A stretch of 64,000 nucleotides of DNA. It comes from an uncultured Candidatus Rokubacteria bacterium. Its GTDB lineage: Bacteria; Methylomirabilota; Methylomirabilia; Rokubacteriales; CSP1-6. Below, one piece after another: positions 1 to 64,000 of this stretch (the first letter of the stretch is position 1; the number at the start of each line of letters is the position of its first letter). Below the pieces are notes generated by a model. It did no database searches, was not told the origin of the DNA, and saw only the letters and a program-made list of their open reading frames with translations. The stretch is from the NCBI GenBank assembly GCA_963747235.1, contig CAVVEU010000024.1, forward strand, positions 736,001-800,000, written 5' to 3'. A program made the translations under genes and the position numbers.

Positions 1-834
1 GAGCTGCAGCGGGGTGATGGCCCGCCCGTCCTTCAGGCGGATCGTCTCGCGCAGCGTCGGATCGTGGCTGATGTCGCGGATGGCCTGGACCGGGGACTGC
101 AGGCTGTAGTCCCGGTCGAAGTGGCCGTCCTCGATCATGTCCAGGATCAGCGCGGTCGTGCCCACCTTGAGGTAGGTCGCGACCTCGGACATGTTGGAGT
201 CGCCCACGATGACGTGCAGGCGGCGGTACTTCTCGGCGTCGGCGTGCGGCTCGTCCCGGGTGTTGATGATGGAGCGGGACGAGGTGGTCGCGCCCGAGAT
301 CTCCTGGCAGATGTGCTGGGCCCGCTGCGAGAGGCAGTAGTGGAAGCCCCGCGGGGTCTGCAGCACCTTGCCCGCGCCCGCGAAGATCTGCCGGGTCACG
401 AAGAAGGGGATCAGCCCCTCGGCCAGCCGCTGGAACGACACGTCGCGGCTCACCAGGTAGTTCTCGTGGCAGCCGTACGAGTTGCCCGCGGAGTCGGTGT
501 TGTTCTTGAAGAGCAGGATGTGGCCGGAGATGCCGTCCTCGCGGAGCCGCTTCTCGGCCTGGTGCAGCAGGTCCTCCACGATGCGCTCGCCCGCCTTGTC
601 GTGGATCACCAGATCGGTGATGTCGTCGCACTCGGGGGTGGCGTACTCGGGGTGGAAGCCGGTGTCGAGATAGAGCCGGGCCCCGTTCTCGAGGAAGACG
701 TTGGCGTTGCGGGCTCCCGGAATGACCTTCTCGAAGAGGTACCGCGCCACGTTGTCGGGGGACAGGCGGCGCTGGCCGTTCAGGGTACAGGTGAGGCCGT
801 ACTCGTTCTCGATGCCGAAAATCCGGCGCTTCAT
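1..834 (-). CDS. pafA: Pup--protein ligase PafA (3' end outside window)
   Basis: Not in the ORF track. Hand translation from ATG at 834 gives [16 protein letters not shown]...[20 protein letters not shown]...[17 protein letters not shown]...[13 protein letters not shown], the PafA signature; lies downstream of prcA. Confidence 0.93.
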
Positions 835-888
835 GTGACCCTCAGGGTAACAGGGGAGCGGCCGGGGGGCAAGGATTGGCCGGGGGGC

Positions 889-1581
889 CTACGCGGTCTC
901 GGTCAGGAGCTGGTGCAGCGCTTCGGCGGGGATGCGCCGGAACTTGCGGCGCTCCTTGGTGCGATCGAGGACGGCCACCTCGAGGTCCCGCTCGGTGAGG
1001 GTCTTGTTCTGGGTGACCATCAGGGCCCGGACCCCCAGCCGCAGGGCCGCGGCCACGTCCAGGTTCTCCTGGAAATTGTCCTTCAGATACCGCCGGATCT
1101 CCTCGGACTGGCCGCCCATCGCCGCGTAGTTCTTCTCGTCCTCGATCGTGCCGTCGTAGAGGATGTGGTAGATCTCGTTCTTGGTGCCGTTGGCGTCGCC
1201 CACCTCCACCACCAGCACCTCGATCTCGAACGGCTTGATGTCCTGGGTGAAGATGTTGCCGAGGGCCTGCGAGTAGGCGTTGGCGAGCGACTTGGCGCTG
1301 ACGTCGCCGCGGCTGTAGGAGTAGCCCTTGACGTCGGCGTGCCGCACCCCGGCCACCCGCATGTTCTCGAACTCGTTGTACTTGCCCACCCCCGCGAAGG
1401 CGATGCGGTCGTAGATCTCCGAGATCTTGTGGAGCAGGGTCGAGGGGTTCTCGGCCACCAGCAGGATGCCGTCCCGGTACTCGATGGTGACGATGGCCCG
1501 GCCGCGGGAGATGCCCTTGCGGGCATACTCCGCCTTGTCCTTCATCATCTGCTCGGGCGATACGTAGTAGGGCAGCGGCAT
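889..1581 (-). CDS. prcA: 20S proteasome alpha subunit
   Basis: MPLPYYVSPEQMMKDKAEYARKGISRGR...KISEIYDRIAFAGVGKYNEFE, typical bacterial PrcA. Confidence 0.95.
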   Translation of the reverse strand: MPLPYYVSPEQMMKDKAEYARKGISRGRAIVTIEYRDGILLVAENPSTLLHKISEIYDRIAFAGVGKYNEFENMRVAGVRHADVKGYSYSRGDVSAKSLANAYSQALGNIFTQDIKPFEIEVLVVEVGDANGTKNEIYHILYDGTIEDEKNYAAMGGQSEEIRRYLKDNFQENLDVAAALRLGVRALMVTQNKTLTERDLEVAVLDRTKERRKFRRIPAEALHQLLTETA

Positions 1582-1596
1582 CAGGTTCCCCGCGGG

Positions 1597-2406
1597 CTAG
1601 AGACGGGTGCGGTCATTGAGGACGGCCTCGCAGTGGCGCCGGATCTCGTCCTCGGGCGCGTCCGCGAACCCCGAGCGCGTGATGGTCTTCACCGACGGCA
1701 GGATCCCGCGCAGCAGGTCGGGCCCGCCGGTGCCGAGATCCTCGTCGGCCGCGTCGATCAGGGCCTCGATGGCGACCCGGAGCGCTTCGTCGCGGTTCAT
1801 GTCGCGCCGGAAGCGCTTCTTGAGCGAGTCGCGCGCGTCCTTGCCTCCCGAGCCCTGGGCGAAGTAGTCGGTCTCCTCGTAGCGCCCGCCGGTGACGTCG
1901 TACTTGAACAGCCGCCCCACGCCGGCCCGCTCGTCGAAGCCCGCGAAGATCGGGACGACCACGAGGCCCTGCATGGCCATCGGCAGGTTCATGCGGATCA
2001 TCTGGCCGAGCTTGTTGGCCTTGCCGTCGAGCGAGAGGTTCTCGCCCTCCACCTTCTCGTAGTGCTCGAGCTCGGTCTGGAAGAGGCGGGCCATCTCCAT
2101 GGCGGGCCCCGCCGCGCCCGCGATGCCGACCCCGGAGAGGTCGTCGGACTTGAAGATCTTCTCGATGCGCCGGTGGGCGACCTGATAGCCCTCGCTGGCC
2201 TGCCGGTCGCCCGCCATGATCACGCCGTCGCGGTAGCGCAGGGCCAGCACGGTGGTGCCGTGCGGCACCGAGGGCACGCTTCCCTCGTCCGCTCCGCCCT
2301 CGGAGCGGCCGGGCAGCAGGTGGGGCGCGGCGCGATGCAGGATCTCCGCGAAGCTCGAGGTCGAGTAGTCGAAGAAGGCGTGCTTCCAGCGCTCCGGATC
2401 GAGCAT
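1597..2406 (-). CDS. prcB: 20S proteasome beta subunit with propeptide
   Basis: Propeptide followed by HG|TTVLAL catalytic Thr1; AGDRQAS and GSGG motifs. Confidence 0.95.
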   Translation of the reverse strand: MLDPERWKHAFFDYSTSSFAEILHRAAPHLLPGRSEGGADEGSVPSVPHGTTVLALRYRDGVIMAGDRQASEGYQVAHRRIEKIFKSDDLSGVGIAGAAGPAMEMARLFQTELEHYEKVEGENLSLDGKANKLGQMIRMNLPMAMQGLVVVPIFAGFDERAGVGRLFKYDVTGGRYEETDYFAQGSGGKDARDSLKKRFRRDMNRDEALRVAIEALIDAADEDLGTGGPDLLRGILPSVKTITRSGFADAPEDEIRRHCEAVLNDRTRL

Positions 2407-2407
2407 C

Positions 2408-3907
2408 CTAGAAGTCGCCGCTCGGCTTGCCGAGGTTCTTGAGCAGGGCGCCCGCGGTGGCCGACTCGTCGAAGAGCTGGCGCACGTGGGCCTCGGTGCC
2501 CCGGAGCGGCTCCAGCATGAAGATCTTCTTGAGCGGGCCCTCCTTGAGATCGAAGATCACCGAGTCCCAGGAGGCGGAGACCACCTCGTCGGAGTACTTC
2601 TGCAGGCACATCCCGCGGAAGTAGGCGCGGGTGTCCTTGGGCGGATCGTAGATCGCCTTGGTCACCTCGTCCTCGGTGCTGAGGCGCTCCACCGCCTCCG
2701 CTTCTTCGAGCTTGTAGAAGAGCCCCTTGCTGGGCCGGATGTCGTGGTACTGGAGGTCGATCATGGCCACCCGCGAGTCCGACCACTCGCAGCTATGCTT
2801 GGCCCGGTAGTTCTCGATGAGCTGGTGCTTGATCACCCAGTCGAGCTCGCGGTCGAGGCTCATGGGATCCACCGCGAGCCGGTCCAGCACCGAGCCCCAC
2901 CGCGCCATCACGTCCTCGACCCACGGCTCGTGCTCCCGGTCGCGGTAGTAGCGGTGGGCCAGGTCGAGGAACTCGCGCTGGAGGTCGACCGCGGTCAGAT
3001 GGCGGCCGTCCTTGAGGCGCATGGTCTCGCGGCAGCCGAGGTCGCGGGAGACGCGCCGGTACGAGACGACCGGGCTGTCCAGGCTGAGGTCGCGGTCGAT
3101 GAAGTCGTCCTCGATCATGCTGAGCACGATCGCCATCGTGCCGCACTTGAGGTAGGTGGAGACCTCGCTCATGTTGGCGTCGCCCACGATCACGTGCAGG
3201 CGGCGGTACTTCTCGGGATCCGCGTGCGGCTCGTCCCGGGTGTTGATGATGGGCCGGCTGTGCATCGTCTCCAGCCCCACCTCGGTCTCCAGGAAGTCGG
3301 CGCGCTGGGAGATCTGGAACTCGCAGAACTCGGTGTTGTTCTCGGCCCCCACCTTGCCCGCGCCGGTGTAGACCTGCCGGCTCACGAAGAAGGGGAGCAG
3401 GTACTGGACGATCCGCGCGAAGGGCACCTTGCGGTCCATGAGGTAGTTCTCGTGGGTGCCGTAGGAGTTGCCCTTGGAGTCGGTGTTGTTCTTGTAGATC
3501 AGGATGCGCTGCTCGGGCGGGGAGACCGCCTCCGCCCGGGTCCGCGAGAGATCCAGGATGCGCTCGCCCGCCCGGTCCCAGATCACGCAGTCGCGCGGGT
3601 TGGTGGTCTCCGGGGAGGAGTACTCCGGGTGCGCGTGGTCCACGTAGAAGCGCGCGCCGTTGGAGAGGATCAGGTTGATGAGGCGCGACTCCTCCTTCGA
3701 CGGGACCTCCTTGTCCTCCATGTACTCGAAGCCGCGCGCGTCGCGCAGCGGGCTCTCCGCCTCGTAGTCCCAGCGGATCCGGGACGAGCGGTAGGTCTCG
3801 TAGGAGTTGATCAGCAGCAGCGAGGACAGGATCGGGTTGAAGTCCGGCTGGTTCTTGACCGTGATGCCGTACTCGGTCTCGATCCCCATTACCTTCGGAA
3901 TCGCCAT
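2408..3907 (-). CDS. dop: Pup deamidase/depupylase Dop
   Basis: MGIETEYGI, WDYEAESPLRDARGF (Dop loop), [28 protein letters not shown]. Confidence 0.93.
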   Translation of the reverse strand: MAIPKVMGIETEYGITVKNQPDFNPILSSLLLINSYETYRSSRIRWDYEAESPLRDARGFEYMEDKEVPSKEESRLINLILSNGARFYVDHAHPEYSSPETTNPRDCVIWDRAGERILDLSRTRAEAVSPPEQRILIYKNNTDSKGNSYGTHENYLMDRKVPFARIVQYLLPFFVSRQVYTGAGKVGAENNTEFCEFQISQRADFLETEVGLETMHSRPIINTRDEPHADPEKYRRLHVIVGDANMSEVSTYLKCGTMAIVLSMIEDDFIDRDLSLDSPVVSYRRVSRDLGCRETMRLKDGRHLTAVDLQREFLDLAHRYYRDREHEPWVEDVMARWGSVLDRLAVDPMSLDRELDWVIKHQLIENYRAKHSCEWSDSRVAMIDLQYHDIRPSKGLFYKLEEAEAVERLSTEDEVTKAIYDPPKDTRAYFRGMCLQKYSDEVVSASWDSVIFDLKEGPLKKIFMLEPLRGTEAHVRQLFDESATAGALLKNLGKPSGDF

Positions 3908-3952
3908 TGACGTCCTCGGATGCTCGATCGGGCTGGGCGGTTGAAAGACACA

Positions 3953-3985
3953 CGGCGGGGGGGAGCCCAGCGCTCCCCCCCGCCG
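3953..3985 (-). terminator. GC-rich hairpin between arc and dop (probable intrinsic terminator/attenuator)
   Basis: 14-bp perfect stem CGGCGGGGGGGAGC / GCTCCCCCCCGCCG with 5-nt loop, followed on the - strand by TGTGTCTTTC. Confidence 0.6.
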
Positions 3986-3992
3986 CAGGGCC

Positions 3993-5825
3993 TTACAGGT
4001 ACTGGCCGGTATTGATCACGCGCTCGACGGCGCGCTGCTTTTCCTTGGTCTCACCCATCAGTGGCTTCACGTAGACGATGCGCTCGCCCTTCTTGCCCGC
4101 GATCTTGGCCCAGTCGTCCGGATTGGTCGTGTTGGGCAGATCCTCGTTCTCCTTGAACTCCTCGCGCACCGCGTTCAGCAGGTCCTCGACCTTGATGCCC
4201 TTCTCGCTGAGCGAGATGTAGCGCTTGAGCGCCAGCTTCTTGGCCCGCCGCACCACCGACTCGATCATGGCGCCGGAGGAGAAGTCCTTGAAGTACAGGA
4301 CCTCCTTGTCCCCGTTGGCGTAGGTCACTTCCAGGAAGCGATTCTCCTCCTCGAGGCTGTACATCTCCTCGATGGTGGCCTGGATCATCCGGTCCACCGC
4401 CGCCTGCGCGTCGCCCGCGCTCTCGCGGATCTCCGACTCGTGGATCGGCAGCTCGGTGGTCATGTACTTGTTGAAGATGTCGGCCGCCCCCAGCTGGTCC
4501 GGCCGCTCGATCTTGATCTTCACGTCCAGCCGGCCCGGCCGCAGGATGGCCGGGTCGATCAGGTCCTGCCGGTTGGAGGCGCCGATCACGATGACGTTCT
4601 TCAGGTGCTCGACGCCGTCGATCTCGGCCAGGAGCTGCGGCACGATCGTGGTTTCCACGTCCGAGGAGATGCCCGAGCCGCGGGTGCGGAAGAGCGCGTC
4701 CATCTCGTCGAAGAACACCACCACCGGCACGTCCTCGGCCGCCTTCTCGCGGGCCTTGATGAAGATCTCGCGGATCTTCCGCTCGGTCTCGCCCACGTAC
4801 TTGTTGAGCAGCTCGGGGCCCTTGATGTTGAGGAAGAAGCCCTTCACCTTCTCGCCGCGCTTCTCCGAGATGCGCGCGGCCAGGTTGTTGGCCACCGCCT
4901 TCGCGATCATGGTCTTGCCGCAGCCCGGAGGGCCGTAGAGCAGCACGCCCTTCGGCGGGGCGAGGTGATGCTCGCGGTAGTAGTCGGCGTACAGATACGG
5001 CAGCTCGACCGCGTCCTTGATGGTCTCGATCTGGCCGGCGAGCCCGCCGATGTCCTCGTAGCTGATGTCGGGCACCTCTTCCAGCGTGAGGTCCTCGACC
5101 TCGCTCTTGGGCAGCTTCTCGAGCAGGTAGCCGCTCTTGGCGTCGATGAGCAGGTGGTCGCCGATCTTGAGCTTCGCCGAGCGCAGCGGCTCCGCGATGA
5201 TGCCGACGCGGTCCTCGTCCGCCCGCTGGGTGACGATGGCGCGCTCGTCGTCGAGCACTTCCTTGAGGATCACGACCTCGCCCTGGATCTCGTAGCCCGC
5301 GGTCTCGACCACGTTGAGGCCCTCGTTCAGGATCAGCTCCTGACCGGGCTTGATGTCCTCCGCCTTGATCGAGGGGTGCAGGTTGACCTTCACCTTGCGG
5401 CCCTGCGACAGGATGTTGACGGTGCCGTCCTCGTTGACCGAGAGGTAGACCCCGTAGGTCGAGGGGGGCGCGCAGAGCTTGTCCACCTCTTCCTTGAGCG
5501 AGGTGATCTGCTCGCGCGCCTCGTAGAGCGCGTTGACGAGCTTCTCGTTCTGGTTGAACGCCTGGACGAGCTGGCGATTGGCCTCGCGCAGCTTGTTCTC
5601 CAGGATCATGAACTCCTTGGGCGCGTCCTCCAGCTTCTTGCGCAGCCGCCCGGTCTCGGTCTCGAGCGAGCGGACGTAGGCCTGGAGGTCCTGGACCTGG
5701 ACCTCGTACTCCGTGAGGCGGCGCCGGTAGTTAGAGTCGGTCATGGGGAGGAATTTCGAGAGGCCCTTCATCCCTTCGGACGCGGGCTCTCGGCTAGGAT
5801 TGCCCTTCTTGTCGAACTCCTTCAT
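3993..5825 (-). CDS. arc: Proteasome-associated AAA+ ATPase ARC/Mpa
   Basis: N-terminal coiled coil, GPPGCGKT Walker A, FFDEMD Walker B, C-terminal GQYL proteasome-docking motif. Confidence 0.96.
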
Positions 5826-5909
5826 GTTCGCCCATTTCCTTTCCGGGTGAACCAGCGGGCACTGCCAGCGCTCCGTCGCGCGCCGCCCAAGCCTCCGAAA
5901 GGTGACCTC

Positions 5910-5939
5910 AGTATAGGAGTCCGTTTCGCGTTAAGTCAA
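5910..5939 (-). promoter_or_regulatory. sigma70-type promoter for the arc operon
   Basis: - strand reads TTGACT-N18-TATACT, ~85 nt upstream of the arc ATG. Confidence 0.65.
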
Positions 5940-6255
5940 GCGAATTGGCCTCATTTCGCCCTCGGGAGCCATTGATTTCATTTCACTTTCTCCGATTCAC
6001 GGTGTGGCGATCACCTATCGCTCTCACCGTGTAAACCGTGGCTCACCCGACCCGGTTCCGGAGCGCTGCCGAGGGCTCGATTAAGGAGAAAGCACGTTCG
6101 GTGCCACTCGCGCGCCCCACCGACCACGCCGATTCCCGCGACTTTCGGAGCGGCGGGTGGCCGCGCGCGCCTGCGCGAGGGCCCACGGGATAATCAGCGG
6201 CGCGGAAAGTGGCTACGCATCGCGCAGCGGCGGGATTCCGTCGTATAACTCGATC

Positions 6256-7819
6256 ATGTGGAGCGCATGCCGGCGCATCGCGATCACGCTCGCTCTCGTC
6301 CTCACGCTGGCCGGCGAGACGTGGGCGCAGGGCGGTGTCCTCCGCGTGGGGCTGCCGTCGGTGCCGGTCTCGCTCGACCCCGCCACCACGCTGGAAGGGC
6401 CAGTTTCCGTCATCGCACGACAAATCTTCGACACCCTGGTGCAGTACCGCGACGTCACCAGCGATATCGAGCCGGGGCTGGCCGCCCAGTGGTCGGTGTC
6501 GCGCGACGGCCTCGTGTGGACCTTCCGGCTGCGCGACGGCGTGCGGTTTCACGACGGGACCGCCCTGACCGCCCAGCACGTGGTGGAGAGCCTCGACCGG
6601 GTCCTCCAGCCCAACGCGGCGCATGCGCCGAGCCCCAACATGGTCGCGCCGCGGCTGATCCGGGGCACGCCCGGGGTCGTCAAGGAGGTCAAGGCGACGG
6701 ACGTGCGCACCGTCCAGATCAGCCTGCTGCTGCCCTACGCGCCGCTGCCGGCCGTGCTGGCCCATCCCGGCTTCTCGATCGTCCTGGCGAGCAGCGCGGG
6801 CCAGCGCTGGGTCGGCACCGGACCGTTCGTGCTCACCGAGGCGAGCCTGGGGCGGGTCGTGCTCGACGCGAACCCGGGTTACTGGGGCGGGCCGCCCCGC
6901 TCGACGCGGCTGGTCTTCCTGGACACCGGCGAGGATGCGCGCGGCGAGGCGATGCTGGAGGCGCAGGCCGTGGACGTGCTCCTGACCGAGGTCGCCCCGT
7001 CCCGGACCGCCGGCACGCAGTCGATCCCGAGCTGGCACATCGGCTATCTCGCGCTCGAGGCGGAGCGCGAGCCCTTCAGCCGGCTCAAGGCGCGCCAGGC
7101 GGTGGCGGCCGCGCTCGATCCGGGTCTGCTCGCTCCCGTGGTCGCGCCGGCCGGGGTCCCACTGCTCTCCTTCCTGCCCCTGGGGGTCTGGGGCCGTCGC
7201 GATGGCTCGCCCGTCCTCGAGGCGAACCCGGCGAAGGCCAAGCGCCTGCTGACGGAGGCGGGCTTCCCGCGGGGAACGTCGGCCGGCCTGCTGATCAGCG
7301 ACGGCGACAAGCGCCTGGACCTGTCGCGGGTGGCCGAGGCGATCCGCGCCTCACTGGCCACCGCGGGCATCTCGGTGCCCATCCAGGTCGAGGCGCCGGA
7401 GGCGGCGCTCCAGCTCGCCCGGACCGGTCAGCATCAGATGGCGCTGCTCGAGGCCCGGGTGGAGGCGGGCGATCCGCACTTCCTGCTCTACCCGTTGACC
7501 AGCAGCGAGGGGGCGAGCAAGGGACCGACGGCGATGAACATGTCCTTCTATCGCAACCGGACGCTCGACGACCTGCTGATCCGGGCCAGCCAGGTGTCCT
7601 TCCGGCCCGAACGCCAGCGTCTCTACGCGCGCGCCCAGGCCACGCTGGGCGAGGAGATGCCGTGGGTGCCGCTCTACGTGCGGCTGCACTGGGCGGCGAC
7701 CCGCATGGAGGTGCGCAACCTGCGCCTGCACCCGAGCGGCAATCCCCGCTTCGACCGCGTCTGGATCGACGCGCCGCCCGCCGGCGGCGCCCGCACCCCC
7801 GCCGGCCGCCCAGCGGTGA
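6256..7819 (+). CDS. ABC transporter substrate-binding protein 1 (family 5, peptide/nickel)
   Basis: Signal peptide from ATG 6256 (TATAAC 6 nt upstream, possibly leaderless); IFDTLV...IEPGLAAQWSVS..G.VWTFRLRDGVRFHDGT; GTGPF. Probable true stop TGA 7817-7819, masked by a 1-nt indel. Confidence 0.8.
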
Positions 7820-9390
7820 AGGGCCTCCGCCTCCTGCCGCTGCTGTGCCTGCTGCTGGCGGCCGGGCCGGCGGATGCGCAGAGCGGCAAGCCGGCGGGCA
7901 CGCTGCGCGGCGTCTTCGTCTCCGATCCGCCGACGCTCGATCCCTCCCAGGCCACCGACACCACCTCCTCCGCGGTCGTGCGGCAGCTCTTCGACACGCT
8001 GGTGGAGCTGGACGAGAAGCTCCAGCCCGGACCGGGCCTGGCCGAGCGCTGGACGGTCTCGGCCGACCATCGCGTCTACACCTTCGTGCTGCGCCCCGGC
8101 GTGAAGTTCCACAACGGCCGGGTTCTGGTGGCGGCCGACGTGAAGTTCTCCTTCGAGCGGGCCGCGCGCGGCAAGCGGCCCTGGGTGTTCGAGAAGATCG
8201 CGGGCGCGCCCGCCTTCATCAAGGGCGGGGCGCCCGAGATCGCGGGCGTGCGCGTCGTGGACGAGCGCAGCGTCGAGCTGACCCTGGAGAAGCCCTTCGC
8301 CCCGTTTCTCCATCTCATGGCGTACGACGCGGCGTCCATCGTGCCGCGCGAGGAGGTCCTCCGCCTGGGGACCGCCTTCGCGAACCGCCCGGTGGGCACC
8401 GGCGCGTTCCGCCTGAAGGAGTGGCGGCGCGACGACCGCGTGGTGCTCGAGGCCTTCCCCGAGCATTTTCGCGGCGCGCCCCACCTGGAGCGCGTCGTGT
8501 TCCGCATCATCCCGGCCGAGATCACCCGCTTCAACGACTACAAGGCCGGCAACCTCGACGTCAGCGACATCCCGACCGGTCATTGCCGGGCCGTGAAGGC
8601 CGATCCCGCGCTTCGCGCGCAGGTGGCGATCTGGCCGACCCTGGGCACCCACGGCGTGCGCTTCAACGTGGAGAAGCCCCCGTTCAACGAGCGCCGGATG
8701 CGACTGGTCGTCGCGCACGCCATCGATCCGTCCGCGATCGTGCAGGGGCTTCTCGAGGGATGCGTGATCGCGGGCAAGGGCATCCTGCCTCCCGCGCTGC
8801 CGGGCTACAACGCGGGCGTCACCGCGCCCGGCTTCGATCGGGCCCGCGCCCGCCAGCTCCTCGCCGAGGCGGGATTCCCGGGCGGCCGGGGGCTGCCGCC
8901 CATCACCTATCACTTCAACACGAGCGATCTGAACCAGCGCATCGGCGAGCTCTTGCAGGCGCAGCTCCGGGAGGTGGGCATCACGCTCGAGCTGCGGCGG
9001 CTCGACTGGGCCGCGCACCTCAAGGTGGTGGACGAGGGCGCGGTGACGATGTTCCGCCAGGGCTGGATCGGCGACTATCCGGATCCGGAGAACTTCCTGA
9101 CCGTCCTGTTCCACTCGCGGAACGTCGGCGCGGCGGGCAATACCTCTCGCTACCGCAGCCCGGAGCTCGACCGTCTGCTCGACCAGGGCGACGTGATGCC
9201 GGCCGGCCCGGCGCGCTTCAAGGTGTACCAGGGCGCCGAGCAGCGCCTGCTCGACGACGGTGCCTGGATCACGCTCTACCACTACGCGAGCCGCGCCCTG
9301 ATCCGCCCCACCGTGAAAGGCCTCGAGCGCTCCCCGCTGTCCACCGCGCCCGAGTTCCTCGCCCCTCTACGAAAAGTCAAGATCGAGTAG
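7816..9390 (+). CDS. ABC transporter substrate-binding protein 2 (family 5)
   Basis: Own signal peptide (VKGLRLLPLLCLLLAAGPADAQ) from GTG 7816; LFDTLV...PGLAERWTVS..VYTFVLRPGVKFHNG; WIGDYPDPENFL. Confidence 0.85.
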   Translation: MKGLRLLPLLCLLLAAGPADAQSGKPAGTLRGVFVSDPPTLDPSQATDTTSSAVVRQLFDTLVELDEKLQPGPGLAERWTVSADHRVYTFVLRPGVKFHNGRVLVAADVKFSFERAARGKRPWVFEKIAGAPAFIKGGAPEIAGVRVVDERSVELTLEKPFAPFLHLMAYDAASIVPREEVLRLGTAFANRPVGTGAFRLKEWRRDDRVVLEAFPEHFRGAPHLERVVFRIIPAEITRFNDYKAGNLDVSDIPTGHCRAVKADPALRAQVAIWPTLGTHGVRFNVEKPPFNERRMRLVVAHAIDPSAIVQGLLEGCVIAGKGILPPALPGYNAGVTAPGFDRARARQLLAEAGFPGGRGLPPITYHFNTSDLNQRIGELLQAQLREVGITLELRRLDWAAHLKVVDEGAVTMFRQGWIGDYPDPENFLTVLFHSRNVGAAGNTSRYRSPELDRLLDQGDVMPAGPARFKVYQGAEQRLLDDGAWITLYHYASRALIRPTVKGLERSPLSTAPEFLAPLRKVKIE

Positions 9391-9394
9391 CCGG

Positions 9395-10336
9395 TTGCTT
9401 CTCGACCTGCTAGAGCCGGCGGCCAAGCGCGTTCTGGCGCTGCTGCCGGTCCTGCTGGGCGTCAGCCTGCTCGTCTTCGCGCTCACCGCGGTCAGCCTGG
9501 GCGATCCGGCCCGGGCCATGCTGGGGCAGCGCGCCGATCCGGAGCTGGTCCAGCAGATCCGCCGGGACTACGCGCTCGACCAGCCGGTGCACGTGCGCTA
9601 CGCGACGTGGATGTCGCGGCTGGTCCGCGGCGACCTCGGCACCTCGTATCACCAGCAGCGCCCCGTCGCGGAGATCATCGCCGAGCGGCTACCCGCCACC
9701 GCGCGGCTGGCGCTGGCCGCCATGGTGGTTGCCGTCATCGGCGGCCTCGCCGCGGGAGTCGCGGCCGCGCTGCGGCCCGGCCGGCTGCTCGATCAGGTCC
9801 TCATGAGCGCCGCGGTGCTCGGCATCTCCACCCCCGTGTTCTGGCTCGGCATGATGCTCTCGCTGCTCTTCGCGGTCTGGCTCGGATGGCTGCCGGTCTC
9901 CGGGTACGGCGATGGGGACTGGGCCAATCTGGTCCTGCCGGCCCTCACCCTGGGCGCCATCCACACCGGCACGATCGCGCGCATGGCCCGCTCGAACCTG
10001 CTCGAGGTGATCCAGCAGGAGTACATCCAGACCGCGCGCGCCAAGGGACTCGCCGAGTGGGTGGTGATCGCCAAGCACGCCCTCCGCAATGCCCTGATCC
10101 CGGTGGTCACCATCATCGGCATCGGGATCGCGGATCTCCTCGTGGGCGCGCCGCTCACCGAGACGGTGTTCGCGTGGCCCGGCCTCGGGCGGATGCTGGT
10201 GGCCGCGGTGGGGCAGCGCGACCTGCCCGTGGTGATGGGCGCGGTGCTCGTCTTCGCGGTGATCTACGTCCTCGCCAACCTGGTGGTGGACCTGGCCTAT
10301 CTCGTCATCGACCCGAGGATCCGCCGTGGCGGTTGA
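9395..10336 (+). CDS. ABC peptide transporter permease (DppB-like)
   Basis: GDLGTSY, ERLPATARLA, YIQTARAKGL..KHALRNALIPVVT, ETVFAWPGLG. Confidence 0.9.
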   Translation: MLLDLLEPAAKRVLALLPVLLGVSLLVFALTAVSLGDPARAMLGQRADPELVQQIRRDYALDQPVHVRYATWMSRLVRGDLGTSYHQQRPVAEIIAERLPATARLALAAMVVAVIGGLAAGVAAALRPGRLLDQVLMSAAVLGISTPVFWLGMMLSLLFAVWLGWLPVSGYGDGDWANLVLPALTLGAIHTGTIARMARSNLLEVIQQEYIQTARAKGLAEWVVIAKHALRNALIPVVTIIGIGIADLLVGAPLTETVFAWPGLGRMLVAAVGQRDLPVVMGAVLVFAVIYVLANLVVDLAYLVIDPRIRRGG

Positions 10337-11189
10337 CGCGCTCCCGTTGCCGTCCGGGGAGCGCGGAAGCCGCCGCGTCCGCCGCCTCACCGTCGGCGCC
10401 ACGCTCGTGGGCCTGTTCGCGGCCTCGGCGGTGCTCGCCCCGTGGCTCGCGCCGTACGACCCGACCGCGGTGCCGGCCGCGCTCAGCGAGGTCATGCTCC
10501 GCCCGCCCGAGCCCGCGCACCTCTTCGGCACCGACGCGCTGGCCCGCGATCTCTTCTCCCGCGTGCTCCACGGCGGCCGCGTCTCGCTCGCGCTCGGCCT
10601 CGGGGTGGAGGTGGTGGCCGCGACGCTCGGCGTCGCGGTGGGCCTGCTCGCCGGCTACCACGGCGGCTGGCGCGATTCGCTGCTGATGCGCGCCACCGAC
10701 GTGGTGATGGCCTTCCCCTCGCTGATCCTGGCCATCGGGCTGATCGCGGTCTTCGAGCGGCCGGGCCTCGACAAGGTGGCGCTCGTGCTGGTCGCGCTCG
10801 GCTGGACCACCATCGCGCGCGTGGTGCGGGGCGAGATCCTCTCGCTCAAGGAGCGGGACTACGTGCAGGCGGCCCGCGCGCTCGGGGTGGGCCACGGGAC
10901 GATCCTGGTCCGCCACCTCCTGCCGAACGCGGTCGGGCCCGATCATCGTCGCGGCCACCATCGGCGTCGGCAGCAACATGATCGCCGAGGCCGGGCTCTC
11001 GTTCCTCGGCCTCGGCGCCCAGTCCCCCACGATCTCCTGGGGCAGCATGCTCGCCGAAGGCCAGACCTTCCTCGCCTCCGCCCCCTGGGTCGCCTTCTTC
11101 CCCGGCGCCGCGCTGTTGCTCGCGGTGCTGGGGATCAACTGCTGGGCGACGCGTTGCGAGACCTGCTGGACCCGCGCTGGCGCGATTGA
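10326..11189 (+). CDS. ABC peptide transporter permease (DppC-like), frameshifted near 10940 and 11140
   Basis: HLFGTDALARDLFSR, YVQAARALG..RHLLPN; continues in the ORF 10978 frame (EAGLSFLGLG...SWGSML). Confidence 0.85.
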   Translation: MAVDALPLPSGERGSRRVRRLTVGATLVGLFAASAVLAPWLAPYDPTAVPAALSEVMLRPPEPAHLFGTDALARDLFSRVLHGGRVSLALGLGVEVVAATLGVAVGLLAGYHGGWRDSLLMRATDVVMAFPSLILAIGLIAVFERPGLDKVALVLVALGWTTIARVVRGEILSLKERDYVQAARALGVGHGTILVRHLLPNAVGPDHRRGHHRRRQQHDRRGRALVPRPRRPVPHDLLGQHARRRPDLPRLRPLGRLLPRRRAVARGAGDQLLGDALRDLLDPRWRD

Positions 11190-11253
11190 CCCGCGGCGAC
11201 GCAGTCGGGTCAACCGGCTGCTGCGAGATATACGGATCCGCTTCTCTATCTAA

Positions 11254-11287
11254 TGCGGGGGCCCAGAAATGGCCCCCGCACTCCCCC
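11254..11287. repeat. 34-bp palindromic repeat, copy 1 (REP-like)
   Basis: TGCGGGGGCC-CAGAAAT-GGCCCCCGCA-CTCCCCC, identical to 15234-15267. Confidence 0.9.
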
Positions 11288-11292
11288 AGTCG

Positions 11293-11330
11293 GCGGACAA
11301 CCGTTCCGAACAGCGGACAACCGTTCCGAA
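11293..11330. repeat. Direct tandem repeat 2 x GCGGACAACCGTTCCGAA (20-nt period)
   Basis: 18-mers at 11293-11310 and 11313-11330. Confidence 0.85.
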
Positions 11331-11386
11331 GGCGCCAGGCGTCGGGACAGGTGGCGTTTTGCGGTTCAGCAGTTTCAAAAAACCCG

Positions 11387-11561
11387 AGCGGAGGGGAGCG
11401 GGCGGGGCGGGGGCGCGGGGGTGCGGCCGGTGACTCGTTCCCTCCGGGGAACGCCTAGAGCGGCTTCCCGGATTGGGAACTCCTGCGGCGAGGTTGCGAG
11501 GGAGCGGGTCGTGGTCAGAGGCCGCACCCCCGCGCCCCCGCCCCGCCCGCTCCCCTCCGCT
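11387..11561 (-). repeat. Long-stem structured element, copy 1
   Basis: Perfect 42-bp inverted arms 11387-11428 / 11520-11561; core shares GGCCTCTGACCACGAC and GAGTTCCCAATC with the copies at 18738 and 34303. Confidence 0.9.
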
Positions 11562-11566
11562 TAACG

Positions 11567-12775
<1,209 letters not shown>

Positions 12776-12950
12776 GTGGGCCCTCCCGGCGCCGGTGCCT
12801 CTGGTACGGTGTCCTTCGCCCCCTGACGTGGCCCCAACCCTAGGGCCGAGGCGCGCGATTGTCAACGCCTCGGCAGGGGGCCCGCGTCTGGACTTGGAGG
12901 GCCCTCCGTGGTAGAAAAATGCGAGACTTACGCGACATTCGGCGCTGACC

Positions 12951-13940
12951 ATGCTCTCGATCTCCGACACGGCTACCGAGATGGTGAACTGGGTGTTCCC
13001 GGAGCACGCGGGGGCGCCCGGGCAGATCCACGGGGGGCGCATGATGCAGTGGATCGCCACCTGCGGCACCATCGCGGCCTCGCGGGTGGCGCGGGGCAAC
13101 GTGGTGCTGGGCGCGATGGACGACATCGACTTCCTGCACCCGGTCAAGGTGGGCGAGGTCGCGGTGCTGCGGGCCCAGGTGGAGTACGTCGGCCGGTGCT
13201 CGCTCGAGGTCGGGGTGCGCGTGTACGCCGAGAAGCCCGCGACCGGCGAGCGGGTGCTCACGCTGTCCTCCCACCTCGTCTTCGTCAAGGTGGACGAGCA
13301 GATCAAGCCGCTCCCGGTGCCGCAGACGGTGGCGCCGCGCGGGCCGGAGGAAGAGGCCCTGCACGCGGCGGCGGGCGAGCGGCGCGCCCGGCGGCTCGCG
13401 CGCTTCGCCCGGCGCGCCGAGCGCATGCGCGAGGTGGAGGACGACGCGCCCGAGCAGCTCCGCTGGCGGTTCGAGTCCTGCCGGTCGGTGCTGCCCGAGG
13501 ATCTGCTGTTCGGCAACACCATGTTCGCGGGCAAGCTGCTGCAGGACATCGACGAGGCGGGCGGTATCCTCTCCATGCGGTACTGCCGGGGCCTGGTCAT
13601 GACCGCGTGCCTGGACGCGCTCGACTTCTACGCGCCGATCCAGTCGAACGAGGTCGTGACGTTCCAGGCGGGCCTCAACCACGTGGGGACGTCGTCGCTG
13701 GAGATCGGGGTGAAGGTGCTGAGCGAGGTGCCGTGGACCGGCGAGACCAAGCACGCCTGCACCGCCTACCTCTCCTTCGTGCACCTGGGCACCGATCCGA
13801 GCGCTCCGCTTCGGCCCCAGCCGTGCCGGCCCTTCACGCCCGAGACCCCCGCCGAGCAGCGGCGCTGGGTCGGCGCGCTGCAGCGCCGAGCGCGGCGACT
13901 CGAACGCGTCAAAGCTGTGAAACTATCCCTCAGCGCGTAG
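12951..13940 (+). CDS. Acyl-CoA thioesterase, double hotdog fold
   Basis: Two hotdog repeats ([12 protein letters not shown]...[10 protein letters not shown]; [14 protein letters not shown]...LDFYAPI). Confidence 0.85.
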
Positions 13941-13949
13941 GAGATTGGC

Positions 13950-14702
13950 ATGTCTGGACACTCACGGTGGTCGCAGATCAAGCGGAAGAAGGGCAAGACC
14001 GACGTGCAGCGCGGGAAGCTGTTCTCGAAGATCCTGCGCGAGATCACGGTCGCGGCGAAGAACGGCGGGGGCGATCCCAAGGGCAACCTGCGCCTGAAGG
14101 CGGCCACGGAGTCGGCGCGGGCGGCCAACATGCCCGCCGACAACATCAAGCGGGCCATCCAGAAGGGCACCGGGGAGCTTCCCGGCGAGTCGTACGAGGA
14201 GATCTCGTACGAGGGCTACGGGGCGGGCGGGGTGGCGGTCATGGTGCGGACGCTGACCGACAACAAGAACCGCACCGGCCCCGAGATCCGGCACATCTTC
14301 GAGAAGAACGAGGGGCGGATGGGCACCTCGGGCTGCGTGGCCTGGATGTTCGACCGCCGGGGCATGATCGAGGTGGACGCCCAGAAGGTGAAGGAGGACG
14401 ATCTGCTCGAGAAGGCCCTCGACTCGGGGGCGACCGACGTCAAGCAGGTAGAAAAAGTGTTCGAGGTCACCGCGAGTCCTGATGAAATGGAGACGGTCCG
14501 CCAGGCGCTCGAGCGGCAGGGGATGCCGGTGGTCGAGGCGCGGGTGGACATGGTGCCGCAATCCACCGTGAAGGTAGAGGGTAAGGAGGCCGCGGCGGTG
14601 CTGCGGCTGATCGAGGCCCTCGAGGAGCAGGACGACGTCCAGTCCGTCTATTCCAACTACGACATCGCCGACGAGGTCATCGACGCCATCACCGCGGCCT
14701 AG
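13950..14702 (+). CDS. yebC: YebC/PmpR family protein
   Basis: MSGHSRWSQIKRKKG, YEGYGAGG, DDVQSVYSN; precedes ruvC. Confidence 0.95.
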   Translation: MSGHSRWSQIKRKKGKTDVQRGKLFSKILREITVAAKNGGGDPKGNLRLKAATESARAANMPADNIKRAIQKGTGELPGESYEEISYEGYGAGGVAVMVRTLTDNKNRTGPEIRHIFEKNEGRMGTSGCVAWMFDRRGMIEVDAQKVKEDDLLEKALDSGATDVKQVEKVFEVTASPDEMETVRQALERQGMPVVEARVDMVPQSTVKVEGKEAAAVLRLIEALEEQDDVQSVYSNYDIADEVIDAITAA

Positions 14703-14715
14703 CGCCCTTCGCGTC

Positions 14716-15308
14716 ATGGGGGTGGACCCGGGGCTCGTCGCCACCGGGTTCGGCGTGCTGGAGGTCGGCCCCGGCGGGGTGACGGTGTGCGACGCCGGCG
14801 TCATCAGCACGACCACCGGGCAGCCGCTGGAGGCCCGCCTGAACGCCCTGCATCGAGCGGTGCACCGGATCATCGAGCTGCAGAGCCCCGGCCTGCTCGT
14901 GGTCGAGGATCTCTACACCGAGTACAAGTTCCCGCGCACCGCCATCCTCATGGGCCACGCCCGGGGCGTGATCTACCTGGCCGCGCGCCAGCTCGGGGTG
15001 AGCGTGCTCGCGCTGGCCCCCTCGGAGGTCAAGCGCGCCATGACCGGCAACGGCGCGGCGGGCAAGGGCCAGATGCAGCGCGCGGTCCAGACCGTGCTCG
15101 GGCTCAAGGAGCTGCCGCGCCCCTCGCACGTGGCCGACGCGCTCGGGCTGGCCACCACCGGAATGTGGCGCATCACGGGCCGGGTGCCGGGCCCGGCGGG
15201 CGGACACTCGTTCACTTCTTCAGGCTCTTCATCTGCGGGGGCCCAGAAATGGCCCCCGCACTCCCCCCGCGCCCGCTCATCCCGTCGCGGATCACCGGCC
15301 GACCGTGA
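14716..15308 (+). CDS. ruvC: Holliday junction resolvase RuvC (C-terminal insert; probable indel)
   Basis: GVDPGLVATGFG, VVEDLY, PSEVKRAMTGNGAAGKGQM, HVADALGLA. Likely true stop TGA 15306-15308 overlapping the ruvA GTG. Confidence 0.9.
15234..15267. repeat. 34-bp palindromic repeat, copy 2, inside the ruvC 3' end
   Basis: Identical to 11254-11287. Confidence 0.9.
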
Positions 15309-15955
15309 TCGCTTCATTGCGGGGCAAGCTGCGGCGCAAGCTCGATGACCGCGTGGTCGTCGAGGCGGCGGGGGTGGGCTATGAGGTCTTCGTCCCGCCG
15401 GTGACCCAGCAGGAGCTCCTGCACGCCAAGGCCGGGGACGGGGACGCGGCCGACGAGGTGGCGCTCGAGATCCACTACCACGCCACCCAGAACCAGCCGC
15501 GGCCCGTGCTGATCGGCTTCACCTCGGAGCTCGACCGCGAGTTCTTCGAGAAGCTGATCACCGTGAAGGACGTGGGCCCGATGGTGGCGGCCCGCTCGCT
15601 GGCCGCGCCGGTCGGGGAGATCGCGGCGGCCATCGCGCGGCAGGACGAGGGCTATCTGCGCCGCCTGCCCGGCATCGGCCCCCAGAAGGCCAAGAACATC
15701 GTGGCGCAGCTCCAGGCCAAGGTGGCCAAGTTCGCGCTGGCCCGAGGCGAGGCGACGAGCCCGGAGCCGGCCGCGGTCGTCGCGCCCGACGAGGAAGCGC
15801 TGCGCGGCATGGTCTTCGACATCCTGGTGAAGCAGCTCGGCTACCGGCCGAGCGAGGCGGCCCCGATCATCGGCGCCGCGCTCGCCCGCCGGCCCGGCGT
15901 GACGACGCCCGAGGAGCTGCTCGACGAGATCTACCGTGGCGGCCGAAAGGCCTGA
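15305..15955 (+). CDS. ruvA: Holliday junction branch migration protein RuvA
   Basis: MIASLRGKL, GVGYEV, LRRLPGIGPQKA HhH motif; between ruvC and ruvB. Confidence 0.92.
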   Translation: MIASLRGKLRRKLDDRVVVEAAGVGYEVFVPPVTQQELLHAKAGDGDAADEVALEIHYHATQNQPRPVLIGFTSELDREFFEKLITVKDVGPMVAARSLAAPVGEIAAAIARQDEGYLRRLPGIGPQKAKNIVAQLQAKVAKFALARGEATSPEPAAVVAPDEEALRGMVFDILVKQLGYRPSEAAPIIGAALARRPGVTTPEELLDEIYRGGRKA

Positions 15956-15968
15956 CGTGGACGGGGGC

Positions 15969-17003
15969 ATGACCGACGAGGCCCGCGTCATGAGCCGCGT
16001 CGCCCTGCCGGAGGAGACGCAGGTCGAGCGGCAGCTCCGGCCGCAGCGCCTCGACGAGTACGTGGGGCAGCGCGCGGCGGTCGAGAGCCTGCGCGTGTCG
16101 GTCGAGGCGGCGCGGCGGCGCGGGGAGCCGCTCGATCACGTGCTGCTCTCGGGCCCTCCGGGACTCGGCAAGACCACGCTGGCCACCATCATGGCCAACG
16201 AGATGCAGGCGAACATCATCACCACCGCCGGCCCGTCCCTCGAGCGCGGCGCGGACCTCATGGGCATCCTGACCAACCTCGCCGAGAAGGACGTGCTCTT
16301 CATCGACGAGATCCACCGGCTGCCGCGCGTGGTCGAGGAATTGCTCTACCCGGCCATGGAGGACTTCTCGGTCAACTTCGTGATGGACAAGGGCCTCAAC
16401 GCCCGCACCATCCGGATTCCGCTCCGGCCCTTCACCATGGTGGGCGCGACCACGCGGCCGGGCATGCTCTCCTCGCCGCTGCGCGAGCGCTTCGGGATCT
16501 TCCACCACCTGGATTTCTACTCGGGCGAGGATCTCACCGCGATCATCAACCGCTCCGCGTCCATTCTCGGAGCCCCGATCGTCGCGGGCGGCGCGGAGGC
16601 GATCGCTCAGCGCGCGCGCGGGACGCCGCGCATCGCCAACCGCCTGCTGCGGCGGGTGCGCGACTACGCGCAGGTGAAGGCCGACGGCACCGTCACCCCG
16701 GAGGTGGCCGTCCGCGCGCTCGATCAGGAAGGGGTGGACGAAGTCGGGCTCGATCGGCTCGACCGGCGCTTCCTCATCGCGATCATCGAGAACTACAAGG
16801 GCGGGCCGGTGGGCCTGGAGGCGATCGCCGCGACCATCAACGACGAGGCCGAGACCCTCGCGGAAGTGGTCGAGCCCTACCTGCTCAAGATCGGCTACGT
16901 GGTTCGCAGCCCGACCGGCCGCCGCGCGACCGCCGCGGCGTACGCGCACCTGGGCCACGCGCTGCCGGCCACTCCGGGAGGGCAGGGGCAGCTACCGCTG
17001 TGA
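15969..17003 (+). CDS. ruvB: Holliday junction helicase RuvB
   Basis: LRPQRLDEYVGQ, GPPGLGKTT, FIDEIHRL, RGTPRIANRLLRRVRD. Confidence 0.97.
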   Translation: MTDEARVMSRVALPEETQVERQLRPQRLDEYVGQRAAVESLRVSVEAARRRGEPLDHVLLSGPPGLGKTTLATIMANEMQANIITTAGPSLERGADLMGILTNLAEKDVLFIDEIHRLPRVVEELLYPAMEDFSVNFVMDKGLNARTIRIPLRPFTMVGATTRPGMLSSPLRERFGIFHHLDFYSGEDLTAIINRSASILGAPIVAGGAEAIAQRARGTPRIANRLLRRVRDYAQVKADGTVTPEVAVRALDQEGVDEVGLDRLDRRFLIAIIENYKGGPVGLEAIAATINDEAETLAEVVEPYLLKIGYVVRSPTGRRATAAAYAHLGHALPATPGGQGQLPL

Positions 17004-17227
17004 TTCCGCTGGGCAAAATGCTTCTGCTATTCGGGCTCGTGATGGTACTCCTGGGAGTGGTCCTGCTCGTCGCGGGGCACTTCTCGGGGAAGGTGCCATG
17101 GCTCGGACGCTTGCCGGGAGACATCTACATCCAGCGCGGGAGCTGGACCTTCTACTTCCCGCTCGCCACCTGTCTCATCGTCTCCGTCGTCCTGACGCTG
17201 CTCTTCTCGCTCTTCAGCCGACGCTGA
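17000..17227 (+). CDS. DUF2905 family small membrane protein
   Basis: LGRLPGDI...FYFPLATCLIVS. Confidence 0.85.
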   Translation: MIPLGKMLLLFGLVMVLLGVVLLVAGHFSGKVPWLGRLPGDIYIQRGSWTFYFPLATCLIVSVVLTLLFSLFSRR

Positions 17228-18375
17228 TGCGGTCGTCGCTCGCCCTGCGGGCGGGCGCGCTCGTCGCGCTGGCCCTGCTCCTCTGCGCGGGCCCGGCGGC
17301 GGCCTCGGGGGACATCCGCGTGTCCATCGCCGAGGGGCTCCGCGTCGTCGAGGTGGGCGGCGGGCCCATGATGGTGAGCGATCTCGCCGGCCGGGCGGTG
17401 GTGGAGGATTCGCCGACCTGGCTCCGCGCCACGTGGAAGGGCGGCGCGCTCGAGGTCAGCGGCGGCGGGCGGCGCGTGGACGGCCTGCGGCTCGCCCCCG
17501 GCGACACCGGGTTCCTCCGCTTCAACGGCCGCGAGTACCCCGGCGCGCTCGAGATCGTGAAGACCGGCGACACGCTCACCGTGATCAACGAGCTGCCGCT
17601 CGAGGAGTACCTGGCGGGCGCGGTGAAGGCCGAGGCGGGCGACAAGATGCCGATCGAGATGCTGAAGGCGCAGGCGGTGGTGGCGCGCACCTACGCGGCC
17701 TATCACCGGCGCCTGAACGCCGAGAAGGCGTTCCACCTCGTCGCCTCGACGCTGAACCAGCAGTACATCGGCCGCGTGCCGACGGATTCGCCGGTCTGGG
17801 CCGCGGTGAACGAGACGGCCGGCCAGGTGCTGCTGTGGAACGGCGAGCTGTTCCCCGCCTTCTACCACACCGACAGCGGCGGGCACACCGAGGATCCGCG
17901 CGTGGTGTTCGCGACGGGGAACATGCCCGCGCTGAAGCCGGTGCGCGTCGAGTTCCCCTCCGCCTCGCCGCATCAGCGCTGGCGCCTCGATCTGCCCCTT
18001 GCCGATCTCTCCGCCGCGCTCCTCCGGGGCGGGGTGTCGGTCGGGCGCGTGCTGGCGCTCGACGTCCTCGAGCGGAGCACGTCCCTGCGGGTGGCGCGGA
18101 TCGCGGTCCGCGGCACCGCGGGCACCGTGACGCTCCGGGGCAACGACCTGCGCCGCCTGGTCGGCTACGACACGCTCAAGAGCACGCTCTTCGCGGTGGC
18201 GGTGGCGGGTCCGGTGGCCCGCTTCGTCGGTCGCGGCTACGGTCACGGGGTCGGGCTCGATCAGTGGAGCGCCAAGACCATGGCCGACCAGGGCTACAAC
18301 GCGCAGCAGATCGTCGCCTACTACTACCCGGGCGCCGTGCTCGCCACGCTTCCGTCCGCGCCCGCGGCCCGCTGA
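17227..18375 (+). CDS. SpoIID/LytB domain protein
   Basis: INELPLEEYLAGAV, LKAQAVVARTY, GRGYGHGVGLDQW, YYPG. Confidence 0.9.
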   Translation: MRSSLALRAGALVALALLLCAGPAAASGDIRVSIAEGLRVVEVGGGPMMVSDLAGRAVVEDSPTWLRATWKGGALEVSGGGRRVDGLRLAPGDTGFLRFNGREYPGALEIVKTGDTLTVINELPLEEYLAGAVKAEAGDKMPIEMLKAQAVVARTYAAYHRRLNAEKAFHLVASTLNQQYIGRVPTDSPVWAAVNETAGQVLLWNGELFPAFYHTDSGGHTEDPRVVFATGNMPALKPVRVEFPSASPHQRWRLDLPLADLSAALLRGGVSVGRVLALDVLERSTSLRVARIAVRGTAGTVTLRGNDLRRLVGYDTLKSTLFAVAVAGPVARFVGRGYGHGVGLDQWSAKTMADQGYNAQQIVAYYYPGAVLATLPSAPAAR

Positions 18376-18389
18376 GCGCTCCGACCGGC

Positions 18390-18722
18390 GTGAGCCTGTC
18401 CTGGGACGAGTTCGCGCGCGTGGACATGCGCGTGGGCGTCGTGCTCGCCGCCCAGGAGTTTCCCGAGGCGCGGCGACCCGCGCTCAAGCTCGAGATCGAC
18501 TTCGGGCCGCTCGGCGTCAAGCGGTCGAGCGCGCAGATCACCGACGCACTACACGCCGGCGCGCTGGTCGGCCGGCGCGTGGTCGCGGTCGTCAACTTTC
18601 CGCCGAAGCGGATCGGGCCGTTCGTCTCCGAGGTGCTCGTCCTCGGCGCGTACAGCTCGGCCGGCGAGGTGATCCTCCTTGCGCCTGATCTCGACGTGGA
18701 GCCGGGGGCGCGGATCGGGTAG
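18390..18722 (+). CDS. csaA: tRNA-binding/export chaperone CsaA-like protein
   Basis: FARVDMRVG, FPEARRPA.KLEIDFG.LGVKRSSAQIT, VVNFPPKRIGPFVSEVLVLG. Confidence 0.85.
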   Translation: MSLSWDEFARVDMRVGVVLAAQEFPEARRPALKLEIDFGPLGVKRSSAQITDALHAGALVGRRVVAVVNFPPKRIGPFVSEVLVLGAYSSAGEVILLAPDLDVEPGARIG

Positions 18723-18737
18723 CTCGCTCGCGGGAGG

Positions 18738-18909
18738 CGGGGCGTCGGGAGGGGCGGGGGGCGGCAGGTGGGCCTCTGACCACGACACGCTTTCTCGTCT
18801 TGTCGCCCTGGGGAGTTCCCAATCTGGGGTCGTGTGATTCCGGGCTTCCGTGGGGCGGGGAACGGGTCAGCCGGCCCACCTGCCGCCCCCCGCCCCTCCC
18901 GACGCCCCG
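18738..18909 (+). repeat. Long-stem structured element, copy 2
   Basis: Perfect 37-bp inverted arms 18738-18774 / 18873-18909 around the conserved core. Confidence 0.92.
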
Positions 18910-19014
18910 GTCTCTCTTCCTGGTTTCCCTCCACTGGGTTCCCGCTGCTGGTCTACGCTTCTGGCTTCTCTCTGTGTGTCCGCGGTTGTCTGGCTGGGCT
19001 ACACTTCGTGGGCT

Positions 19015-20054
19015 ATGGACGTTTCGCTCTTTGACTATTCGTTGCCGGCGGAGCTGATTGCGCAGGAGCCGGCGGAGCCTCGCGATGCTTCGCGGCTGCT
19101 CGTGGTCGATCGGGCGCGCGGGGCGTGGGAGGACCGGACGTTCGGCGATCTTCCTGAGCTCTTGCGGGCGGGGGATTGCTCTGGTGGCGAATCGGAGTCG
19201 GGTGATTCCGGCGCGGTTGCTGGGGACCGCGGTCGAGGGTGGGCGGCCGGTGGAGCTGTTGATGTTGCGGCCGGTCGGGGAGGGGCGGTGGGAGGCGCTG
19301 GTGCAGCCGGGGCGCCGGTGTCGGGTCGGGGCGCGGGTGGAGCTGGCGGGTGGGGCGGCGCGGGCGCGGATCGTGGGAGAGGCGGCCAGCGGGAGCGCGG
19401 GTCGTCGAGATCGAGGCGCCGTGGCCGGTGCGGGAGCTGCTGGAGCGGCATGGGTTGCCGCCGCTGCCGCCGTACATCGCGCGGCACGATGCGCCGAAGC
19501 CGGAGGATCGCGAGCGCTACCAGACCGTGTACGCGCGCGACGACGGGTCGGTGGCGGCGCCGACCGCGGGGTTGCACTTCACGCCGGAGCTGCTGGCGCG
19601 GCTCGCCGACCGGGGCGTCGCGGTGCACTACCTGACGCTGCACGTGGGGCCGGGCACCTTCCGGCCGCTGCGGGCCACGCGGCTCGACGAGCACCGCATG
19701 GAGGCGGAGCCGATCGAGATGCCCGAGGCGACCGCGCGCGCCGTGCACGAGGCGAAGCGCGACGGCCGCCGCGTCGTCGCGGTGGGGACGACCACGACGC
19801 GGGCGCTCGAGTGGGCGATGGGCGAGGACGGGCGGCTGCGCGAGGGAGCGGGCCTCGCCGATCTCTTCATCCGGCCCGGCCACCGCTTCCGCGTGGTGGA
19901 CGCGCTCATCACCAACTTCCACCTGCCGCGCTCGACCCTGCTGGTCCTGGTGGCGGCGCTCGCGGGCCGCGACCTGATCCTGGACGCCTACCGGCACGCG
20001 GTCGCCGCGCGCTACCGCTTCTACTCGTACGGCGACGCGATGCTGATCCAGTGA
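19015..20054 (+). CDS. queA: S-adenosylmethionine:tRNA ribosyltransferase-isomerase QueA (indels near 19180 and 19390)
   Basis: [59 protein letters not shown], spread across three frames. Confidence 0.93.
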
Positions 20055-21214
20055 GGGCGCAGCCCTTCGGCTTCGAGCTGATCCGCACCGACGGCGCCGC
20101 GCGCCTCGGCCGCATGCGCACCGCGCACGGCTCGGTGGACACGCCGGCCTTCATGCCGGTGGCGACGCAGGGCACGGTCAAGAGCCTGACCCCGGCCGAT
20201 CTCATCGCGGCCGGCGCGCAGATCGTGCTGGCCAACACCTACCACCTGCTCCTGCGCCCGGGCCACGAGCTGGTGCGCGAGCTGGGCGGCCTGCACCGCT
20301 TCATGGCCTGGGACGGGCCCATCCTGACCGACTCGGGCGGCTTCCAGGTGTGGAGCCTCTCCAACCTGCGGCGGATCGGGGAAGAGGGCGTCGAGTTCCG
20401 CTCCCACGTGGACGGGACGCTCCGCACCCTCACGCCGGAATCGGTCGTGGCCGTCCAGCACGCGCTCGGCGTCGACGTGCTCCATCCGCTCGACGAGTGT
20501 CTCGAGCACCCGGCCACCCTCGAGGAGACCGAGCGCTCGCTCGCGCTGACGCTGCGATGGCTCCGCCGGGCCGTCGCCGCGCACCGGGCCGCGGGCGCGC
20601 CGGGCGCGCTCTTCGGCATCGTGCAGGGCGGCACCTCGCCCGCGATGCGCCGCCGCGCGGTGGAGGAGACCTGCGCGCTCGACCTGCCGGGCTACGCCAT
20701 CGGCGGGCTCGCGGTGGGCGAGCCCAAGCCCGAGCTGTACGACATCGCGGAGCTGGTGGCCTCTCACTTGCCCGCCGACCGCCCGCGCTATCTCATGGGC
20801 GTGGGCAAGCCGACCGACCTGGTGGAGGCGGTGGCCCGCGGCGTCGATCTCTTCGACTGCGTGATGCCGACGCGCAACGCGCGCAACGGCCAGGCCTTCA
20901 CCCCGGACGGGCCGCTCAACATCGAGAATGCCCGCTTCCGCCACGACGGCGCGCCGCTCGACGCCGCGTGCCCCTGCGAGGCCTGCCGCCGCTTCTCGCG
21001 GGCCTATCTGCGCCACCTCTTCGCCGCGCGCGAGCTCCTCGGCTACCGGCTCCTGTCGCTGCACAACCTCACCTTCTACCTGGGACTCATGCGGCAGATG
21101 CGCGAGGCGGTGGCCCGTGGCGAGTTCGTCTCGTTCCGGTCTCGGTTTCTGGAGCGTTATGGGGTAGAATCCCTGCGCGGCTCGGCCGACATTCCCGCGG
21201 ACTCGGAGGCCTGA
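20051..21214 (+). CDS. tgt: tRNA-guanine transglycosylase
   Basis: [42 protein letters not shown]. Confidence 0.96.
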
Positions 21215-21219
21215 TTTTC

Positions 21220-21555
21220 ATGATCGATTTCGCATACGCGATGTCGCCATCGCCCGGCGGCGGCAACGGCGGCGGCATCATGTCCGTCCTCCCGCTGATG
21301 ATCGGCATGTTCGCCATCATGTACTTCCTGATCATCCGCCCCCAGCAGAAGCAGCGCCGAGAGCGGGAGAACCTCCTGCGGGCGATCAAGAAGGGCGATC
21401 GGGTCGTCACCAGCGGCGGGCTCTACGGCACCGTGGTGGGGTTGTCCGAGCACACCGTGACGCTCAAGGTGGCCGATCAGGTGAAGCTCGACTTCGAGCG
21501 CGGCTCCATCGGGCGCATCGTGCCCGCCGCGGGCGACAAGGAGTCGAGCGCCTAG
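21220..21555 (+). CDS. yajC: Preprotein translocase subunit YajC
   Basis: YFLIIRPQQK...KKGDRVVTSGGLYG. Confidence 0.93.
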   Translation: MIDFAYAMSPSPGGGNGGGIMSVLPLMIGMFAIMYFLIIRPQQKQRRERENLLRAIKKGDRVVTSGGLYGTVVGLSEHTVTLKVADQVKLDFERGSIGRIVPAAGDKESSA

Positions 21556-21556
21556 G

Positions 21557-23113
21557 ATGCGCCGTCAGCTCGGAGCCCGCATCGCCCTCGTCGTGGTCGT
21601 CATCGCGGTGTCGGTCTGGTACCTGTACCCGCCCGCCAAGACCATCAATCTAGGCCTCGACCTCCAGGGGGGCATCCATCTCGTCCTCGGCGTGGACGTG
21701 GACAAGGCCATCGAGGCGCAGGTCGAGCGGGCGGGGGACACCGCGAAGGCCGAGCTGGAGAAGCGCGGGATCGGGGTCACCCGGATCGAGCGGCGAGGCA
21801 CCAGCGAGCTCGTCCTCCAGCTCGGCTCCCCGCAGAGCTGGGACGCGGCGGTGAAGACGACCGACGAGGTCCTGGCCACCTTCGACCGGAAGGAAGCCGA
21901 TCAGGCCGCGGGCCGCATGGGGCTGGCGCTCAAGGCGAGCGAGGCCAAGCACATCCGCGAGCTGGCGGTGCGCCAGGGGCTCGAGACCATCCGCAACCGC
22001 ATCGATCAGTTCGGCGTCGCCGAGCCGTCTATCCAGCAGCAGGGTGAGAACCGCATCCTCGTGCAGCTCCCGGGCGTGCAGGATCCAGGGCGGGCCAAGG
22101 CCCTCATCGGCAAGACCGCGCTGCTCGAGTTCAAGATGGTGGACGAGCGCACCGACGCGGAGACCGCGCTGCGGACCGGGCCGCCGCCGGGCACCGAGGT
22201 CCTCTACCAGCGCCGGGTGGACAAGCAGACCCGCGAGGAGAAGAAGGTGCCGTTCCTCGTCCAGAAGAAGGCGGCGATCACCGGGCGCGATGTGACCACC
22301 GCGCGCGTCTCCATCGACCAGAACACGAGCGAGCCCTACGTCTCGGTGGACTTCAACGCCTCCGGCGCCCGCGCCTTCTCGGAGCTGACCGACGCCAACG
22401 TGGGCAAGCGCCTCGCGATCGTGCTCGACGGCAACGTCCACTCGGCCCCGCAGATCCGCGAGCGCATTCCCTCCGGACGGGCCCAGATCACGGGCGGCTT
22501 CTCCACGGACGAGGCCACCGACCTCGCCATCGTGCTGCGGGCGGGCGCGCTGCCCGCGCCGGTCCAGGTGCTCGAGGAGCGGACGGTCGGGCCCTCGCTG
22601 GGCGCCGACTCCATCCGCCAGGGCATGATCGCCATCTTCGCCTCCACCGCGCTGGTGTTCCTGTTCATGCTGATCTACTACCGCCTGTCCGGGGTCATCG
22701 CGGACGTGGCGCTGGGCCTCAACCTGCTGCTGCTGATGGCGACGATGGCGGGCTTCCACGCCACCCTGACCCTGCCCGGCATCGCGGGCATCGCGCTCAC
22801 CATCGGCATGGCGGTGGACACGAACATCCTGATCTTCGAGCGCATCCGGGAGGAGCTGCGGGCCGGCAAGACGGTGCGCGGGGCCATCGACGCGGGCTTC
22901 TCGCGCGCGTTCAAGACGGTCATCGACACCCACGTGACCGTGCTCGTGTCGGGCCTCATCCTCTTCCAGTTCGGGACCGGGCCGGTCAAGGGCTTCGCGG
23001 TGACCCTGATGATCGGCATCGCGGTCAGCCTGTTCACCGCCGTCTTCTTCACCCGGCTGCTCTTCGACCTGATCTACATGGGCCAGCGCAAGCGGGAGAC
23101 GCTGTCCATATGA
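21557..23113 (+). CDS. secD: Protein translocase subunit SecD
   Basis: LGLDLQGG, RIDQFGVAEP, LRAGALPAP, VGPSLG. Confidence 0.96.
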   Translation: MRRQLGARIALVVVVIAVSVWYLYPPAKTINLGLDLQGGIHLVLGVDVDKAIEAQVERAGDTAKAELEKRGIGVTRIERRGTSELVLQLGSPQSWDAAVKTTDEVLATFDRKEADQAAGRMGLALKASEAKHIRELAVRQGLETIRNRIDQFGVAEPSIQQQGENRILVQLPGVQDPGRAKALIGKTALLEFKMVDERTDAETALRTGPPPGTEVLYQRRVDKQTREEKKVPFLVQKKAAITGRDVTTARVSIDQNTSEPYVSVDFNASGARAFSELTDANVGKRLAIVLDGNVHSAPQIRERIPSGRAQITGGFSTDEATDLAIVLRAGALPAPVQVLEERTVGPSLGADSIRQGMIAIFASTALVFLFMLIYYRLSGVIADVALGLNLLLLMATMAGFHATLTLPGIAGIALTIGMAVDTNILIFERIREELRAGKTVRGAIDAGFSRAFKTVIDTHVTVLVSGLILFQFGTGPVKGFAVTLMIGIAVSLFTAVFFTRLLFDLIYMGQRKRETLSI

Positions 23114-24045
23114 TCGCGCTGTTCCGGGACTCCAACTTCGACTTCGTCGGCCGGCGGCGCTGGGCCTACGTCATCTCGATCCTCTTCATCCTGGCCGGGC
23201 TCGGCTCCATGGTGGCCAAGGGCGGCCTGCGCTACGGGATCGACTTCTCCGGCGGCACCCTGATCCAGGTGCGGTTCGAGAAGGCGGTCGCGGTGGACCG
23301 CATCCGGCACGCGCTCGAGACCGTGCAGATGGGCGAGAGCGTCATCCAGGAGTTCGGGGACACCCGCGAGTACCTGCTCCGCCTCCCCCTGGCCGCGCTC
23401 TCCTCCGAGGAGGTGACGCGGCGCACCCAGGAGGCCCTCTCCAAGGACCCCGAGCTGGGCAAGCACGAGGTCCGGCGGGTGGAGTTCGTGGGGCCCCAGG
23501 TGGGCAAGGACCTCCAGGTCCAGGCCATCTATGCGGTGCTCTGGAGCATGGCGGGCATCCTGGCCTATATCGCGATCCGGTTCGATCTGATGGGCGGGCT
23601 GGCCTCCGTGGCCGCCATCATCCACGACGTGCTGATCTGCCTGTCGGCCATGTCGCTGACCAACCGGGAGATGTCCCTCGCCATCCTGGCCGCCCTGCTC
23701 ACGATCATCGGCTACTCGGTCAACGACACCATCGTGGCCTATGACCGGGTGCGTGAGAACCGGGCCAAGAAGCGCCGGGGTGAGACCTTCGCGACCCAGA
23801 TCAACAACGCCATCAACCAGACCCTCTCCCGGACCGTCCTGACCGCCGTGACCGTCTTCTTCAGCACCGCCGTCCTGTACGTCTTCGGGGGCAAGGTCCT
23901 GGAGGACATGGCCTTCGTGCTCACCGTCGGGGTCGTCACGGGCACCTTCTCGACGATCTACATCGCGGCATCGCTGATCGTGGACTGGTCGAACTGGCGG
24001 GAGCGCGGGGTCGCCAAGAGGAAAAAAGCCGTAGCAAAAGCCTGA
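23110..24045 (+). CDS. secF: Protein translocase subunit SecF
   Basis: GIDFSGG, VGPQVG, IGYSVNDTIV.YDRVRE. Confidence 0.96.
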   Translation: MIALFRDSNFDFVGRRRWAYVISILFILAGLGSMVAKGGLRYGIDFSGGTLIQVRFEKAVAVDRIRHALETVQMGESVIQEFGDTREYLLRLPLAALSSEEVTRRTQEALSKDPELGKHEVRRVEFVGPQVGKDLQVQAIYAVLWSMAGILAYIAIRFDLMGGLASVAAIIHDVLICLSAMSLTNREMSLAILAALLTIIGYSVNDTIVAYDRVRENRAKKRRGETFATQINNAINQTLSRTVLTAVTVFFSTAVLYVFGGKVLEDMAFVLTVGVVTGTFSTIYIAASLIVDWSNWRERGVAKRKKAVAKA

Positions 24046-24087
24046 TTTTAGTGGCAAAATTGGTGGTCAACCTGGGGAGGGTAACGG

Positions 24088-26238
24088 TTGACCCAACTGC
24101 AGACGTTGATCGAGGAGATCCCCAAGTACCAGCCTGCCGCCAATCTGGATCTCCTGGAGCGCGCCTACCGATTCTCTGAACGCTCCCACCTGGGCCAGCA
24201 GCGCGCCTCCGGCGAGCCCTATCTCTCCCACCCCCTCGAGGTCGCCGGCCTCCTCGTCAACTTCAAGATGGACGTGACCACGGTCACGGCCGGCCTCCTT
24301 CACGACGTCCTGGAAGACACCAAGGCCACCAAGGGGGACCTCCAGCGCGAGTTCGGTACCGAGATCGCCGACCTGGTGGATGGGGTGACCAAGATCGGCA
24401 AGCTGGCCTTCTCCTCCCGGGAAGAGCGCCAGGCCGAGAACTTCCGCAAGATGCTGGTGGCCATGGCGCGCGACCTCCGCGTGCTCATGATCAAGCTGGC
24501 CGACCGGTTGCACAACATGCGGACGCTGCAGTACCTGCCCACGGACAAGGCCCGGAAGATCGCCCAGGAGACCCTCGACATCTACGCCCCCCTGGCCCAC
24601 CGGCTCGGGATGGCCAAGGTCAAGGCGGAGCTGGAGGACCTGGCCCTCCGGGTCCTGCAGCCGGACGACTACCAGGAGCTGATGCGGCGCGTCGCCAAGC
24701 GGCGGCTCGAGCGCGAGGCGGAGATCAACCACCTGATCACGCTGCTCCACGAGAAGCTGGGCGAGGTGGGGATCGGGTCCAAGATCGCGGGCCGTCCGAA
24801 GCACTTCTACTCGATCTGGAAAAAGATGCACGAGGGCGGGCGCGAGTTCGACGAGATCTACGACCTCACCGCGGTCCGCGTCCTGACCAACACCGTCCGC
24901 GACTGCTACGGCGCCCTGGGGGTCGTGCACTCGCTGTGGAAGCCGGTGCCCGGCCGCTTCAAGGACTTCATCGCGATGCCCAAGGTCAACATGTACCAGT
25001 CGCTGCACACGACGGTCATCGGCCCCAAGGGCGACCCGGTGGAGATCCAGATCCGCACCGGGGAGATGCACCGGATCGCCGAGGAAGGCATCGCGGCCCA
25101 CTGGCTCTACAAGGAGAAGCGGAGCGACCGCGACAAGTTCGACGACGCCTTCACCTGGCTGCGCCAGCTCCTGGAGTCGCAGAACGAGACGAGCGACCCC
25201 AAGGAGTTCCTCGACAGCGTCCGCCTCGACCTGTTCCCGGACGAGGTGTATGTCTTCACCCCGCGCGGGGACGTGAAGGCGCTGCCGGAGGGGGCGACGC
25301 CGGTGGACTTCGCCTACACCGTGCACACCGACGTCGGCCACCACTGCGTCGGCGCCAAGGTGAACGGCAAGCTGGTCCCGCTCCGCTACACGCTCCACCA
25401 GGGCGACATCGTCGAGATCGTGACGTCGCCCACCCAGCATCCGAGCCGCGACTGGCTCAAGATCGTCAAGTCGAACCGCGCCCGCGCCAAGATCAACCAG
25501 TGGCTGAAGATCGAGGAGCGCGCTCGTTCGCTCACCCTCGGCCGGGAGTTCTTCGACCGTGAGGCGCGGAAGTACCGGCTGGCGCCCGCCACCCTGCTCG
25601 CTTCCGACGAGATGAAGAAGCTCATCGTCGAGCTGGGGTTCCCGACGGTGGACGACCTGCTGGCCTCGATCGGCTACGGGAAGACCTCGATCCAGCAGGT
25701 GCTGGGCCGGGTGGCTCCGTCTCCGCCCGCCGACAGCGAGGCCCCCGCCGAGACCAAGCCGGCCCGCCCGGCCCGACGGGCCGACGGCCCCGCGGTCCGG
25801 ATCCGGGGCGTGGACGACCTGCTCGTCCGCTTCGGGAAGTGCTGCTCCCCGGTGCCCGGCGACGGCATCGTGGGCTTCATCACGCGGGGGCGCGGCCTGA
25901 CCGTCCACGCCCGCGACTGCCTCACGGTGGTCAAGAATGTGCTGGAGAAGGAGCGGCTGGTGGCGGTGGAGTGGGAGGCGGGGGAGCCGACCAAGCGGCC
26001 GGTGCGGATCGCGGTCTACATCGGGCGGGACCGCCCGGGCTTGCTGGCCGAGATCACCAGCGCCATCTCCTCGCGCCAGGGCAACATCATCAAGGCCGAG
26101 ATCACCGTGACCGAGGATCGCAAGGGCCTCAACCACTTCGTGGTGGAGGTGGACGACCTGCGCCAGCTCCAGGACATCATGCAGGCCATCCGCGAGGTGA
26201 AGGACATCGCCAACGTCGAGCGGGTCCGAGGGGTCTAG
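24088..26238 (+). CDS. relA: Bifunctional (p)ppGpp synthetase/hydrolase Rel/SpoT
   Basis: HDVLED hydrolase motif, IKLADRLHNMRT, synthetase, TGS and ACT domains. Confidence 0.96.
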   Translation: MTQLQTLIEEIPKYQPAANLDLLERAYRFSERSHLGQQRASGEPYLSHPLEVAGLLVNFKMDVTTVTAGLLHDVLEDTKATKGDLQREFGTEIADLVDGVTKIGKLAFSSREERQAENFRKMLVAMARDLRVLMIKLADRLHNMRTLQYLPTDKARKIAQETLDIYAPLAHRLGMAKVKAELEDLALRVLQPDDYQELMRRVAKRRLEREAEINHLITLLHEKLGEVGIGSKIAGRPKHFYSIWKKMHEGGREFDEIYDLTAVRVLTNTVRDCYGALGVVHSLWKPVPGRFKDFIAMPKVNMYQSLHTTVIGPKGDPVEIQIRTGEMHRIAEEGIAAHWLYKEKRSDRDKFDDAFTWLRQLLESQNETSDPKEFLDSVRLDLFPDEVYVFTPRGDVKALPEGATPVDFAYTVHTDVGHHCVGAKVNGKLVPLRYTLHQGDIVEIVTSPTQHPSRDWLKIVKSNRARAKINQWLKIEERARSLTLGREFFDREARKYRLAPATLLASDEMKKLIVELGFPTVDDLLASIGYGKTSIQQVLGRVAPSPPADSEAPAETKPARPARRADGPAVRIRGVDDLLVRFGKCCSPVPGDGIVGFITRGRGLTVHARDCLTVVKNVLEKERLVAVEWEAGEPTKRPVRIAVYIGRDRPGLLAEITSAISSRQGNIIKAEITVTEDRKGLNHFVVEVDDLRQLQDIMQAIREVKDIANVERVRGV

Positions 26239-26258
26239 CACCCCGAGCAGTCGCCCAG

Positions 26259-26627
26259 ATGACCCGCCGGCAGTTCGAAGCGCTCGTCGATTCCGCCCTC
26301 CGCAAGCTGCCCCGCGCCTTCCGCGACAAGCTGGCCAATATCGCCGTCGTGGTCGAGGACTGGGCCGACGACGAGACGCTCGCCGAGATGGGCATCGAGC
26401 CCCCGGACACCCTCTACGGGCTCTACCGGGGCATCGACATCACGCGCCGGGACTCCTCCTACGGCAATGTCCTGCCCGACACCATCCACATCTACCAGGG
26501 GCCCATCGAAGAGGACTGCGAGGATCCGGAGGAAATGGCTGATCTCGTCCGTGACGTCGTGGTCCACGAGGTCGGCCACTACTTCGGGCTCGACGACGAG
26601 ACCATGGATGGAATCGAAGGGCATTGA
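26259..26627 (+). CDS. Zincin-like metallopeptidase family protein
   Basis: LYGLYRG, LPDTIHIYQ, HEVGHYFG (HEXXH). Confidence 0.85.
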   Translation: MTRRQFEALVDSALRKLPRAFRDKLANIAVVVEDWADDETLAEMGIEPPDTLYGLYRGIDITRRDSSYGNVLPDTIHIYQGPIEEDCEDPEEMADLVRDVVVHEVGHYFGLDDETMDGIEGH

Positions 26628-26634
26628 ATTTTGC

Positions 26635-26698
26635 TTGACAGGATTTTCATTTGTTCATATGGTTTCAGCATACGCTGAAAATGACGGAACAAGTGAAA
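26635..26698 (+). promoter_or_regulatory. Promoter (TTGACA) overlapped by a nested inverted-repeat operator
   Basis: TTGACA 26635-26640; TTTCATTTGTTC(26645-56)...TTTCAGC-ATAC-GCTGAAA...GAACAAGTGAAA(26687-98). Confidence 0.7.
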
Positions 26699-26712
26699 GT
26701 GGACGTGAAGGA

Positions 26713-27759
26713 ATGGCGAAAGCAGACGATATCAAGACCCTGGCAGCGCAGCGGGTGCGCGAACTGATGTCAAAAGCCAGCGGGTGGGAGCAATCTGTCG
26801 ACGTGAAGATAGGCGGTCAAACCGCTGATCTGGTTATGAAATTCAAGATGGGCGGTACGCCCCACACCCTCGCAATTGGTGTCACTTCGCTCGGCCAGCC
26901 CCGGCAGATCCGCGAGGCCGTGACCAGGCTGTTGGAGATCCGCAAGGACATGCCGGAAGCGTATCCGGTGGCGGTGTCCCCGTACATCAGCCCCCAGAGC
27001 GCCTCCCTCATCAAGCGGAGCGGGCTGGGGTATCTGGACCTGTCCGGCAATTGCTACCTGAGCTTCGAGAACGTGCTGATCGAGAAAGAGGGCAAGCCGA
27101 ACCTCCGGCCCTCCAACCGGCCCCTGAAGTCCCTGTTCGCCCCCCGGGCCACCCGGGTCGTCAGGGTGATGCTGGTAGACCCCCAGCATGCCTGGCGGCT
27201 CGAAGAGCTGGCCAAGGCCGCGGACGTGAGCCTGGGCCATGCCCACAACGTGGTGAAGCGGCTGGAGGAGCTGTCCTGGGTGGAGCGGAATGGCCAGCAG
27301 CGCATCCAGGTCACCCGGGCGGGGGAGCTGCTGGACGCCTGGGTGGAGGCCTATTCGTATCGGCAGAACGACGTCCAGGCCTACTTCTCCCCGGAGCGGA
27401 TCACCCGCGGGCTGGTGGCGGAGCTGGGTCGGGCGGCCCACGAGGCACACCGGCGGTACGCGTTCACGCTCCATTCGGGCGCCGCGCTGGTGGCCCCGAA
27501 CGTCCGCTTCCCGGCCATTCACTGCTATCTCGAGGGCGACCCCGAGCCGGTGGCCCGGACGCTGGGGCTACGGCCGGGCGAGGGGGAGGGGAACGTCTAC
27601 CTGCTCTCCCCGTACGACCAGGGCGTCTTCTACGCCCCGCTGGCGAAGGGGGGGCTCCCGGTCGTCTGCCTGCCCCAGCTCTACGCCGACCTCTATCACT
27701 ACGAGCGCCGGGGGCGGGATCAGGCCGCCCATCTGCGGCGCGAAGCGATGGGTTACTGA
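26713..27759 (+). CDS. Type IV TA antitoxin-like (AbiEi family) winged-helix protein
   Basis: YLDLSGNCYL, central wHTH (ELAKAADVSLGHAHNVVKRLEE), LLDAW..Y, C-terminal PQLYADL..ERRGRDQAAHL. Confidence 0.7.
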   Translation: MAKADDIKTLAAQRVRELMSKASGWEQSVDVKIGGQTADLVMKFKMGGTPHTLAIGVTSLGQPRQIREAVTRLLEIRKDMPEAYPVAVSPYISPQSASLIKRSGLGYLDLSGNCYLSFENVLIEKEGKPNLRPSNRPLKSLFAPRATRVVRVMLVDPQHAWRLEELAKAADVSLGHAHNVVKRLEELSWVERNGQQRIQVTRAGELLDAWVEAYSYRQNDVQAYFSPERITRGLVAELGRAAHEAHRRYAFTLHSGAALVAPNVRFPAIHCYLEGDPEPVARTLGLRPGEGEGNVYLLSPYDQGVFYAPLAKGGLPVVCLPQLYADLYHYERRGRDQAAHLRREAMGY

Positions 27760-27789
27760 GTCTCCGACCGGAGGGAGGTGAGACCTCAC

Positions 27790-27861
27790 ATGCCGAAGCG
27801 CAAGAAGGCGGTCAAGAAGGGTGGCAAGAAGAAGGCCACCAAGAAGGGTAAGAGGAAGTAG
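27790..27861 (+). CDS. 23-aa Lys-rich micropeptide MPKRKKAVKKGGKKKATKKGKRK
   Basis: Strong SD GGGAGGTGA 8 nt upstream; ATG...TAG; Lys encoded only by AAG. Confidence 0.65.
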   Translation: MPKRKKAVKKGGKKKATKKGKRK

Positions 27862-27905
27862 CGAAGCGTGACGTCATTCCTCAACGAAAGGAGGTGACGA
27901 CCCTC

Positions 27906-27947
27906 ATGGCGAAGAAGAAGAAGGCGGCCAAGAAGAAGAAGAAGTAG
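27906..27947 (+). CDS. 13-aa Lys-rich micropeptide MAKKKKAAKKKKK
   Basis: Perfect SD AAAGGAGGTGA at 27887-27897; ATG...TAG. Confidence 0.6.
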   Translation: MAKKKKAAKKKKK

Positions 27948-28020
27948 GTGTGCTGTAGTCGTGCGGTGGGGGGTGGCGGCCTCCCACCGGGACTCATTCT
28001 GAAGCTAAGCGTCAGAGTAC

Positions 28021-28054
28021 GGCGGGGGGTGGCGACACCCCCCGCCCTCTTTTT
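28021..28054 (+). terminator. Rho-independent terminator
   Basis: GGCGGGGGGTG-GCGA-CACCCCCCGCC followed by CTCTTTTT; lies between convergent units. Confidence 0.75.
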
Positions 28055-28062
28055 CTACCGAG

Positions 28063-28254
28063 CTAGACGACCTTGACGACCTTGCCGGCCTTCAGGCAGC
28101 GCGTGCAGACGCGCATGCGCTGCACCCGGCCCTTGACCATGGCGCGCATCGAGACCAGATTCGGAAGCCACCGCCTCTTGGTCACGTTGTGGGCGTGGCT
28201 GATCTTGTGACCGACGGCCGGACCCTTCCCGCAGACATCACAGCTTCGAGCCAT
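28063..28254 (-). CDS. rpmB: 50S ribosomal protein L28
   Basis: [10 protein letters not shown]...[15 protein letters not shown]...CTRCLK. Confidence 0.96.
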
Positions 28255-28343
28255 GCTTGATCCCCTGCCGATCCCTAGATCTGAGTGTGGTTTGCTGGAT
28301 GCGGCGACCTTTTATAGCATGAGGGCTGGCATGAGGCAAACCG

Positions 28344-30491
28344 TTGGCCCCGAGTAAGCCGGCCGGCGCCCCGAGCAGCGCGGGGGCGCCCGCGACGCAT
28401 CCGCTTGCCACGCCGCTCCAGTTCCTCAAGGGCGTCGGGCCCGGGCGGGCCAAGCTCCTCGCCAACCTGGGCCTGCAGACCGTGGAGGACGCGCTCTATT
28501 ACCTCCCGGTCCGCCACGAGGACCGGAGCCAGCTCACCCCGCTCCGGAGCCTCAAGCCCGACGACGTGACCACGGTGACGGGGACCATCCGGGCGATCAG
28601 CCCGCCGCCCCGGAACCGTCCGCGGGTGCCGCTGTCGGTGCTGCTGAGCGACGGCACCGGCTTCCTCACCTGCGTCTGGTTCGGCCAGGCGTATCTCGAG
28701 CGGCTCTTCCAGCGCGGACAGCGTCTCATCGTCCACGGCAAGGCGCAGCGCTACCGCTCGGGGCCGCTGCAGATGAACGTGAAGGACTACGAGGTCGTCG
28801 AGGACGATCCGGCCGAGGGCGCGGGGGATCCGTCCGACGAGACGCTCCACACCGGCCGCCTGGTGCCGGTCTACGGGCTGACCCGCGGCCTCACCGCGCG
28901 GCCGATGCGCTCGCTGATGAAGCGCCTGGTGGACGGCTACGTGGACGGCCTGGATGATCCGCTGCCCGACGCGCTGCGGGCGAAGCACCGGCTCGTGCCG
29001 CTGCCCGAGGCCCTGCGCGCCGGCCACTTCCCGAAGGCGGACAGCGACTACGCGAGCGCGCGGCGGCGGCTGGTCTACGACGAGTTCCTGCTGCTCCAGC
29101 TCGGGCTCGCGATCCGCCGGCAGCGCCAGGGCCGCCAGCCCGGGCTCGCGATGAATCCGCCCGGCGCGCTCGCCCGGCGCCTCCTCGGCTCGCTCCCGTT
29201 CGCGCTGACGGAGGCGCAGGAGCGCGTGTGGCGCGAGATCCGGCAGGACATGGCCGAGCCCTACCCGATGAACCGGCTCATCCAGGGCGACGTGGGCTCG
29301 GGCAAGACGGTGGTGGCCGCCCTCGCGATCCTCACCGCGGTGGAGGCCGGCTACCAGGCCGCCCTCATGGCGCCGACCGAGATCCTGGCCGAGCAGCACC
29401 TCATGACGCTGACCCAGCTCCTCGGGCCGCTCGACGTGGAGGTGGCGCTCCTGACCAACGCGGTGAAGGGCAAGGCGCGCGAGCGGGTGCTCGCGGCCGC
29501 CGCGGCGGGCGAGATCCGCTGCATGATCGGCACGCACGCGCTGGTCCAGGACACCGTGAAGTTTCACCGGCTCGGCCTGGCCGTGGTCGACGAGCAGCAC
29601 CGGTTCGGCGTGCACCAGCGCGCGACGCTCAGGCGCAAGGGCGAGAGCCCGGACGTGCTGGTGATGACCGCCACCCCGATCCCGCGCACGCTCGCGCTGA
29701 CGCTGTACGGCGATCTCGAGGTCTCGGTGATCGACCAGCTCCCGCCCGGGCGCAAGCCGGTGCTCACGCGGGCGCGTCCCGGCTCGGCCCGCGGGAAGAT
29801 CTACCGGTTCCTGCGCGAGCAGGTGAACGACGGCCGCCAGGTCTACGTGGTCTGCCCGCTGGTGGAGGAGTCGGAGGCCCTCGATCTGCAGGCCGCGACC
29901 GAGATGGCGGAGCGCCTGCAGCGCGAGGTCTTCGCCGATCTCGCGATCGGCCTGCTGCACGGGCGCATGCCCTTCGCCGAGAAGGATCGCGTGATGCGCG
30001 AGTTCAAGGCGGGCGCGATCCACATCCTGGTGTCCACCACCGTGATCGAGGTCGGCATCGACGTGCCCAACGCCTCGGTGATGGTGGTGGAGCACGCCGA
30101 GCGCTTCGGCCTCTCCCAGCTCCACCAGCTCCGCGGGCGCGTCGGGCGCGGCCCGTGGAAGAGCTACTGCATCCTGCTCTCGGGCGCCTCGTCGGAGGAC
30201 GCCAAGCGGCGGCTCGAGGCGATGACCGCCACCAATGACGGCTTCAAGATCGCGGAGGCGGACCTGTCGCTCCGGGGGCCGGGCGATTTCTTCGGCACGC
30301 GCCAGTCGGGCCTGCCCGAGTTCCGCGTCGCCGATCTGCTCCGCGACGCGGCGGCGCTCGAAGCGGCGCGGCGCGACGCGGTGGCGCTGATCCGCGAGGA
30401 TCCCAATCTGCTCGCGCCGCCGCACCGGGCCCTGCGGGCCGCGCTGCTCCAGCGCTGGCGGGGCAAGCTCGACCTGGCCGGGGTCGGCTGA
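28344..30491 (+). CDS. recG: ATP-dependent DNA helicase RecG
   Basis: QGDVGSGKT, DEQHRFGV, MTATPIPRTL, QLHQLRGRVGRG. Confidence 0.96.
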   Translation: MAPSKPAGAPSSAGAPATHPLATPLQFLKGVGPGRAKLLANLGLQTVEDALYYLPVRHEDRSQLTPLRSLKPDDVTTVTGTIRAISPPPRNRPRVPLSVLLSDGTGFLTCVWFGQAYLERLFQRGQRLIVHGKAQRYRSGPLQMNVKDYEVVEDDPAEGAGDPSDETLHTGRLVPVYGLTRGLTARPMRSLMKRLVDGYVDGLDDPLPDALRAKHRLVPLPEALRAGHFPKADSDYASARRRLVYDEFLLLQLGLAIRRQRQGRQPGLAMNPPGALARRLLGSLPFALTEAQERVWREIRQDMAEPYPMNRLIQGDVGSGKTVVAALAILTAVEAGYQAALMAPTEILAEQHLMTLTQLLGPLDVEVALLTNAVKGKARERVLAAAAAGEIRCMIGTHALVQDTVKFHRLGLAVVDEQHRFGVHQRATLRRKGESPDVLVMTATPIPRTLALTLYGDLEVSVIDQLPPGRKPVLTRARPGSARGKIYRFLREQVNDGRQVYVVCPLVEESEALDLQAATEMAERLQREVFADLAIGLLHGRMPFAEKDRVMREFKAGAIHILVSTTVIEVGIDVPNASVMVVEHAERFGLSQLHQLRGRVGRGPWKSYCILLSGASSEDAKRRLEAMTATNDGFKIAEADLSLRGPGDFFGTRQSGLPEFRVADLLRDAAALEAARRDAVALIREDPNLLAPPHRALRAALLQRWRGKLDLAGVG

Positions 30492-30934
30492 TGCGCGGCC
30501 ACGCGCGGTGGGCCCTGGTCGGCGCGCTCGTGCTGGGCGCGATGGGCGCGCCGCCCCCGGCGGCGAGCCAGAACAGCGTCGAGCTGGCCCGGGCCCGCCA
30601 GGCGCTCGAAGACTACTTCACGTGCGAGCGCACGCAGCGCTTCGCGCCGTGCTGGCCGCGCCTGTCGAAGCGGGTGCAGGCCGAGTGGGCCCGGCAGGGG
30701 CGGGGATCCGTCGCCGAGTACGCGGAGTCGCGGGCGGCCGCCGAGCCGCGGTACGCCGACTTCCGGGTGCAGCAGATCCGGCGCAGTCCGTCGCGCGTGG
30801 TGTTCCTGGTCGAGGCCACCCGAGCCGCGGAGCGAGACGGAGTGCCCGATCGCGTCGAGTACGCGGTGTTGCGCGAGGGCGAGCAGTGGAAGATCGACGG
30901 GCGGCGCGTGGGCCAGTCGGAGACGACGCCGTGA
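30491..30934 (+). CDS. Hypothetical exported protein
   Basis: Signal peptide; translationally coupled to recG and rsmD; EQWKID C-terminal motif of NTF2-like folds. Confidence 0.6.
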   Translation: MRGHARWALVGALVLGAMGAPPPAASQNSVELARARQALEDYFTCERTQRFAPCWPRLSKRVQAEWARQGRGSVAEYAESRAAAEPRYADFRVQQIRRSPSRVVFLVEATRAAERDGVPDRVEYAVLREGEQWKIDGRRVGQSETTP

Positions 30935-31488
30935 GGGTGCTCGCGGGCGCGCTCAAGGGCCAGCGGCTGACCACGCCGGGCGGCCGCACCACGCGGCCGA
31001 CCGCGGATCAGGTGCGCATCGCGTGCCTCGACACCCTGATGCCGTTCCTCGACGCGGGCCCCTTTCTCGATCTCTTCGCGGGCGCGGGCGGCGTCGGCAT
31101 CGAGGCGCTGTCCCGCGGGGCGCCGTCGGCGGTGTTCGTCGAGCAGGACGGCGCCGCGCTGCGCGCGCTGCGCGACAACATCGCGCGCCTGGGCCTGGCG
31201 GACCAGGCGCGCGTGATGCGGGCCGACGCCGCGCGCGCGGTCGGCGACCTGGAGGCGGAAGGTGAGCGCTTCGGCATCGTCTTCCTCGATCCGCCGTACG
31301 ATTCACCGCGCGCGGCCGCCGCGCTCGACGCGGTGGCGGCCGGGGGCGTGCTCGTCGCGGGCGCGGTGGTGGTGGTCCAGCACGGCACCAAGACGCCGCC
31401 GGCCGCCGCGACGGGCGCCCTCACGCTCTGGAAGGCGCGCCGGTTCGGGGAGACGACCTTGACTTTCTTTCGCCGACGCGTAGACTGA
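30931..31488 (+). CDS. rsmD: 16S rRNA m2G966 methyltransferase RsmD
   Basis: TRPTAD.VR, LDLFAGAG..GIEALSRGA, FLDPPY. Confidence 0.92.
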   Translation: MRVLAGALKGQRLTTPGGRTTRPTADQVRIACLDTLMPFLDAGPFLDLFAGAGGVGIEALSRGAPSAVFVEQDGAALRALRDNIARLGLADQARVMRADAARAVGDLEAEGERFGIVFLDPPYDSPRAAAALDAVAAGGVLVAGAVVVVQHGTKTPPAAATGALTLWKARRFGETTLTFFRRRVD

Positions 31489-31522
31489 GCAGCGTTTTCA
31501 GGCATTTCCAACGGGGGCGAGC

Positions 31523-32017
31523 GTGGGCAAGCGGGCGGTGTATCCGGGGATGTTCGATCCGATGCACAACGGGCATCTGGATCTCATCGAGCGCAGCCTG
31601 CGCATCTTCGACGAGCTGATCGTGGCGGTGGTGGCGAACCCCTCGAAGGAGCCGCTCTTCACGGTCAAGGAGCGCCTCGAGCTGATCGACGAGTGCACCG
31701 CCGGCATCGGGATGGGCCGGATGCGCATCACGTCGTTCGACGGCCTGCTGATCGACCTGGTGGAGCGGGAGGGCGCGGACTGCATCGTGCGCGGCCTCCG
31801 GGCCGTCTCCGACTTCGAGTACGAGTTCCAGATGGCGCTGATGAACCGCAAGCTCCGCCACACGGTGGAGACCGTGTTCATGATGCCGCACGAGCGCTAC
31901 ACCTACATCGCCTCGCGCCTCATCAAGGAGGTCGCCTCGCTCGGCGCGCCCGTCACCGGCCTGGTGCCGCCGCCGGTGGAGGAGCGCCTGACCCAGAAGT
32001 TTTCCAAGCCCAGATAG
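31523..32017 (+). CDS. coaD: Phosphopantetheine adenylyltransferase
   Basis: YPGMFDPMHNGH, RGLRAVSDFEYE. Confidence 0.95.
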   Translation: MGKRAVYPGMFDPMHNGHLDLIERSLRIFDELIVAVVANPSKEPLFTVKERLELIDECTAGIGMGRMRITSFDGLLIDLVEREGADCIVRGLRAVSDFEYEFQMALMNRKLRHTVETVFMMPHERYTYIASRLIKEVASLGAPVTGLVPPPVEERLTQKFSKPR

Positions 32018-32033
32018 TCAAAGGCAGGAGCCC

Positions 32034-33224
32034 ATGCTGGCAGACCGGATGAAGACGCTGGCCCCCTCGCCGACCCTCGCCATGCAGGCCAAGGCGAAGG
32101 CGATGCGCGCGCAGGGCATCGACGTGATCTCCTTCGGAGCGGGCGAGCCCGACTTCGACACGCCCGCCCGGATCAAGGCCGCCGCGATCCGCGCGATCGA
32201 GACGGGGCAGACCAAGTACACCGAGGTCGGGGGCATTCCCGAGCTACGCGCCGCGGTCTGTCAGAAGTTCAAGCGCGACAACGGCCTCGAGTACGCGCCG
32301 GACGAGGTGACGGTCTCCTGCGGCGCCAAGCACACGCTCTACAACATCGTGATGGCGCTGATCAACCCGGGCGACGAGGTGCTGATCCCGAGCCCCTACT
32401 GGGTCTCGTACCCGGAGCAGGTGCGCCTGCTGGGCGGAGTGCCGGTCCCGGTGATGACGCAGGAGGCGACCGGCTTCGATCTCGACCCCGCCGCGCTCCG
32501 CCGGGCGGTGACGCCGCGGACGAGGATGGTCGTGCTCGACAGCCCGGGCAACCCGACCGGCGCGGTGTTCTCCCCGGACGCGCTGGCCGCGGTGGCCAAG
32601 CTCGCGGTGGAGCGCGATCTGTGGATCGTCTCGGACGAGTGCTACGAGTCGCTCACCTATGAAGGCCGGCACGTGTCCATCGCCTCGCTGTCCTCCGAGG
32701 TGAAGGCGCGCACCATCGTGGTCAACACGTGCTCGAAGGCCTACGCGATGACCGGGTGGCGCATCGGGTACGCGGCCGGCCCCCGGCCCGTCATCAAGGC
32801 GATGACCGACGTGCAGAGCCAGGTCACGTCCAACCCCACCTCGGTCGCCCAGTGGGCCGCGGTGGAGGCGCTGAGCGGCCCGCAGGACGAGGTGGCCAAG
32901 ATGGCGGGCGAGTTCGATCGGCGCCGTCGCGTGATCATCGAGGCGCTCAACGCGATCCCGGGCGTGACCTGCGTGATGCCGAAGGGCGCGTTCTATGCGT
33001 TTCCCAACGTCTCCGGGCTCTTCGGCAAGCGCGCGAAGGCCGGCGTGCTCCGCGGCTCCGCGGACGTGTGCGCGTTCCTGCTGGACGAGGCGCGCATCGC
33101 GACGGTGGCGGGGGTGGACTTCGGCTCCGACGCCCACATCCGTCTCTCGTACGCGACGGGGCTCGACACCATCAAGGAAGGGCTGCGACGGATGGCCGCC
33201 GCCGTGCGCACGCTCGAGGGCTGA
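32034..33224 (+). CDS. PLP-dependent aspartate aminotransferase (class I)
   Basis: GEPDFDTP, NPTG, SDECY, SKAYAMTGWRIGY. Confidence 0.92.
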   Translation: MLADRMKTLAPSPTLAMQAKAKAMRAQGIDVISFGAGEPDFDTPARIKAAAIRAIETGQTKYTEVGGIPELRAAVCQKFKRDNGLEYAPDEVTVSCGAKHTLYNIVMALINPGDEVLIPSPYWVSYPEQVRLLGGVPVPVMTQEATGFDLDPAALRRAVTPRTRMVVLDSPGNPTGAVFSPDALAAVAKLAVERDLWIVSDECYESLTYEGRHVSIASLSSEVKARTIVVNTCSKAYAMTGWRIGYAAGPRPVIKAMTDVQSQVTSNPTSVAQWAAVEALSGPQDEVAKMAGEFDRRRRVIIEALNAIPGVTCVMPKGAFYAFPNVSGLFGKRAKAGVLRGSADVCAFLLDEARIATVAGVDFGSDAHIRLSYATGLDTIKEGLRRMAAAVRTLEG

Positions 33225-33225
33225 C

Positions 33226-33672
33226 ATGAAGATCGAAGGCTCCGCCGACATTCCGGCCCCGCGCGAGAAGGTGTGGGCCGCCTTCCTCGATCCCAATATC
33301 CTGGCGCAGGCCCTGCCCGGCTGCGAGAAGCTCGAGGCGATCGGGCCGAACGAGTACAAGGCCACCATGAAGATCGGGGTCGCCGCCATCAAGGGCACCT
33401 TCGAGGGCAAGGTGAAGCTGAGCGACCTCGAGCCACCCAACCGCTACCGCATGGCGGTCGAGGGCAGCGGCGGGCCGGGCTTCGTCCGCGGCGCCGCGGG
33501 CATGCAGATGTCCGACGTGGACGGCGGCACCAAGGTGAGCTACGACGCCGACGTGCAGGTGGGCGGCCTCATCGCGAGTGTCGGGCAGCGGATGCTGGGC
33601 GGGGTCACCAAGATGATGCTCGATCAGTTCTTCACCAAGATGACCGAGCTGCTCACGTCGAAGCCGGCCTAG
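33226..33672 (+). CDS. CoxG/SRPBCC family protein
   Basis: APREKVWAAFLDP.IL...LPGC, QVGGLIASVGQR. Confidence 0.85.
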   Translation: MKIEGSADIPAPREKVWAAFLDPNILAQALPGCEKLEAIGPNEYKATMKIGVAAIKGTFEGKVKLSDLEPPNRYRMAVEGSGGPGFVRGAAGMQMSDVDGGTKVSYDADVQVGGLIASVGQRMLGGVTKMMLDQFFTKMTELLTSKPA

Positions 33673-34303
33673 CTGCTGTTCACGCTGCCCCCGCTCCTGC
33701 TGGCCGGCCTGCTCTCCATCGCGGCCGCCTCCTCGCCCCAGCCCGTGGCGGGCGACTGCGCGGGACCCGGCGGGGAGCAGCCCTCCCGCTGCCTCTACCG
33801 CTCCGCGTTCCCCAGCACCGGCCTCGTCGCCACCTGCCGCACCGACCACGACTGCAACGTCGGCTACTACTACGGCGACCCCGAGAAACCGGTCTGGCTC
33901 GACCCACCCCCGAACCAGCGGACCTTGCCGAAACCCGAAGTCATCTGGCGCGCCGCCACCTTCGCCGAGATCCGCTTCCCCTGCGGCCCCACCTGCCACA
34001 TCAGCTACTTCTTCGAAGCCAAGCGCCGCCGCCTCTCCCCCCCAAGAGATCAAACTCTGGACGTGGACCTCCGCCGCCTCCTCGTAGCCCAGGAAGACGG
34101 CAAGTCCATCGCAGTCCGCCAGATATTTTCAGGCCGAGAAGTCGCCCGCATCACCCGCGACTGGACCCCAAGCCCATCTCTCGCCAGGCATTCTCACCGA
34201 GATCCACTTCGACCCAGACGGCCGCCTCACATTCACCTGGCTAAGAAAAAACGATCGAACGCCGGTGACGGAGCGCGTGTCCATCCCCAGCATCCCACGG
34301 TAG
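33673..34303 (+). CDS. Hypothetical Cys-containing exported protein (indel near 34187; start uncertain)
   Basis: Hydrophobic N-terminus, CGPTCHISYFF; shifted frame continues GILTEIHFDPDGRLTFTW...SIPR* to TAG 34301-34303. Confidence 0.55.
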
Positions 34304-34476
34304 GCGCGCGGCGGCGCGGGCGGGGGGGCGGCACGTGGGCCGGGTGACCCGTCCCCCGCCAACGGAAGCCCGGAACCGCACGATCCCAGATTGGGAACTC
34401 TCCAGGGCACAAGACGAGTAAGCGTGTCGTGGTCAGAGGCCCACGTGCCGCCCCCCCGCCCGCGCCGCCTCGCGCC
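34303..34476 (-). repeat. Long-stem structured element, copy 3
   Basis: 39-bp inverted arms (1 mismatch) 34303-34341 / 34438-34476; core highly similar to copy 2. Confidence 0.92.
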
Positions 34477-34498
34477 GGGCCAGGACGCCAGTACGACG

Positions 34499-35713
34499 CT
34501 ACGCGGAGTGGGACGCCGCGACGGTGACCGGCGCGGCGCGGAGAGGCAAAGTGAAGGGCAGCGTGAGGAAGACGACGGAGCCCACGACGGAGAGGGTGAG
34601 CCGGACGCCGCCCCAGTCGCTGAGCAGCCCGTACATGAAGGGCGACAGCGCCGACGCCCCGATGCCGAGCGTGTAGAAGATCGCGTAGCTCCGCGCCCGC
34701 CGCTCGCTCGACACCAGATCCGCCACGCTGCCGTAGAGCACCGACGACGTACCGTTGAGCGCCACACCCAGAACGGGCAGCGCGACGAGACAGGCGCCCA
34801 GCGGCAGCGTCAGCAGGAAGAGAATGCCCGCGCCGGTGATGACCTCCGTGACCACCACGGTGCGGATCACGCCGACCCGATCCGCGAGGGCCCCGCACGC
34901 GAACTTCCCCACCGCGCCGCCGATGAACACCAGCATGAGCGCGAGCCCCACCGACTGCACCGTCGCGCCCTTGCCGATCAGCAGGAAGGGCAGGAAGGTG
35001 AGGAACCCGGTGCGCGTGGAGTTGTCGATGATGTGGATCGCGGACATCGCGGTGAAGGCGCGCACGTCGCGGATGCCCGAGCCGCTGCCACGCTCCGGTG
35101 CCGCGCCGGTCGGCGCCGGTGCCGGGCGGAGCCCCGCGCCGAGACGGCCGAGCAGCACGAGGATCACCGCGGCCGCCAGGAGCCCGACGACGCCGTAGAC
35201 GCCCACCGCGCCCCGCCAGCCGAGCCAGGGCAGGGCGAGCGCCACCGCGGCGGGCACCGCGACCTTGCCGAGATCGCCGGAGAAGTTGTAGGTGCCCAGG
35301 GCCGTCCGGCGCGGTCCGGACTCGTAGGCGCGGGCCACCAGCGAGGACGAGAGCGGGTGCTGGCAGCCCGAGCCGAGGCCGGCCACCACGAGGCAGGCGA
35401 GCAGGGCGACGAAGCTGCCGGTCAGGCCGGCCACCACGAAGCCGAGGGCGGTGACCGCGGTGCCCGCCACCAGCAGCCGCGCTTCGCCGCGGCGCTCCGC
35501 GAGAATGCCCGCGGGCACCTGGAAGGAGGCCATGCCGCCGGTGTAGAGCGTCTTGAGCAGCCCGACCTGCGCGAAGCTCAGGCCGAACTCGGTCGCCCAC
35601 ACCGGCAGGAGCACGTACAGGATGTCGGAGAAGCCGTCGTGGATGAAGTGCGCCCCGCAGGCGACGGCGAGGACGGCGCGGGCGCGGCGAGTCATCGCCC
35701 GCGATTGTTTCAT
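34499..35713 (-). CDS. MFS transporter
   Basis: About 12 TM segments; QVPAGILAERRG, GALADRVG MFS motifs. Confidence 0.88.
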   Translation of the reverse strand: MKQSRAMTRRARAVLAVACGAHFIHDGFSDILYVLLPVWATEFGLSFAQVGLLKTLYTGGMASFQVPAGILAERRGEARLLVAGTAVTALGFVVAGLTGSFVALLACLVVAGLGSGCQHPLSSSLVARAYESGPRRTALGTYNFSGDLGKVAVPAAVALALPWLGWRGAVGVYGVVGLLAAAVILVLLGRLGAGLRPAPAPTGAAPERGSGSGIRDVRAFTAMSAIHIIDNSTRTGFLTFLPFLLIGKGATVQSVGLALMLVFIGGAVGKFACGALADRVGVIRTVVVTEVITGAGILFLLTLPLGACLVALPVLGVALNGTSSVLYGSVADLVSSERRARSYAIFYTLGIGASALSPFMYGLLSDWGGVRLTLSVVGSVVFLTLPFTLPLRAAPVTVAASHSA

Positions 35714-35751
35714 ATCCGTGACGCCGCGGGCAAATGCGGAGCCGCGGCGGG

Positions 35752-36225
35752 TCAGCGCGGGTGGCGGACCAGCATCCGGAACATCATGACGTGCGTGACC
35801 ACGAGCGCCGGCACGATGAAGGTGGGGATGAAGTAGGCCGCCCCGAGCTGCACGTCGCGGGTGAGCCCCTGGTAGAACGCGTTGACCAGGTCCAGCAGGC
35901 CCACCACGTTGAAGAGCCACGTGAGGGGCAGCGCGATGGTGGAGCGCGCGCGAAGCGCCACGAGGGCGGCAAGGGCGAGCAGGCCGGCCAGGAGATCTCC
36001 GTAGGCGGCCGGGACCGCGAACGCGGCCGGGAGCGCGGGGCCGACCACCGTCGGCACGAGAAAGACCATTCCGAGGTAGCGCGCGGCGTGGAGCACGAGC
36101 AGCGGTTGCAGCGCGGCACGCAGCTGCAGCGAAGCCAGCCGGGGGGTCACGTACCACTTCGCCACCAGGCCGTAGACGACGAAGCTCAGCAGGACCTGGA
36201 GTCCGAAGATCTGCTGGGTCTTCAT
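35752..36225 (-). CDS. Hypothetical membrane protein
   Basis: MKTQQIFG..., 4 TM segments, AYGDLLAG, FIPTFIVP. Confidence 0.7.
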   Translation of the reverse strand: MKTQQIFGLQVLLSFVVYGLVAKWYVTPRLASLQLRAALQPLLVLHAARYLGMVFLVPTVVGPALPAAFAVPAAYGDLLAGLLALAALVALRARSTIALPLTWLFNVVGLLDLVNAFYQGLTRDVQLGAAYFIPTFIVPALVVTHVMMFRMLVRHPR

Positions 36226-36299
36226 GGTCCTCACGGTGCGGGCGGCGACCACGGCCGGCAGCACCTGCAGGTGGCGGCAACAGTCTCATCGAGCCGAGG

Positions 36300-36482
36300 T
36301 CAGGCCGCCAGAGCTCGTCCCGACTTCGCGCGCCGCGGCGGTCGCGCCGAGGAGCCGCCGTGACGCCGCCGCACGGCGTGGTAGCGCCAGGGCGTGGCGT
36401 AGTGGATGGCGCCGTACACGTGGTGAATGCTCGTCAGCGCCAGGACGGCGCAGGCCGCGACGAGGGCGCGCGTACGGGTCAC
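36300..36482 (-). pseudogene. Truncated membrane-protein fragment
   Basis: Coupled to the MATE stop; LTSIHHVYGAIHYATPWRYH, then degenerates. Confidence 0.4.
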
Positions 36483-37885
36483 GATCGCCCCGGCGCGCGG
36501 GCGCGCCAGGCGCCCAGCCGGACCGCCGCGACGTTGATGACGCCGAACACCACGAGCGCCGCCGCCATGGCCGCGAAGATCCCGGAGAGGCCGCCCCCGA
36601 GCCAGCGCGTGGCGAGCCAGCCGCCCACCGCCGCGATCAGGAGCCGGGTGAATCCGGCGAGGAGCGGCCAGAGCAGGCGGCCCGCGCCCTGCGAGGCGAA
36701 GTAGAGCGCGAGCCCCGCGCCGAAGAAGCCGTAGAACGGGCCCACGATCGTGAGGTAGCGCGTGCCCGCGGCCAGCACGCCCGGGTCGGTGGTGAAGAGC
36801 CCGAGCCAGGCGAGCGGGAACAGCGCGGCCAGGATCCCGATCACGCCGGTGATACCCGCCGCCATCGCGGAGCCGACCCAGGCGACGCGCACCGCGCGCG
36901 CGCGATCGCCCGCGCCGATGCTGGTGCCGACCATGGTGACGAGCCCGGACCCTAGCCCGAAGACGATCGGGATCTGGAGATACTCGAGCCGCGCGCCCAG
37001 GCCGTACCCGGCCAGCGCCGTCACGCCGAAGGGCCCGACCAGCGCGGTCAGGACCACGACGGTGAGATTCGTCAGGATCGTGTTGAGCGACCCGGGGGCG
37101 CCGACGCGCAGGATCTCCCAGAAGAGGCGACGCCGGAGACCCTGGCCGCGCAGCGCGGGCCGCACCAGGCTCCGGCCCGAATAGAGAAACCCGAGCAGCA
37201 CCAGGCTGCCGAGGCCGAAGGAGAACACGCTCGCGACGGCGGCGCCCGCGATGCCCAGGCGAGGCAGCGGGCCCCAGCCGAGGATCAGGGCGGGGGAGAG
37301 CCCCAGGTAGACGATGCCGGTCGCGACCATGACCGAGGCGGGGACCGCCATGTTGCCGCTGCCGCGGATCGCGCTGCTGAGCGTGTTGAAGAGCCAGTAG
37401 GCGACCGCGCCCCCGAAGAGCACGCGGGAGTAGGTCACCGCGGCGGTGAGGACCTCGTCCGTTCCGCCCATCGCGTGGAAGAGCGCGGGTCCGGCCAGCT
37501 CGAGGATGAGCGTGAACGCCCCGCCCATGACCAACGCGATGACGATCGCGTGGATCACGAGTGCGTCGGCGTCGGCGCGCCGGCCCCCGCCGAGGGCGCG
37601 CGCCACCGCGGAGGCCACGCCGCCGCCCATCCCGCCCGCGGACATCGTCTGCATCAGCATGACCAGCGGGAACACGATCGAGACGCCGGCCAGCGCCGCC
37701 GACCCGAGCCAGCCGACGAAGACCGCGTCGAGCGTGCTCACCGCCGCCTGCAGCACCATCACGAGCACGTTGGGCGCGGCGAGCACGAGCAGGGTCCGCG
37801 CCACCGGGCCCTCGAGGAGCAGGCGGGTGCGCGGCGACAGCGGGGCGGCGGCGACCGGGGCCACCGCGGCGACGGCGTGGCTCAC
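36479..37885 (-). CDS. MATE family efflux transporter
   Basis: LLEGPVARTLLVLAAPN, ALAGVSIVFP, ALAGYGLGARLE. Confidence 0.88.
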   Translation of the reverse strand: MSHAVAAVAPVAAAPLSPRTRLLLEGPVARTLLVLAAPNVLVMVLQAAVSTLDAVFVGWLGSAALAGVSIVFPLVMLMQTMSAGGMGGGVASAVARALGGGRRADADALVIHAIVIALVMGGAFTLILELAGPALFHAMGGTDEVLTAAVTYSRVLFGGAVAYWLFNTLSSAIRGSGNMAVPASVMVATGIVYLGLSPALILGWGPLPRLGIAGAAVASVFSFGLGSLVLLGFLYSGRSLVRPALRGQGLRRRLFWEILRVGAPGSLNTILTNLTVVVLTALVGPFGVTALAGYGLGARLEYLQIPIVFGLGSGLVTMVGTSIGAGDRARAVRVAWVGSAMAAGITGVIGILAALFPLAWLGLFTTDPGVLAAGTRYLTIVGPFYGFFGAGLALYFASQGAGRLLWPLLAGFTRLLIAAVGGWLATRWLGGGLSGIFAAMAAALVVFGVINVAAVRLGAWRARAPGRS

Positions 37886-38324
37886 TAGCGCCCCTCGGCC
37901 TGCTCGCCCCGGAGCGTCATGCAGGTGCTGGAGGCGCGCGCGACGAGGCGGTCCTTCTCGTCCACCACGTCGCACTCGAGCAGCCCGACCGTGCGCCCGC
38001 CCTTGACCAGGCGGCCGGTGGCGATCAGCCGCCCCGTCCGCACCGGCTTGAGGAAGTTGATCTTGAGCTCGAGCGTGGTGAAGGTCTCGCCCTCGTCGAG
38101 GCCGGCCGCGTAGGCCATGCCCATGGCCGCGTCCGCGATGTCGCACAGCACCCCGCCGTGCAGCGTGCCCATCGGGTTGGCGTGGCGGGGACCCGCGTCG
38201 AGCGTGACCACCGCCCGGCCGGGCTCGCACCTCGGTGAGCGTGAAGCCGATCAGGTCGGCGATCGGGGGCGGGGCCGCTTCCCCGCGCTGCACCATCCGG
38301 ATGAGAGTCGAGCGCCTTGGTCAT
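37885..38324 (-). CDS. PaaI family thioesterase (frameshifted near the 5' end)
   Basis: HANPMGTLHGGVLCDIADAAMG, TTLELKINFLKP. Confidence 0.85.
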
Positions 38325-38349
38325 AGTGACTAGTAAAATACTAGTCACT
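38325..38349. promoter_or_regulatory. Perfect palindromic operator (probable HxlR site)
   Basis: AGTGACTAGTA-AAA-TACTAGTCACT abutting the paaI start, in a divergent promoter. Confidence 0.75.
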
Positions 38350-38384
38350 TGCTTTCGTGTCAAGACCCCTGCTATCCTGACCCC

Positions 38385-38843
38385 ATGGCGAAGGAATACA
38401 ACCAGTCCTGCCCGGTGGCGAAGACGCTCGAGGTCATCGGCGATCGCTGGACGCTCCTGGTGGTGCGCGACCTGCTGCGCGGCACCCAGCGCTTCCAGGA
38501 TCTGCTCGGCAGCCTGCCCGGCATCGCCCCCAACATCCTGTCCGCGCGCCTCAAGCTGATGGAGGAGCACGGGCTGATCCGCCGCACGCTCTACTCGGAT
38601 CACCCGCCGCGGGCCGAGTACGCGCTCACCGACCGCGGCCGGGAGCTCGGGATGGTGGTGGGCGCGCTCGCCGCGTGGGGCGGCCGCCACGTGCACCGCG
38701 AGACCCAGCTCGTGCACTCCGGGTGCGGGCACCCGGTGTCGGTCGGCTACTACTGCCCGGACTGCAAGGAAGGCGTCCGCGGCGCGGACGTCGCGGTCAC
38801 GCGGGTTCGAGCGCGTCGAGGAAGTCCAGCACCGCGCGGTTGA
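38385..38843 (+). CDS. HxlR family transcriptional regulator
   Basis: CPVAKTLEVIGDRWTLLVVRDL, PPRAEYALT. Confidence 0.9.
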   Translation: MAKEYNQSCPVAKTLEVIGDRWTLLVVRDLLRGTQRFQDLLGSLPGIAPNILSARLKLMEEHGLIRRTLYSDHPPRAEYALTDRGRELGMVVGALAAWGGRHVHRETQLVHSGCGHPVSVGYYCPDCKEGVRGADVAVTRVRARRGSPAPRG

Positions 38844-39612
38844 AGTCCTCCGGCTGATCCCGGTTGGCGAAGTGGCCCGCCGGGGAGAGCAGCACGAAGC
38901 GGGACGGCTTGATCTTCTTCTCCATCACCCGCATCGGCTCGAGCGAGGGATCCTCGTCGCCGCAGATCAGCAGGGTGGGCACGCTGATCTCGGCCAGCCG
39001 CTCGGTGATGTAGTCCATCTGCAGCAGCGCGCGCAGGGCGTTCGCGTAGCCGATCGGGGTCAGCTTGCGGTAGTACTCGAAGATCTCCTGGCGCGCCCCC
39101 GGGTCCAGCTTGAGCCGGCCCGCCACGTTCGGATTCGACGCGATGGCGAACTCGGCCATGGCGTCCATCCCGCCCTTGAGCGTCACCTCGATCGACTTGG
39201 CGCGCATCACCACGTTCTCCACCGAGAGCGGCAGGCCCGCCGCGGACGACGAGTCCACCACGACCAGGGCCCGCACCCGCTCGGGGTGCGCCAGCGTGAA
39301 GCGGGTCGCGATGCCCCCGCCGAGGGAGAGGCCGCCCACCACCGCGTGGACCAGGCCCAGGTGGCCCATCAGGTCGCGCAGATCGAGCACCCAGTGGTCG
39401 AAGGTGACCTTGGTGGGATCGGCCGGGCTCTCCGAGCGGGCGTGGCCCCGCGGCTCCCAGAGGATCAGCCGGTGCCGCTCGGAGAGGGCATGGATGTTCG
39501 GCTGCCACATCCCCGCGTTGCCGCCGATGCCGTAGGCCAGGAGGAGTGGGTCGCCGGTGCCGTGCGACTCGTAGTAGATCCGGACGCCGTCGCTGGTGGT
39601 GAAGTGCGCCAT
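38797..39612 (-). CDS. Alpha/beta hydrolase (enol-lactonase-like)
   Basis: EPRGHARS, GLSLGG nucleophile elbow, GH near the C-terminus. Confidence 0.85.
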   Translation of the reverse strand: MAHFTTSDGVRIYYESHGTGDPLLLAYGIGGNAGMWQPNIHALSERHRLILWEPRGHARSESPADPTKVTFDHWVLDLRDLMGHLGLVHAVVGGLSLGGGIATRFTLAHPERVRALVVVDSSSAAGLPLSVENVVMRAKSIEVTLKGGMDAMAEFAIASNPNVAGRLKLDPGARQEIFEYYRKLTPIGYANALRALLQMDYITERLAEISVPTLLICGDEDPSLEPMRVMEKKIKPSRFVLLSPAGHFANRDQPEDFNRAVLDFLDALEPA

Positions 39613-39652
39613 GGGCTCCTCCTTCCGGGAGGTTGTGATACAAGAGGGTCCT

Positions 39653-41752
39653 ATGGAACGGTCGTTCGCCGAGGAAGTCAAGCAGCTCGCGCTGGGGGAC
39701 GGCCAGGTGCTCCGGGGCGAGGGGATCCTCGCGATCACCAAGGCGCTGCTGCAGTCCGGTGTCTCCTACGTGGGCGGCTACCCGGGCGCGCCGGTCTCTC
39801 ATCTCCTGGATGTCCTGGCCGACGCCAACGAGTCGCTGTTGAAGCCGATGGGCGTCTACCTGGACGCCTCCGCCAACGAGGCGGCCGCCGCCGCGCTGCT
39901 CGGCGCCTCCATCAACTACCCGATGCGCGGCGCGGTGACGTGGAAATCTATCGTGGGCACCAACGTGGCCGCGGACGCGCTGTCGAACCTGGCCTCGGCC
40001 GGCGTCATCGGCGGCGCGCTGATCGTGGTCGGCGAGGACTACGGCGCCGGCGCCAGCGTCATCCAGGAGCGCACGCATGCCTTCGCGCTCAAGTCGTCGC
40101 TACCGCTCATCGACCCGCGCCCGACCCTGCAGAACCTCGCGCGCATGGTGGAAGAGGGCTTCGCCCTGTCCGAGGCCTCGAACCTCCCCACCGTGATCAG
40201 CCTGCGCATCCGCGCCGCGCACATGCGCGGGAGCCTGGTCTGCCGCGACAATGTCCGGCCGGCCGTCTCCATGAACACGCGGCTCGAGCGCCACTCCTTC
40301 GACTACGGCCGCCTGAGCCACCCGCCGTCCACCTACACCCAGGAGGCGCAGAAGTTCGAGCGGCGGCTGCCCGCGGCCCGGCGCTACATCGTCGCGCGCG
40401 GCCTCAACGAGGTGATCCCCGGCGAGGAGAAGGCGCTCGGCATCATCCTCCAGGGCGGGCTCACCCCGACCGCGCTGCGGGCGCTCGAGCTGCTGGGCAT
40501 GGCCGACCCGTTCGGCGCCTCCCGCATCCCGATGCTGGTGCTGAACGTGATCCACCCGCTCGTGCCCGAGCAGCTCGTCTCCTTCCTCGAGGGCAAGCAG
40601 CGCGTGCTCGTGCTGGAAGAGGGCATGCCGAGCTTCATCGAGCAGGAGCTGAAGGCGCTCGCCTACGAGCACGGGCTCACCACGCGCATCCACGGCAAGG
40701 ACGTGGTGGCCGCGCAGGGCGAGTACGTGCCCGAGGTGGTGCTGGCCGCCCTCGCGCGCTTCCTGGGCGGCGACGCGGAGCGGCGGCGGCAGGCGCTCAC
40801 CGAGCACGTGGGGCAGGGCCGCGCGCTGCTCCAGGCGCCGCTGCCCAAGCGCCCGCCCGCGTTCTGCACCGGCTGCCCGGAGCGGCCGGTGTTCAGCGCG
40901 CTCAAGATCGCCCAGCGCGAGCTCGGCGAGACCCACGTGGCCGCCGACATCGGCTGCCACGCCTTCGCGACGCTGCCGCCGTTCAACCAGGGCAACACCA
41001 TCCTGGGCTACGGGATGAGCGTGGCCTCGGCCAGCGCGGTGGCGCCCCACTTCGACAAGCGCGTGATCTCGATCCTGGGCGACGGCGGCTTCTGGCACTC
41101 GGGTCTCACCGCGGGGGTGGCCAACGCGGTCTTCAACAAGCAGGACTCGATCGTGGTGGTGCTGGAGAACTTCTACACCTCGGCCACCGGCCAGCAGGCC
41201 AATCCCTCGTCGGGCAAGAACCCGCGTGGCGACATCGTGAAGATGTCCATCGCCGACACCATCCGGAGCCTCGGGGTCTCCTGGATCAAGACCGTGAATC
41301 CCTACCGGGTCGAAGCCACGTTGAAAGTCGTCAAGGAGGCGATGACCACCGCCGCGGGCGGGCTCAAGGTGATCATCGCCCGCGCGGAGTGCCAGCTCGA
41401 GCGCCAGCGGCGCGTGAAGCCGGAGACGGCGGCGCGCCTCAAGGCGGGCGCGCGGGTCGAGGTGCCGCGGTTCGGCGTGGACCCCGACGTCTGTACCGGC
41501 GACAAGTCGTGCATGCGCTTCAACGGCTGCCCGTCGCTCACCTTGAAGGACAATCCCGACCCGCTGCGCGACGACCCGATCGCCCACGTGGACGCGAGCT
41601 GCGTGGGTTGCGGCCTCTGCGGCGAGGTGGCCCACGCCGCCGTGCTGTGTCCGTCGTTCTACGAGACGCGCGTCGTGCACAACCCGGGTGCCGGCTCCCG
41701 CGCGCTCGACGGGCTGCGGCGCCGCCTCATCGGCTGGCTCCAGCCCGCGTGA
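39653..41752 (+). CDS. iorA: Indolepyruvate:ferredoxin oxidoreductase alpha subunit
   Basis: GGYPGAP, FCTGCPER, DIGCH, GDGGFWHSG TPP motif, CVGCGLC ferredoxin. Confidence 0.88.
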   Translation: MERSFAEEVKQLALGDGQVLRGEGILAITKALLQSGVSYVGGYPGAPVSHLLDVLADANESLLKPMGVYLDASANEAAAAALLGASINYPMRGAVTWKSIVGTNVAADALSNLASAGVIGGALIVVGEDYGAGASVIQERTHAFALKSSLPLIDPRPTLQNLARMVEEGFALSEASNLPTVISLRIRAAHMRGSLVCRDNVRPAVSMNTRLERHSFDYGRLSHPPSTYTQEAQKFERRLPAARRYIVARGLNEVIPGEEKALGIILQGGLTPTALRALELLGMADPFGASRIPMLVLNVIHPLVPEQLVSFLEGKQRVLVLEEGMPSFIEQELKALAYEHGLTTRIHGKDVVAAQGEYVPEVVLAALARFLGGDAERRRQALTEHVGQGRALLQAPLPKRPPAFCTGCPERPVFSALKIAQRELGETHVAADIGCHAFATLPPFNQGNTILGYGMSVASASAVAPHFDKRVISILGDGGFWHSGLTAGVANAVFNKQDSIVVVLENFYTSATGQQANPSSGKNPRGDIVKMSIADTIRSLGVSWIKTVNPYRVEATLKVVKEAMTTAAGGLKVIIARAECQLERQRRVKPETAARLKAGARVEVPRFGVDPDVCTGDKSCMRFNGCPSLTLKDNPDPLRDDPIAHVDASCVGCGLCGEVAHAAVLCPSFYETRVVHNPGAGSRALDGLRRRLIGWLQPA

Positions 41753-43287
41753 TGGCCTCGCGCCGCCCCGTCTCGATCCTGATCGCCGCGCTCGGCGGGC
41801 AGGGCGGCGGCGTGCTCACCGAGTGGCTCGTGGGCGCGGCGGGCCACGCCGGCTACCCGGCCCAGGCCACCTCGATCCCGGGCGTGGCCCAGCGCACCGG
41901 CGCCACCACCTACTACGTCGAGGTGTTTCCCGAGCGGGTGGAAGCGGGCGGCGCGGAGCCGATCTTCTCGCTCTACCCGACGCCGGGCGACGTGGACGTG
42001 ATCATCGCGTCCGAGCTGCTCGAGGCCGGGCGCACCATCGAGATGGACTACGTCTCGCCCGGCCGCACCACCCTGGTCGCGAGCACGCACCGGCTCTTCT
42101 CGATCGCCGAGAAGTCGGTGCCGGGCGACGGGATCTACCCGAGCGAAGGCCTGGAGGCCGCCGCGCGCAAGCTCAGCCGTCGCTTCGTGGGCTTCGACGC
42201 CCTGACGGCCGCGCGCCAGCACCAGACCGAGGTCAACGCGCTGCTGCTGGGCGCGCTGGCGGCCACCGGCGTGCTGCCGATGACCGCGGCCGACTTCGAG
42301 GCCGCGATCCGCGAGGGCGGCGTCGCGGTGGAGCGCAACGTGCGCGGCTTGAAGGCGGGCCAGGAGCTGGTGGCGGCCGGGCAGCCGGGGACGGAAGCGC
42401 CGCCGGCCGAGCGCCCGTGGCCGGCCGTGAAGGCCGAGCGGGCGGCCGCGCTCGGTTCGCGAGGCGCCGCGTTCCTGGCGCTGGCCGCGCGGACCGAGGC
42501 CGAGTTCCCGGACACGCTCCATGCGACGCTCGGCGAAGCGCTCGCGAGGCTGATCGATTACCAGGACGCCCGCTACGCGGAGCTGTTCCTCGAGCGCGTC
42601 CGCCGGGTCCGCGCGCTCGACCCGGACGCGCGCCTGACGCGCGCCTTCGCCCGACGCCTCGCGGTGTGGATGACCTACGAGGACGCCATCCGGGTGGCCG
42701 ACCTCAAGACGCGCCGCGCCCGCTTCGAGCGCATCCGCCGCGAGAACGCGGCGCCCGAGGGCTCGGTGGTCGTGGTCACGGACTATCTCAAGCCCGATCT
42801 GGACGAGCTCTACGGCATCCTGCCCGCCGCGATCGGCGCCCCCATCGCGCGCTGGGCGGAGCGGCGGTGGCCCGACGGCCGCCCGACGATCGGCCAGCAC
42901 GTGAAGACCACATCGGTGGCAGGCTTCCTGCGCGTCTGGCTGCTCGCCCAGCTCCGCTGGCTGCGCCCGTCATCGCTCCGCCGCCAGCGCGAGTTCGCGC
43001 TGATGCGCCGCTGGGAGGACACGGTGCTCGCGGCCGCCGCGCTCGACCCGGCCCTGGCCGCCGAGGCCGCGGAGCTGGCCAATATCGTGAAAGGGTATGG
43101 TGAAGTGCGCCGCCGCCTCTCCGGCGCCCTCGAGCGCTTCCTCGACGACACGGTGCGCCCCGCGATCGAAGCCGACCGCCGCGCGGGCGCGGGCTACGCC
43201 CGCGCGACCGAGCTCGTCCGCGCCGGCCGCCACCGCCTCCTGGCCGACGAGAACGCGTCTTCTCTTACCCCTCACGGGAGAGGATAG
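41752..43287 (+). CDS. iorB: Indolepyruvate oxidoreductase beta subunit family protein
   Basis: ALGGQGGGVL, PGVAQRTGAT, LIDYQD, WMTYEDAIRVADLK, VKGYG. Confidence 0.85.
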   Translation: MASRRPVSILIAALGGQGGGVLTEWLVGAAGHAGYPAQATSIPGVAQRTGATTYYVEVFPERVEAGGAEPIFSLYPTPGDVDVIIASELLEAGRTIEMDYVSPGRTTLVASTHRLFSIAEKSVPGDGIYPSEGLEAAARKLSRRFVGFDALTAARQHQTEVNALLLGALAATGVLPMTAADFEAAIREGGVAVERNVRGLKAGQELVAAGQPGTEAPPAERPWPAVKAERAAALGSRGAAFLALAARTEAEFPDTLHATLGEALARLIDYQDARYAELFLERVRRVRALDPDARLTRAFARRLAVWMTYEDAIRVADLKTRRARFERIRRENAAPEGSVVVVTDYLKPDLDELYGILPAAIGAPIARWAERRWPDGRPTIGQHVKTTSVAGFLRVWLLAQLRWLRPSSLRRQREFALMRRWEDTVLAAAALDPALAAEAAELANIVKGYGEVRRRLSGALERFLDDTVRPAIEADRRAGAGYARATELVRAGRHRLLADENASSLTPHGRG

Positions 43288-43298
43288 GGCAGGGCACC

Positions 43299-44027
43299 AT
43301 GGCCGGCAACGCGCTTCTGACCCGCGACGGCCCCATCGCCACCGTCACGCTCAATCGCCCCGATCGCCGCAACTCGCTGAGCGACGAGATGCTCGCCGAG
43401 CTGGGCGCGGCCTTCGCCGAGCTGCGCGACGACGCCTCGACACGCGTCGTCATCGTGACCGGCGCGCCGCCGGTCTTCTCCGCCGGGGCCGACGCCGGCC
43501 ATGCCAAGGCCGCGACGCCGGAGGAGCGCCGCAAGCTCTTCCTCTCGCGCAAGTCGCAGTTCCGCCGCCTCTTCGAGCGGTCGAACGCGCTGCTCGAGAA
43601 CCTCGAGCAGGCCACCATCGCCGCGGTGAACGGCCACGCGGTGGGCGGCGGCTGGGGCCTGGCGCTCGCGTGCGACTTTCGCATCGCCGCCGCGGAAGCG
43701 CAGTTCTGGATCCCGGAGGTGGACCTGGGCGTGCCGCTCGGGGTGGGTACCACCACGCGCTTCGTGCGGATGGTCGGGCCGGCGCGCGCCAAGGAGATCA
43801 TCATGGGGTGCGCCCGCTACTCGGCGGCCGACGCCCAGGCCTGGGGACTCGTGAATCGCGTGGTGCCGGGGACCGAGCTGGCAAGGGCCGCGCGCGACTA
43901 CGCGGAGCTCCTGGCCAGGAAGCCGGTCAAGCCGCTCGCCGAGGTCAAGGCCCGTATCAACGCGATCGCGCGCACCGGCATCCCCGAGGTCAACGCGATG
44001 ACCGAGGGGTTCCTCGACCGCGAGTGA
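43299..44027 (+). CDS. Enoyl-CoA hydratase/isomerase
   Basis: LNRPDRRN, FSAGAD, AAVNGHAVGGG, PEVDLG. Confidence 0.9.
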   Translation: MAGNALLTRDGPIATVTLNRPDRRNSLSDEMLAELGAAFAELRDDASTRVVIVTGAPPVFSAGADAGHAKAATPEERRKLFLSRKSQFRRLFERSNALLENLEQATIAAVNGHAVGGGWGLALACDFRIAAAEAQFWIPEVDLGVPLGVGTTTRFVRMVGPARAKEIIMGCARYSAADAQAWGLVNRVVPGTELARAARDYAELLARKPVKPLAEVKARINAIARTGIPEVNAMTEGFLDRE

Positions 44028-44352
44028 CCGCGGCGGCCCACCGGGCCGACCAGGCGACCAGCGGCAGGAACTGCTCGATCAGCTCGCGCCCCAGCGGCGT
44101 GAGGCCGTAGCCCGCCGCGCCCGCCGACTCGAGCAGCCCGCTCTCCCGCAGCTCGCGCAGCCGCTCGTTGAGCACGGTGGGGCTCACGCCGCCGCAGGCC
44201 TCCTGGAGCGCGCGGAAGGTCAGCCGGCCCCCGCGCAGCTCCCAGATCACCCGCAACGTCCAGCGCCGGCTCAGCAGGTCCAGGAGGGCCATGATCGGCC
44301 GCCCCGTCCGTGAGCCCCGCACCGGCCGTCCCGGCCTCGGCGTCCCGGCCAT
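43990..44352 (-). CDS. HxlR family transcriptional regulator
   Basis: GRPIMALLDLLSRRWTLRVIWEL, SPTVLNERLREL. Confidence 0.85.
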   Translation of the reverse strand: MAGTPRPGRPVRGSRTGRPIMALLDLLSRRWTLRVIWELRGGRLTFRALQEACGGVSPTVLNERLRELRESGLLESAGAAGYGLTPLGRELIEQFLPLVAWSARWAAAVTRGRGTPRSSR

Positions 44353-44369
44353 CGCGCGCCTCCTCTTGT

Positions 44370-44415
44370 GCTACTGAATACGTAGCGGTAGGATGTCTGC
44401 TACGGAAACGATAGC
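44370..44415. promoter_or_regulatory. Two GCTAC-N7-RTAGC boxes in a divergent promoter
   Basis: GCTAC-TGAATAC-GTAGC (44370-86) and GCTAC-GGAAACG-ATAGC (44399-415). Confidence 0.6.
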
Positions 44416-44439
44416 ACAGGCTCACGGAGGATCGACGCC

Positions 44440-45051
44440 ATGACCGCCGCCCGCATCGCCCCCCTCGAGGGTCCGTACTCCCCGCCGGTCCAGGAAGCGC
44501 TGGACCGCATCATGCCGGCCGGCGTGCCGCCGCTCGCGCTCTTCCGTACCCTCGCGGTCAACGAGCGGGTCTTCCTCCGCCTGATGGCGGGCGGCCTGCT
44601 GGACCGGGGCTCGATCAGCCTGCGCGAGCGCGAGATCGTCATCGACCGGACCTGCGCGCGCTGCGGCTCGGAGTACGAATGGGGCGTGCACGTGGCCTTC
44701 TTCGCCGAGCGGGTCGGCCTCACCGCCTCACAGGTCGCCGCCACCTGCGCGCCCGAGGCGGAGGCCGGGGCGTTCCCGGAGCGCGAGCGCCTCCTCATCC
44801 GCCTGGTGGACGCCCTCCACGACGAGGCGCGCGTCGACGACGCGCTCTGGGCCGCGCTGCGGATGGAATGGAGCGAGCCGCAGCTCATCGAGCTGATCGC
44901 GCTGGCCGGGTTCTACCACCTGATCGCGTTCGTCACCAACGCGCTCAGGATCCCCCCGGAGCCCTACGGGGCGCGGTTCCCGCGAGCGGACGGGCCGGGC
45001 GCAGCCGGTGATGGACGTTCTCCCCGCGCGTCTCCTTCAACAGGAGGCTGA
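44440..45051 (+). CDS. Carboxymuconolactone decarboxylase/AhpD-like protein
   Basis: REREIVI.R....CGSEYEWGVH, QLIELIALAGFY. Confidence 0.8.
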   Translation: MTAARIAPLEGPYSPPVQEALDRIMPAGVPPLALFRTLAVNERVFLRLMAGGLLDRGSISLREREIVIDRTCARCGSEYEWGVHVAFFAERVGLTASQVAATCAPEAEAGAFPERERLLIRLVDALHDEARVDDALWAALRMEWSEPQLIELIALAGFYHLIAFVTNALRIPPEPYGARFPRADGPGAAGDGRSPRASPSTGG

Positions 45052-46280
45052 TCGCGGCGCCCGTGAGCACGAAGAGCACGCAGAGCGCGAACGCGCCGCG
45101 GTAGGACGCCACCGGGTACACGCGGGCGCCCTCCACGAGGGCGCCCGTCCACCCCGCGTCCAGCACGGCGCCCACCGGGCCCTGGGTGAGCGCGGCGCCC
45201 ACGAAGCCGCCCAGGTTGGTGACCGCCACCGCGCTGCCCGCGAGCTCCGGCGGGTTCACCTCGGCGCCCATCGGCCAGGTCGAGCACGAAGGCGCCGCCC
45301 GTGACGCCGAGGAGCACGAAGAGCGCACAGACGCCGGACAGCGGCAGGGTGCCGAGCGTCAGCACGAACGCGAGCCAGACCAGGAACTGCCCGGTGACCA
45401 GGACGATGTAGGGGAGCTTGCGGCGGTGCAGCACGCGGTCGGACAGGTAGCCGGTGAGCGGAGCGGAGACGAGCAGCGCGAGCGAGGGCAGCGAGGCGTA
45501 GAGCGCGGCCTTCGTGGTCGTGAGGCCGTAGACGTCGCGGAGGAAGGGCACGCTCCACAGGAAGAAATTGCCCATCGCGGCGTAGAGGAAGAAGAAGCAG
45601 AGGAAGGGCGGCCAGGTGTGCGGATTGCGCAGCACCCGGAGCGTGCCGGCCAGCACGACCCGGAGCGACGCCCCGTGGGGGGACGCATGCGCGCCGGCGG
45701 GCCGGTCGCGGACGGCCGCCGCGCAGAGGAGCGCGGCCGCCAGCGTCGCCGCGCCGATGATGATGAGGGCGCCGCGCCAGGACACGCTCGCGGCCAGCGC
45801 GGCGAGGGGCGCGCTGCCGACGAGCGCGCCGAGTACGCCCACCGTCGCGGTCAGCGCGGACATCATCCCGAACTGCGAGCGTGGAAACCAGTTCGCTGCG
45901 ATCTTCAGGGCCCCGGTGAAGGTCACGGTGGCGCCGAGGCCCACCAGCAGGCGGCCGGCGAAGAGAACGGCGGGGCTCGCGGCGAGCCCCATGGCGAGCG
46001 AGCCCACGCCCATGACCGCCCCGCCGCCCGCGATCACCCAGCGCGGGCCGACGCTGTCGATCAGCACCCCGCCCGGGACCATGAACCCCGCGTAGGAGTA
46101 GAAGTACATCGCGGAGAGCAGGCCCACCACGGTGCCGGTGATGCCGAACGCCTGCATCAGCTCCTTGGCGAGCACGCCGGGCGCCGCGCGGTGCAGGAAG
46201 GCGATCAGGAAGATGAGGGCCGGGATGCCCCACATGAGCCACCGGCGGGCCGCCGCGGCGGCCGGATCGGCGGTGGTCAC
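44945..46280 (-). CDS. MFS transporter (indel near 45280)
   Basis: AFLHRAAPG, GVLIDSVGPR, GYLSDR; C-terminus lies in the ORF 44945-45328 frame. Confidence 0.8.
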
Positions 46281-47044
46281 GCGCCGCGGGTCCAGAAGCC
46301 GGCGGGGTCGCACTCGCGGACGATGGCGAGCTCCGCGGCGGTCGGCGTCGGCGTCGGCCCCACGTCGGGCGCGGTCCGGAGCGTGAACCCGGTGGCGGCC
46401 CGGACGCTGTCCACGCTCTGGCCCGGATGATAGGAGGCCAGGTACATCTCGCAGGTCGCGGGATCGAAGCGGAAGACGCCCAGCGTGGTGACCACCGCGG
46501 CGGGCCCGCCGCCGGTGAGCCCGACCCGCGCGCGCCAGCCCGGACCCTCGCCGAAGCCGGGCGAGGTGATGTAGTCCACGCGCTCGCGGAAGCGATGCTT
46601 CTCCTGCGGCATGATCACCACGAAGCGCCGGGCCAGGCTCGCGATGTCGCCGCCGCCGCCGCTGCCGGGCAGCCGCACCGTCGGCCGGCGCCAGTCCCCG
46701 ATGTAGGACGTGTTCAGGTTGCCGAACCGGTCGATCTCGGCGCCGCCGATGAAGCCCAGGTCCACCAGCCCCTGCTGGAGGAACGCCATGATCTCGATCG
46801 TGCCGGTGCACCACAACGCGCCCGGGATGTTCGGCGTGTCGCTCATGGTCATCAGGGTCTCGGGCGCCGGTTGATCGCGCACGATGCCGTTCTCGAAGAG
46901 CCCGGTGGCCCCGGGCGCGTGCGTGCGCTTGGCGTAGGCGAACGCGATCAGCGGCAGCCGCATGCCGACGAAGACCACGTCCTGATCGCGGATCTCCCGG
47001 GCTGCCGCGATGACCATGAGCTCGCGCTCGGTGAAATCTGTCAC
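46277..47044 (-). CDS. CoA-transferase subunit B (glutaconate/3-oxoacid type)
   Basis: VFVGMRLP, ENG, GGAEIDRFGNLNT, RLPGSGG. Confidence 0.88.
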   Translation of the reverse strand: MTDFTERELMVIAAAREIRDQDVVFVGMRLPLIAFAYAKRTHAPGATGLFENGIVRDQPAPETLMTMSDTPNIPGALWCTGTIEIMAFLQQGLVDLGFIGGAEIDRFGNLNTSYIGDWRRPTVRLPGSGGGGDIASLARRFVVIMPQEKHRFRERVDYITSPGFGEGPGWRARVGLTGGGPAAVVTTLGVFRFDPATCEMYLASYHPGQSVDSVRAATGFTLRTAPDVGPTPTPTAAELAIVRECDPAGFWTRGA

Positions 47045-48159
47045 GGGCGGAGGTCGAAGATCTGGGCGTTGCCCTTGACGAAGGGGTGGCGGCGGAGGGC
47101 TTCGGGGTTGAGCTCGACGCCGAGGCCGGGACCCTTCGGCACCTCCATCCAGCCGTCGCGCGCCTGGATCGGCCGGGCCAGGAACGGGGTCTCCTGGTCG
47201 CCGGTCGGGAACTCCACGGGCAGGGGCCCGCCGAAGGTCGCGGCCACGTGCAGGGTCGCGGCCAGCCCGGGGCCGAAGTAGAACGAGTGCGGCGCGATCG
47301 GCAGGTTCGCGGCCTGGGCGAGCGCGGCGATCTTCTTGAACTCCGAGATGCCGCCGACCTTGGTGACGCTCGGCTGCAGCACGTCGCCCGCCCGCTGCCG
47401 CACGATCTCGTTGAAGCCGTAGAGCGTGGATTCGTTCTCGCCCAGCGCGATCGGGGTCTCGGTGGCGGCGGCGACGCGCGCGAGGCCGGCGTAGTCCTCC
47501 GGCGGCCACACCGGCTCCTCCAACCAGAAGAGGCGGTAGGGCTCGAGCGCGCGGGCCATCGCGATGGCCTCGAAGGGCGTCCAGGGGCAGTTGGTATCGA
47601 GCATCAGCTCCACGTCGGGTCCCACCGCGTCCCGCGCGGCGCGCACCGAGGCCACGTCGGTCTGGTGGAGCTTGAGCATGCGGAAGCCCTGGGCGACGAA
47701 CTGCCGGCAGGCGCCCGCCACCGCCTCCGGCGTCTCGTAGCGCAGGAGGCTCGCGTAGGCGGGCAGGCGCGGCCGCCGGGCGCCGCCCAGCAGCTCGTAC
47801 ACCGGGGCGTTGCGCACCTTGCCGAGGAGATCCCACAGCGCGATCTCGATCCCGCTGATCGCGAACATGCCGAGCCCGCGCCGGCCGTAGATCATGGTGC
47901 CCCGGTGCATCACGTCCACCACCGCCTCGATCGCGAGCGGATCGAGCCCGATGACGAGCGGGGCCAGGCTCTCCTCGATGACGCTCACGACCGCGAGCGG
48001 CGCCCCGTAGGCGAAGGCCTCGCCGAGGCCGGTGACGCCCTCGTCGGTGTGCACGAGCACGTAGATCTGCTTGCGCGTGCCGCCGGTCCAGGGCGACGGC
48101 GGCGTCATCGGCTTGAGGGGAATGGCGAGCGGCACGGCCTCGATGGCGGTGATCTTCAT
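47041..48159 (-). CDS. Mandelate racemase/muconate lactonizing enzyme family protein
   Basis: SGIEIALWDLLGK, LDTN, WLEEP, GEN, GPGLG. Confidence 0.9.
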   Translation of the reverse strand: MKITAIEAVPLAIPLKPMTPPSPWTGGTRKQIYVLVHTDEGVTGLGEAFAYGAPLAVVSVIEESLAPLVIGLDPLAIEAVVDVMHRGTMIYGRRGLGMFAISGIEIALWDLLGKVRNAPVYELLGGARRPRLPAYASLLRYETPEAVAGACRQFVAQGFRMLKLHQTDVASVRAARDAVGPDVELMLDTNCPWTPFEAIAMARALEPYRLFWLEEPVWPPEDYAGLARVAAATETPIALGENESTLYGFNEIVRQRAGDVLQPSVTKVGGISEFKKIAALAQAANLPIAPHSFYFGPGLAATLHVAATFGGPLPVEFPTGDQETPFLARPIQARDGWMEVPKGPGLGVELNPEALRRHPFVKGNAQIFDLRP

Positions 48160-48162
48160 GGG

Positions 48163-49083
48163 TCAGGCTCCGTAGTCGAGTGGCTCGGACGGCAAGGGGT
48201 GGGTGACCCGCACCGCGTCGAGGACGCCCGCGTCGAGCCGGGAGAGGAAGGCCTTCCAGTCGGGCGCTCCGTGGACCCAGTGGCCGAGCCACTGCCGGAA
48301 GCCCTCCGGGGTCCGGCTCTCCTCGTGGAAGCGGTGGTAGAAATCGTGACGGCGACCATAGTAGCCCTGCACCGGCGAGGGAAACGCGCCCCACGGCTCG
48401 TGGACGACCGCGGCCACCTTGAGCGCGGGGGTGAGCACGAGGCCCGGGTCGCTCAGGATGCGCGCGCGCGGCCGGATCTCCTCGGCCACGATGATCACGC
48501 GCTTCGCCGCGAAGGCGGCCTGCCGCGTCACGCCCAGGGTGCCCCAGACGTGCGCGTGGCCTTCCTCGTCGGCGCGCTGCACGTGGAGGATGGCCACGTC
48601 GGGCGCGATCGCGGGCACCAGCAGGAGCGGGGCGCCGGACCAGGGGTCGGTCGCCGCCTTGAAGGTCGGGTTGGAGTTCGGCAGATCGGTCCCGAGGAGC
48701 GAGCGCGTGGGCAGGTAGGGCACGCCGAGGGCCGCGGCCTGGAGCGCGAAGGCGATGGTGAGGTTCGAGTGATCCTCCACCTCGATCGGCCCGGGCACGC
48801 GCTGCTCGACGGCGCGGCGGTAGTTGTAGCCGAGGCCCGCGCTGACGTTGCCGACCCAGGCCGCGATCACCCGGCGCACGCAGCCCGCGCCGATGAGCTG
48901 GTCGAAGAGGATGTCGGAGATGGGGCCGATCAGGGTGAGATCGCGCCGGCGCTGGCGGATCAGCTCGTGGCCCGCCGCGAAGGGGATGAGGGCCTCGAGC
49001 GCCGTGCCCATGCAGATCGAGGCGCCGTCCGGCACGAAGCGGGCGATGGCATCCCGCATGGACATGAGCTTGGGCGGCGGCAC
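48163..49083 (-). CDS. CoA-transferase subunit A
   Basis: PFAAGHELIRQ, DQLIGAG, HVQRAD..G, GAFPS. Confidence 0.88.
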   Translation of the reverse strand: MPPPKLMSMRDAIARFVPDGASICMGTALEALIPFAAGHELIRQRRRDLTLIGPISDILFDQLIGAGCVRRVIAAWVGNVSAGLGYNYRRAVEQRVPGPIEVEDHSNLTIAFALQAAALGVPYLPTRSLLGTDLPNSNPTFKAATDPWSGAPLLLVPAIAPDVAILHVQRADEEGHAHVWGTLGVTRQAAFAAKRVIIVAEEIRPRARILSDPGLVLTPALKVAAVVHEPWGAFPSPVQGYYGRRHDFYHRFHEESRTPEGFRQWLGHWVHGAPDWKAFLSRLDAGVLDAVRVTHPLPSEPLDYGA

Positions 49084-49097
49084 CCCGGTATCTTACT

Positions 49098-50038
49098 TCA
49101 GAGCGCGGCGGCGTACCTCTGGGGATCGGCGTCGAACAGCTCCTTGCAGCGCAGGCAGCAGAAGTAGACGGAGCGCCCGGCCCAGTCCGACTGGTGGCGC
49201 GCGGTGGCGATCTCCACCGTCATGCCGCAGATCGGATCCTTCGCCTCGGCGGTCGGCCGGCGGCTCGAAGCCGGCCGCCTCGACGTGGTCCGTCTTGCGG
49301 CTGTGCCGCGACGTGAATGATCTCGGCCAGGATGCTGACCGCGATCTCCTCGGGCGTCACCGCGCCGATGTCGAGGCCGGCGGGCGCCTTGAGGCGGCCG
49401 AGGTGCTCCTGCGGGACCCCGCGCTGGTGAAGCGTGGCCAGGACGCTCGCGGCCCGCTTGCGGCTGGCCACCAGGCTGATATAGCCGGCGGGCGTGGCGA
49501 GCACCTGGGTCAGCGCGTCCTCGTCGAGCTCGCCGTGCGTGGCCACCACCACCGAGGAGTCCGGCCCGAGCGCGAGGCCGCGCAGGGCGGCCGCCACCGC
49601 CTCTCCCGGCAGCGTCGCGACGTCATAGCCGGCGCTCCTGCGCGAGCGTGGCGAGCGTCTCGATCACGGGCCCGTGGCCCACCAGGACCAGCAGCGCCTT
49701 CGGCAGGAACGGCTCCACGTAGATCTCCAGCGTGCCCCCGCTGTGGCACGTCATCGGATAGTGCACGATGCCTTCGGTCCGCGCCGGGTCGCGGCCACCG
49801 TCGCCCACCAGGACGACCAGACGCGGATGGCCGTCGCGCAGCGCCGCGAGCGCCTCCCGCGCCACCACCGGCTCGGCGCACGCGCCCCCCACCCAGCCGG
49901 CGACGCTGCCGTCCGGCCGGATCAGGGCCTTCGCGCCGGGCTTGGCCGACGTCGGCCGCTCGCACCGGACGACCGTGGCGAGCGCGAAGGCTCGCCACGG
50001 CGCCGGAGGTCTGCGGCCAGCGCGAGCAGATCTTGCAA
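49098..50038 (-). CDS. XdhC/CoxF-type Mo-enzyme maturation factor with C-terminal YHS domain (several indels)
   Basis: ALATVV...SAKPGAK, GWVGGAC, CHSGG.LEIYVEP, APAGLDIGA.TPEEIAVSILAE, DPICGMTV...YFCCLRCKELF. Confidence 0.8.
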
Positions 50039-50041
50039 GCG

Positions 50042-52414
50042 CTACTCGGTGACGCCGTTCGTCGCGCAGGAGGCGCCAGACTTTGGGCGGCGTGATGGGA
50101 ATGTCCACGTGGCGGACGCCGAGATGCCAGAGGGCGTCGACGACCGCATTGGCGATGGCGGCCGGGGCGCCGACCGTGGCGGACTCACCGACACCCTTGG
50201 CGCCGAGGGGGTGATGCGGCGACGGCGTCACCGTGTGGCCGGTCTCCCACTTCGGCGTCTCCACCGCGGTGGGCACGAGGTAGTCGATGAAGCTGCCGCC
50301 CTGGATATTGCCGATCTCGTCGTAGGAGATCTCCTCGAAGAGCGCGGGCGCCAGCCCCATGGTGAGCCCGCCGTGCACCTGCCCCTGGACGATCATGGGG
50401 TTGATGATGTTGCCGCAGTCGTCGATGGCCACGAAGCGGCGCACCTTGACCTCGCCGGTGCCCTTGTCGATGTCCACCACGCAGATGTAGCTGCCGAACG
50501 GGTAGGTGAGATTCGGCGGGTCGTAGTAGCTGACCGCCTCGAGCCCGGCCTCCATCCCCTGCGGATGGTTGGTGTAGGCCGCGAAGGCGATCTCCTGGAT
50601 GGTCTTGGCGCGATCGGGCGCGCCCTTGACCGAGAACTTGCCCGGCTCCCAGACCAGGTCTTCCGGCGCGGCCTCGAGCAGGTGCGCGGCGATCTTGCGG
50701 GCCTTGTCCTGGATCTTGCGCGAGGCCATGGCGGCCGCCGCGCCCGCCACCGGCGTCGAGCGGCTCGCGTAGGTGCCGAGCCCGTAGGGCGCGGTGTCGG
50801 TGTCGCCCTCCTCGACCTTGATGTCCTTGGTCGGGATGCCGAGCTCCTCGGCCAGGATCTGGGCGTAGGTCGTCTCGTGCCCCTGACCCTGCGACTTGGT
50901 CCCGAAGCGGGCGATGGCCTTGCCGGTCGGGATGGATCCGGATCTCGCAGCTGTCGAACATCTTGAGCCCGAGGATGTCGAAGTGCTTGGACGGGCCGGC
51001 GCCGACGATCTCGGTGAAGCTCGAGATGCCGATGCCCATCAGCTCCCCGCGCTTGCGCTTCTCGGTCTGCTCGCGCCGCAGGTCGGCGTAGCCGATCGTG
51101 TCCATGGCCTTGTGCAGGGCGCCCGCGTAGTTGCCGCTGTCGTACTCCCAGCCGAGCGCCGACTTGTAGGGGAACTGCTCCGGCTTGATGAAGTTCTTCA
51201 TCCGGAATTCGGCCGGGTCCGTGCCGAGCTGGTGGGCCATGATGTCCACCATGCGCTCGATCGTGTGCACGGCCTCGGTGACGCGGAAGGAGCAGCGATA
51301 GGCGATGCCGCCGGGCGGCTTGTTGGTGTAGACGCCGTCGACCTCGACGTGCGCGGCCTTCAGGTCGTAGGACCCGGTGCAGACGTGGAAGAGCCCGGCC
51401 GGGAACTTGGACGGATTCGCGGCCGCGTCGGTGTAGCCGTGGTCGGCCAGCGTCTTGATCCGCAGCGCGGTGAGCGTCCCGTCCTTCTTGGCGGCCAGCT
51501 CCGCGGTGATGTGGTAGTCGCGCGCGAAGGAGTCCGCCTGGAGATTCTCCATGCGGTCCTCGATCCACTTCACCGGCTTGCCGGTGAGCACCGAGGCGGC
51601 CACCGCGATCACGTAGCCCGGGTAGACCGGCACCTTGCCCCCGAACCCGCCGCCGATGTCCGGGGAGATGATGCGGATCTTGTGCTCTTCGCAGCCCCAC
51701 GTGGCCGGCCACCAGCGCGAAGACCGTCCGGATCGCGTGGGGGGCCTGCGTGGTCATCCACACCGTGAGCTTGTCCTGGACCTTGTCGCAATGGGCGACG
51801 CAGCCGCACGTCTCGATGGAGGCCACGTGGATGCGCGGGATGTAGATGTCCTCCTTGACCGTCACGTCGGCCTCGGTGAAGGCGCGGTCGGTCTCGGCCC
51901 GGTTGCCCCACTCCCAGTGCCAGATGTGATTGTCCTTCTTGTCCTTCTTGTCGGTGCGGAGCACCGGCGCGCCCGGCTCCAGCGCCTTCTTCGGGTCCAC
52001 CACGACCGGCAGGGGCTCGTACTCGACCTCCACCGCGGCCACGCCGTCGGCGGCCGCGTAGCGGCTCGTGGCCAGCACCGCCGCCACCTCCTGAGCCTGG
52101 TACATGACCTTCTCGACCGGCAGCACCATCTGGGTGTCCGACATGAGGGTCGGCATCCAGTGCAGGTTGTACTTGGCGAGATCCTGGCCGGTGATCACCG
52201 CGAGCACGCCCGGGATGGCGAGCGCCTTCGTGCTGTCGATCTTCTTGATCTTGGCGTGGGCGAACGGGCTGCGCACGATGTCGAGGTAGAGCATGCCGGG
52301 CAGCACCACGTCGTCCACGTACGTGCCCTTGCCGCGGATGAAGCGCGGGTCTTCCTTGCGCTTGATGGAGTGCCCCATCCCACCGACTTCGGGCGATGTC
52401 CGGAGTGCCATCAT
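50042..52414 (-). CDS. coxL: Aerobic CO dehydrogenase large subunit, form I (indels near 51690, 50930, 50060)
   Basis: [18 protein letters not shown] active-site loop at 51283-51303, GAKGVGES. Confidence 0.9.
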
Positions 52415-52881
52415 GCGCCTCCCTGGAGCGTGACCGCCGCGTGCTGGACGGCCTTGACGATGTTGACGTAGCCGGTGCAGCGGCAGAGGTTGCCGGAGAT
52501 GGCCCGGCGGATGTCATCCTCGGTCGGCTTCGGATTCTTCTTGAGGAACGCCACGCTGGTCATCAGCATGCCCGGCGTGCAGTAGCCGCACTGCAGCCCA
52601 TGCTCGGCGATGAAGGCGTCCTGCACGGGATGGAGCTTGCCGTCCTGCTCGAGCCCCTCCACCGTGGTGATCTCGCGCCCGTGCGCCTGGACCGCGAACA
52701 TGGTGCAGGACTTGATCGGCCGGCCGTCGAGCAGCACCGTGCAGGCCCCGCAGTGGCTCGTGTCGCAGCCGATGTGGGTGCCGGTGAGCCGCAGGTTCTC
52801 CCGGATCAGGTGGACCAGGAGGAGCCGCGGCTCCACCTCCGCCTCGTGCTTCTCCCCGTTGATCGCGACCTTGACGAGCAT
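52411..52881 (-). CDS. coxS: CO dehydrogenase small [2Fe-2S] subunit
   Basis: [29 protein letters not shown]. Confidence 0.92.
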
Positions 52882-52885
52882 GGGC

Positions 52886-53762
52886 TCAGCCTCCTCTCTG
52901 CGCGCGCTCGATCGCCTTGCGAAGCGCGCGGCCGGTCAATACCCGCACCAGGTCCTTCTTGTACTCGACCGACCCGCGCAGGTCGGCTTCGGGCTGCGCC
53001 GCGTCCGCGGCGAGCTGGGCCACTTGCTTGATGGTTGCCTCGTCCGGCCGCTTGCCCCGGAGCGCGGCCTCGGCCTGCGTGGCCTTGATCGGGACCGAGC
53101 CCACGTTGGTGAGCCCGATGCCGACCTGCTCGCAGGTGCCGTTGGCGGCCAGCGTGAGCTGCACCGCTACCGCCGCGGTGGCGAAGTCGCCGACCTTGCG
53201 CTCCATCTTCACGTAGGCGCCGCCGCTGCCCGGCTTGGGCGCCGGCACCCGGATCTCCACCACGATCTCGTCCGGCTTGAGCGCGGTGGTGAGCGGCCCC
53301 GTGAAGAACGACGTGATCGGGATCTTCCGCTCGCCGCCCCCGCCGACCGCCACGATCTCGGCGCCGAAGGCCAGCATGGTCGCGGGATGGTCGTTGGCGG
53401 GGTCGCCGTGCGCGAGGTTGCCGCCGATCGTGGCCAGGTTGCGCACGATGGGATCGGCGATGACCTTGCAGGTGTCCGCGAGCAAGCGGGTAACGAGAGC
53501 GCACCAGGTCCGACTCCTCGAGATCCACCTCGCGGGTCAGCCCGCCGATGCGCAGCGCGCCGCCGTCCTCGCGCACGTAGGCGAGGCCGGGGAGGCCGTT
53601 GATGTCGATCAGATGTCGCGGCGAGGCGAGCCGGAGCTTCATCAGCGGGATGAGGCTCTGCCCTCCCGAGAGGATCTTGGCGTCGTCGCCGAGCCTGGCG
53701 AGCAGCGCGGTGGCCTCCCCGATCGAGCTGGGTGCGTGGTACTCAAATGTGCCCGGAATCAT
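52886..53762 (-). CDS. coxM: CO dehydrogenase FAD subunit (indel near 53490)
   Basis: [37 protein letters not shown]. Confidence 0.9.
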
Positions 53763-54253
53763 CGTGGTGACTCCCTTCTGGATCTGCCCGGCGCGGGAGC
53801 TCGCGAACGCGAGCCCGGCGCGCTTCAGGGCGACCCGGAGCGATTCCAGCGACAGCGCGGGCACGACACCGGCCTGGACGAGGTACTGCCGGAGCCTGGC
53901 CAGGCTCCACCGCGTCCCCGGGATGCCCAGATCCCGGGGCCGGGCGCTCACGACCATGGAGATGTGACGGAGTGCGTCGGACGAGATCCTGGCGGGCCGG
54001 CCGGCGCGCGGGCGATCCAGCAATCCGGCGATGCCCGATCGCTCGAACCGGCGCAGCCAGTGAGGTGACGGTGGGGCGGGAGAGGCCGAGGCGCCGGACG
54101 ATCTCCGGAATCGCGACCCGAGCCGCCGAGAGCAGGATCACGTCGGCGCGCGGGCGAGTTCCCGCGGGGCCCGCGTCCCGGAGCCGGATCAGCTCCGAGC
54201 GCTCGGCCGGGGTCGGCTGCCGGACGAACCGACTCGGGACGTCTGCCACCCAT
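53763..54253 (-). CDS. IS630-transposase-like HTH-only protein (no DDE domain; frameshifted)
   Basis: RADVILLSA..EIVRRLGLSRPTV../RRFERSGIAGLLDRPRAGRP...PRDLG....WSLARL..YL; strong SD; no catalytic domain before coxM. Confidence 0.65.
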
Positions 54254-54371
54254 CACCTCTCCCTTGAGGGATGCCGGGAGAATCATGCCAAAGGACTTTC
54301 CGGTTGCCCGCAAGTCCCTGACGGCCGGCACGGTACGACCGCGCCGCCGCCCGCTGTCAAGAGGCGGTGAG

Positions 54372-54951
54372 TTAGATCGGCTTGAGCGGCGGGCGCTCCC
54401 CGGCGGGCAGGGGATGGCGGTCCACGTTCAGCACCATCGAGACGATCGAGTAGTAGCCGGAGGCCGCGATCAGGTCGATGACGCCCTGCTCGCCGAAGCG
54501 GTCGACGGCGGCCTTGAACGTGGCGTCGGACACCGCCTTGTCGCGGAACAGCTCGGTGCAGAAGTCGTGGACGATCCGCTGGTCGTCGCTCATCGTGCGA
54601 CGGGCGGCGGCCCTCCGCGATCGCGTCGATGATCGCGTCGGGGAGGCCGGCGGTGCGCGCGAGCTGGCTGTGGGCCCAGAACTCGTACTGCGCGCCCCAG
54701 AAGCGGCCGGTGATCAGGATGGCCATCTCGTTGAGCGCGGCCGGGATCGTGGACTGGAAGCGGATGTACTCGCCGATCTTCTGCACGCGGTCGGCCACCT
54801 CGGGACTGCGCAGCAGCGCGTTGAAGGGCCCGCGGGCTCCCTTGCGCGGGCCCGACACGATGGCCTGGTAGCTCTCGCGCTGGCGCGGGGTCATGGTGGC
54901 GTCGGTGAGCAGCGCGAAGCGGCGGCCGTCGGTCGGGTTCTCGGGGGTCAT
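54372..54951 (-). CDS. Carboxymuconolactone decarboxylase family protein (indel near 54600)
   Basis: GPFNALLRSP, EMAILITGR...YEFWAH, GVIDLI...GYY. Confidence 0.8.
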
Positions 54952-55217
54952 CGGTATCTCCTTGCTCGTGAGTGAGTGGCGGCACAGCATACCGCGGCAC
55001 CCGCAGGTCTCTCAGGCACGCACCAGTACCCCTCAGTAACGAATACCGAGTCCGATCTATCCGACGTGCACCGGCCGCTGCTGGCGCGCGACCGATCAAG
55101 GGCCCCTGGACGCCCGGTTCATCTCGCTGCCGGGACTCTTTCCCGAGTCCGTTCCGACGGCACATCCCTTGCTCTGACTATTCCGCCCGCGAACGTCGGG
55201 CCAAAAGGAGAAGGACC

Positions 55218-55460
55218 ATGGGAATCATAGGCATGGATCATCTTTGGACTCATCGTGGGTCTCGTTGCCAAGTTCTTGATGCCGGGCCGTGACCCGGGTG
55301 GCTTCATCATCACGGCCGTCCTCGGCATCGTCGGCGCGGTCGTAGGCGGGTTCTTGGGGCGCGCCATCGGCTGGTACGGCCCGAGACGACCCGGTTGGGT
55401 TTGTCATGCGTCCGACGGATGGCGCTCCCGGTGCGACTTCCCGTGGCGTACCGCCTGCGG
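55218..55460 (+). pseudogene. GlsB/YeaQ/YmgE (transglycosylase-associated) membrane protein, frameshifted or degenerate
   Basis: SD AAGGAG; WIIFGLIVGLVAKFLMPGRDPGGFI...LGIVGAVVGGFLG, then loses similarity. End coordinate approximate. Confidence 0.6.
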
Positions 55461-55722
55461 CGCCCACGCCACGACCAGTCGGGCCCTGGACCCTCAGACC
55501 CACACGGTCTGCTTCCGCGACGAGCCGGCGCTCGACCGCGATCTTCGCCCCGGGAGCGAGACCGAGCTCCTAGCGAGGCCAGCCGGAGGGAGGCCTGACG
55601 TCGACGATGACCTGGTGCAATGGTGCATGCCCGGACCTGATCACGAATCGCCACGGCGACGAATCCGGGGCGAAGCGATGGCGGTGAGCGCCCGAGCTCG
55701 AGGAGTGCGTTAAGCTCTCCGG

Positions 55723-56493
55723 GTGGACCCTCGACTCGACGCCATGGTGGAGGCCGCCCGCGCGGGCGGCGCGACGGCGCTCGAGCACTACCGGCGGCAG
55801 GGGTTCTCGGTCTCGCTCAAGGCGGACCGGTCGCCGGTGACCGAGGCCGACCGCGCGGCCGAGGCCGCGATCCTCGACGTGCTGCGCGCCCGCTGTCCCG
55901 ATCACGGCGCGCTCGGCGAGGAGCTGGGCGAGTCGGGCCCGCGCGCGCGGCGCTTCATCGTGGACCCGATCGACGGCACCCGGAACTTCGTGCGCCGCAT
56001 CCCCACCTGGGCGGTGCTGATCGGGCTCGAGGAGGACGGCCAGGTGGTCGCGGGCGTGGTCTACCAGCCGGTCACCGGCACGCTCCACACCGCGTGGCGG
56101 GGGCAGGGCGCCTACCGCGACGGCGCGCGGATCCGCGTGTCCCCGGTGGACGCGCTCGAGCGCGCGCTGGTCGTGCACTCCTCGGTGAACTTCCTGCGGC
56201 GGAGCGCCTACTGGGACGGCTTCCTCCGCCTGGCCGATCGGACGCAGGTCCAGCGCGGCTTCGGCGACTTCTCGGCCTACCTCTGGGTGGCCGAGGGGCA
56301 GGGGGAGATCGCGCTCTCGACCACCGTGAAGGCGTGGGACGTGGCCGCGCTGAAGGTCGTCGTGGAGGAGGCGGGCGGCCGGCTCACCGATCTGGACGGC
56401 GGCGCGGGTATCTACGGCAGCACCGTCTTCGCCAGCAATGGCCTGCTGCACGACGCGGCGCTCGCCGCAATGCGAAAGGAGGAACGCGCGTGA
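55723..56493 (+). CDS. Inositol monophosphatase family (histidinol-phosphatase-like)
   Basis: PVTEAD, GEE, DPIDGT.NF, WDVAA..VVVEEAGG. Confidence 0.88.
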   Translation: MDPRLDAMVEAARAGGATALEHYRRQGFSVSLKADRSPVTEADRAAEAAILDVLRARCPDHGALGEELGESGPRARRFIVDPIDGTRNFVRRIPTWAVLIGLEEDGQVVAGVVYQPVTGTLHTAWRGQGAYRDGARIRVSPVDALERALVVHSSVNFLRRSAYWDGFLRLADRTQVQRGFGDFSAYLWVAEGQGEIALSTTVKAWDVAALKVVVEEAGGRLTDLDGGAGIYGSTVFASNGLLHDAALAAMRKEERA

Positions 56494-57332
56494 AGACGTT
56501 CCGGGATCGGGTCGCGGTGGTGACGGGTGCGGCGAGCGGGATCGGACTCGCGCTCGCCCAGCGCTTCGCCGCCGACGGCGCGAAGGTCGTCATGGCCGAC
56601 ATCGAGGCGTCGGCCCTCGAGACCGCGGCCGAGGGGCTGCGGCGGAAGGGCGCGCGGCTGCTGGTCTCGCGGGTGGACGTCTCGCGCTCCGAGGACGTGG
56701 AGCGGCTGGCCCGGGAGACCTACGACGCCTTCGGCGCGGCGCACGTGCTCTGCAACAACGCGGGCGTCGCGGTGATCGGCGCGGTGCACGAGCACACCCT
56801 GGCCGACTGGCAGTGGGTCATCAACGTGAACCTGTGGGGCGTCATCCACGGGGTCCGCGCGTTCCTGCCGCGCATGCTGGGCGGCGGCGACGAGGGGCAC
56901 ATCGTCAACACCGCGTCCATGGCCGGGCTCACCACCGCGCCGTTCATGTCGGTCTACGACGTCACCAAGCACGGCGTCGTGGCGCTGTCGGAGTCCATGT
57001 ACAAGGAGCTCCAGGTGACCGGCGCGCCGATCGGGGTGTCCGTGGTCTGCCCCGGGCTCATCGACACCAACATCATGCGGTCGTCCCGCAACCGGCCCGA
57101 GGATCTCGCCGAGGCGGGCAAGGCGGGCCCGATGGCCGAGGCGTTCGGGCAGGCACTGTCGGACCGGCTCGCGGACGGCTACCCACCGTCCGAGGTGGCC
57201 GAGCAGGTGGTCGAGGGCATCCGCGCGGGCCGCTTCTACATCGTGCCCGCCCAGCCGGAGGTGAAGAGCGCGATCGGGGTCCGCGCGCAGGACCTGATCG
57301 AGCTCAAGAACCCGACGCTGCGGCGGGGCTAG
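56490..57332 (+). CDS. Short-chain dehydrogenase/reductase
   Basis: TGAASGIG, NNAG, YDVTK catalytic motif. Confidence 0.92.
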   Translation: MKTFRDRVAVVTGAASGIGLALAQRFAADGAKVVMADIEASALETAAEGLRRKGARLLVSRVDVSRSEDVERLARETYDAFGAAHVLCNNAGVAVIGAVHEHTLADWQWVINVNLWGVIHGVRAFLPRMLGGGDEGHIVNTASMAGLTTAPFMSVYDVTKHGVVALSESMYKELQVTGAPIGVSVVCPGLIDTNIMRSSRNRPEDLAEAGKAGPMAEAFGQALSDRLADGYPPSEVAEQVVEGIRAGRFYIVPAQPEVKSAIGVRAQDLIELKNPTLRRG

Positions 57333-57336
57333 GGTC

Positions 57337-57736
57337 ATGATCGCCGGCCTCGACCATGTGGTCATCGTGGTGGCGCGACTTCGAGACCGCGCTGGCCTTC
57401 TACACCGGCGCGCTCGGCTGCGAGCCGCTCGGCGTGGACGAGTGGCGAGAGGGTCGGCGACGCTTTCCCTCGCTCCGCGCGGGGCGCACCATGATCAACG
57501 TCCACCAGGCGGGGCGCCCGGTGGGGCTGGATGCGGTCAACATGCAGGTCGGATCGGAGGACCTCTGCTTCGAATGGAGCGGCCCGATCGAGGGCGCGGT
57601 CGAGCGCCTCCGCGCGCACGGCGTGGCGATCGAGGTGGGGCCGGTCAAGCGCTTCGGGGCCCGCGGGCGCGAGGGGACCTCGGTCTACTTCCGCGACCCC
57701 GACGGCAACCTGCTGGAGCTCATGAGCTACGACTGA
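57337..57736 (+). CDS. VOC/glyoxalase family protein (indel near 57372)
   Basis: LDHVVI.., FYTGALG, SVYFRDPDGNLLEL. Confidence 0.85.
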
Positions 57737-57740
57737 CGCG

Positions 57741-58319
57741 TCAGGGGAGTACGTCGCGGACGCGGATGCTTGCGCTGGAGCACGCCAGCGGCGAAACGAA
57801 GGCCTCGTCCCGGAGCACCTCGACCGACCGGTAGCGCCAGCCGAACGGCGCGGCCGGATCCGCTTCGGGATCCCGATACACCTCGAGGGTCTGCTCCGCG
57901 AGATTCACGATCCAGTAGTCGGCGACGCCGGCGCGGGCGTAGAGGCTCCCCTTGTGGTCGCGGTCCAGCGCGAGGCTCGACTCGCTGATCTCCACGACGA
58001 GCACCGGGCGCGAGGGGTGCCCGGCCACGTAGTCACGGAAGCTTCCCGGCACGACGGCAACGTCGGGCTCCGGCTCTGATTCTTCGTCGAGCGCCAGGGG
58101 TCCTTGCCCGCGTATCTGCCACCCCCGGCCGAATGCCGTCCGCAGGGCTTCTTCCATGGCCTGGACCGCGGCGAAGTGCCGGCTTCCTTGCGGCTCCGCC
58201 ACGATGAGCTGACCGCCGACGAGCTCGACCGGATCGCCCGGCCGGAAGAAACCGGTCTCGATCAACCGCTCGTACTCGACCCGCCGCCACCGGTGCGTCT
58301 TGACGTTCACGTGAGCCAC
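57741..58319 (-). CDS. Uma2 (DUF820) family endonuclease-fold protein
   Basis: VELVGG, EPEPDVAVV, LVVEIS.SSL..D...K..LYARAGV.DYWIVNL. Confidence 0.88.
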   Translation of the reverse strand: MAHVNVKTHRWRRVEYERLIETGFFRPGDPVELVGGQLIVAEPQGSRHFAAVQAMEEALRTAFGRGWQIRGQGPLALDEESEPEPDVAVVPGSFRDYVAGHPSRPVLVVEISESSLALDRDHKGSLYARAGVADYWIVNLAEQTLEVYRDPEADPAAPFGWRYRSVEVLRDEAFVSPLACSSASIRVRDVLP

Positions 58320-58372
58320 TGGCGAGCGTAGCGATCTCGAGGGGGCGGGTCAATGTCCTCGGAGCGAGACAC

Positions 58373-58490
58373 TTGACACCCCTCCCATGACTTTAGTAAT
58401 AATGAATCGGAGTTTCATCATCAAGTAACTGGAGCCCAATCTTTAGTAATAATGAATCGAAGTTTCATCATTAAGTAACTGGAGCCCAGC
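58373..58490 (+). promoter_or_regulatory. Promoter with two tandem 50-bp palindromic operator units
   Basis: TTGACA 58373-78; units 58391-58440 and 58441-58490, each with TAATAATGAA-N7-TTCATCATYA. Confidence 0.8.
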
Positions 58491-58493
58491 GCG

Positions 58494-58975
58494 GTGCCCA
58501 CGCTCCTGACGCTCAAGATCAACGGGGAAGCGCGCGATGTCCTCGCGCCGGCGCACAAGACTCTGCTCGAGGTGCTGCGCGAGGAGCTGAACCTCACCGG
58601 CACCAAGCACGGCTGCGAGCTGGGCGAGTGCGGCACGTGCACCGTGCTGCTGGACGGCGAGCCCGTGCTCTCCTGCCTGGCGCTGCCCGTCGAGTGCCAG
58701 GGGCGCGAGATCAAGACCGTGGAGGGCATGGCCGAGGGCGGCCGGCTCCACCCGCTGCAGCAGGCCTTCGCGGAGCTGGGCGCCGCCCAGTGCGGCTACT
58801 GCACGCCCGGCATTCTCCTCACCGCCGAGGCCCTCCTGGTGGACATCCCCACCCCGACGCGCGACGAGATCAAGCACGCGCTCGCCGGCAATCTCTGCCG
58901 GTGCACGGGCTACACGAAGATCCTCGACGCCGTCGAGCTCGCCGCCCTGCGGATGAAGGCGGACTCAGCGCATGA
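58494..58975 (+). CDS. hcrC: 4-hydroxybenzoyl-CoA reductase-like gamma [2Fe-2S] subunit
   Basis: [29 protein letters not shown]; stop masked by an indel. Confidence 0.75.
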
Positions 58976-61381
58976 AGAAAGACCGGTTCTCGATCATCGG
59001 CCAGTCGCTGCCCAAGATCGACGCGTGGGCCAAGGTCATCGGCGAGACCAAGTTCGCCGACGACATGGTGATGTCGCGGATGGCCCACGGCAAGCTGCTG
59101 CGCAGCCCGCATCCGCACGCGCTCATCAAGCGCATCGACACGACGCGCGCCCGCGCGCTGCCCGGCGTCTACGCGGTGATCACCGGGCACGACCTGCCGC
59201 GCGTGAAGTTCGGCATCCTGCCGGTGTCGCAGGACGAGGAAGCGCTCTGCGTGGAGAAGGTGCGCATGGTCGGCGACGCGGTCGCGGCGGTGGCCGCGGT
59301 GGACGAGGAGACGGCCGAGCGCGCGACCGAGCTGATCGAGGTGGAGTACGAGCCGCTGCGCGCCCTCATGTCCATCGAGGATTCGCTGAAGCACCCGGAG
59401 GTGCGCATCCACGAGTACGGCGACCGGCCGAACGTGCACAAGGCGGTGTCGCTCCAGTTCGGCGACGTGGAGGCGGCGTTCGCGGCGGCCGACCTCGTCC
59501 GCGAGGACGTCTTCTACTTCGAGGGCAACACGCACCTGCCGATGGAGCAGCACTCGGCGCTGGCCCAGTGGGGCGCCGACGGCAAGCTCACGCTCTGGTC
59601 CTCGACCCAGACGCCCCACTACGTCCACCGGCTGCTCTCCAAGATCCTCGACGTGCCGCAGGCGCACATCCGCGTGGTGGCGGCGCCGGTGGGCGGCGGC
59701 TTCGGCGGCAAGCTCGACCCGTTCGCCCACGAGATCGCGGCGTGCAAGCTCTCCCAGCTCACCGGGCGGCCGGTCAAGTTCACGCTGACGCGCGAGGAGG
59801 TCTTCTACGTCCACCGCGGCCGGCATCCGGTGCTGATGTGGGTCAAGACCGGCTTCACGAAGGACGGCGCGATCACCGGCATGCACTTCCGCTCCTGGCT
59901 CGACGGCGGGCGCCTACGGCTCCTACGGCGTCGCCTCCACCTTCTATACCGGCGCGCTCCAGACCGTCACCTACAAGATCCCGGTCTACAAGTTCGAGGG
60001 CGCGCGCGTGTTCACCAACAAGCCGCCCTGCGGGCCCAAGCGCGGGCACGGGACGCCCCAGCCGCGCTTCGCGATGGAGTGCCAGATCGACAAGGCGGCC
60101 GAGCAGCTCGGCCTCGATCCGGCCGACATGCGGCGGCGCAACCTGGCCGAGCCGTTCGTGAAGACCGCGAACCACCTGACCGTGACCACCATCGGCCTCG
60201 GCGAGTGCATCGACCGCGTGGTGGAGGCCTCCGGCTGGCGGGAGAAGCGCGGGAACCTGCCCCCGGGCAAGGGGATCGGCATCGCGTGCTCGTCCTATCT
60301 CACCGGCGCGGGCACCGCGATCTACTGGAACGACATGCCGCACTCCGGCGTGGTCGTCCGCGCCGATCGCAGCGGGCTCGTGGCGGTGCTCTGCGGCGCC
60401 ACCGACATCGGCCAGGGCTCGGACTCGATCCTGGCCTATCTGGTGGCGGAGGTGCTGGGCATCGAGCCCAAGGACATCCGCGTGCATCCGGCCGACACCG
60501 ACCTCACGCCGGTGGATCTGGGCTCCTACTCCTCGCGCGTGACGCTGATGGCGGGCAACGCGGCGATCCAGGCCGCCGAGCGGCTGCGCGAGAAGATCTT
60601 CGCGGCCGTCGCGCGGAAGCTCGAGGTGCCGGCCGAGCGGCTCGCGGTCGGCGAGCGCCGCGTGTTCGTGCAGGACGATCCCGAGCACGGCGTCTCGTTC
60701 GCGGAGGCGGTGGTGCTGGCCGAGAGCATGTGGGGCGTGCTCGCCTTCCCGGGCTCCTACGCGCCGCCCAAGCGCGCGGGCAAGTACAAGGGCGGCGGCG
60801 TCGGGCCCTCGCCCTGCTACTCCTACTCGGCCTGCGTGGTCGAGGTGGACGTGGACGCCAGACCGGCGAGGTCACGCCGACCGAGGTGTGGATCGCCCAC
60901 GACGTCGGCCGGGCGCTCAATCCGCTGCTCGTGGAGGGCCAGGTCGAGGGCTCGATCTACATGGGCCTGGGCGAGGTGCTGATGGAGGAGCAGGTCTTCC
61001 GCAAGGGCGTGCACAAGATCCCCTCGCTGCTCGAGTACAAGAGCCCGACCACGCTCGAGACGCCGGAGATCCACACCATCCTCGTGGAGACCGACGATCC
61101 GGAAGGGCCGTTCGGCGCCAAGGAGGCCGGGCAGGGGCCGCTCCTGCCGGTGATCCCGGCGGTGGCCAACGCGGTCTACGACGCGGTCGGCGTGCGCATC
61201 GACGAGACGCCGATCACGCCCGAGAAGGTGACGAAGGCGATGGACAGCAAGCGCCAGGGGAAGTCGGCGCGGCTCGGGCCCGACCGGCTGCCCGTGTTCA
61301 CGTTCCCGGAGCCCAAGATCGTCGAGTCGGCCTTCGGGCAGCCCGCGGAGAACATCGCCGTGAGGCCGTTCGGCGTCATGA
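58972..61381 (+). CDS. hcrA: 4-hydroxybenzoyl-CoA reductase-like alpha Mo subunit (indels near 59910, 60860, 61375)
   Basis: GGGFGGK, RGHG loop, DLGSYSSRVT, GPFGAKEAG. Confidence 0.72.
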
Positions 61382-62381
61382 TGCGGCTGCCGCCGTTCAC
61401 GTATCTGGCGCCGGTGTCGGTGGCCGACGCGGTCAAGCTCATGGCCGATCACGGGCCCGAGGCCATGCTGGTGGCCGGCGGCACGGATCTCTACCCGAAC
61501 ATGAAGCGTCGCCAGTTCGAGCCCACGGTGCTGGTGGGGCTGCGCGGCGTCCGCGACCTGGCCGGCGTGCGGCAGCCGGGCGCGGGCGCGCTCGCGATCG
61601 GCGCGGGGACGACGCTCACCGCGGTCGCGCGCCACCCCGAGGTGCGCGCGCAGCTACGCGGCGCTGGCCACCGCGGCGGGCGCGGTCTCCACGCCGCAGC
61701 TCCGCAACATGGGCACGCTCGGCGGCAACGTGTGCGTGGACACGCGCTGCAACTACTACAACCAGTCGTACCAGTGGCGGAAGGCGGTCAACTTCTGCAT
61801 GAAGAAGGACGGCGAGATCTGCCTCGTGGCGCCGGGCAGCCCGCGCTGCTGGGCCGTGTCCTCGTCGGACACCGCGCCCACGCTCTGGAGCCTGGGCGCG
61901 AGCGTGCGGCTGGCCGGCCCCGCCGGCGAGCGCATCATCCCGATCTCGGCGCTCTACCAGGACGACGGCATCCAGTACCTGACCAAGCAGCCGGGAGACA
62001 TCGTGACCGAGATCGTGCTGCCCCCCGCCGACGGCGCCCGCTCCATCTATCTCAAGCTGCGCCGCCGCGGCTCGTTCGACTTCCCGGTGCTGGGCGTCGC
62101 GGCCACGCTGCACATGGACGGCGACACCGTGCGGCAGGCCCGCATCGTGCTGGGCGCGGTGGCGTCGCAGCCGCGCGAGGCGCGTGGAAGCCGCCCGCGT
62201 GCTGGTCGGCGAGCGCCTCACGCCCGAGCTGATCGACCGCGCGGCCGATGCCGCGTACCGGCCCGCGAAGCCGCTCGACAACACCGATCTGACGCACCCG
62301 TACCGCAAGAAGATGGTGCGCGTCTACGTGGCGCGCGCGCTGCGACGCCTGGCCGGCCTGCCGGACGAGGCGGAGGCATGA
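61378..62381 (+). CDS. hcrB: 4-hydroxybenzoyl-CoA reductase-like beta FAD/[4Fe-4S] subunit (indels near 61650, 62180)
   Basis: AGGTDLYPN; Cys-rich insert DTRCNYYNQSYQWR...CMKKDGEIC...RCWA, diagnostic of HcrB-type subunits. Confidence 0.8.
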
Positions 62382-62926
62382 CCGCGCTCGGCCAGCGCAT
62401 CAAGGCCTTCCGCGCCGAGCGGGCGCTCCAGCAGCGCCAGCTCGCCGAGAAGGCCGGCCTCACCGCGAGCATGCTGTCGCAGATCGAGTCGGGGCGCCTG
62501 ACCCCGTCGCTGCCGACCCTGGGCAAGCTCGCGGCCGCCCTGGGCGTGTCCATCGGCGCGCTCTTCGAGCCGGCCCCGGCCGGGCGGCTCCTGGTGAGCC
62601 GGAAGGCCGACTACCCGGTGGTGTCCTTCGACGGCACCACCGAGAAGTGGCACGTGTTGGGGGCCGGGCTCTTCCAGGGTAAGATCCGGGCGGTGATGTC
62701 CACGCTCGGGCCGCGGTCGCGGGGCGTGAAGACGGACAAGGTGGTCATCGAGCCGGGGCAGATGAAGCTCTTCTACGTGATCGAGGGCAAGGTGGCCCTG
62801 CAGTACAACGGCGACAGCCACGTGCTCGAGGCGGGCGACAGCGCCTATCTCGACGGCGGCACCACGCACGGCTGGGAGAACGTGGGATCCAGGATCGCCA
62901 AGGTGCTGTGGGTGATCCTCGGCTAG
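62378..62926 (+). CDS. XRE-family HTH-cupin transcriptional regulator
   Basis: LAEKAGLTASMLSQIESG..PSL.TL.KLA.ALGV; C-terminal cupin (LEAGDSAY...HGWEN). Confidence 0.9.
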   Translation: MTALGQRIKAFRAERALQQRQLAEKAGLTASMLSQIESGRLTPSLPTLGKLAAALGVSIGALFEPAPAGRLLVSRKADYPVVSFDGTTEKWHVLGAGLFQGKIRAVMSTLGPRSRGVKTDKVVIEPGQMKLFYVIEGKVALQYNGDSHVLEAGDSAYLDGGTTHGWENVGSRIAKVLWVILG

Positions 62927-62936
62927 AGGAGAGGTC

Positions 62937-64000
62937 ATGGGCGACGGCGCGCGCGTGGTGGTCGACTTCCGGACGGACCCGAGCCGGTACAAGCACTGGA
63001 AGCTGTCCTTCGACGGCCCGGTGGCGACGCTCGCCATGGACGTCAGGGAGGACGGCGGGCTCGTGCCCGGCTACGAGCTCAAGCTCAACTCCTACGATCT
63101 CGGGGTGGACATCGAGCTCTACGACGCCATCCAGCGGCTGCGCTTCGAGCATCCCGAGATCGGCGCGGTCGTCCTCACCTCCGGCAAGGAGCGGATCTTC
63201 TGCGCGGGCGCCAATATCCGGATGCTGAGCCAGTCCTCGCACGGCTGGAAGGTGAACTTCTGCAAGTTCACCAACGAGACGCGCAGCGCGATCGAGGACG
63301 CCACCACGAGCTCGCGCCAGGTCTGGCTCACCGCGGTGAACGGGCCCTGCGCGGGCGGCGGCTACGAGCTGGCGCTGGCCACCGACTGGATCATCATGTC
63401 CGACGACGGCTCCACCACGGTGGCGCTACCCGAGGTGCCGCTGCTCGCGGTGCTGCCGGGCACCGGCGGCCTCACGCGGCTGGTGGACAAGCGCCGGGTG
63501 CGCCGCGACCGCGCCGACTTCTTCTGCACGCTGGAGGAGGGCATCAAGGGCCAGCGCGCGGTGGAGTGGCGGCTGGTGGACGAGGTGGTGCCGCGCTCGC
63601 GCCTGGCCGAGGCCACGAAGGCGCGGGCGGGCGAGCTGGCCGCGCGCACCGACCGCCCCGCGGGCGCGCGCGGCATCGCGCTCGCGCCGCTCGAGCGCGC
63701 GCATCGAGGGCGATCGCATCGCGTACGCCCACGTCGCCTGCGCGATCGACCGCGAGCGGGGCGTGGCCGAGATCACGGTGGCCGCGCCCGCGACGCCGCC
63801 CCCGGCGGACCCGGCGGGCATCCACGCCGCGGGCGGGAGCTTCTGGCCGCTCGCGGTCGCGCGGGAGCTCGACGACCTGATCCTGCACCTCCGCGCCAAC
63901 GAGGAGGAGATCGGCCTCTGGGTGCTGCGGACCACCGGCGCCGCGGATCTGGTGGAGGCCCACGACCGGGCGCTGGCTGCAGCACGAGGCGGACTGGCTC
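62937..64000 (+). CDS. boxC: 2,3-epoxybenzoyl-CoA dihydrolase BoxC (partial; indel near 63700)
   Basis: Hand translation: VDFRTDPSRYKHWKL...GYELKLNSYDLGVDIELYDAIQRLRFEHP...FCAGANI...WKVNFCKFTNETR. Confidence 0.9.
   Translation, partial: MGDGARVVVDFRTDPSRYKHWKLSFDGPVATLAMDVREDGGLVPGYELKLNSYDLGVDIELYDAIQRLRFEHPEIGAVVLTSGKERIFCAGANIRMLSQSSHGWKVNFCKFTNETRSAIEDATTSSRQVWLTAVNGPCAGGGYELALATDWIIMSDDGSTTVALPEVPLLAVLPGTGGLTRLVDKRRVRRDRADFFCTLEEGIKGQRAVEWRLVDEVVPRSRLAEATKARAGELAARTDRPAGARGIALAPLERAHRGRSHRVRPRRLRDRPRAGRGRDHGGRARDAAPGGPGGHPRRGRELLAARGRAGARRPDPAPPRQRGGDRPLGAADHRRRGSGGGPRPGAGCSTRRTG

Follow-up and report, generated by a model that had tools for sequence, protein, structure and literature searches.

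Upstream of queA in the 64,000-nt stretch of DNA from an uncultured soil bacterium (Candidatus Rokubacteria) analysed here (the window) lies a long inverted repeat, and the first codons of the gene differ sharply from the last in their third bases. This raises the question of whether a small repeat can set the base composition of the DNA on one side of it and, if so, by what process. An initial annotation of the window had described such a halo beside three copies of the repeat from hand counts, all of which were reproduced exactly. Codons 1–55 of queA (19015–19179) end in G31/T12/C12/A0, while the last 64 sense codons (C39/G24/T1) include a single T-ending codon; the spacer at 18910–19010 contains T37/C33/G27/A4; codons 34021–34185, beside the third copy, end in C32/A12/G7/T4; and near the first copy one frame of 10942–11109 ends in C44/G11/A1/T0, the weaker C-ending bias that had been claimed there. 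The sequences indicate that the halo is a genuine, slowly acquired and inherited evolutionary footprint of a core-bearing palindromic repeat.

The repeat element

The window holds three copies, all of family A:

11387–11561, core on the − strand: element copy 1, an inverted repeat with 48-nt arms (core match C24:747427–747523)
18738–18909, + strand: element copy 2, recognized by its inverted repeat and core profile matches
34303–34476, core on the − strand: element copy 3, an inverted repeat with 39-nt arms (core match C24:770339–770441)

The element consists of a conserved core of 80–105 nt flanked by variable G/C arms of 26–48 nt; the arms differ among copies, leaving the core as the conserved part. 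The source genome (5.57 Mb, 88% complete) contains 21 copies, 13 of family A and eight of a related family B. In copy 2 the arms (18738–18774 and 18873–18909; 37 nt, perfectly complementary) enclose the core at about 18775–18872, and the predicted RNA fold has an energy of −152.5 kcal/mol (z = −9.9). Copy 1 is located directly 3′ of the stop codon of an acyl-CoA dehydrogenase gene (11570–13198, − strand; Pfam). The description of copy 3 as oppositely oriented is correct for the core and not for the arms: in copies 1–3 the 5′ arm is G-rich whichever strand is taken, and it is in the core, not in the arms, that copy 2 is inverted relative to copies 1 and 3.

Stem mismatches (30 A·C versus 9 G·T in 58 non-independent copies) favour the strand opposite the core as the folding strand; fold energies point to the core strand in 25 of 40 family A copies and to the opposite strand in 13 of 18 family B copies. 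Alifold was uninformative on the element, and the arms align poorly. A hairpin by itself is insufficient, since halos are missing beside long hairpins whose loops are short. A scan of the window against Rfam 15 gave no matches at gathering scores, and for 18700–19050 the only resemblance was to long-hairpin miRNA-precursor models, far under the cut-off (39.5 bits versus 168). No Y1/HUH transposase was found in the genome (88% complete), with no matches to PF01797. Integron attC sites were dropped as a candidate, the present element having a conserved centre and variable ends.

Skew on the 3′ side of the core

GC skew at +200 to +620 on the 3′ side of the core exceeds the genome 99th percentile (0.151, from 20,000 random 420-nt windows) at ten of the 21 copies (binomial P = 3e-15) and the 99.9th percentile at six. 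The 5′ side is flat (downstream versus upstream, Wilcoxon P = 2.9e-6), and this metaplot of the 21 copies bears out the claim of a one-sided, strand-specific halo tied to the oriented element. Absolute GC skew above 0.30 over 300 nt is found in only 32 islands per 5.57 Mb (0.05% of 18,546 non-overlapping windows); six of these adjoin six of the 13 family A copies and one adjoins a family B copy, all on the 3′ side of the core. No element was seen at the inspected islands without an adjoining one; these orphans include a pair of paralogous genes and two purine-rich islands of 935 nt that arose as duplicates.

Related genomes behave in the same way. Among 27 locus clusters (125 places in 21 genomes), 16 have a skew above 0.10 and none lies under −0.151; two copies from other genera, L228 and L229, are not listed by name among these clusters. 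For the clusters, G minus C per 100 nt over +100 to +600 is +8.9, +13.2, +9.9, +9.4, +4.0 and +3.1, against about −1 upstream. Measured from the core centre, the halos end distally at +515 to +798, a consistency that would be expected from a physical tract length.

The features that make up the halos in the window are as follows:

18910–19014, + strand: T-rich, A-poor spacer from the 3′ arm of copy 2 to the queA start, defined by base counts
18933–19525, + strand G-/T-rich and C-poor: halo of copy 2, an uninterrupted 593-nt C>G bubble on the − strand
19015–20054, + strand: queA, S-adenosylmethionine:tRNA ribosyltransferase-isomerase (Pfam Queuosine_synth, E = 4e-90, 19263–20051)
33592–34313, G-rich on the − strand: halo of copy 3, a C>G bubble (C24:769592–770313) ranking 5 of 170,221
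10862–11159, − strand: weak halo of copy 1, a 298-nt C>G bubble ranking 1941

The halo of copy 2 spans the first ∼450 nt of queA and has a skew of 0.34 at +200 to +620 (100th percentile of random windows); within 19200–19450, 100-nt windows contain 55–60 G versus 20–25 C, and the bubble (C24:754933–755525) ranks 8 of 170,221 by area. A TACACT box ∼8 nt 5′ of the queA ATG, conserved among in-genus orthologues, resembles a −10 element and may act as one. The initial annotation described the QueA motifs as intact; in this assembly, two single-base insertions, near 19178–19181 and 19383–19394, break the frame of the gene. Both are missing from all 17 aligned related loci and from contigs of four soil runs, and these frameshifts, private to this assembly, are probably assembly errors.

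The halo of copy 3 (skew 0.30) overlaps a convergent ORF on the + strand (33673–34344) in its 3′ portion, where codons end in C and A. That of copy 1 lies in an ABC permease gene (10263–11186, + strand), also convergent, at its 3′ end, with a skew of 0.06 in this genome versus 0.14–0.21 in more distant relatives with the same element.

Strong halos cover the 5′ ends of co-oriented queA, amidase and thioesterase genes as well as the 3′ ends of convergent cupin, MoeA and ABC permease genes; the halo is independent of gene orientation. GC3-based gene calling misassigned the strand within halos, for example at the amidase gene, and was corrected with Pfam and alignments. Regional core-strand skew (±60 kb) ranges from −0.028 to +0.043, taking both signs, while every halo is positive on that strand. 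Copies 2 and 3, 15 kb apart and in opposite orientation, each carry a halo of their own. Replication-associated (leading/lagging) strand skew was rejected, the sign of the halo not following replication direction.

Gain, loss and inversion of the core

Element-bearing orthologues are more skewed than element-free ones at six loci, with ranges that overlap at some. Values at the C22 locus are 0.24–0.34 with the element (n = 5) and −0.01 to 0.13 without it (n = 13); at C3 they are 0.18–0.28 (n = 6) versus 0.00–0.05 in a distant element-free clade (n = 5); C8:28798, copy 3 of the window and C4 follow the same trend with overlapping ranges. At queA the 5′ skew is still 0.17–0.39 in four in-genus genomes without the core at this site; in other families this region is mildly G-skewed too (0.04–0.14).

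The family A core at C8:274458 is private to this genome and has no halo (−0.06, as in 18 relatives), implying that the element comes first and the halo later. In genome G013 the core at C3 has been lost and a halo remains (0.16). At C33:115050 the core of this genome points the opposite way to that of three relatives, with the skew (−0.18) still on its former side. Skew is stronger where the element has been kept than in close relatives from which it has disappeared, so the halo seems to be maintained. The halo exists; it is one-sided, core-dependent and independent of gene and replication direction, and it both builds and decays slowly.

Base changes

At fourfold sites on the core strand, C falls from 20–46% to 9–22% and T rises from 0–5% to 4–16%; at C/T twofold sites T rises from 3–25% to 25–59%, G/A sites are nearly unaltered and every synonymous site class loses C. 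These site-class counts agree with the initial reading of a shift at synonymous positions, and such positions, in real genes of both orientations, account for most of it. The accompanying picture of a C-poor, G/T-rich strand over ∼0.5 kb holds for the loss of C and gain of G. It does not hold for T, which is not enriched on average from +200 to +600, where GC content is unchanged and the change is a C-to-G swap; T-richness is limited to about +90 to +300.

Net changes pooled over three loci comprise 77 C>G versus 20 G>C and 27 C>T versus eight G>A, with no dinucleotide context; in control regions, by consensus comparison, there are 11 C>T versus 16 G>A. The excess of C>G over C>T, the lack of context and the retained GC content fall short of showing the proposed single-strand exposure with cytosine deamination, of which the C>G transversion is not the classical product. 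DGR-type adenine mutagenesis was dropped because the base affected is C, not A.

A local mutator, as was also proposed, finds no echo in the rates: a raised substitution rate was not detected in the halos, either in divergence at two of three loci or in C↔G turnover. In what is a low-power test, the halo/control divergence ratios with and without the element are 1.08 versus 1.09 and 1.82 versus 1.89 at two loci, with 1.45 versus 0.99 at the third; turnover per G/C site is 0.080 in halos versus 0.090 in controls. Lineage-private changes, obtained with a biased estimator, give per-site C>T versus G>A of 0.083 versus 0.063 in halos and 0.049 versus 0.053 in controls. Per-site loss of C and of G is equal (0.175 versus 0.171) by the same estimator, which fails its own control. 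The halos show 224 lineage-private G losses versus 84 G gains. The lineage-private rate matrix predicts 49% GC for control DNA, observed at 73%, and therefore cannot separate mutation from selection. Fitch parsimony counts inside element-bearing clades favour common-to-rare changes and were used for totals only.

Origin of the halo

Composition alone cannot distinguish mutation bias from selection against C, and a DNA process and selection fit the data equally well. Our preferred explanation, put at somewhat less than an even chance, is that the element seeds a DNA process specific to one strand. Over ∼0.5–0.6 kb on the 3′ side, the core-bearing strand is kept C-poor, with C giving way to G where the codon permits and otherwise to T, regardless of the strand of the neighbouring gene. 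The element would seed a directional event, either an R-loop from untranslated transcripts leaving it or a nick-primed displacement or resynthesis of the core strand, and repeated exposure or recopying of one strand would deplete it of C and, to a small extent, of A. The outcome would be filtered by selection on the protein and by the strong G/C preference of this genome at third codon positions, which would explain T near the element and G further out. An excess of G over C (and of T over A) on the non-template strand is seen for the co-oriented queA, amidase and thioesterase genes; at convergent genes a non-template asymmetry would require read-through from the element side. At C8:28798, which has a strong family B halo, the gene on the 5′ side of the core is divergent, so read-through from an upstream gene is not universal. 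The search of the 88% complete genome for a Y1/HUH transposase likewise yielded no candidate enzyme. The stronger proposal, that the core-bearing palindrome seeds, in cis and according to its orientation, a DNA-processing event (a programmed R-loop, or strand displacement or resynthesis primed at a nick) and so is a local strand-specific mutator that rewrites ∼0.5 kb on the 3′ side of its core and switches sides when the core inverts between the arms, is possible but on the unlikely side.

It is also quite possible, though short of probable, that the presence of the element makes selection favour a C-poor, G-rich core strand, and hence an opposite strand rich in C and poor in G. In a version involving Rho, RNA from the opposite strand would form a C>G bubble of great length on which the factor loads, so that untranslated transcription converging on the element is terminated while core-strand RNA is refractory; in a variant, G-skew would be selected because R-loops help to terminate read-through, an idea put forward for the 3′ ends of human genes. 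A Rho gene is found in the genome. With bubbles defined by a 78-nt window and %C ≥ %G, as in PMC6144790, the opposite strand has uninterrupted C>G bubbles of 448–722 nt at nine elements, and eight halo bubbles rank 5, 8, 13, 14, 20, 24, 28 and 91 of 170,221 by area. Being among the largest such bubbles in the genome, they make Rho-linked selection a serious rival. They share with Rho utilization regions an uninterrupted %C ≥ %G over ∼80 nt or more, and any Rho dependence is putative. In that study, termination depended on Rho on every template tested whose bubble exceeded 78 bp, whereas 28 of 32 bubble-free regions gave none (PMC6144790); REP palindromes in Escherichia coli 3′ UTRs are described as partly Rho-dependent terminators (bioRxiv 10.64898/2026.03.23.713779). 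The substitutions also read as avoidance of C, with G where synonymous and otherwise T, and without a mutational context, and a bias in fixation would, as observed, leave turnover and divergence at their usual level.

Several features fit selection poorly. At convergent genes the C-rich zone lies inside a translated ORF, where ribosomes would mask it from Rho, whereas the untranslated spacer by the hairpin is A-rich, not C-rich, in the convergent direction. A Rho loading site needs no more than ∼80 nt (PMC6144790), yet the halos have a consistent length of 450–700 nt. Some of the strongest halos cover the beginnings of co-oriented genes, with no convergent gene to terminate. Near the element T increases relative to G at fourfold sites, which pure avoidance of C does not predict, and selection offers no clear reason for a need that begins with the arrival of the element.

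Improbable, though less so than the readings that follow, is the relic of an episode, in place of a continuing pressure: error-prone repair synthesis, for example, could have accompanied insertion, inversion of the core or its excision, and its trace would have faded from then on. The halos do outlast loss or flipping of the core, and the lineage-private changes (224 versus 84) seem to erode the skew, but that erosion comes from the estimator that mispredicts control GC (49% versus 73%). Moreover, the sole clearly private, recent insertion (C8:274458) has no halo, and genomes retaining the element have stronger halos than close relatives lacking it.

A sequencing or assembly artefact, for instance sequence-specific errors past the inverted repeat, is extremely improbable even though private 1-nt indels of this assembly cluster in halos (six in seven halos, ∼3.2 kb, versus four to five in ∼17 kb elsewhere), three of them in queA and the amidase gene. 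Only these indels look like errors, and other assemblies show no such enrichment (23 in halos versus 162 elsewhere). The skew itself recurs in orthologues from other assemblies and in short-read contigs from four soil runs of four studies at ∼90–95% identity, and it follows codon degeneracy, reading frames and phylogeny; it is thus no consensus error, in agreement with the initial annotation. Gene-intrinsic composition, for example Gly-, Arg- or Ala-rich protein regions, or chance has next to no likelihood: despite the residual queA skew in other families and in the four core-less genomes, the same genes are unskewed in element-free clades, the shift sits at synonymous sites, halos occur in unrelated genes on both strands and the enrichment is far from random (P = 3e-15).

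Comparison with known systems

Local strand asymmetry is usually ascribed to replication or gene transcription. Here, a small repeat that is neither gene nor origin sets a one-sided 0.5-kb compositional domain that prevails over the codon usage of conserved genes on either strand. How the domain is gained, lost and inverted can be traced over ∼20 related genomes, as a natural experiment on whether GC skew arises by mutation or selection. A mutational cause would mean a new kind of element-directed mutagenesis, and the mutator proposal, if true, an undescribed class of mobile element imposing a directional mutational field on host genes; a selective cause would mean that coding sequence in bacteria can come to contain very large zones that load Rho or are prone to R-loops. 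The halos also lower GC3, mislead composition-based gene callers and coincide with frameshift errors in this assembly.

Bacterial transcription-associated C>T asymmetry on the non-transcribed strand, reportedly described by Beletskii and Bhagwat and by Francino and Ochman in 1996 and ascribed to single-strandedness, likewise leaves one strand with less C and more T. It is weak and covers the whole gene, whereas the halo ends within genes at ∼600 nt from the element, is also seen on the antisense strand of convergent genes and consists mostly of C>G. A 2013 study reportedly found eukaryotic domains of a few hundred bases by promoters and terminators, with G exceeding C on the non-template strand, and linked them to termination in gene-dense regions. 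These R-loop/GC-skew domains are similarly local, similarly long and richer in G than in C on one strand; the halo differs in overriding codon usage on either strand and in being tied to a mobile repeat. Rho utilization regions share the uninterrupted %C ≥ %G when the halos are read on the opposite strand, but known Rho loading sites need ∼80 nt and lie in untranslated RNA, whereas the halos are 450–720 nt, lie mostly in ORFs and are found only beside the element.

REP/BIME repeats (REPINs) are likewise extragenic palindromes just past stop codons, between convergent or tandem genes; we know of no flanking skew described for them. Membership of the REP/BIME–RAYT system was rejected: the arms vary, the conserved 80–105-nt core lies inside the stem and no Y1 transposase was found in the 88% complete genome (PF01797, no matches). 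REPs can serve as 3′ UTR terminators and stabilizers (bioRxiv 10.64898/2026.03.23.713779).

The asymmetry gradient of vertebrate mitochondrial DNA, with its control region and strand-displacement replication, is a further parallel, in that an oriented cis element likewise sets a C-poor, G/T-rich strand, most strongly at fourfold sites. Inversion of the control region is followed by reversal of the skew, as reported in PMC4182315; here an inverted core adjoins a halo on its former 3′ side. The halo also differs from the mitochondrial gradient in being a local feature of 0.5 kb in a bacterial chromosome, present at ∼20 sites and independent of the direction of chromosome replication.

The element and its copies

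Each element consists of variable G/C arms around a core. The core is conserved among the three window copies and gives the element its orientation, while the arms vary from copy to copy.

11387–11561, core on − strand: copy 1
18738–18909, core on + strand: copy 2, preceding queA; 172 nt, with two perfectly complementary 37-nt arms around a ~98-nt core
34303–34476, core on − strand: copy 3

Copy 2 has a G-rich 5′ arm and a C-rich 3′ arm and, as RNA, is predicted to fold with −152.5 kcal/mol (z = −9.9); no Rfam family matches the element. A core profile search of the host genome (G000; metagenome-assembled, 5.57 Mb in 42 contigs, ~71% GC, 88% complete; the window is its C24:736001–800000) gave 13 copies, here family A, and eight further copies (family B) carry a second core with a 5′ part homologous to the A core. 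The A core hardly occurs outside the genus of the host: all 21 genomes of that genus have it, compared with two of 138 from the family's other genera and none of 24 from the order's other families. In related short-read assemblies, contigs frequently break off within the element or at its edge (e.g. G014:C25, G009:C274, G010:C286, G016:C245 and G011:C417), so that copy numbers in those genomes are underestimates.

Across 58 A and B copies, stem mismatches on the core strand are A·C or C·A in 30 cases versus G·T or T·G in nine; the former would be wobble pairs only in the strand opposite the core. Fold energies of the long stems gave no confirmation of a preferred strand.

A one-sided, oriented halo

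On the 3′ side of the core, the core strand runs through a C-poor, G-rich and proximally T-rich stretch, here termed the halo. The hand counts from which the initial annotation had described it were all reproduced exactly: codons 1–55 of queA have third bases G31/T12/C12/A0, with one T-ending codon among the final 64 sense codons, the spacer at 18910–19010 is T37/C33/G27/A4 and the codons at 34021–34185, beside copy 3, have third bases C32/A12/G7/T4. Near copy 1, one reading frame has third bases C44/G11/A1/T0. Across 19200–19450, 100-nt windows hold G at 55–60 and C at 20–25, with GC content still ~78%.

The oriented, one-sided halo is confirmed and extends beyond the window to copies throughout the genome. 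In the metaplot of the 13 A copies, the four bins +200 to +500 (distance from the core) have G−C values of +12.3, +12.4, +14.7 and +10.8 points, and those at +600 and +700 only +4.4 and +1.2; T−A reaches +12.6 only in the bin +100 to +199, and GC content is unchanged. Length is consistent across elements, with distal ends at +515 to +798. Against a null of 20,000 random 420-nt windows (sd 0.063; 99th percentile 0.151, 99.9th 0.22), the skew at +200 to +620 exceeds the 99th percentile in 10 of the 21 A and B copies and the 99.9th in six (binomial P = 3e-15), and chance is a very improbable source of the pattern. The 5′ side of the core has a mean skew of −0.04 (downstream versus upstream, Wilcoxon P = 2.9e-6). 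The genome has only 32 islands in which |GC skew| over 300 nt is above 0.30 (0.05% of 18,546 non-overlapping windows); six adjoin six A copies and one adjoins a B copy, in each case 3′ of the core and with the core strand G>C.

The halo does not depend on replication direction, the regional skew of the core strand having both signs, and halos cover the 5′ ends of co-oriented and the 3′ ends of convergent genes alike. Long hairpins with short loops and no core have no halo (outward |skew| ≤ 0.13, with one exception at −0.22). In a composition-based ORF listing, at least 11 of 13 A copies have a core-strand ORF that stops immediately ahead of the 5′ arm; a Pfam-confirmed co-oriented gene ends there in 11 of 13 A and five of eight B copies, two more B copies having an ORF with no Pfam match. 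The B element at C8:28798 nevertheless has a strong halo although the gene on its 5′ side is divergent; the halo is thus independent of a co-oriented upstream gene.

Two side observations concern other loci. B elements are also found as convergent pairs with a spacing of 120–150 nt where two genes converge, each gene being followed by one element (G000:C40:167359–167773 and C31:98277–98749); their halos are weak (0.02–0.22). Genome-wide, GC skew peaks (0.48–0.49) in two near-identical, purine-rich stretches of ~935 nt outside the window (G000:C24:128909–129842 and 144887–145823; A 0.19, G 0.44) with no element nearby.

Genes and codon sites under the halo

Pfam matches and alignments show that the halo genes are real, on either strand. 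Co-oriented genes, with the halo at the 5′ end, comprise queA, an amidase, an acyl-CoA thioesterase and one unnamed ORF (no Pfam match; hotdog-like by eye); convergent genes, with the halo at the 3′ end, include a cupin, MoeA and ABC permeases. Co-oriented genes that start inside halos carry a TAnnnT box ~8 nt before the ATG (TACACT, TATACT, TAGCAT; window 19000–19017, the amidase start at locus L027, and L029 2173–2187), which suggests leaderless mRNAs with promoters between element and start codon.

Third codon positions in core-strand letters, orthologues without versus with the element at three loci
Fourfold C: 20–46% without; 9–22% with
Fourfold G: 46–78% without; 57–83% with
Fourfold T: 0–5% without; 4–16% with, highest near the element
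Twofold C/T, base T: 3–25% without; 25–59% with
Twofold G/A, base A: little change

Pooled changes, no-element versus with-element consensus
C>G versus G>C: halo 77 versus 20; control 65 versus 50
C>T versus G>A: halo 27 versus 8; control 11 versus 16

No neighbouring base stands out as a context for C loss (22–32% of C sites lost by 5′ neighbour, 21–39% by 3′ neighbour). Given this and the C>G excess, the most apt description of the halo is avoidance of C by the core strand rather than simply C>T.

Other assemblies and consensus errors

The view of the initial annotation that the halo is not read error is upheld by its recurrence elsewhere. In 14 other in-genus assemblies the queA orthologues all have skews between +0.17 and +0.40 where they align to 19201–19460, and ~0 in the remaining gene, and soil metagenome contigs from four runs in four studies span the copy 2 halo at ~90–95% identity with its composition kept. 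With the 125 distinct places of the element in 21 genomes grouped into 27 locus clusters, downstream G−C per 100 nt was +8.9, +13.2, +9.9, +9.4, +4.0 and +3.1, with upstream flat; in skew, 16 clusters lie above 0.10 and seven above 0.151, with no cluster under −0.151. The eight clusters without a G000 member are all positive (0.01–0.16), only one exceeding 0.151. The halo is not an artefact of the G000 assembly, and an artefact of any kind is very improbable.

The statement that QueA motifs stay intact did not hold, queA being frameshifted in G000 by two extra bases (~19178–19181 and 19383–19394) that neither the soil contigs nor any of the 17 aligned relatives have. Other single-base indels private to G000 lie at +271 beside C3:62455, where the amidase gene is broken, at +205 of copy 3 and at +336 and +542 of copy 1. 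Over seven loci, six private 1-nt indels fall in halos (~3.2 kb) versus four or five in ~17 kb elsewhere. Other assemblies show no such enrichment (23 in halos versus 162 elsewhere), so the G000 indels probably reflect consensus errors where the DNA is strongly skewed. Separately, a 1-kb stretch beside the C22 element (G000:C22:1649–2691) recurs with 97% identity and no element at its end at G000:C29:83022–84057, as either a co-binned strain variant (contamination 4.9%) or a duplication.

Evolutionary order

Skew of the halo stretch in element-bearing and element-free orthologues at six loci (number of genomes in parentheses)
C3:62455: with, 0.18–0.28 (6); without, 0.00–0.05 (distant clade of 5), 0.16–0.17 (3 closer), one exception 0.29
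C22:3094: with, 0.24–0.34 (5); without, −0.01 to 0.13 (13)
Window copy 3: with, 0.07–0.28 (9, A+ orientation); without, 0.02–0.18 (7)
C4:112593: with, 0.07–0.25 (7 A+), 0.15–0.16 (2 B+); without, 0.01–0.12 (4 complete sites)
C8:28798: with, 0.20–0.27 (2); without, 0.10–0.15 (3 closer), −0.02 to 0.02 (7 distant)
queA: with, 0.23–0.42 (9, A or B core); without, 0.17–0.39 (4 in-genus), 0.04–0.14 (3 of other families)

At C8:274458 an A core private to G000 has no halo (−0.06 versus −0.06 to +0.07 in 18 relatives). At C33:115050 the G000 core points the other way from that of three relatives; the skew there (−0.18) is now on the 5′ side of the core, formerly its 3′ side. Opposite core orientations at one orthologous site in different genomes, found here and at C8:33765, copy 3 (L095, L098, L099), C4:112593 (L201) and copy 1 (L125), suggest that the core inverts by recombination between its own inverted arms. 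The intergenic stem before queA (window 18723–19014; orthologues L002–L015) holds an A core in three genomes, a B core in six, a short plain hairpin in one and nothing in the others, A and B carriers sharing outer arm sequence; at another locus (L210) one genome has a bare palindrome with a 54-nt arm and 1-nt loop. From these sequence states, palindromes already in place seem to gain, lose or exchange cores. The haloless private insertion, the halo left by a flipped core and this movement within stems together give the order: the element precedes the halo, which grows slowly and then outlasts loss or inversion of the core.

Possible origin of the asymmetry

A mutation bias acting on one strand and selection against C would move the same equilibria, so composition cannot tell them apart. 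Divergence ratios and lineage-private changes gave no sign of a mutator, both being weak estimators, one of which fails its own control. The halo/control divergence ratio with versus without the element was 1.08 versus 1.09, 1.45 versus 0.99 and 1.82 versus 1.89 at three loci. Among lineage-private changes, C↔G turnover was 0.080 per site in halos versus 0.090 in controls, C↔T, G↔T and G↔A turnover was 1.9, 2.2 and 1.09 times that of controls, and per-site loss was equal for C and G (0.175 versus 0.171).

We tentatively favour a directional DNA or RNA–DNA process, which might be an R-loop or nick-primed exposure or resynthesis. Strict anchoring to core orientation whatever is encoded, the consistent length and the proximal rise of T at fourfold sites too count in its favour. 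Cytosine deamination by a local mutator, as first proposed, is one possible form; the predominance of C>G, the retained GC content and the rate tests do not support it.

Selection for strand composition is nearly as probable. The pattern reads as 'avoid C, G where synonymous', C is lost without mutational context and turnover is not raised. Rho loading could supply the selection: the genome has a Rho gene, on the opposite strand the halos count among the genome's largest C>G bubbles without interruption (ranks 5–91 of 170,221) and such bubbles are the best-supported sequence predictor of Rho loading (PMC6144790). However, the bubble is translated in convergent genes, is 5–9 times longer than needed and is strong also where no convergent gene exists. 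That the halo is the relic of an episode is improbable.

Titles and abstract openings from a literature search contained no repeat-anchored one-sided skew domain in bacteria. The halo looks like a new form of strand asymmetry at a local scale, and gain, loss and inversion of the element at halo loci provide an unusually clean natural experiment.
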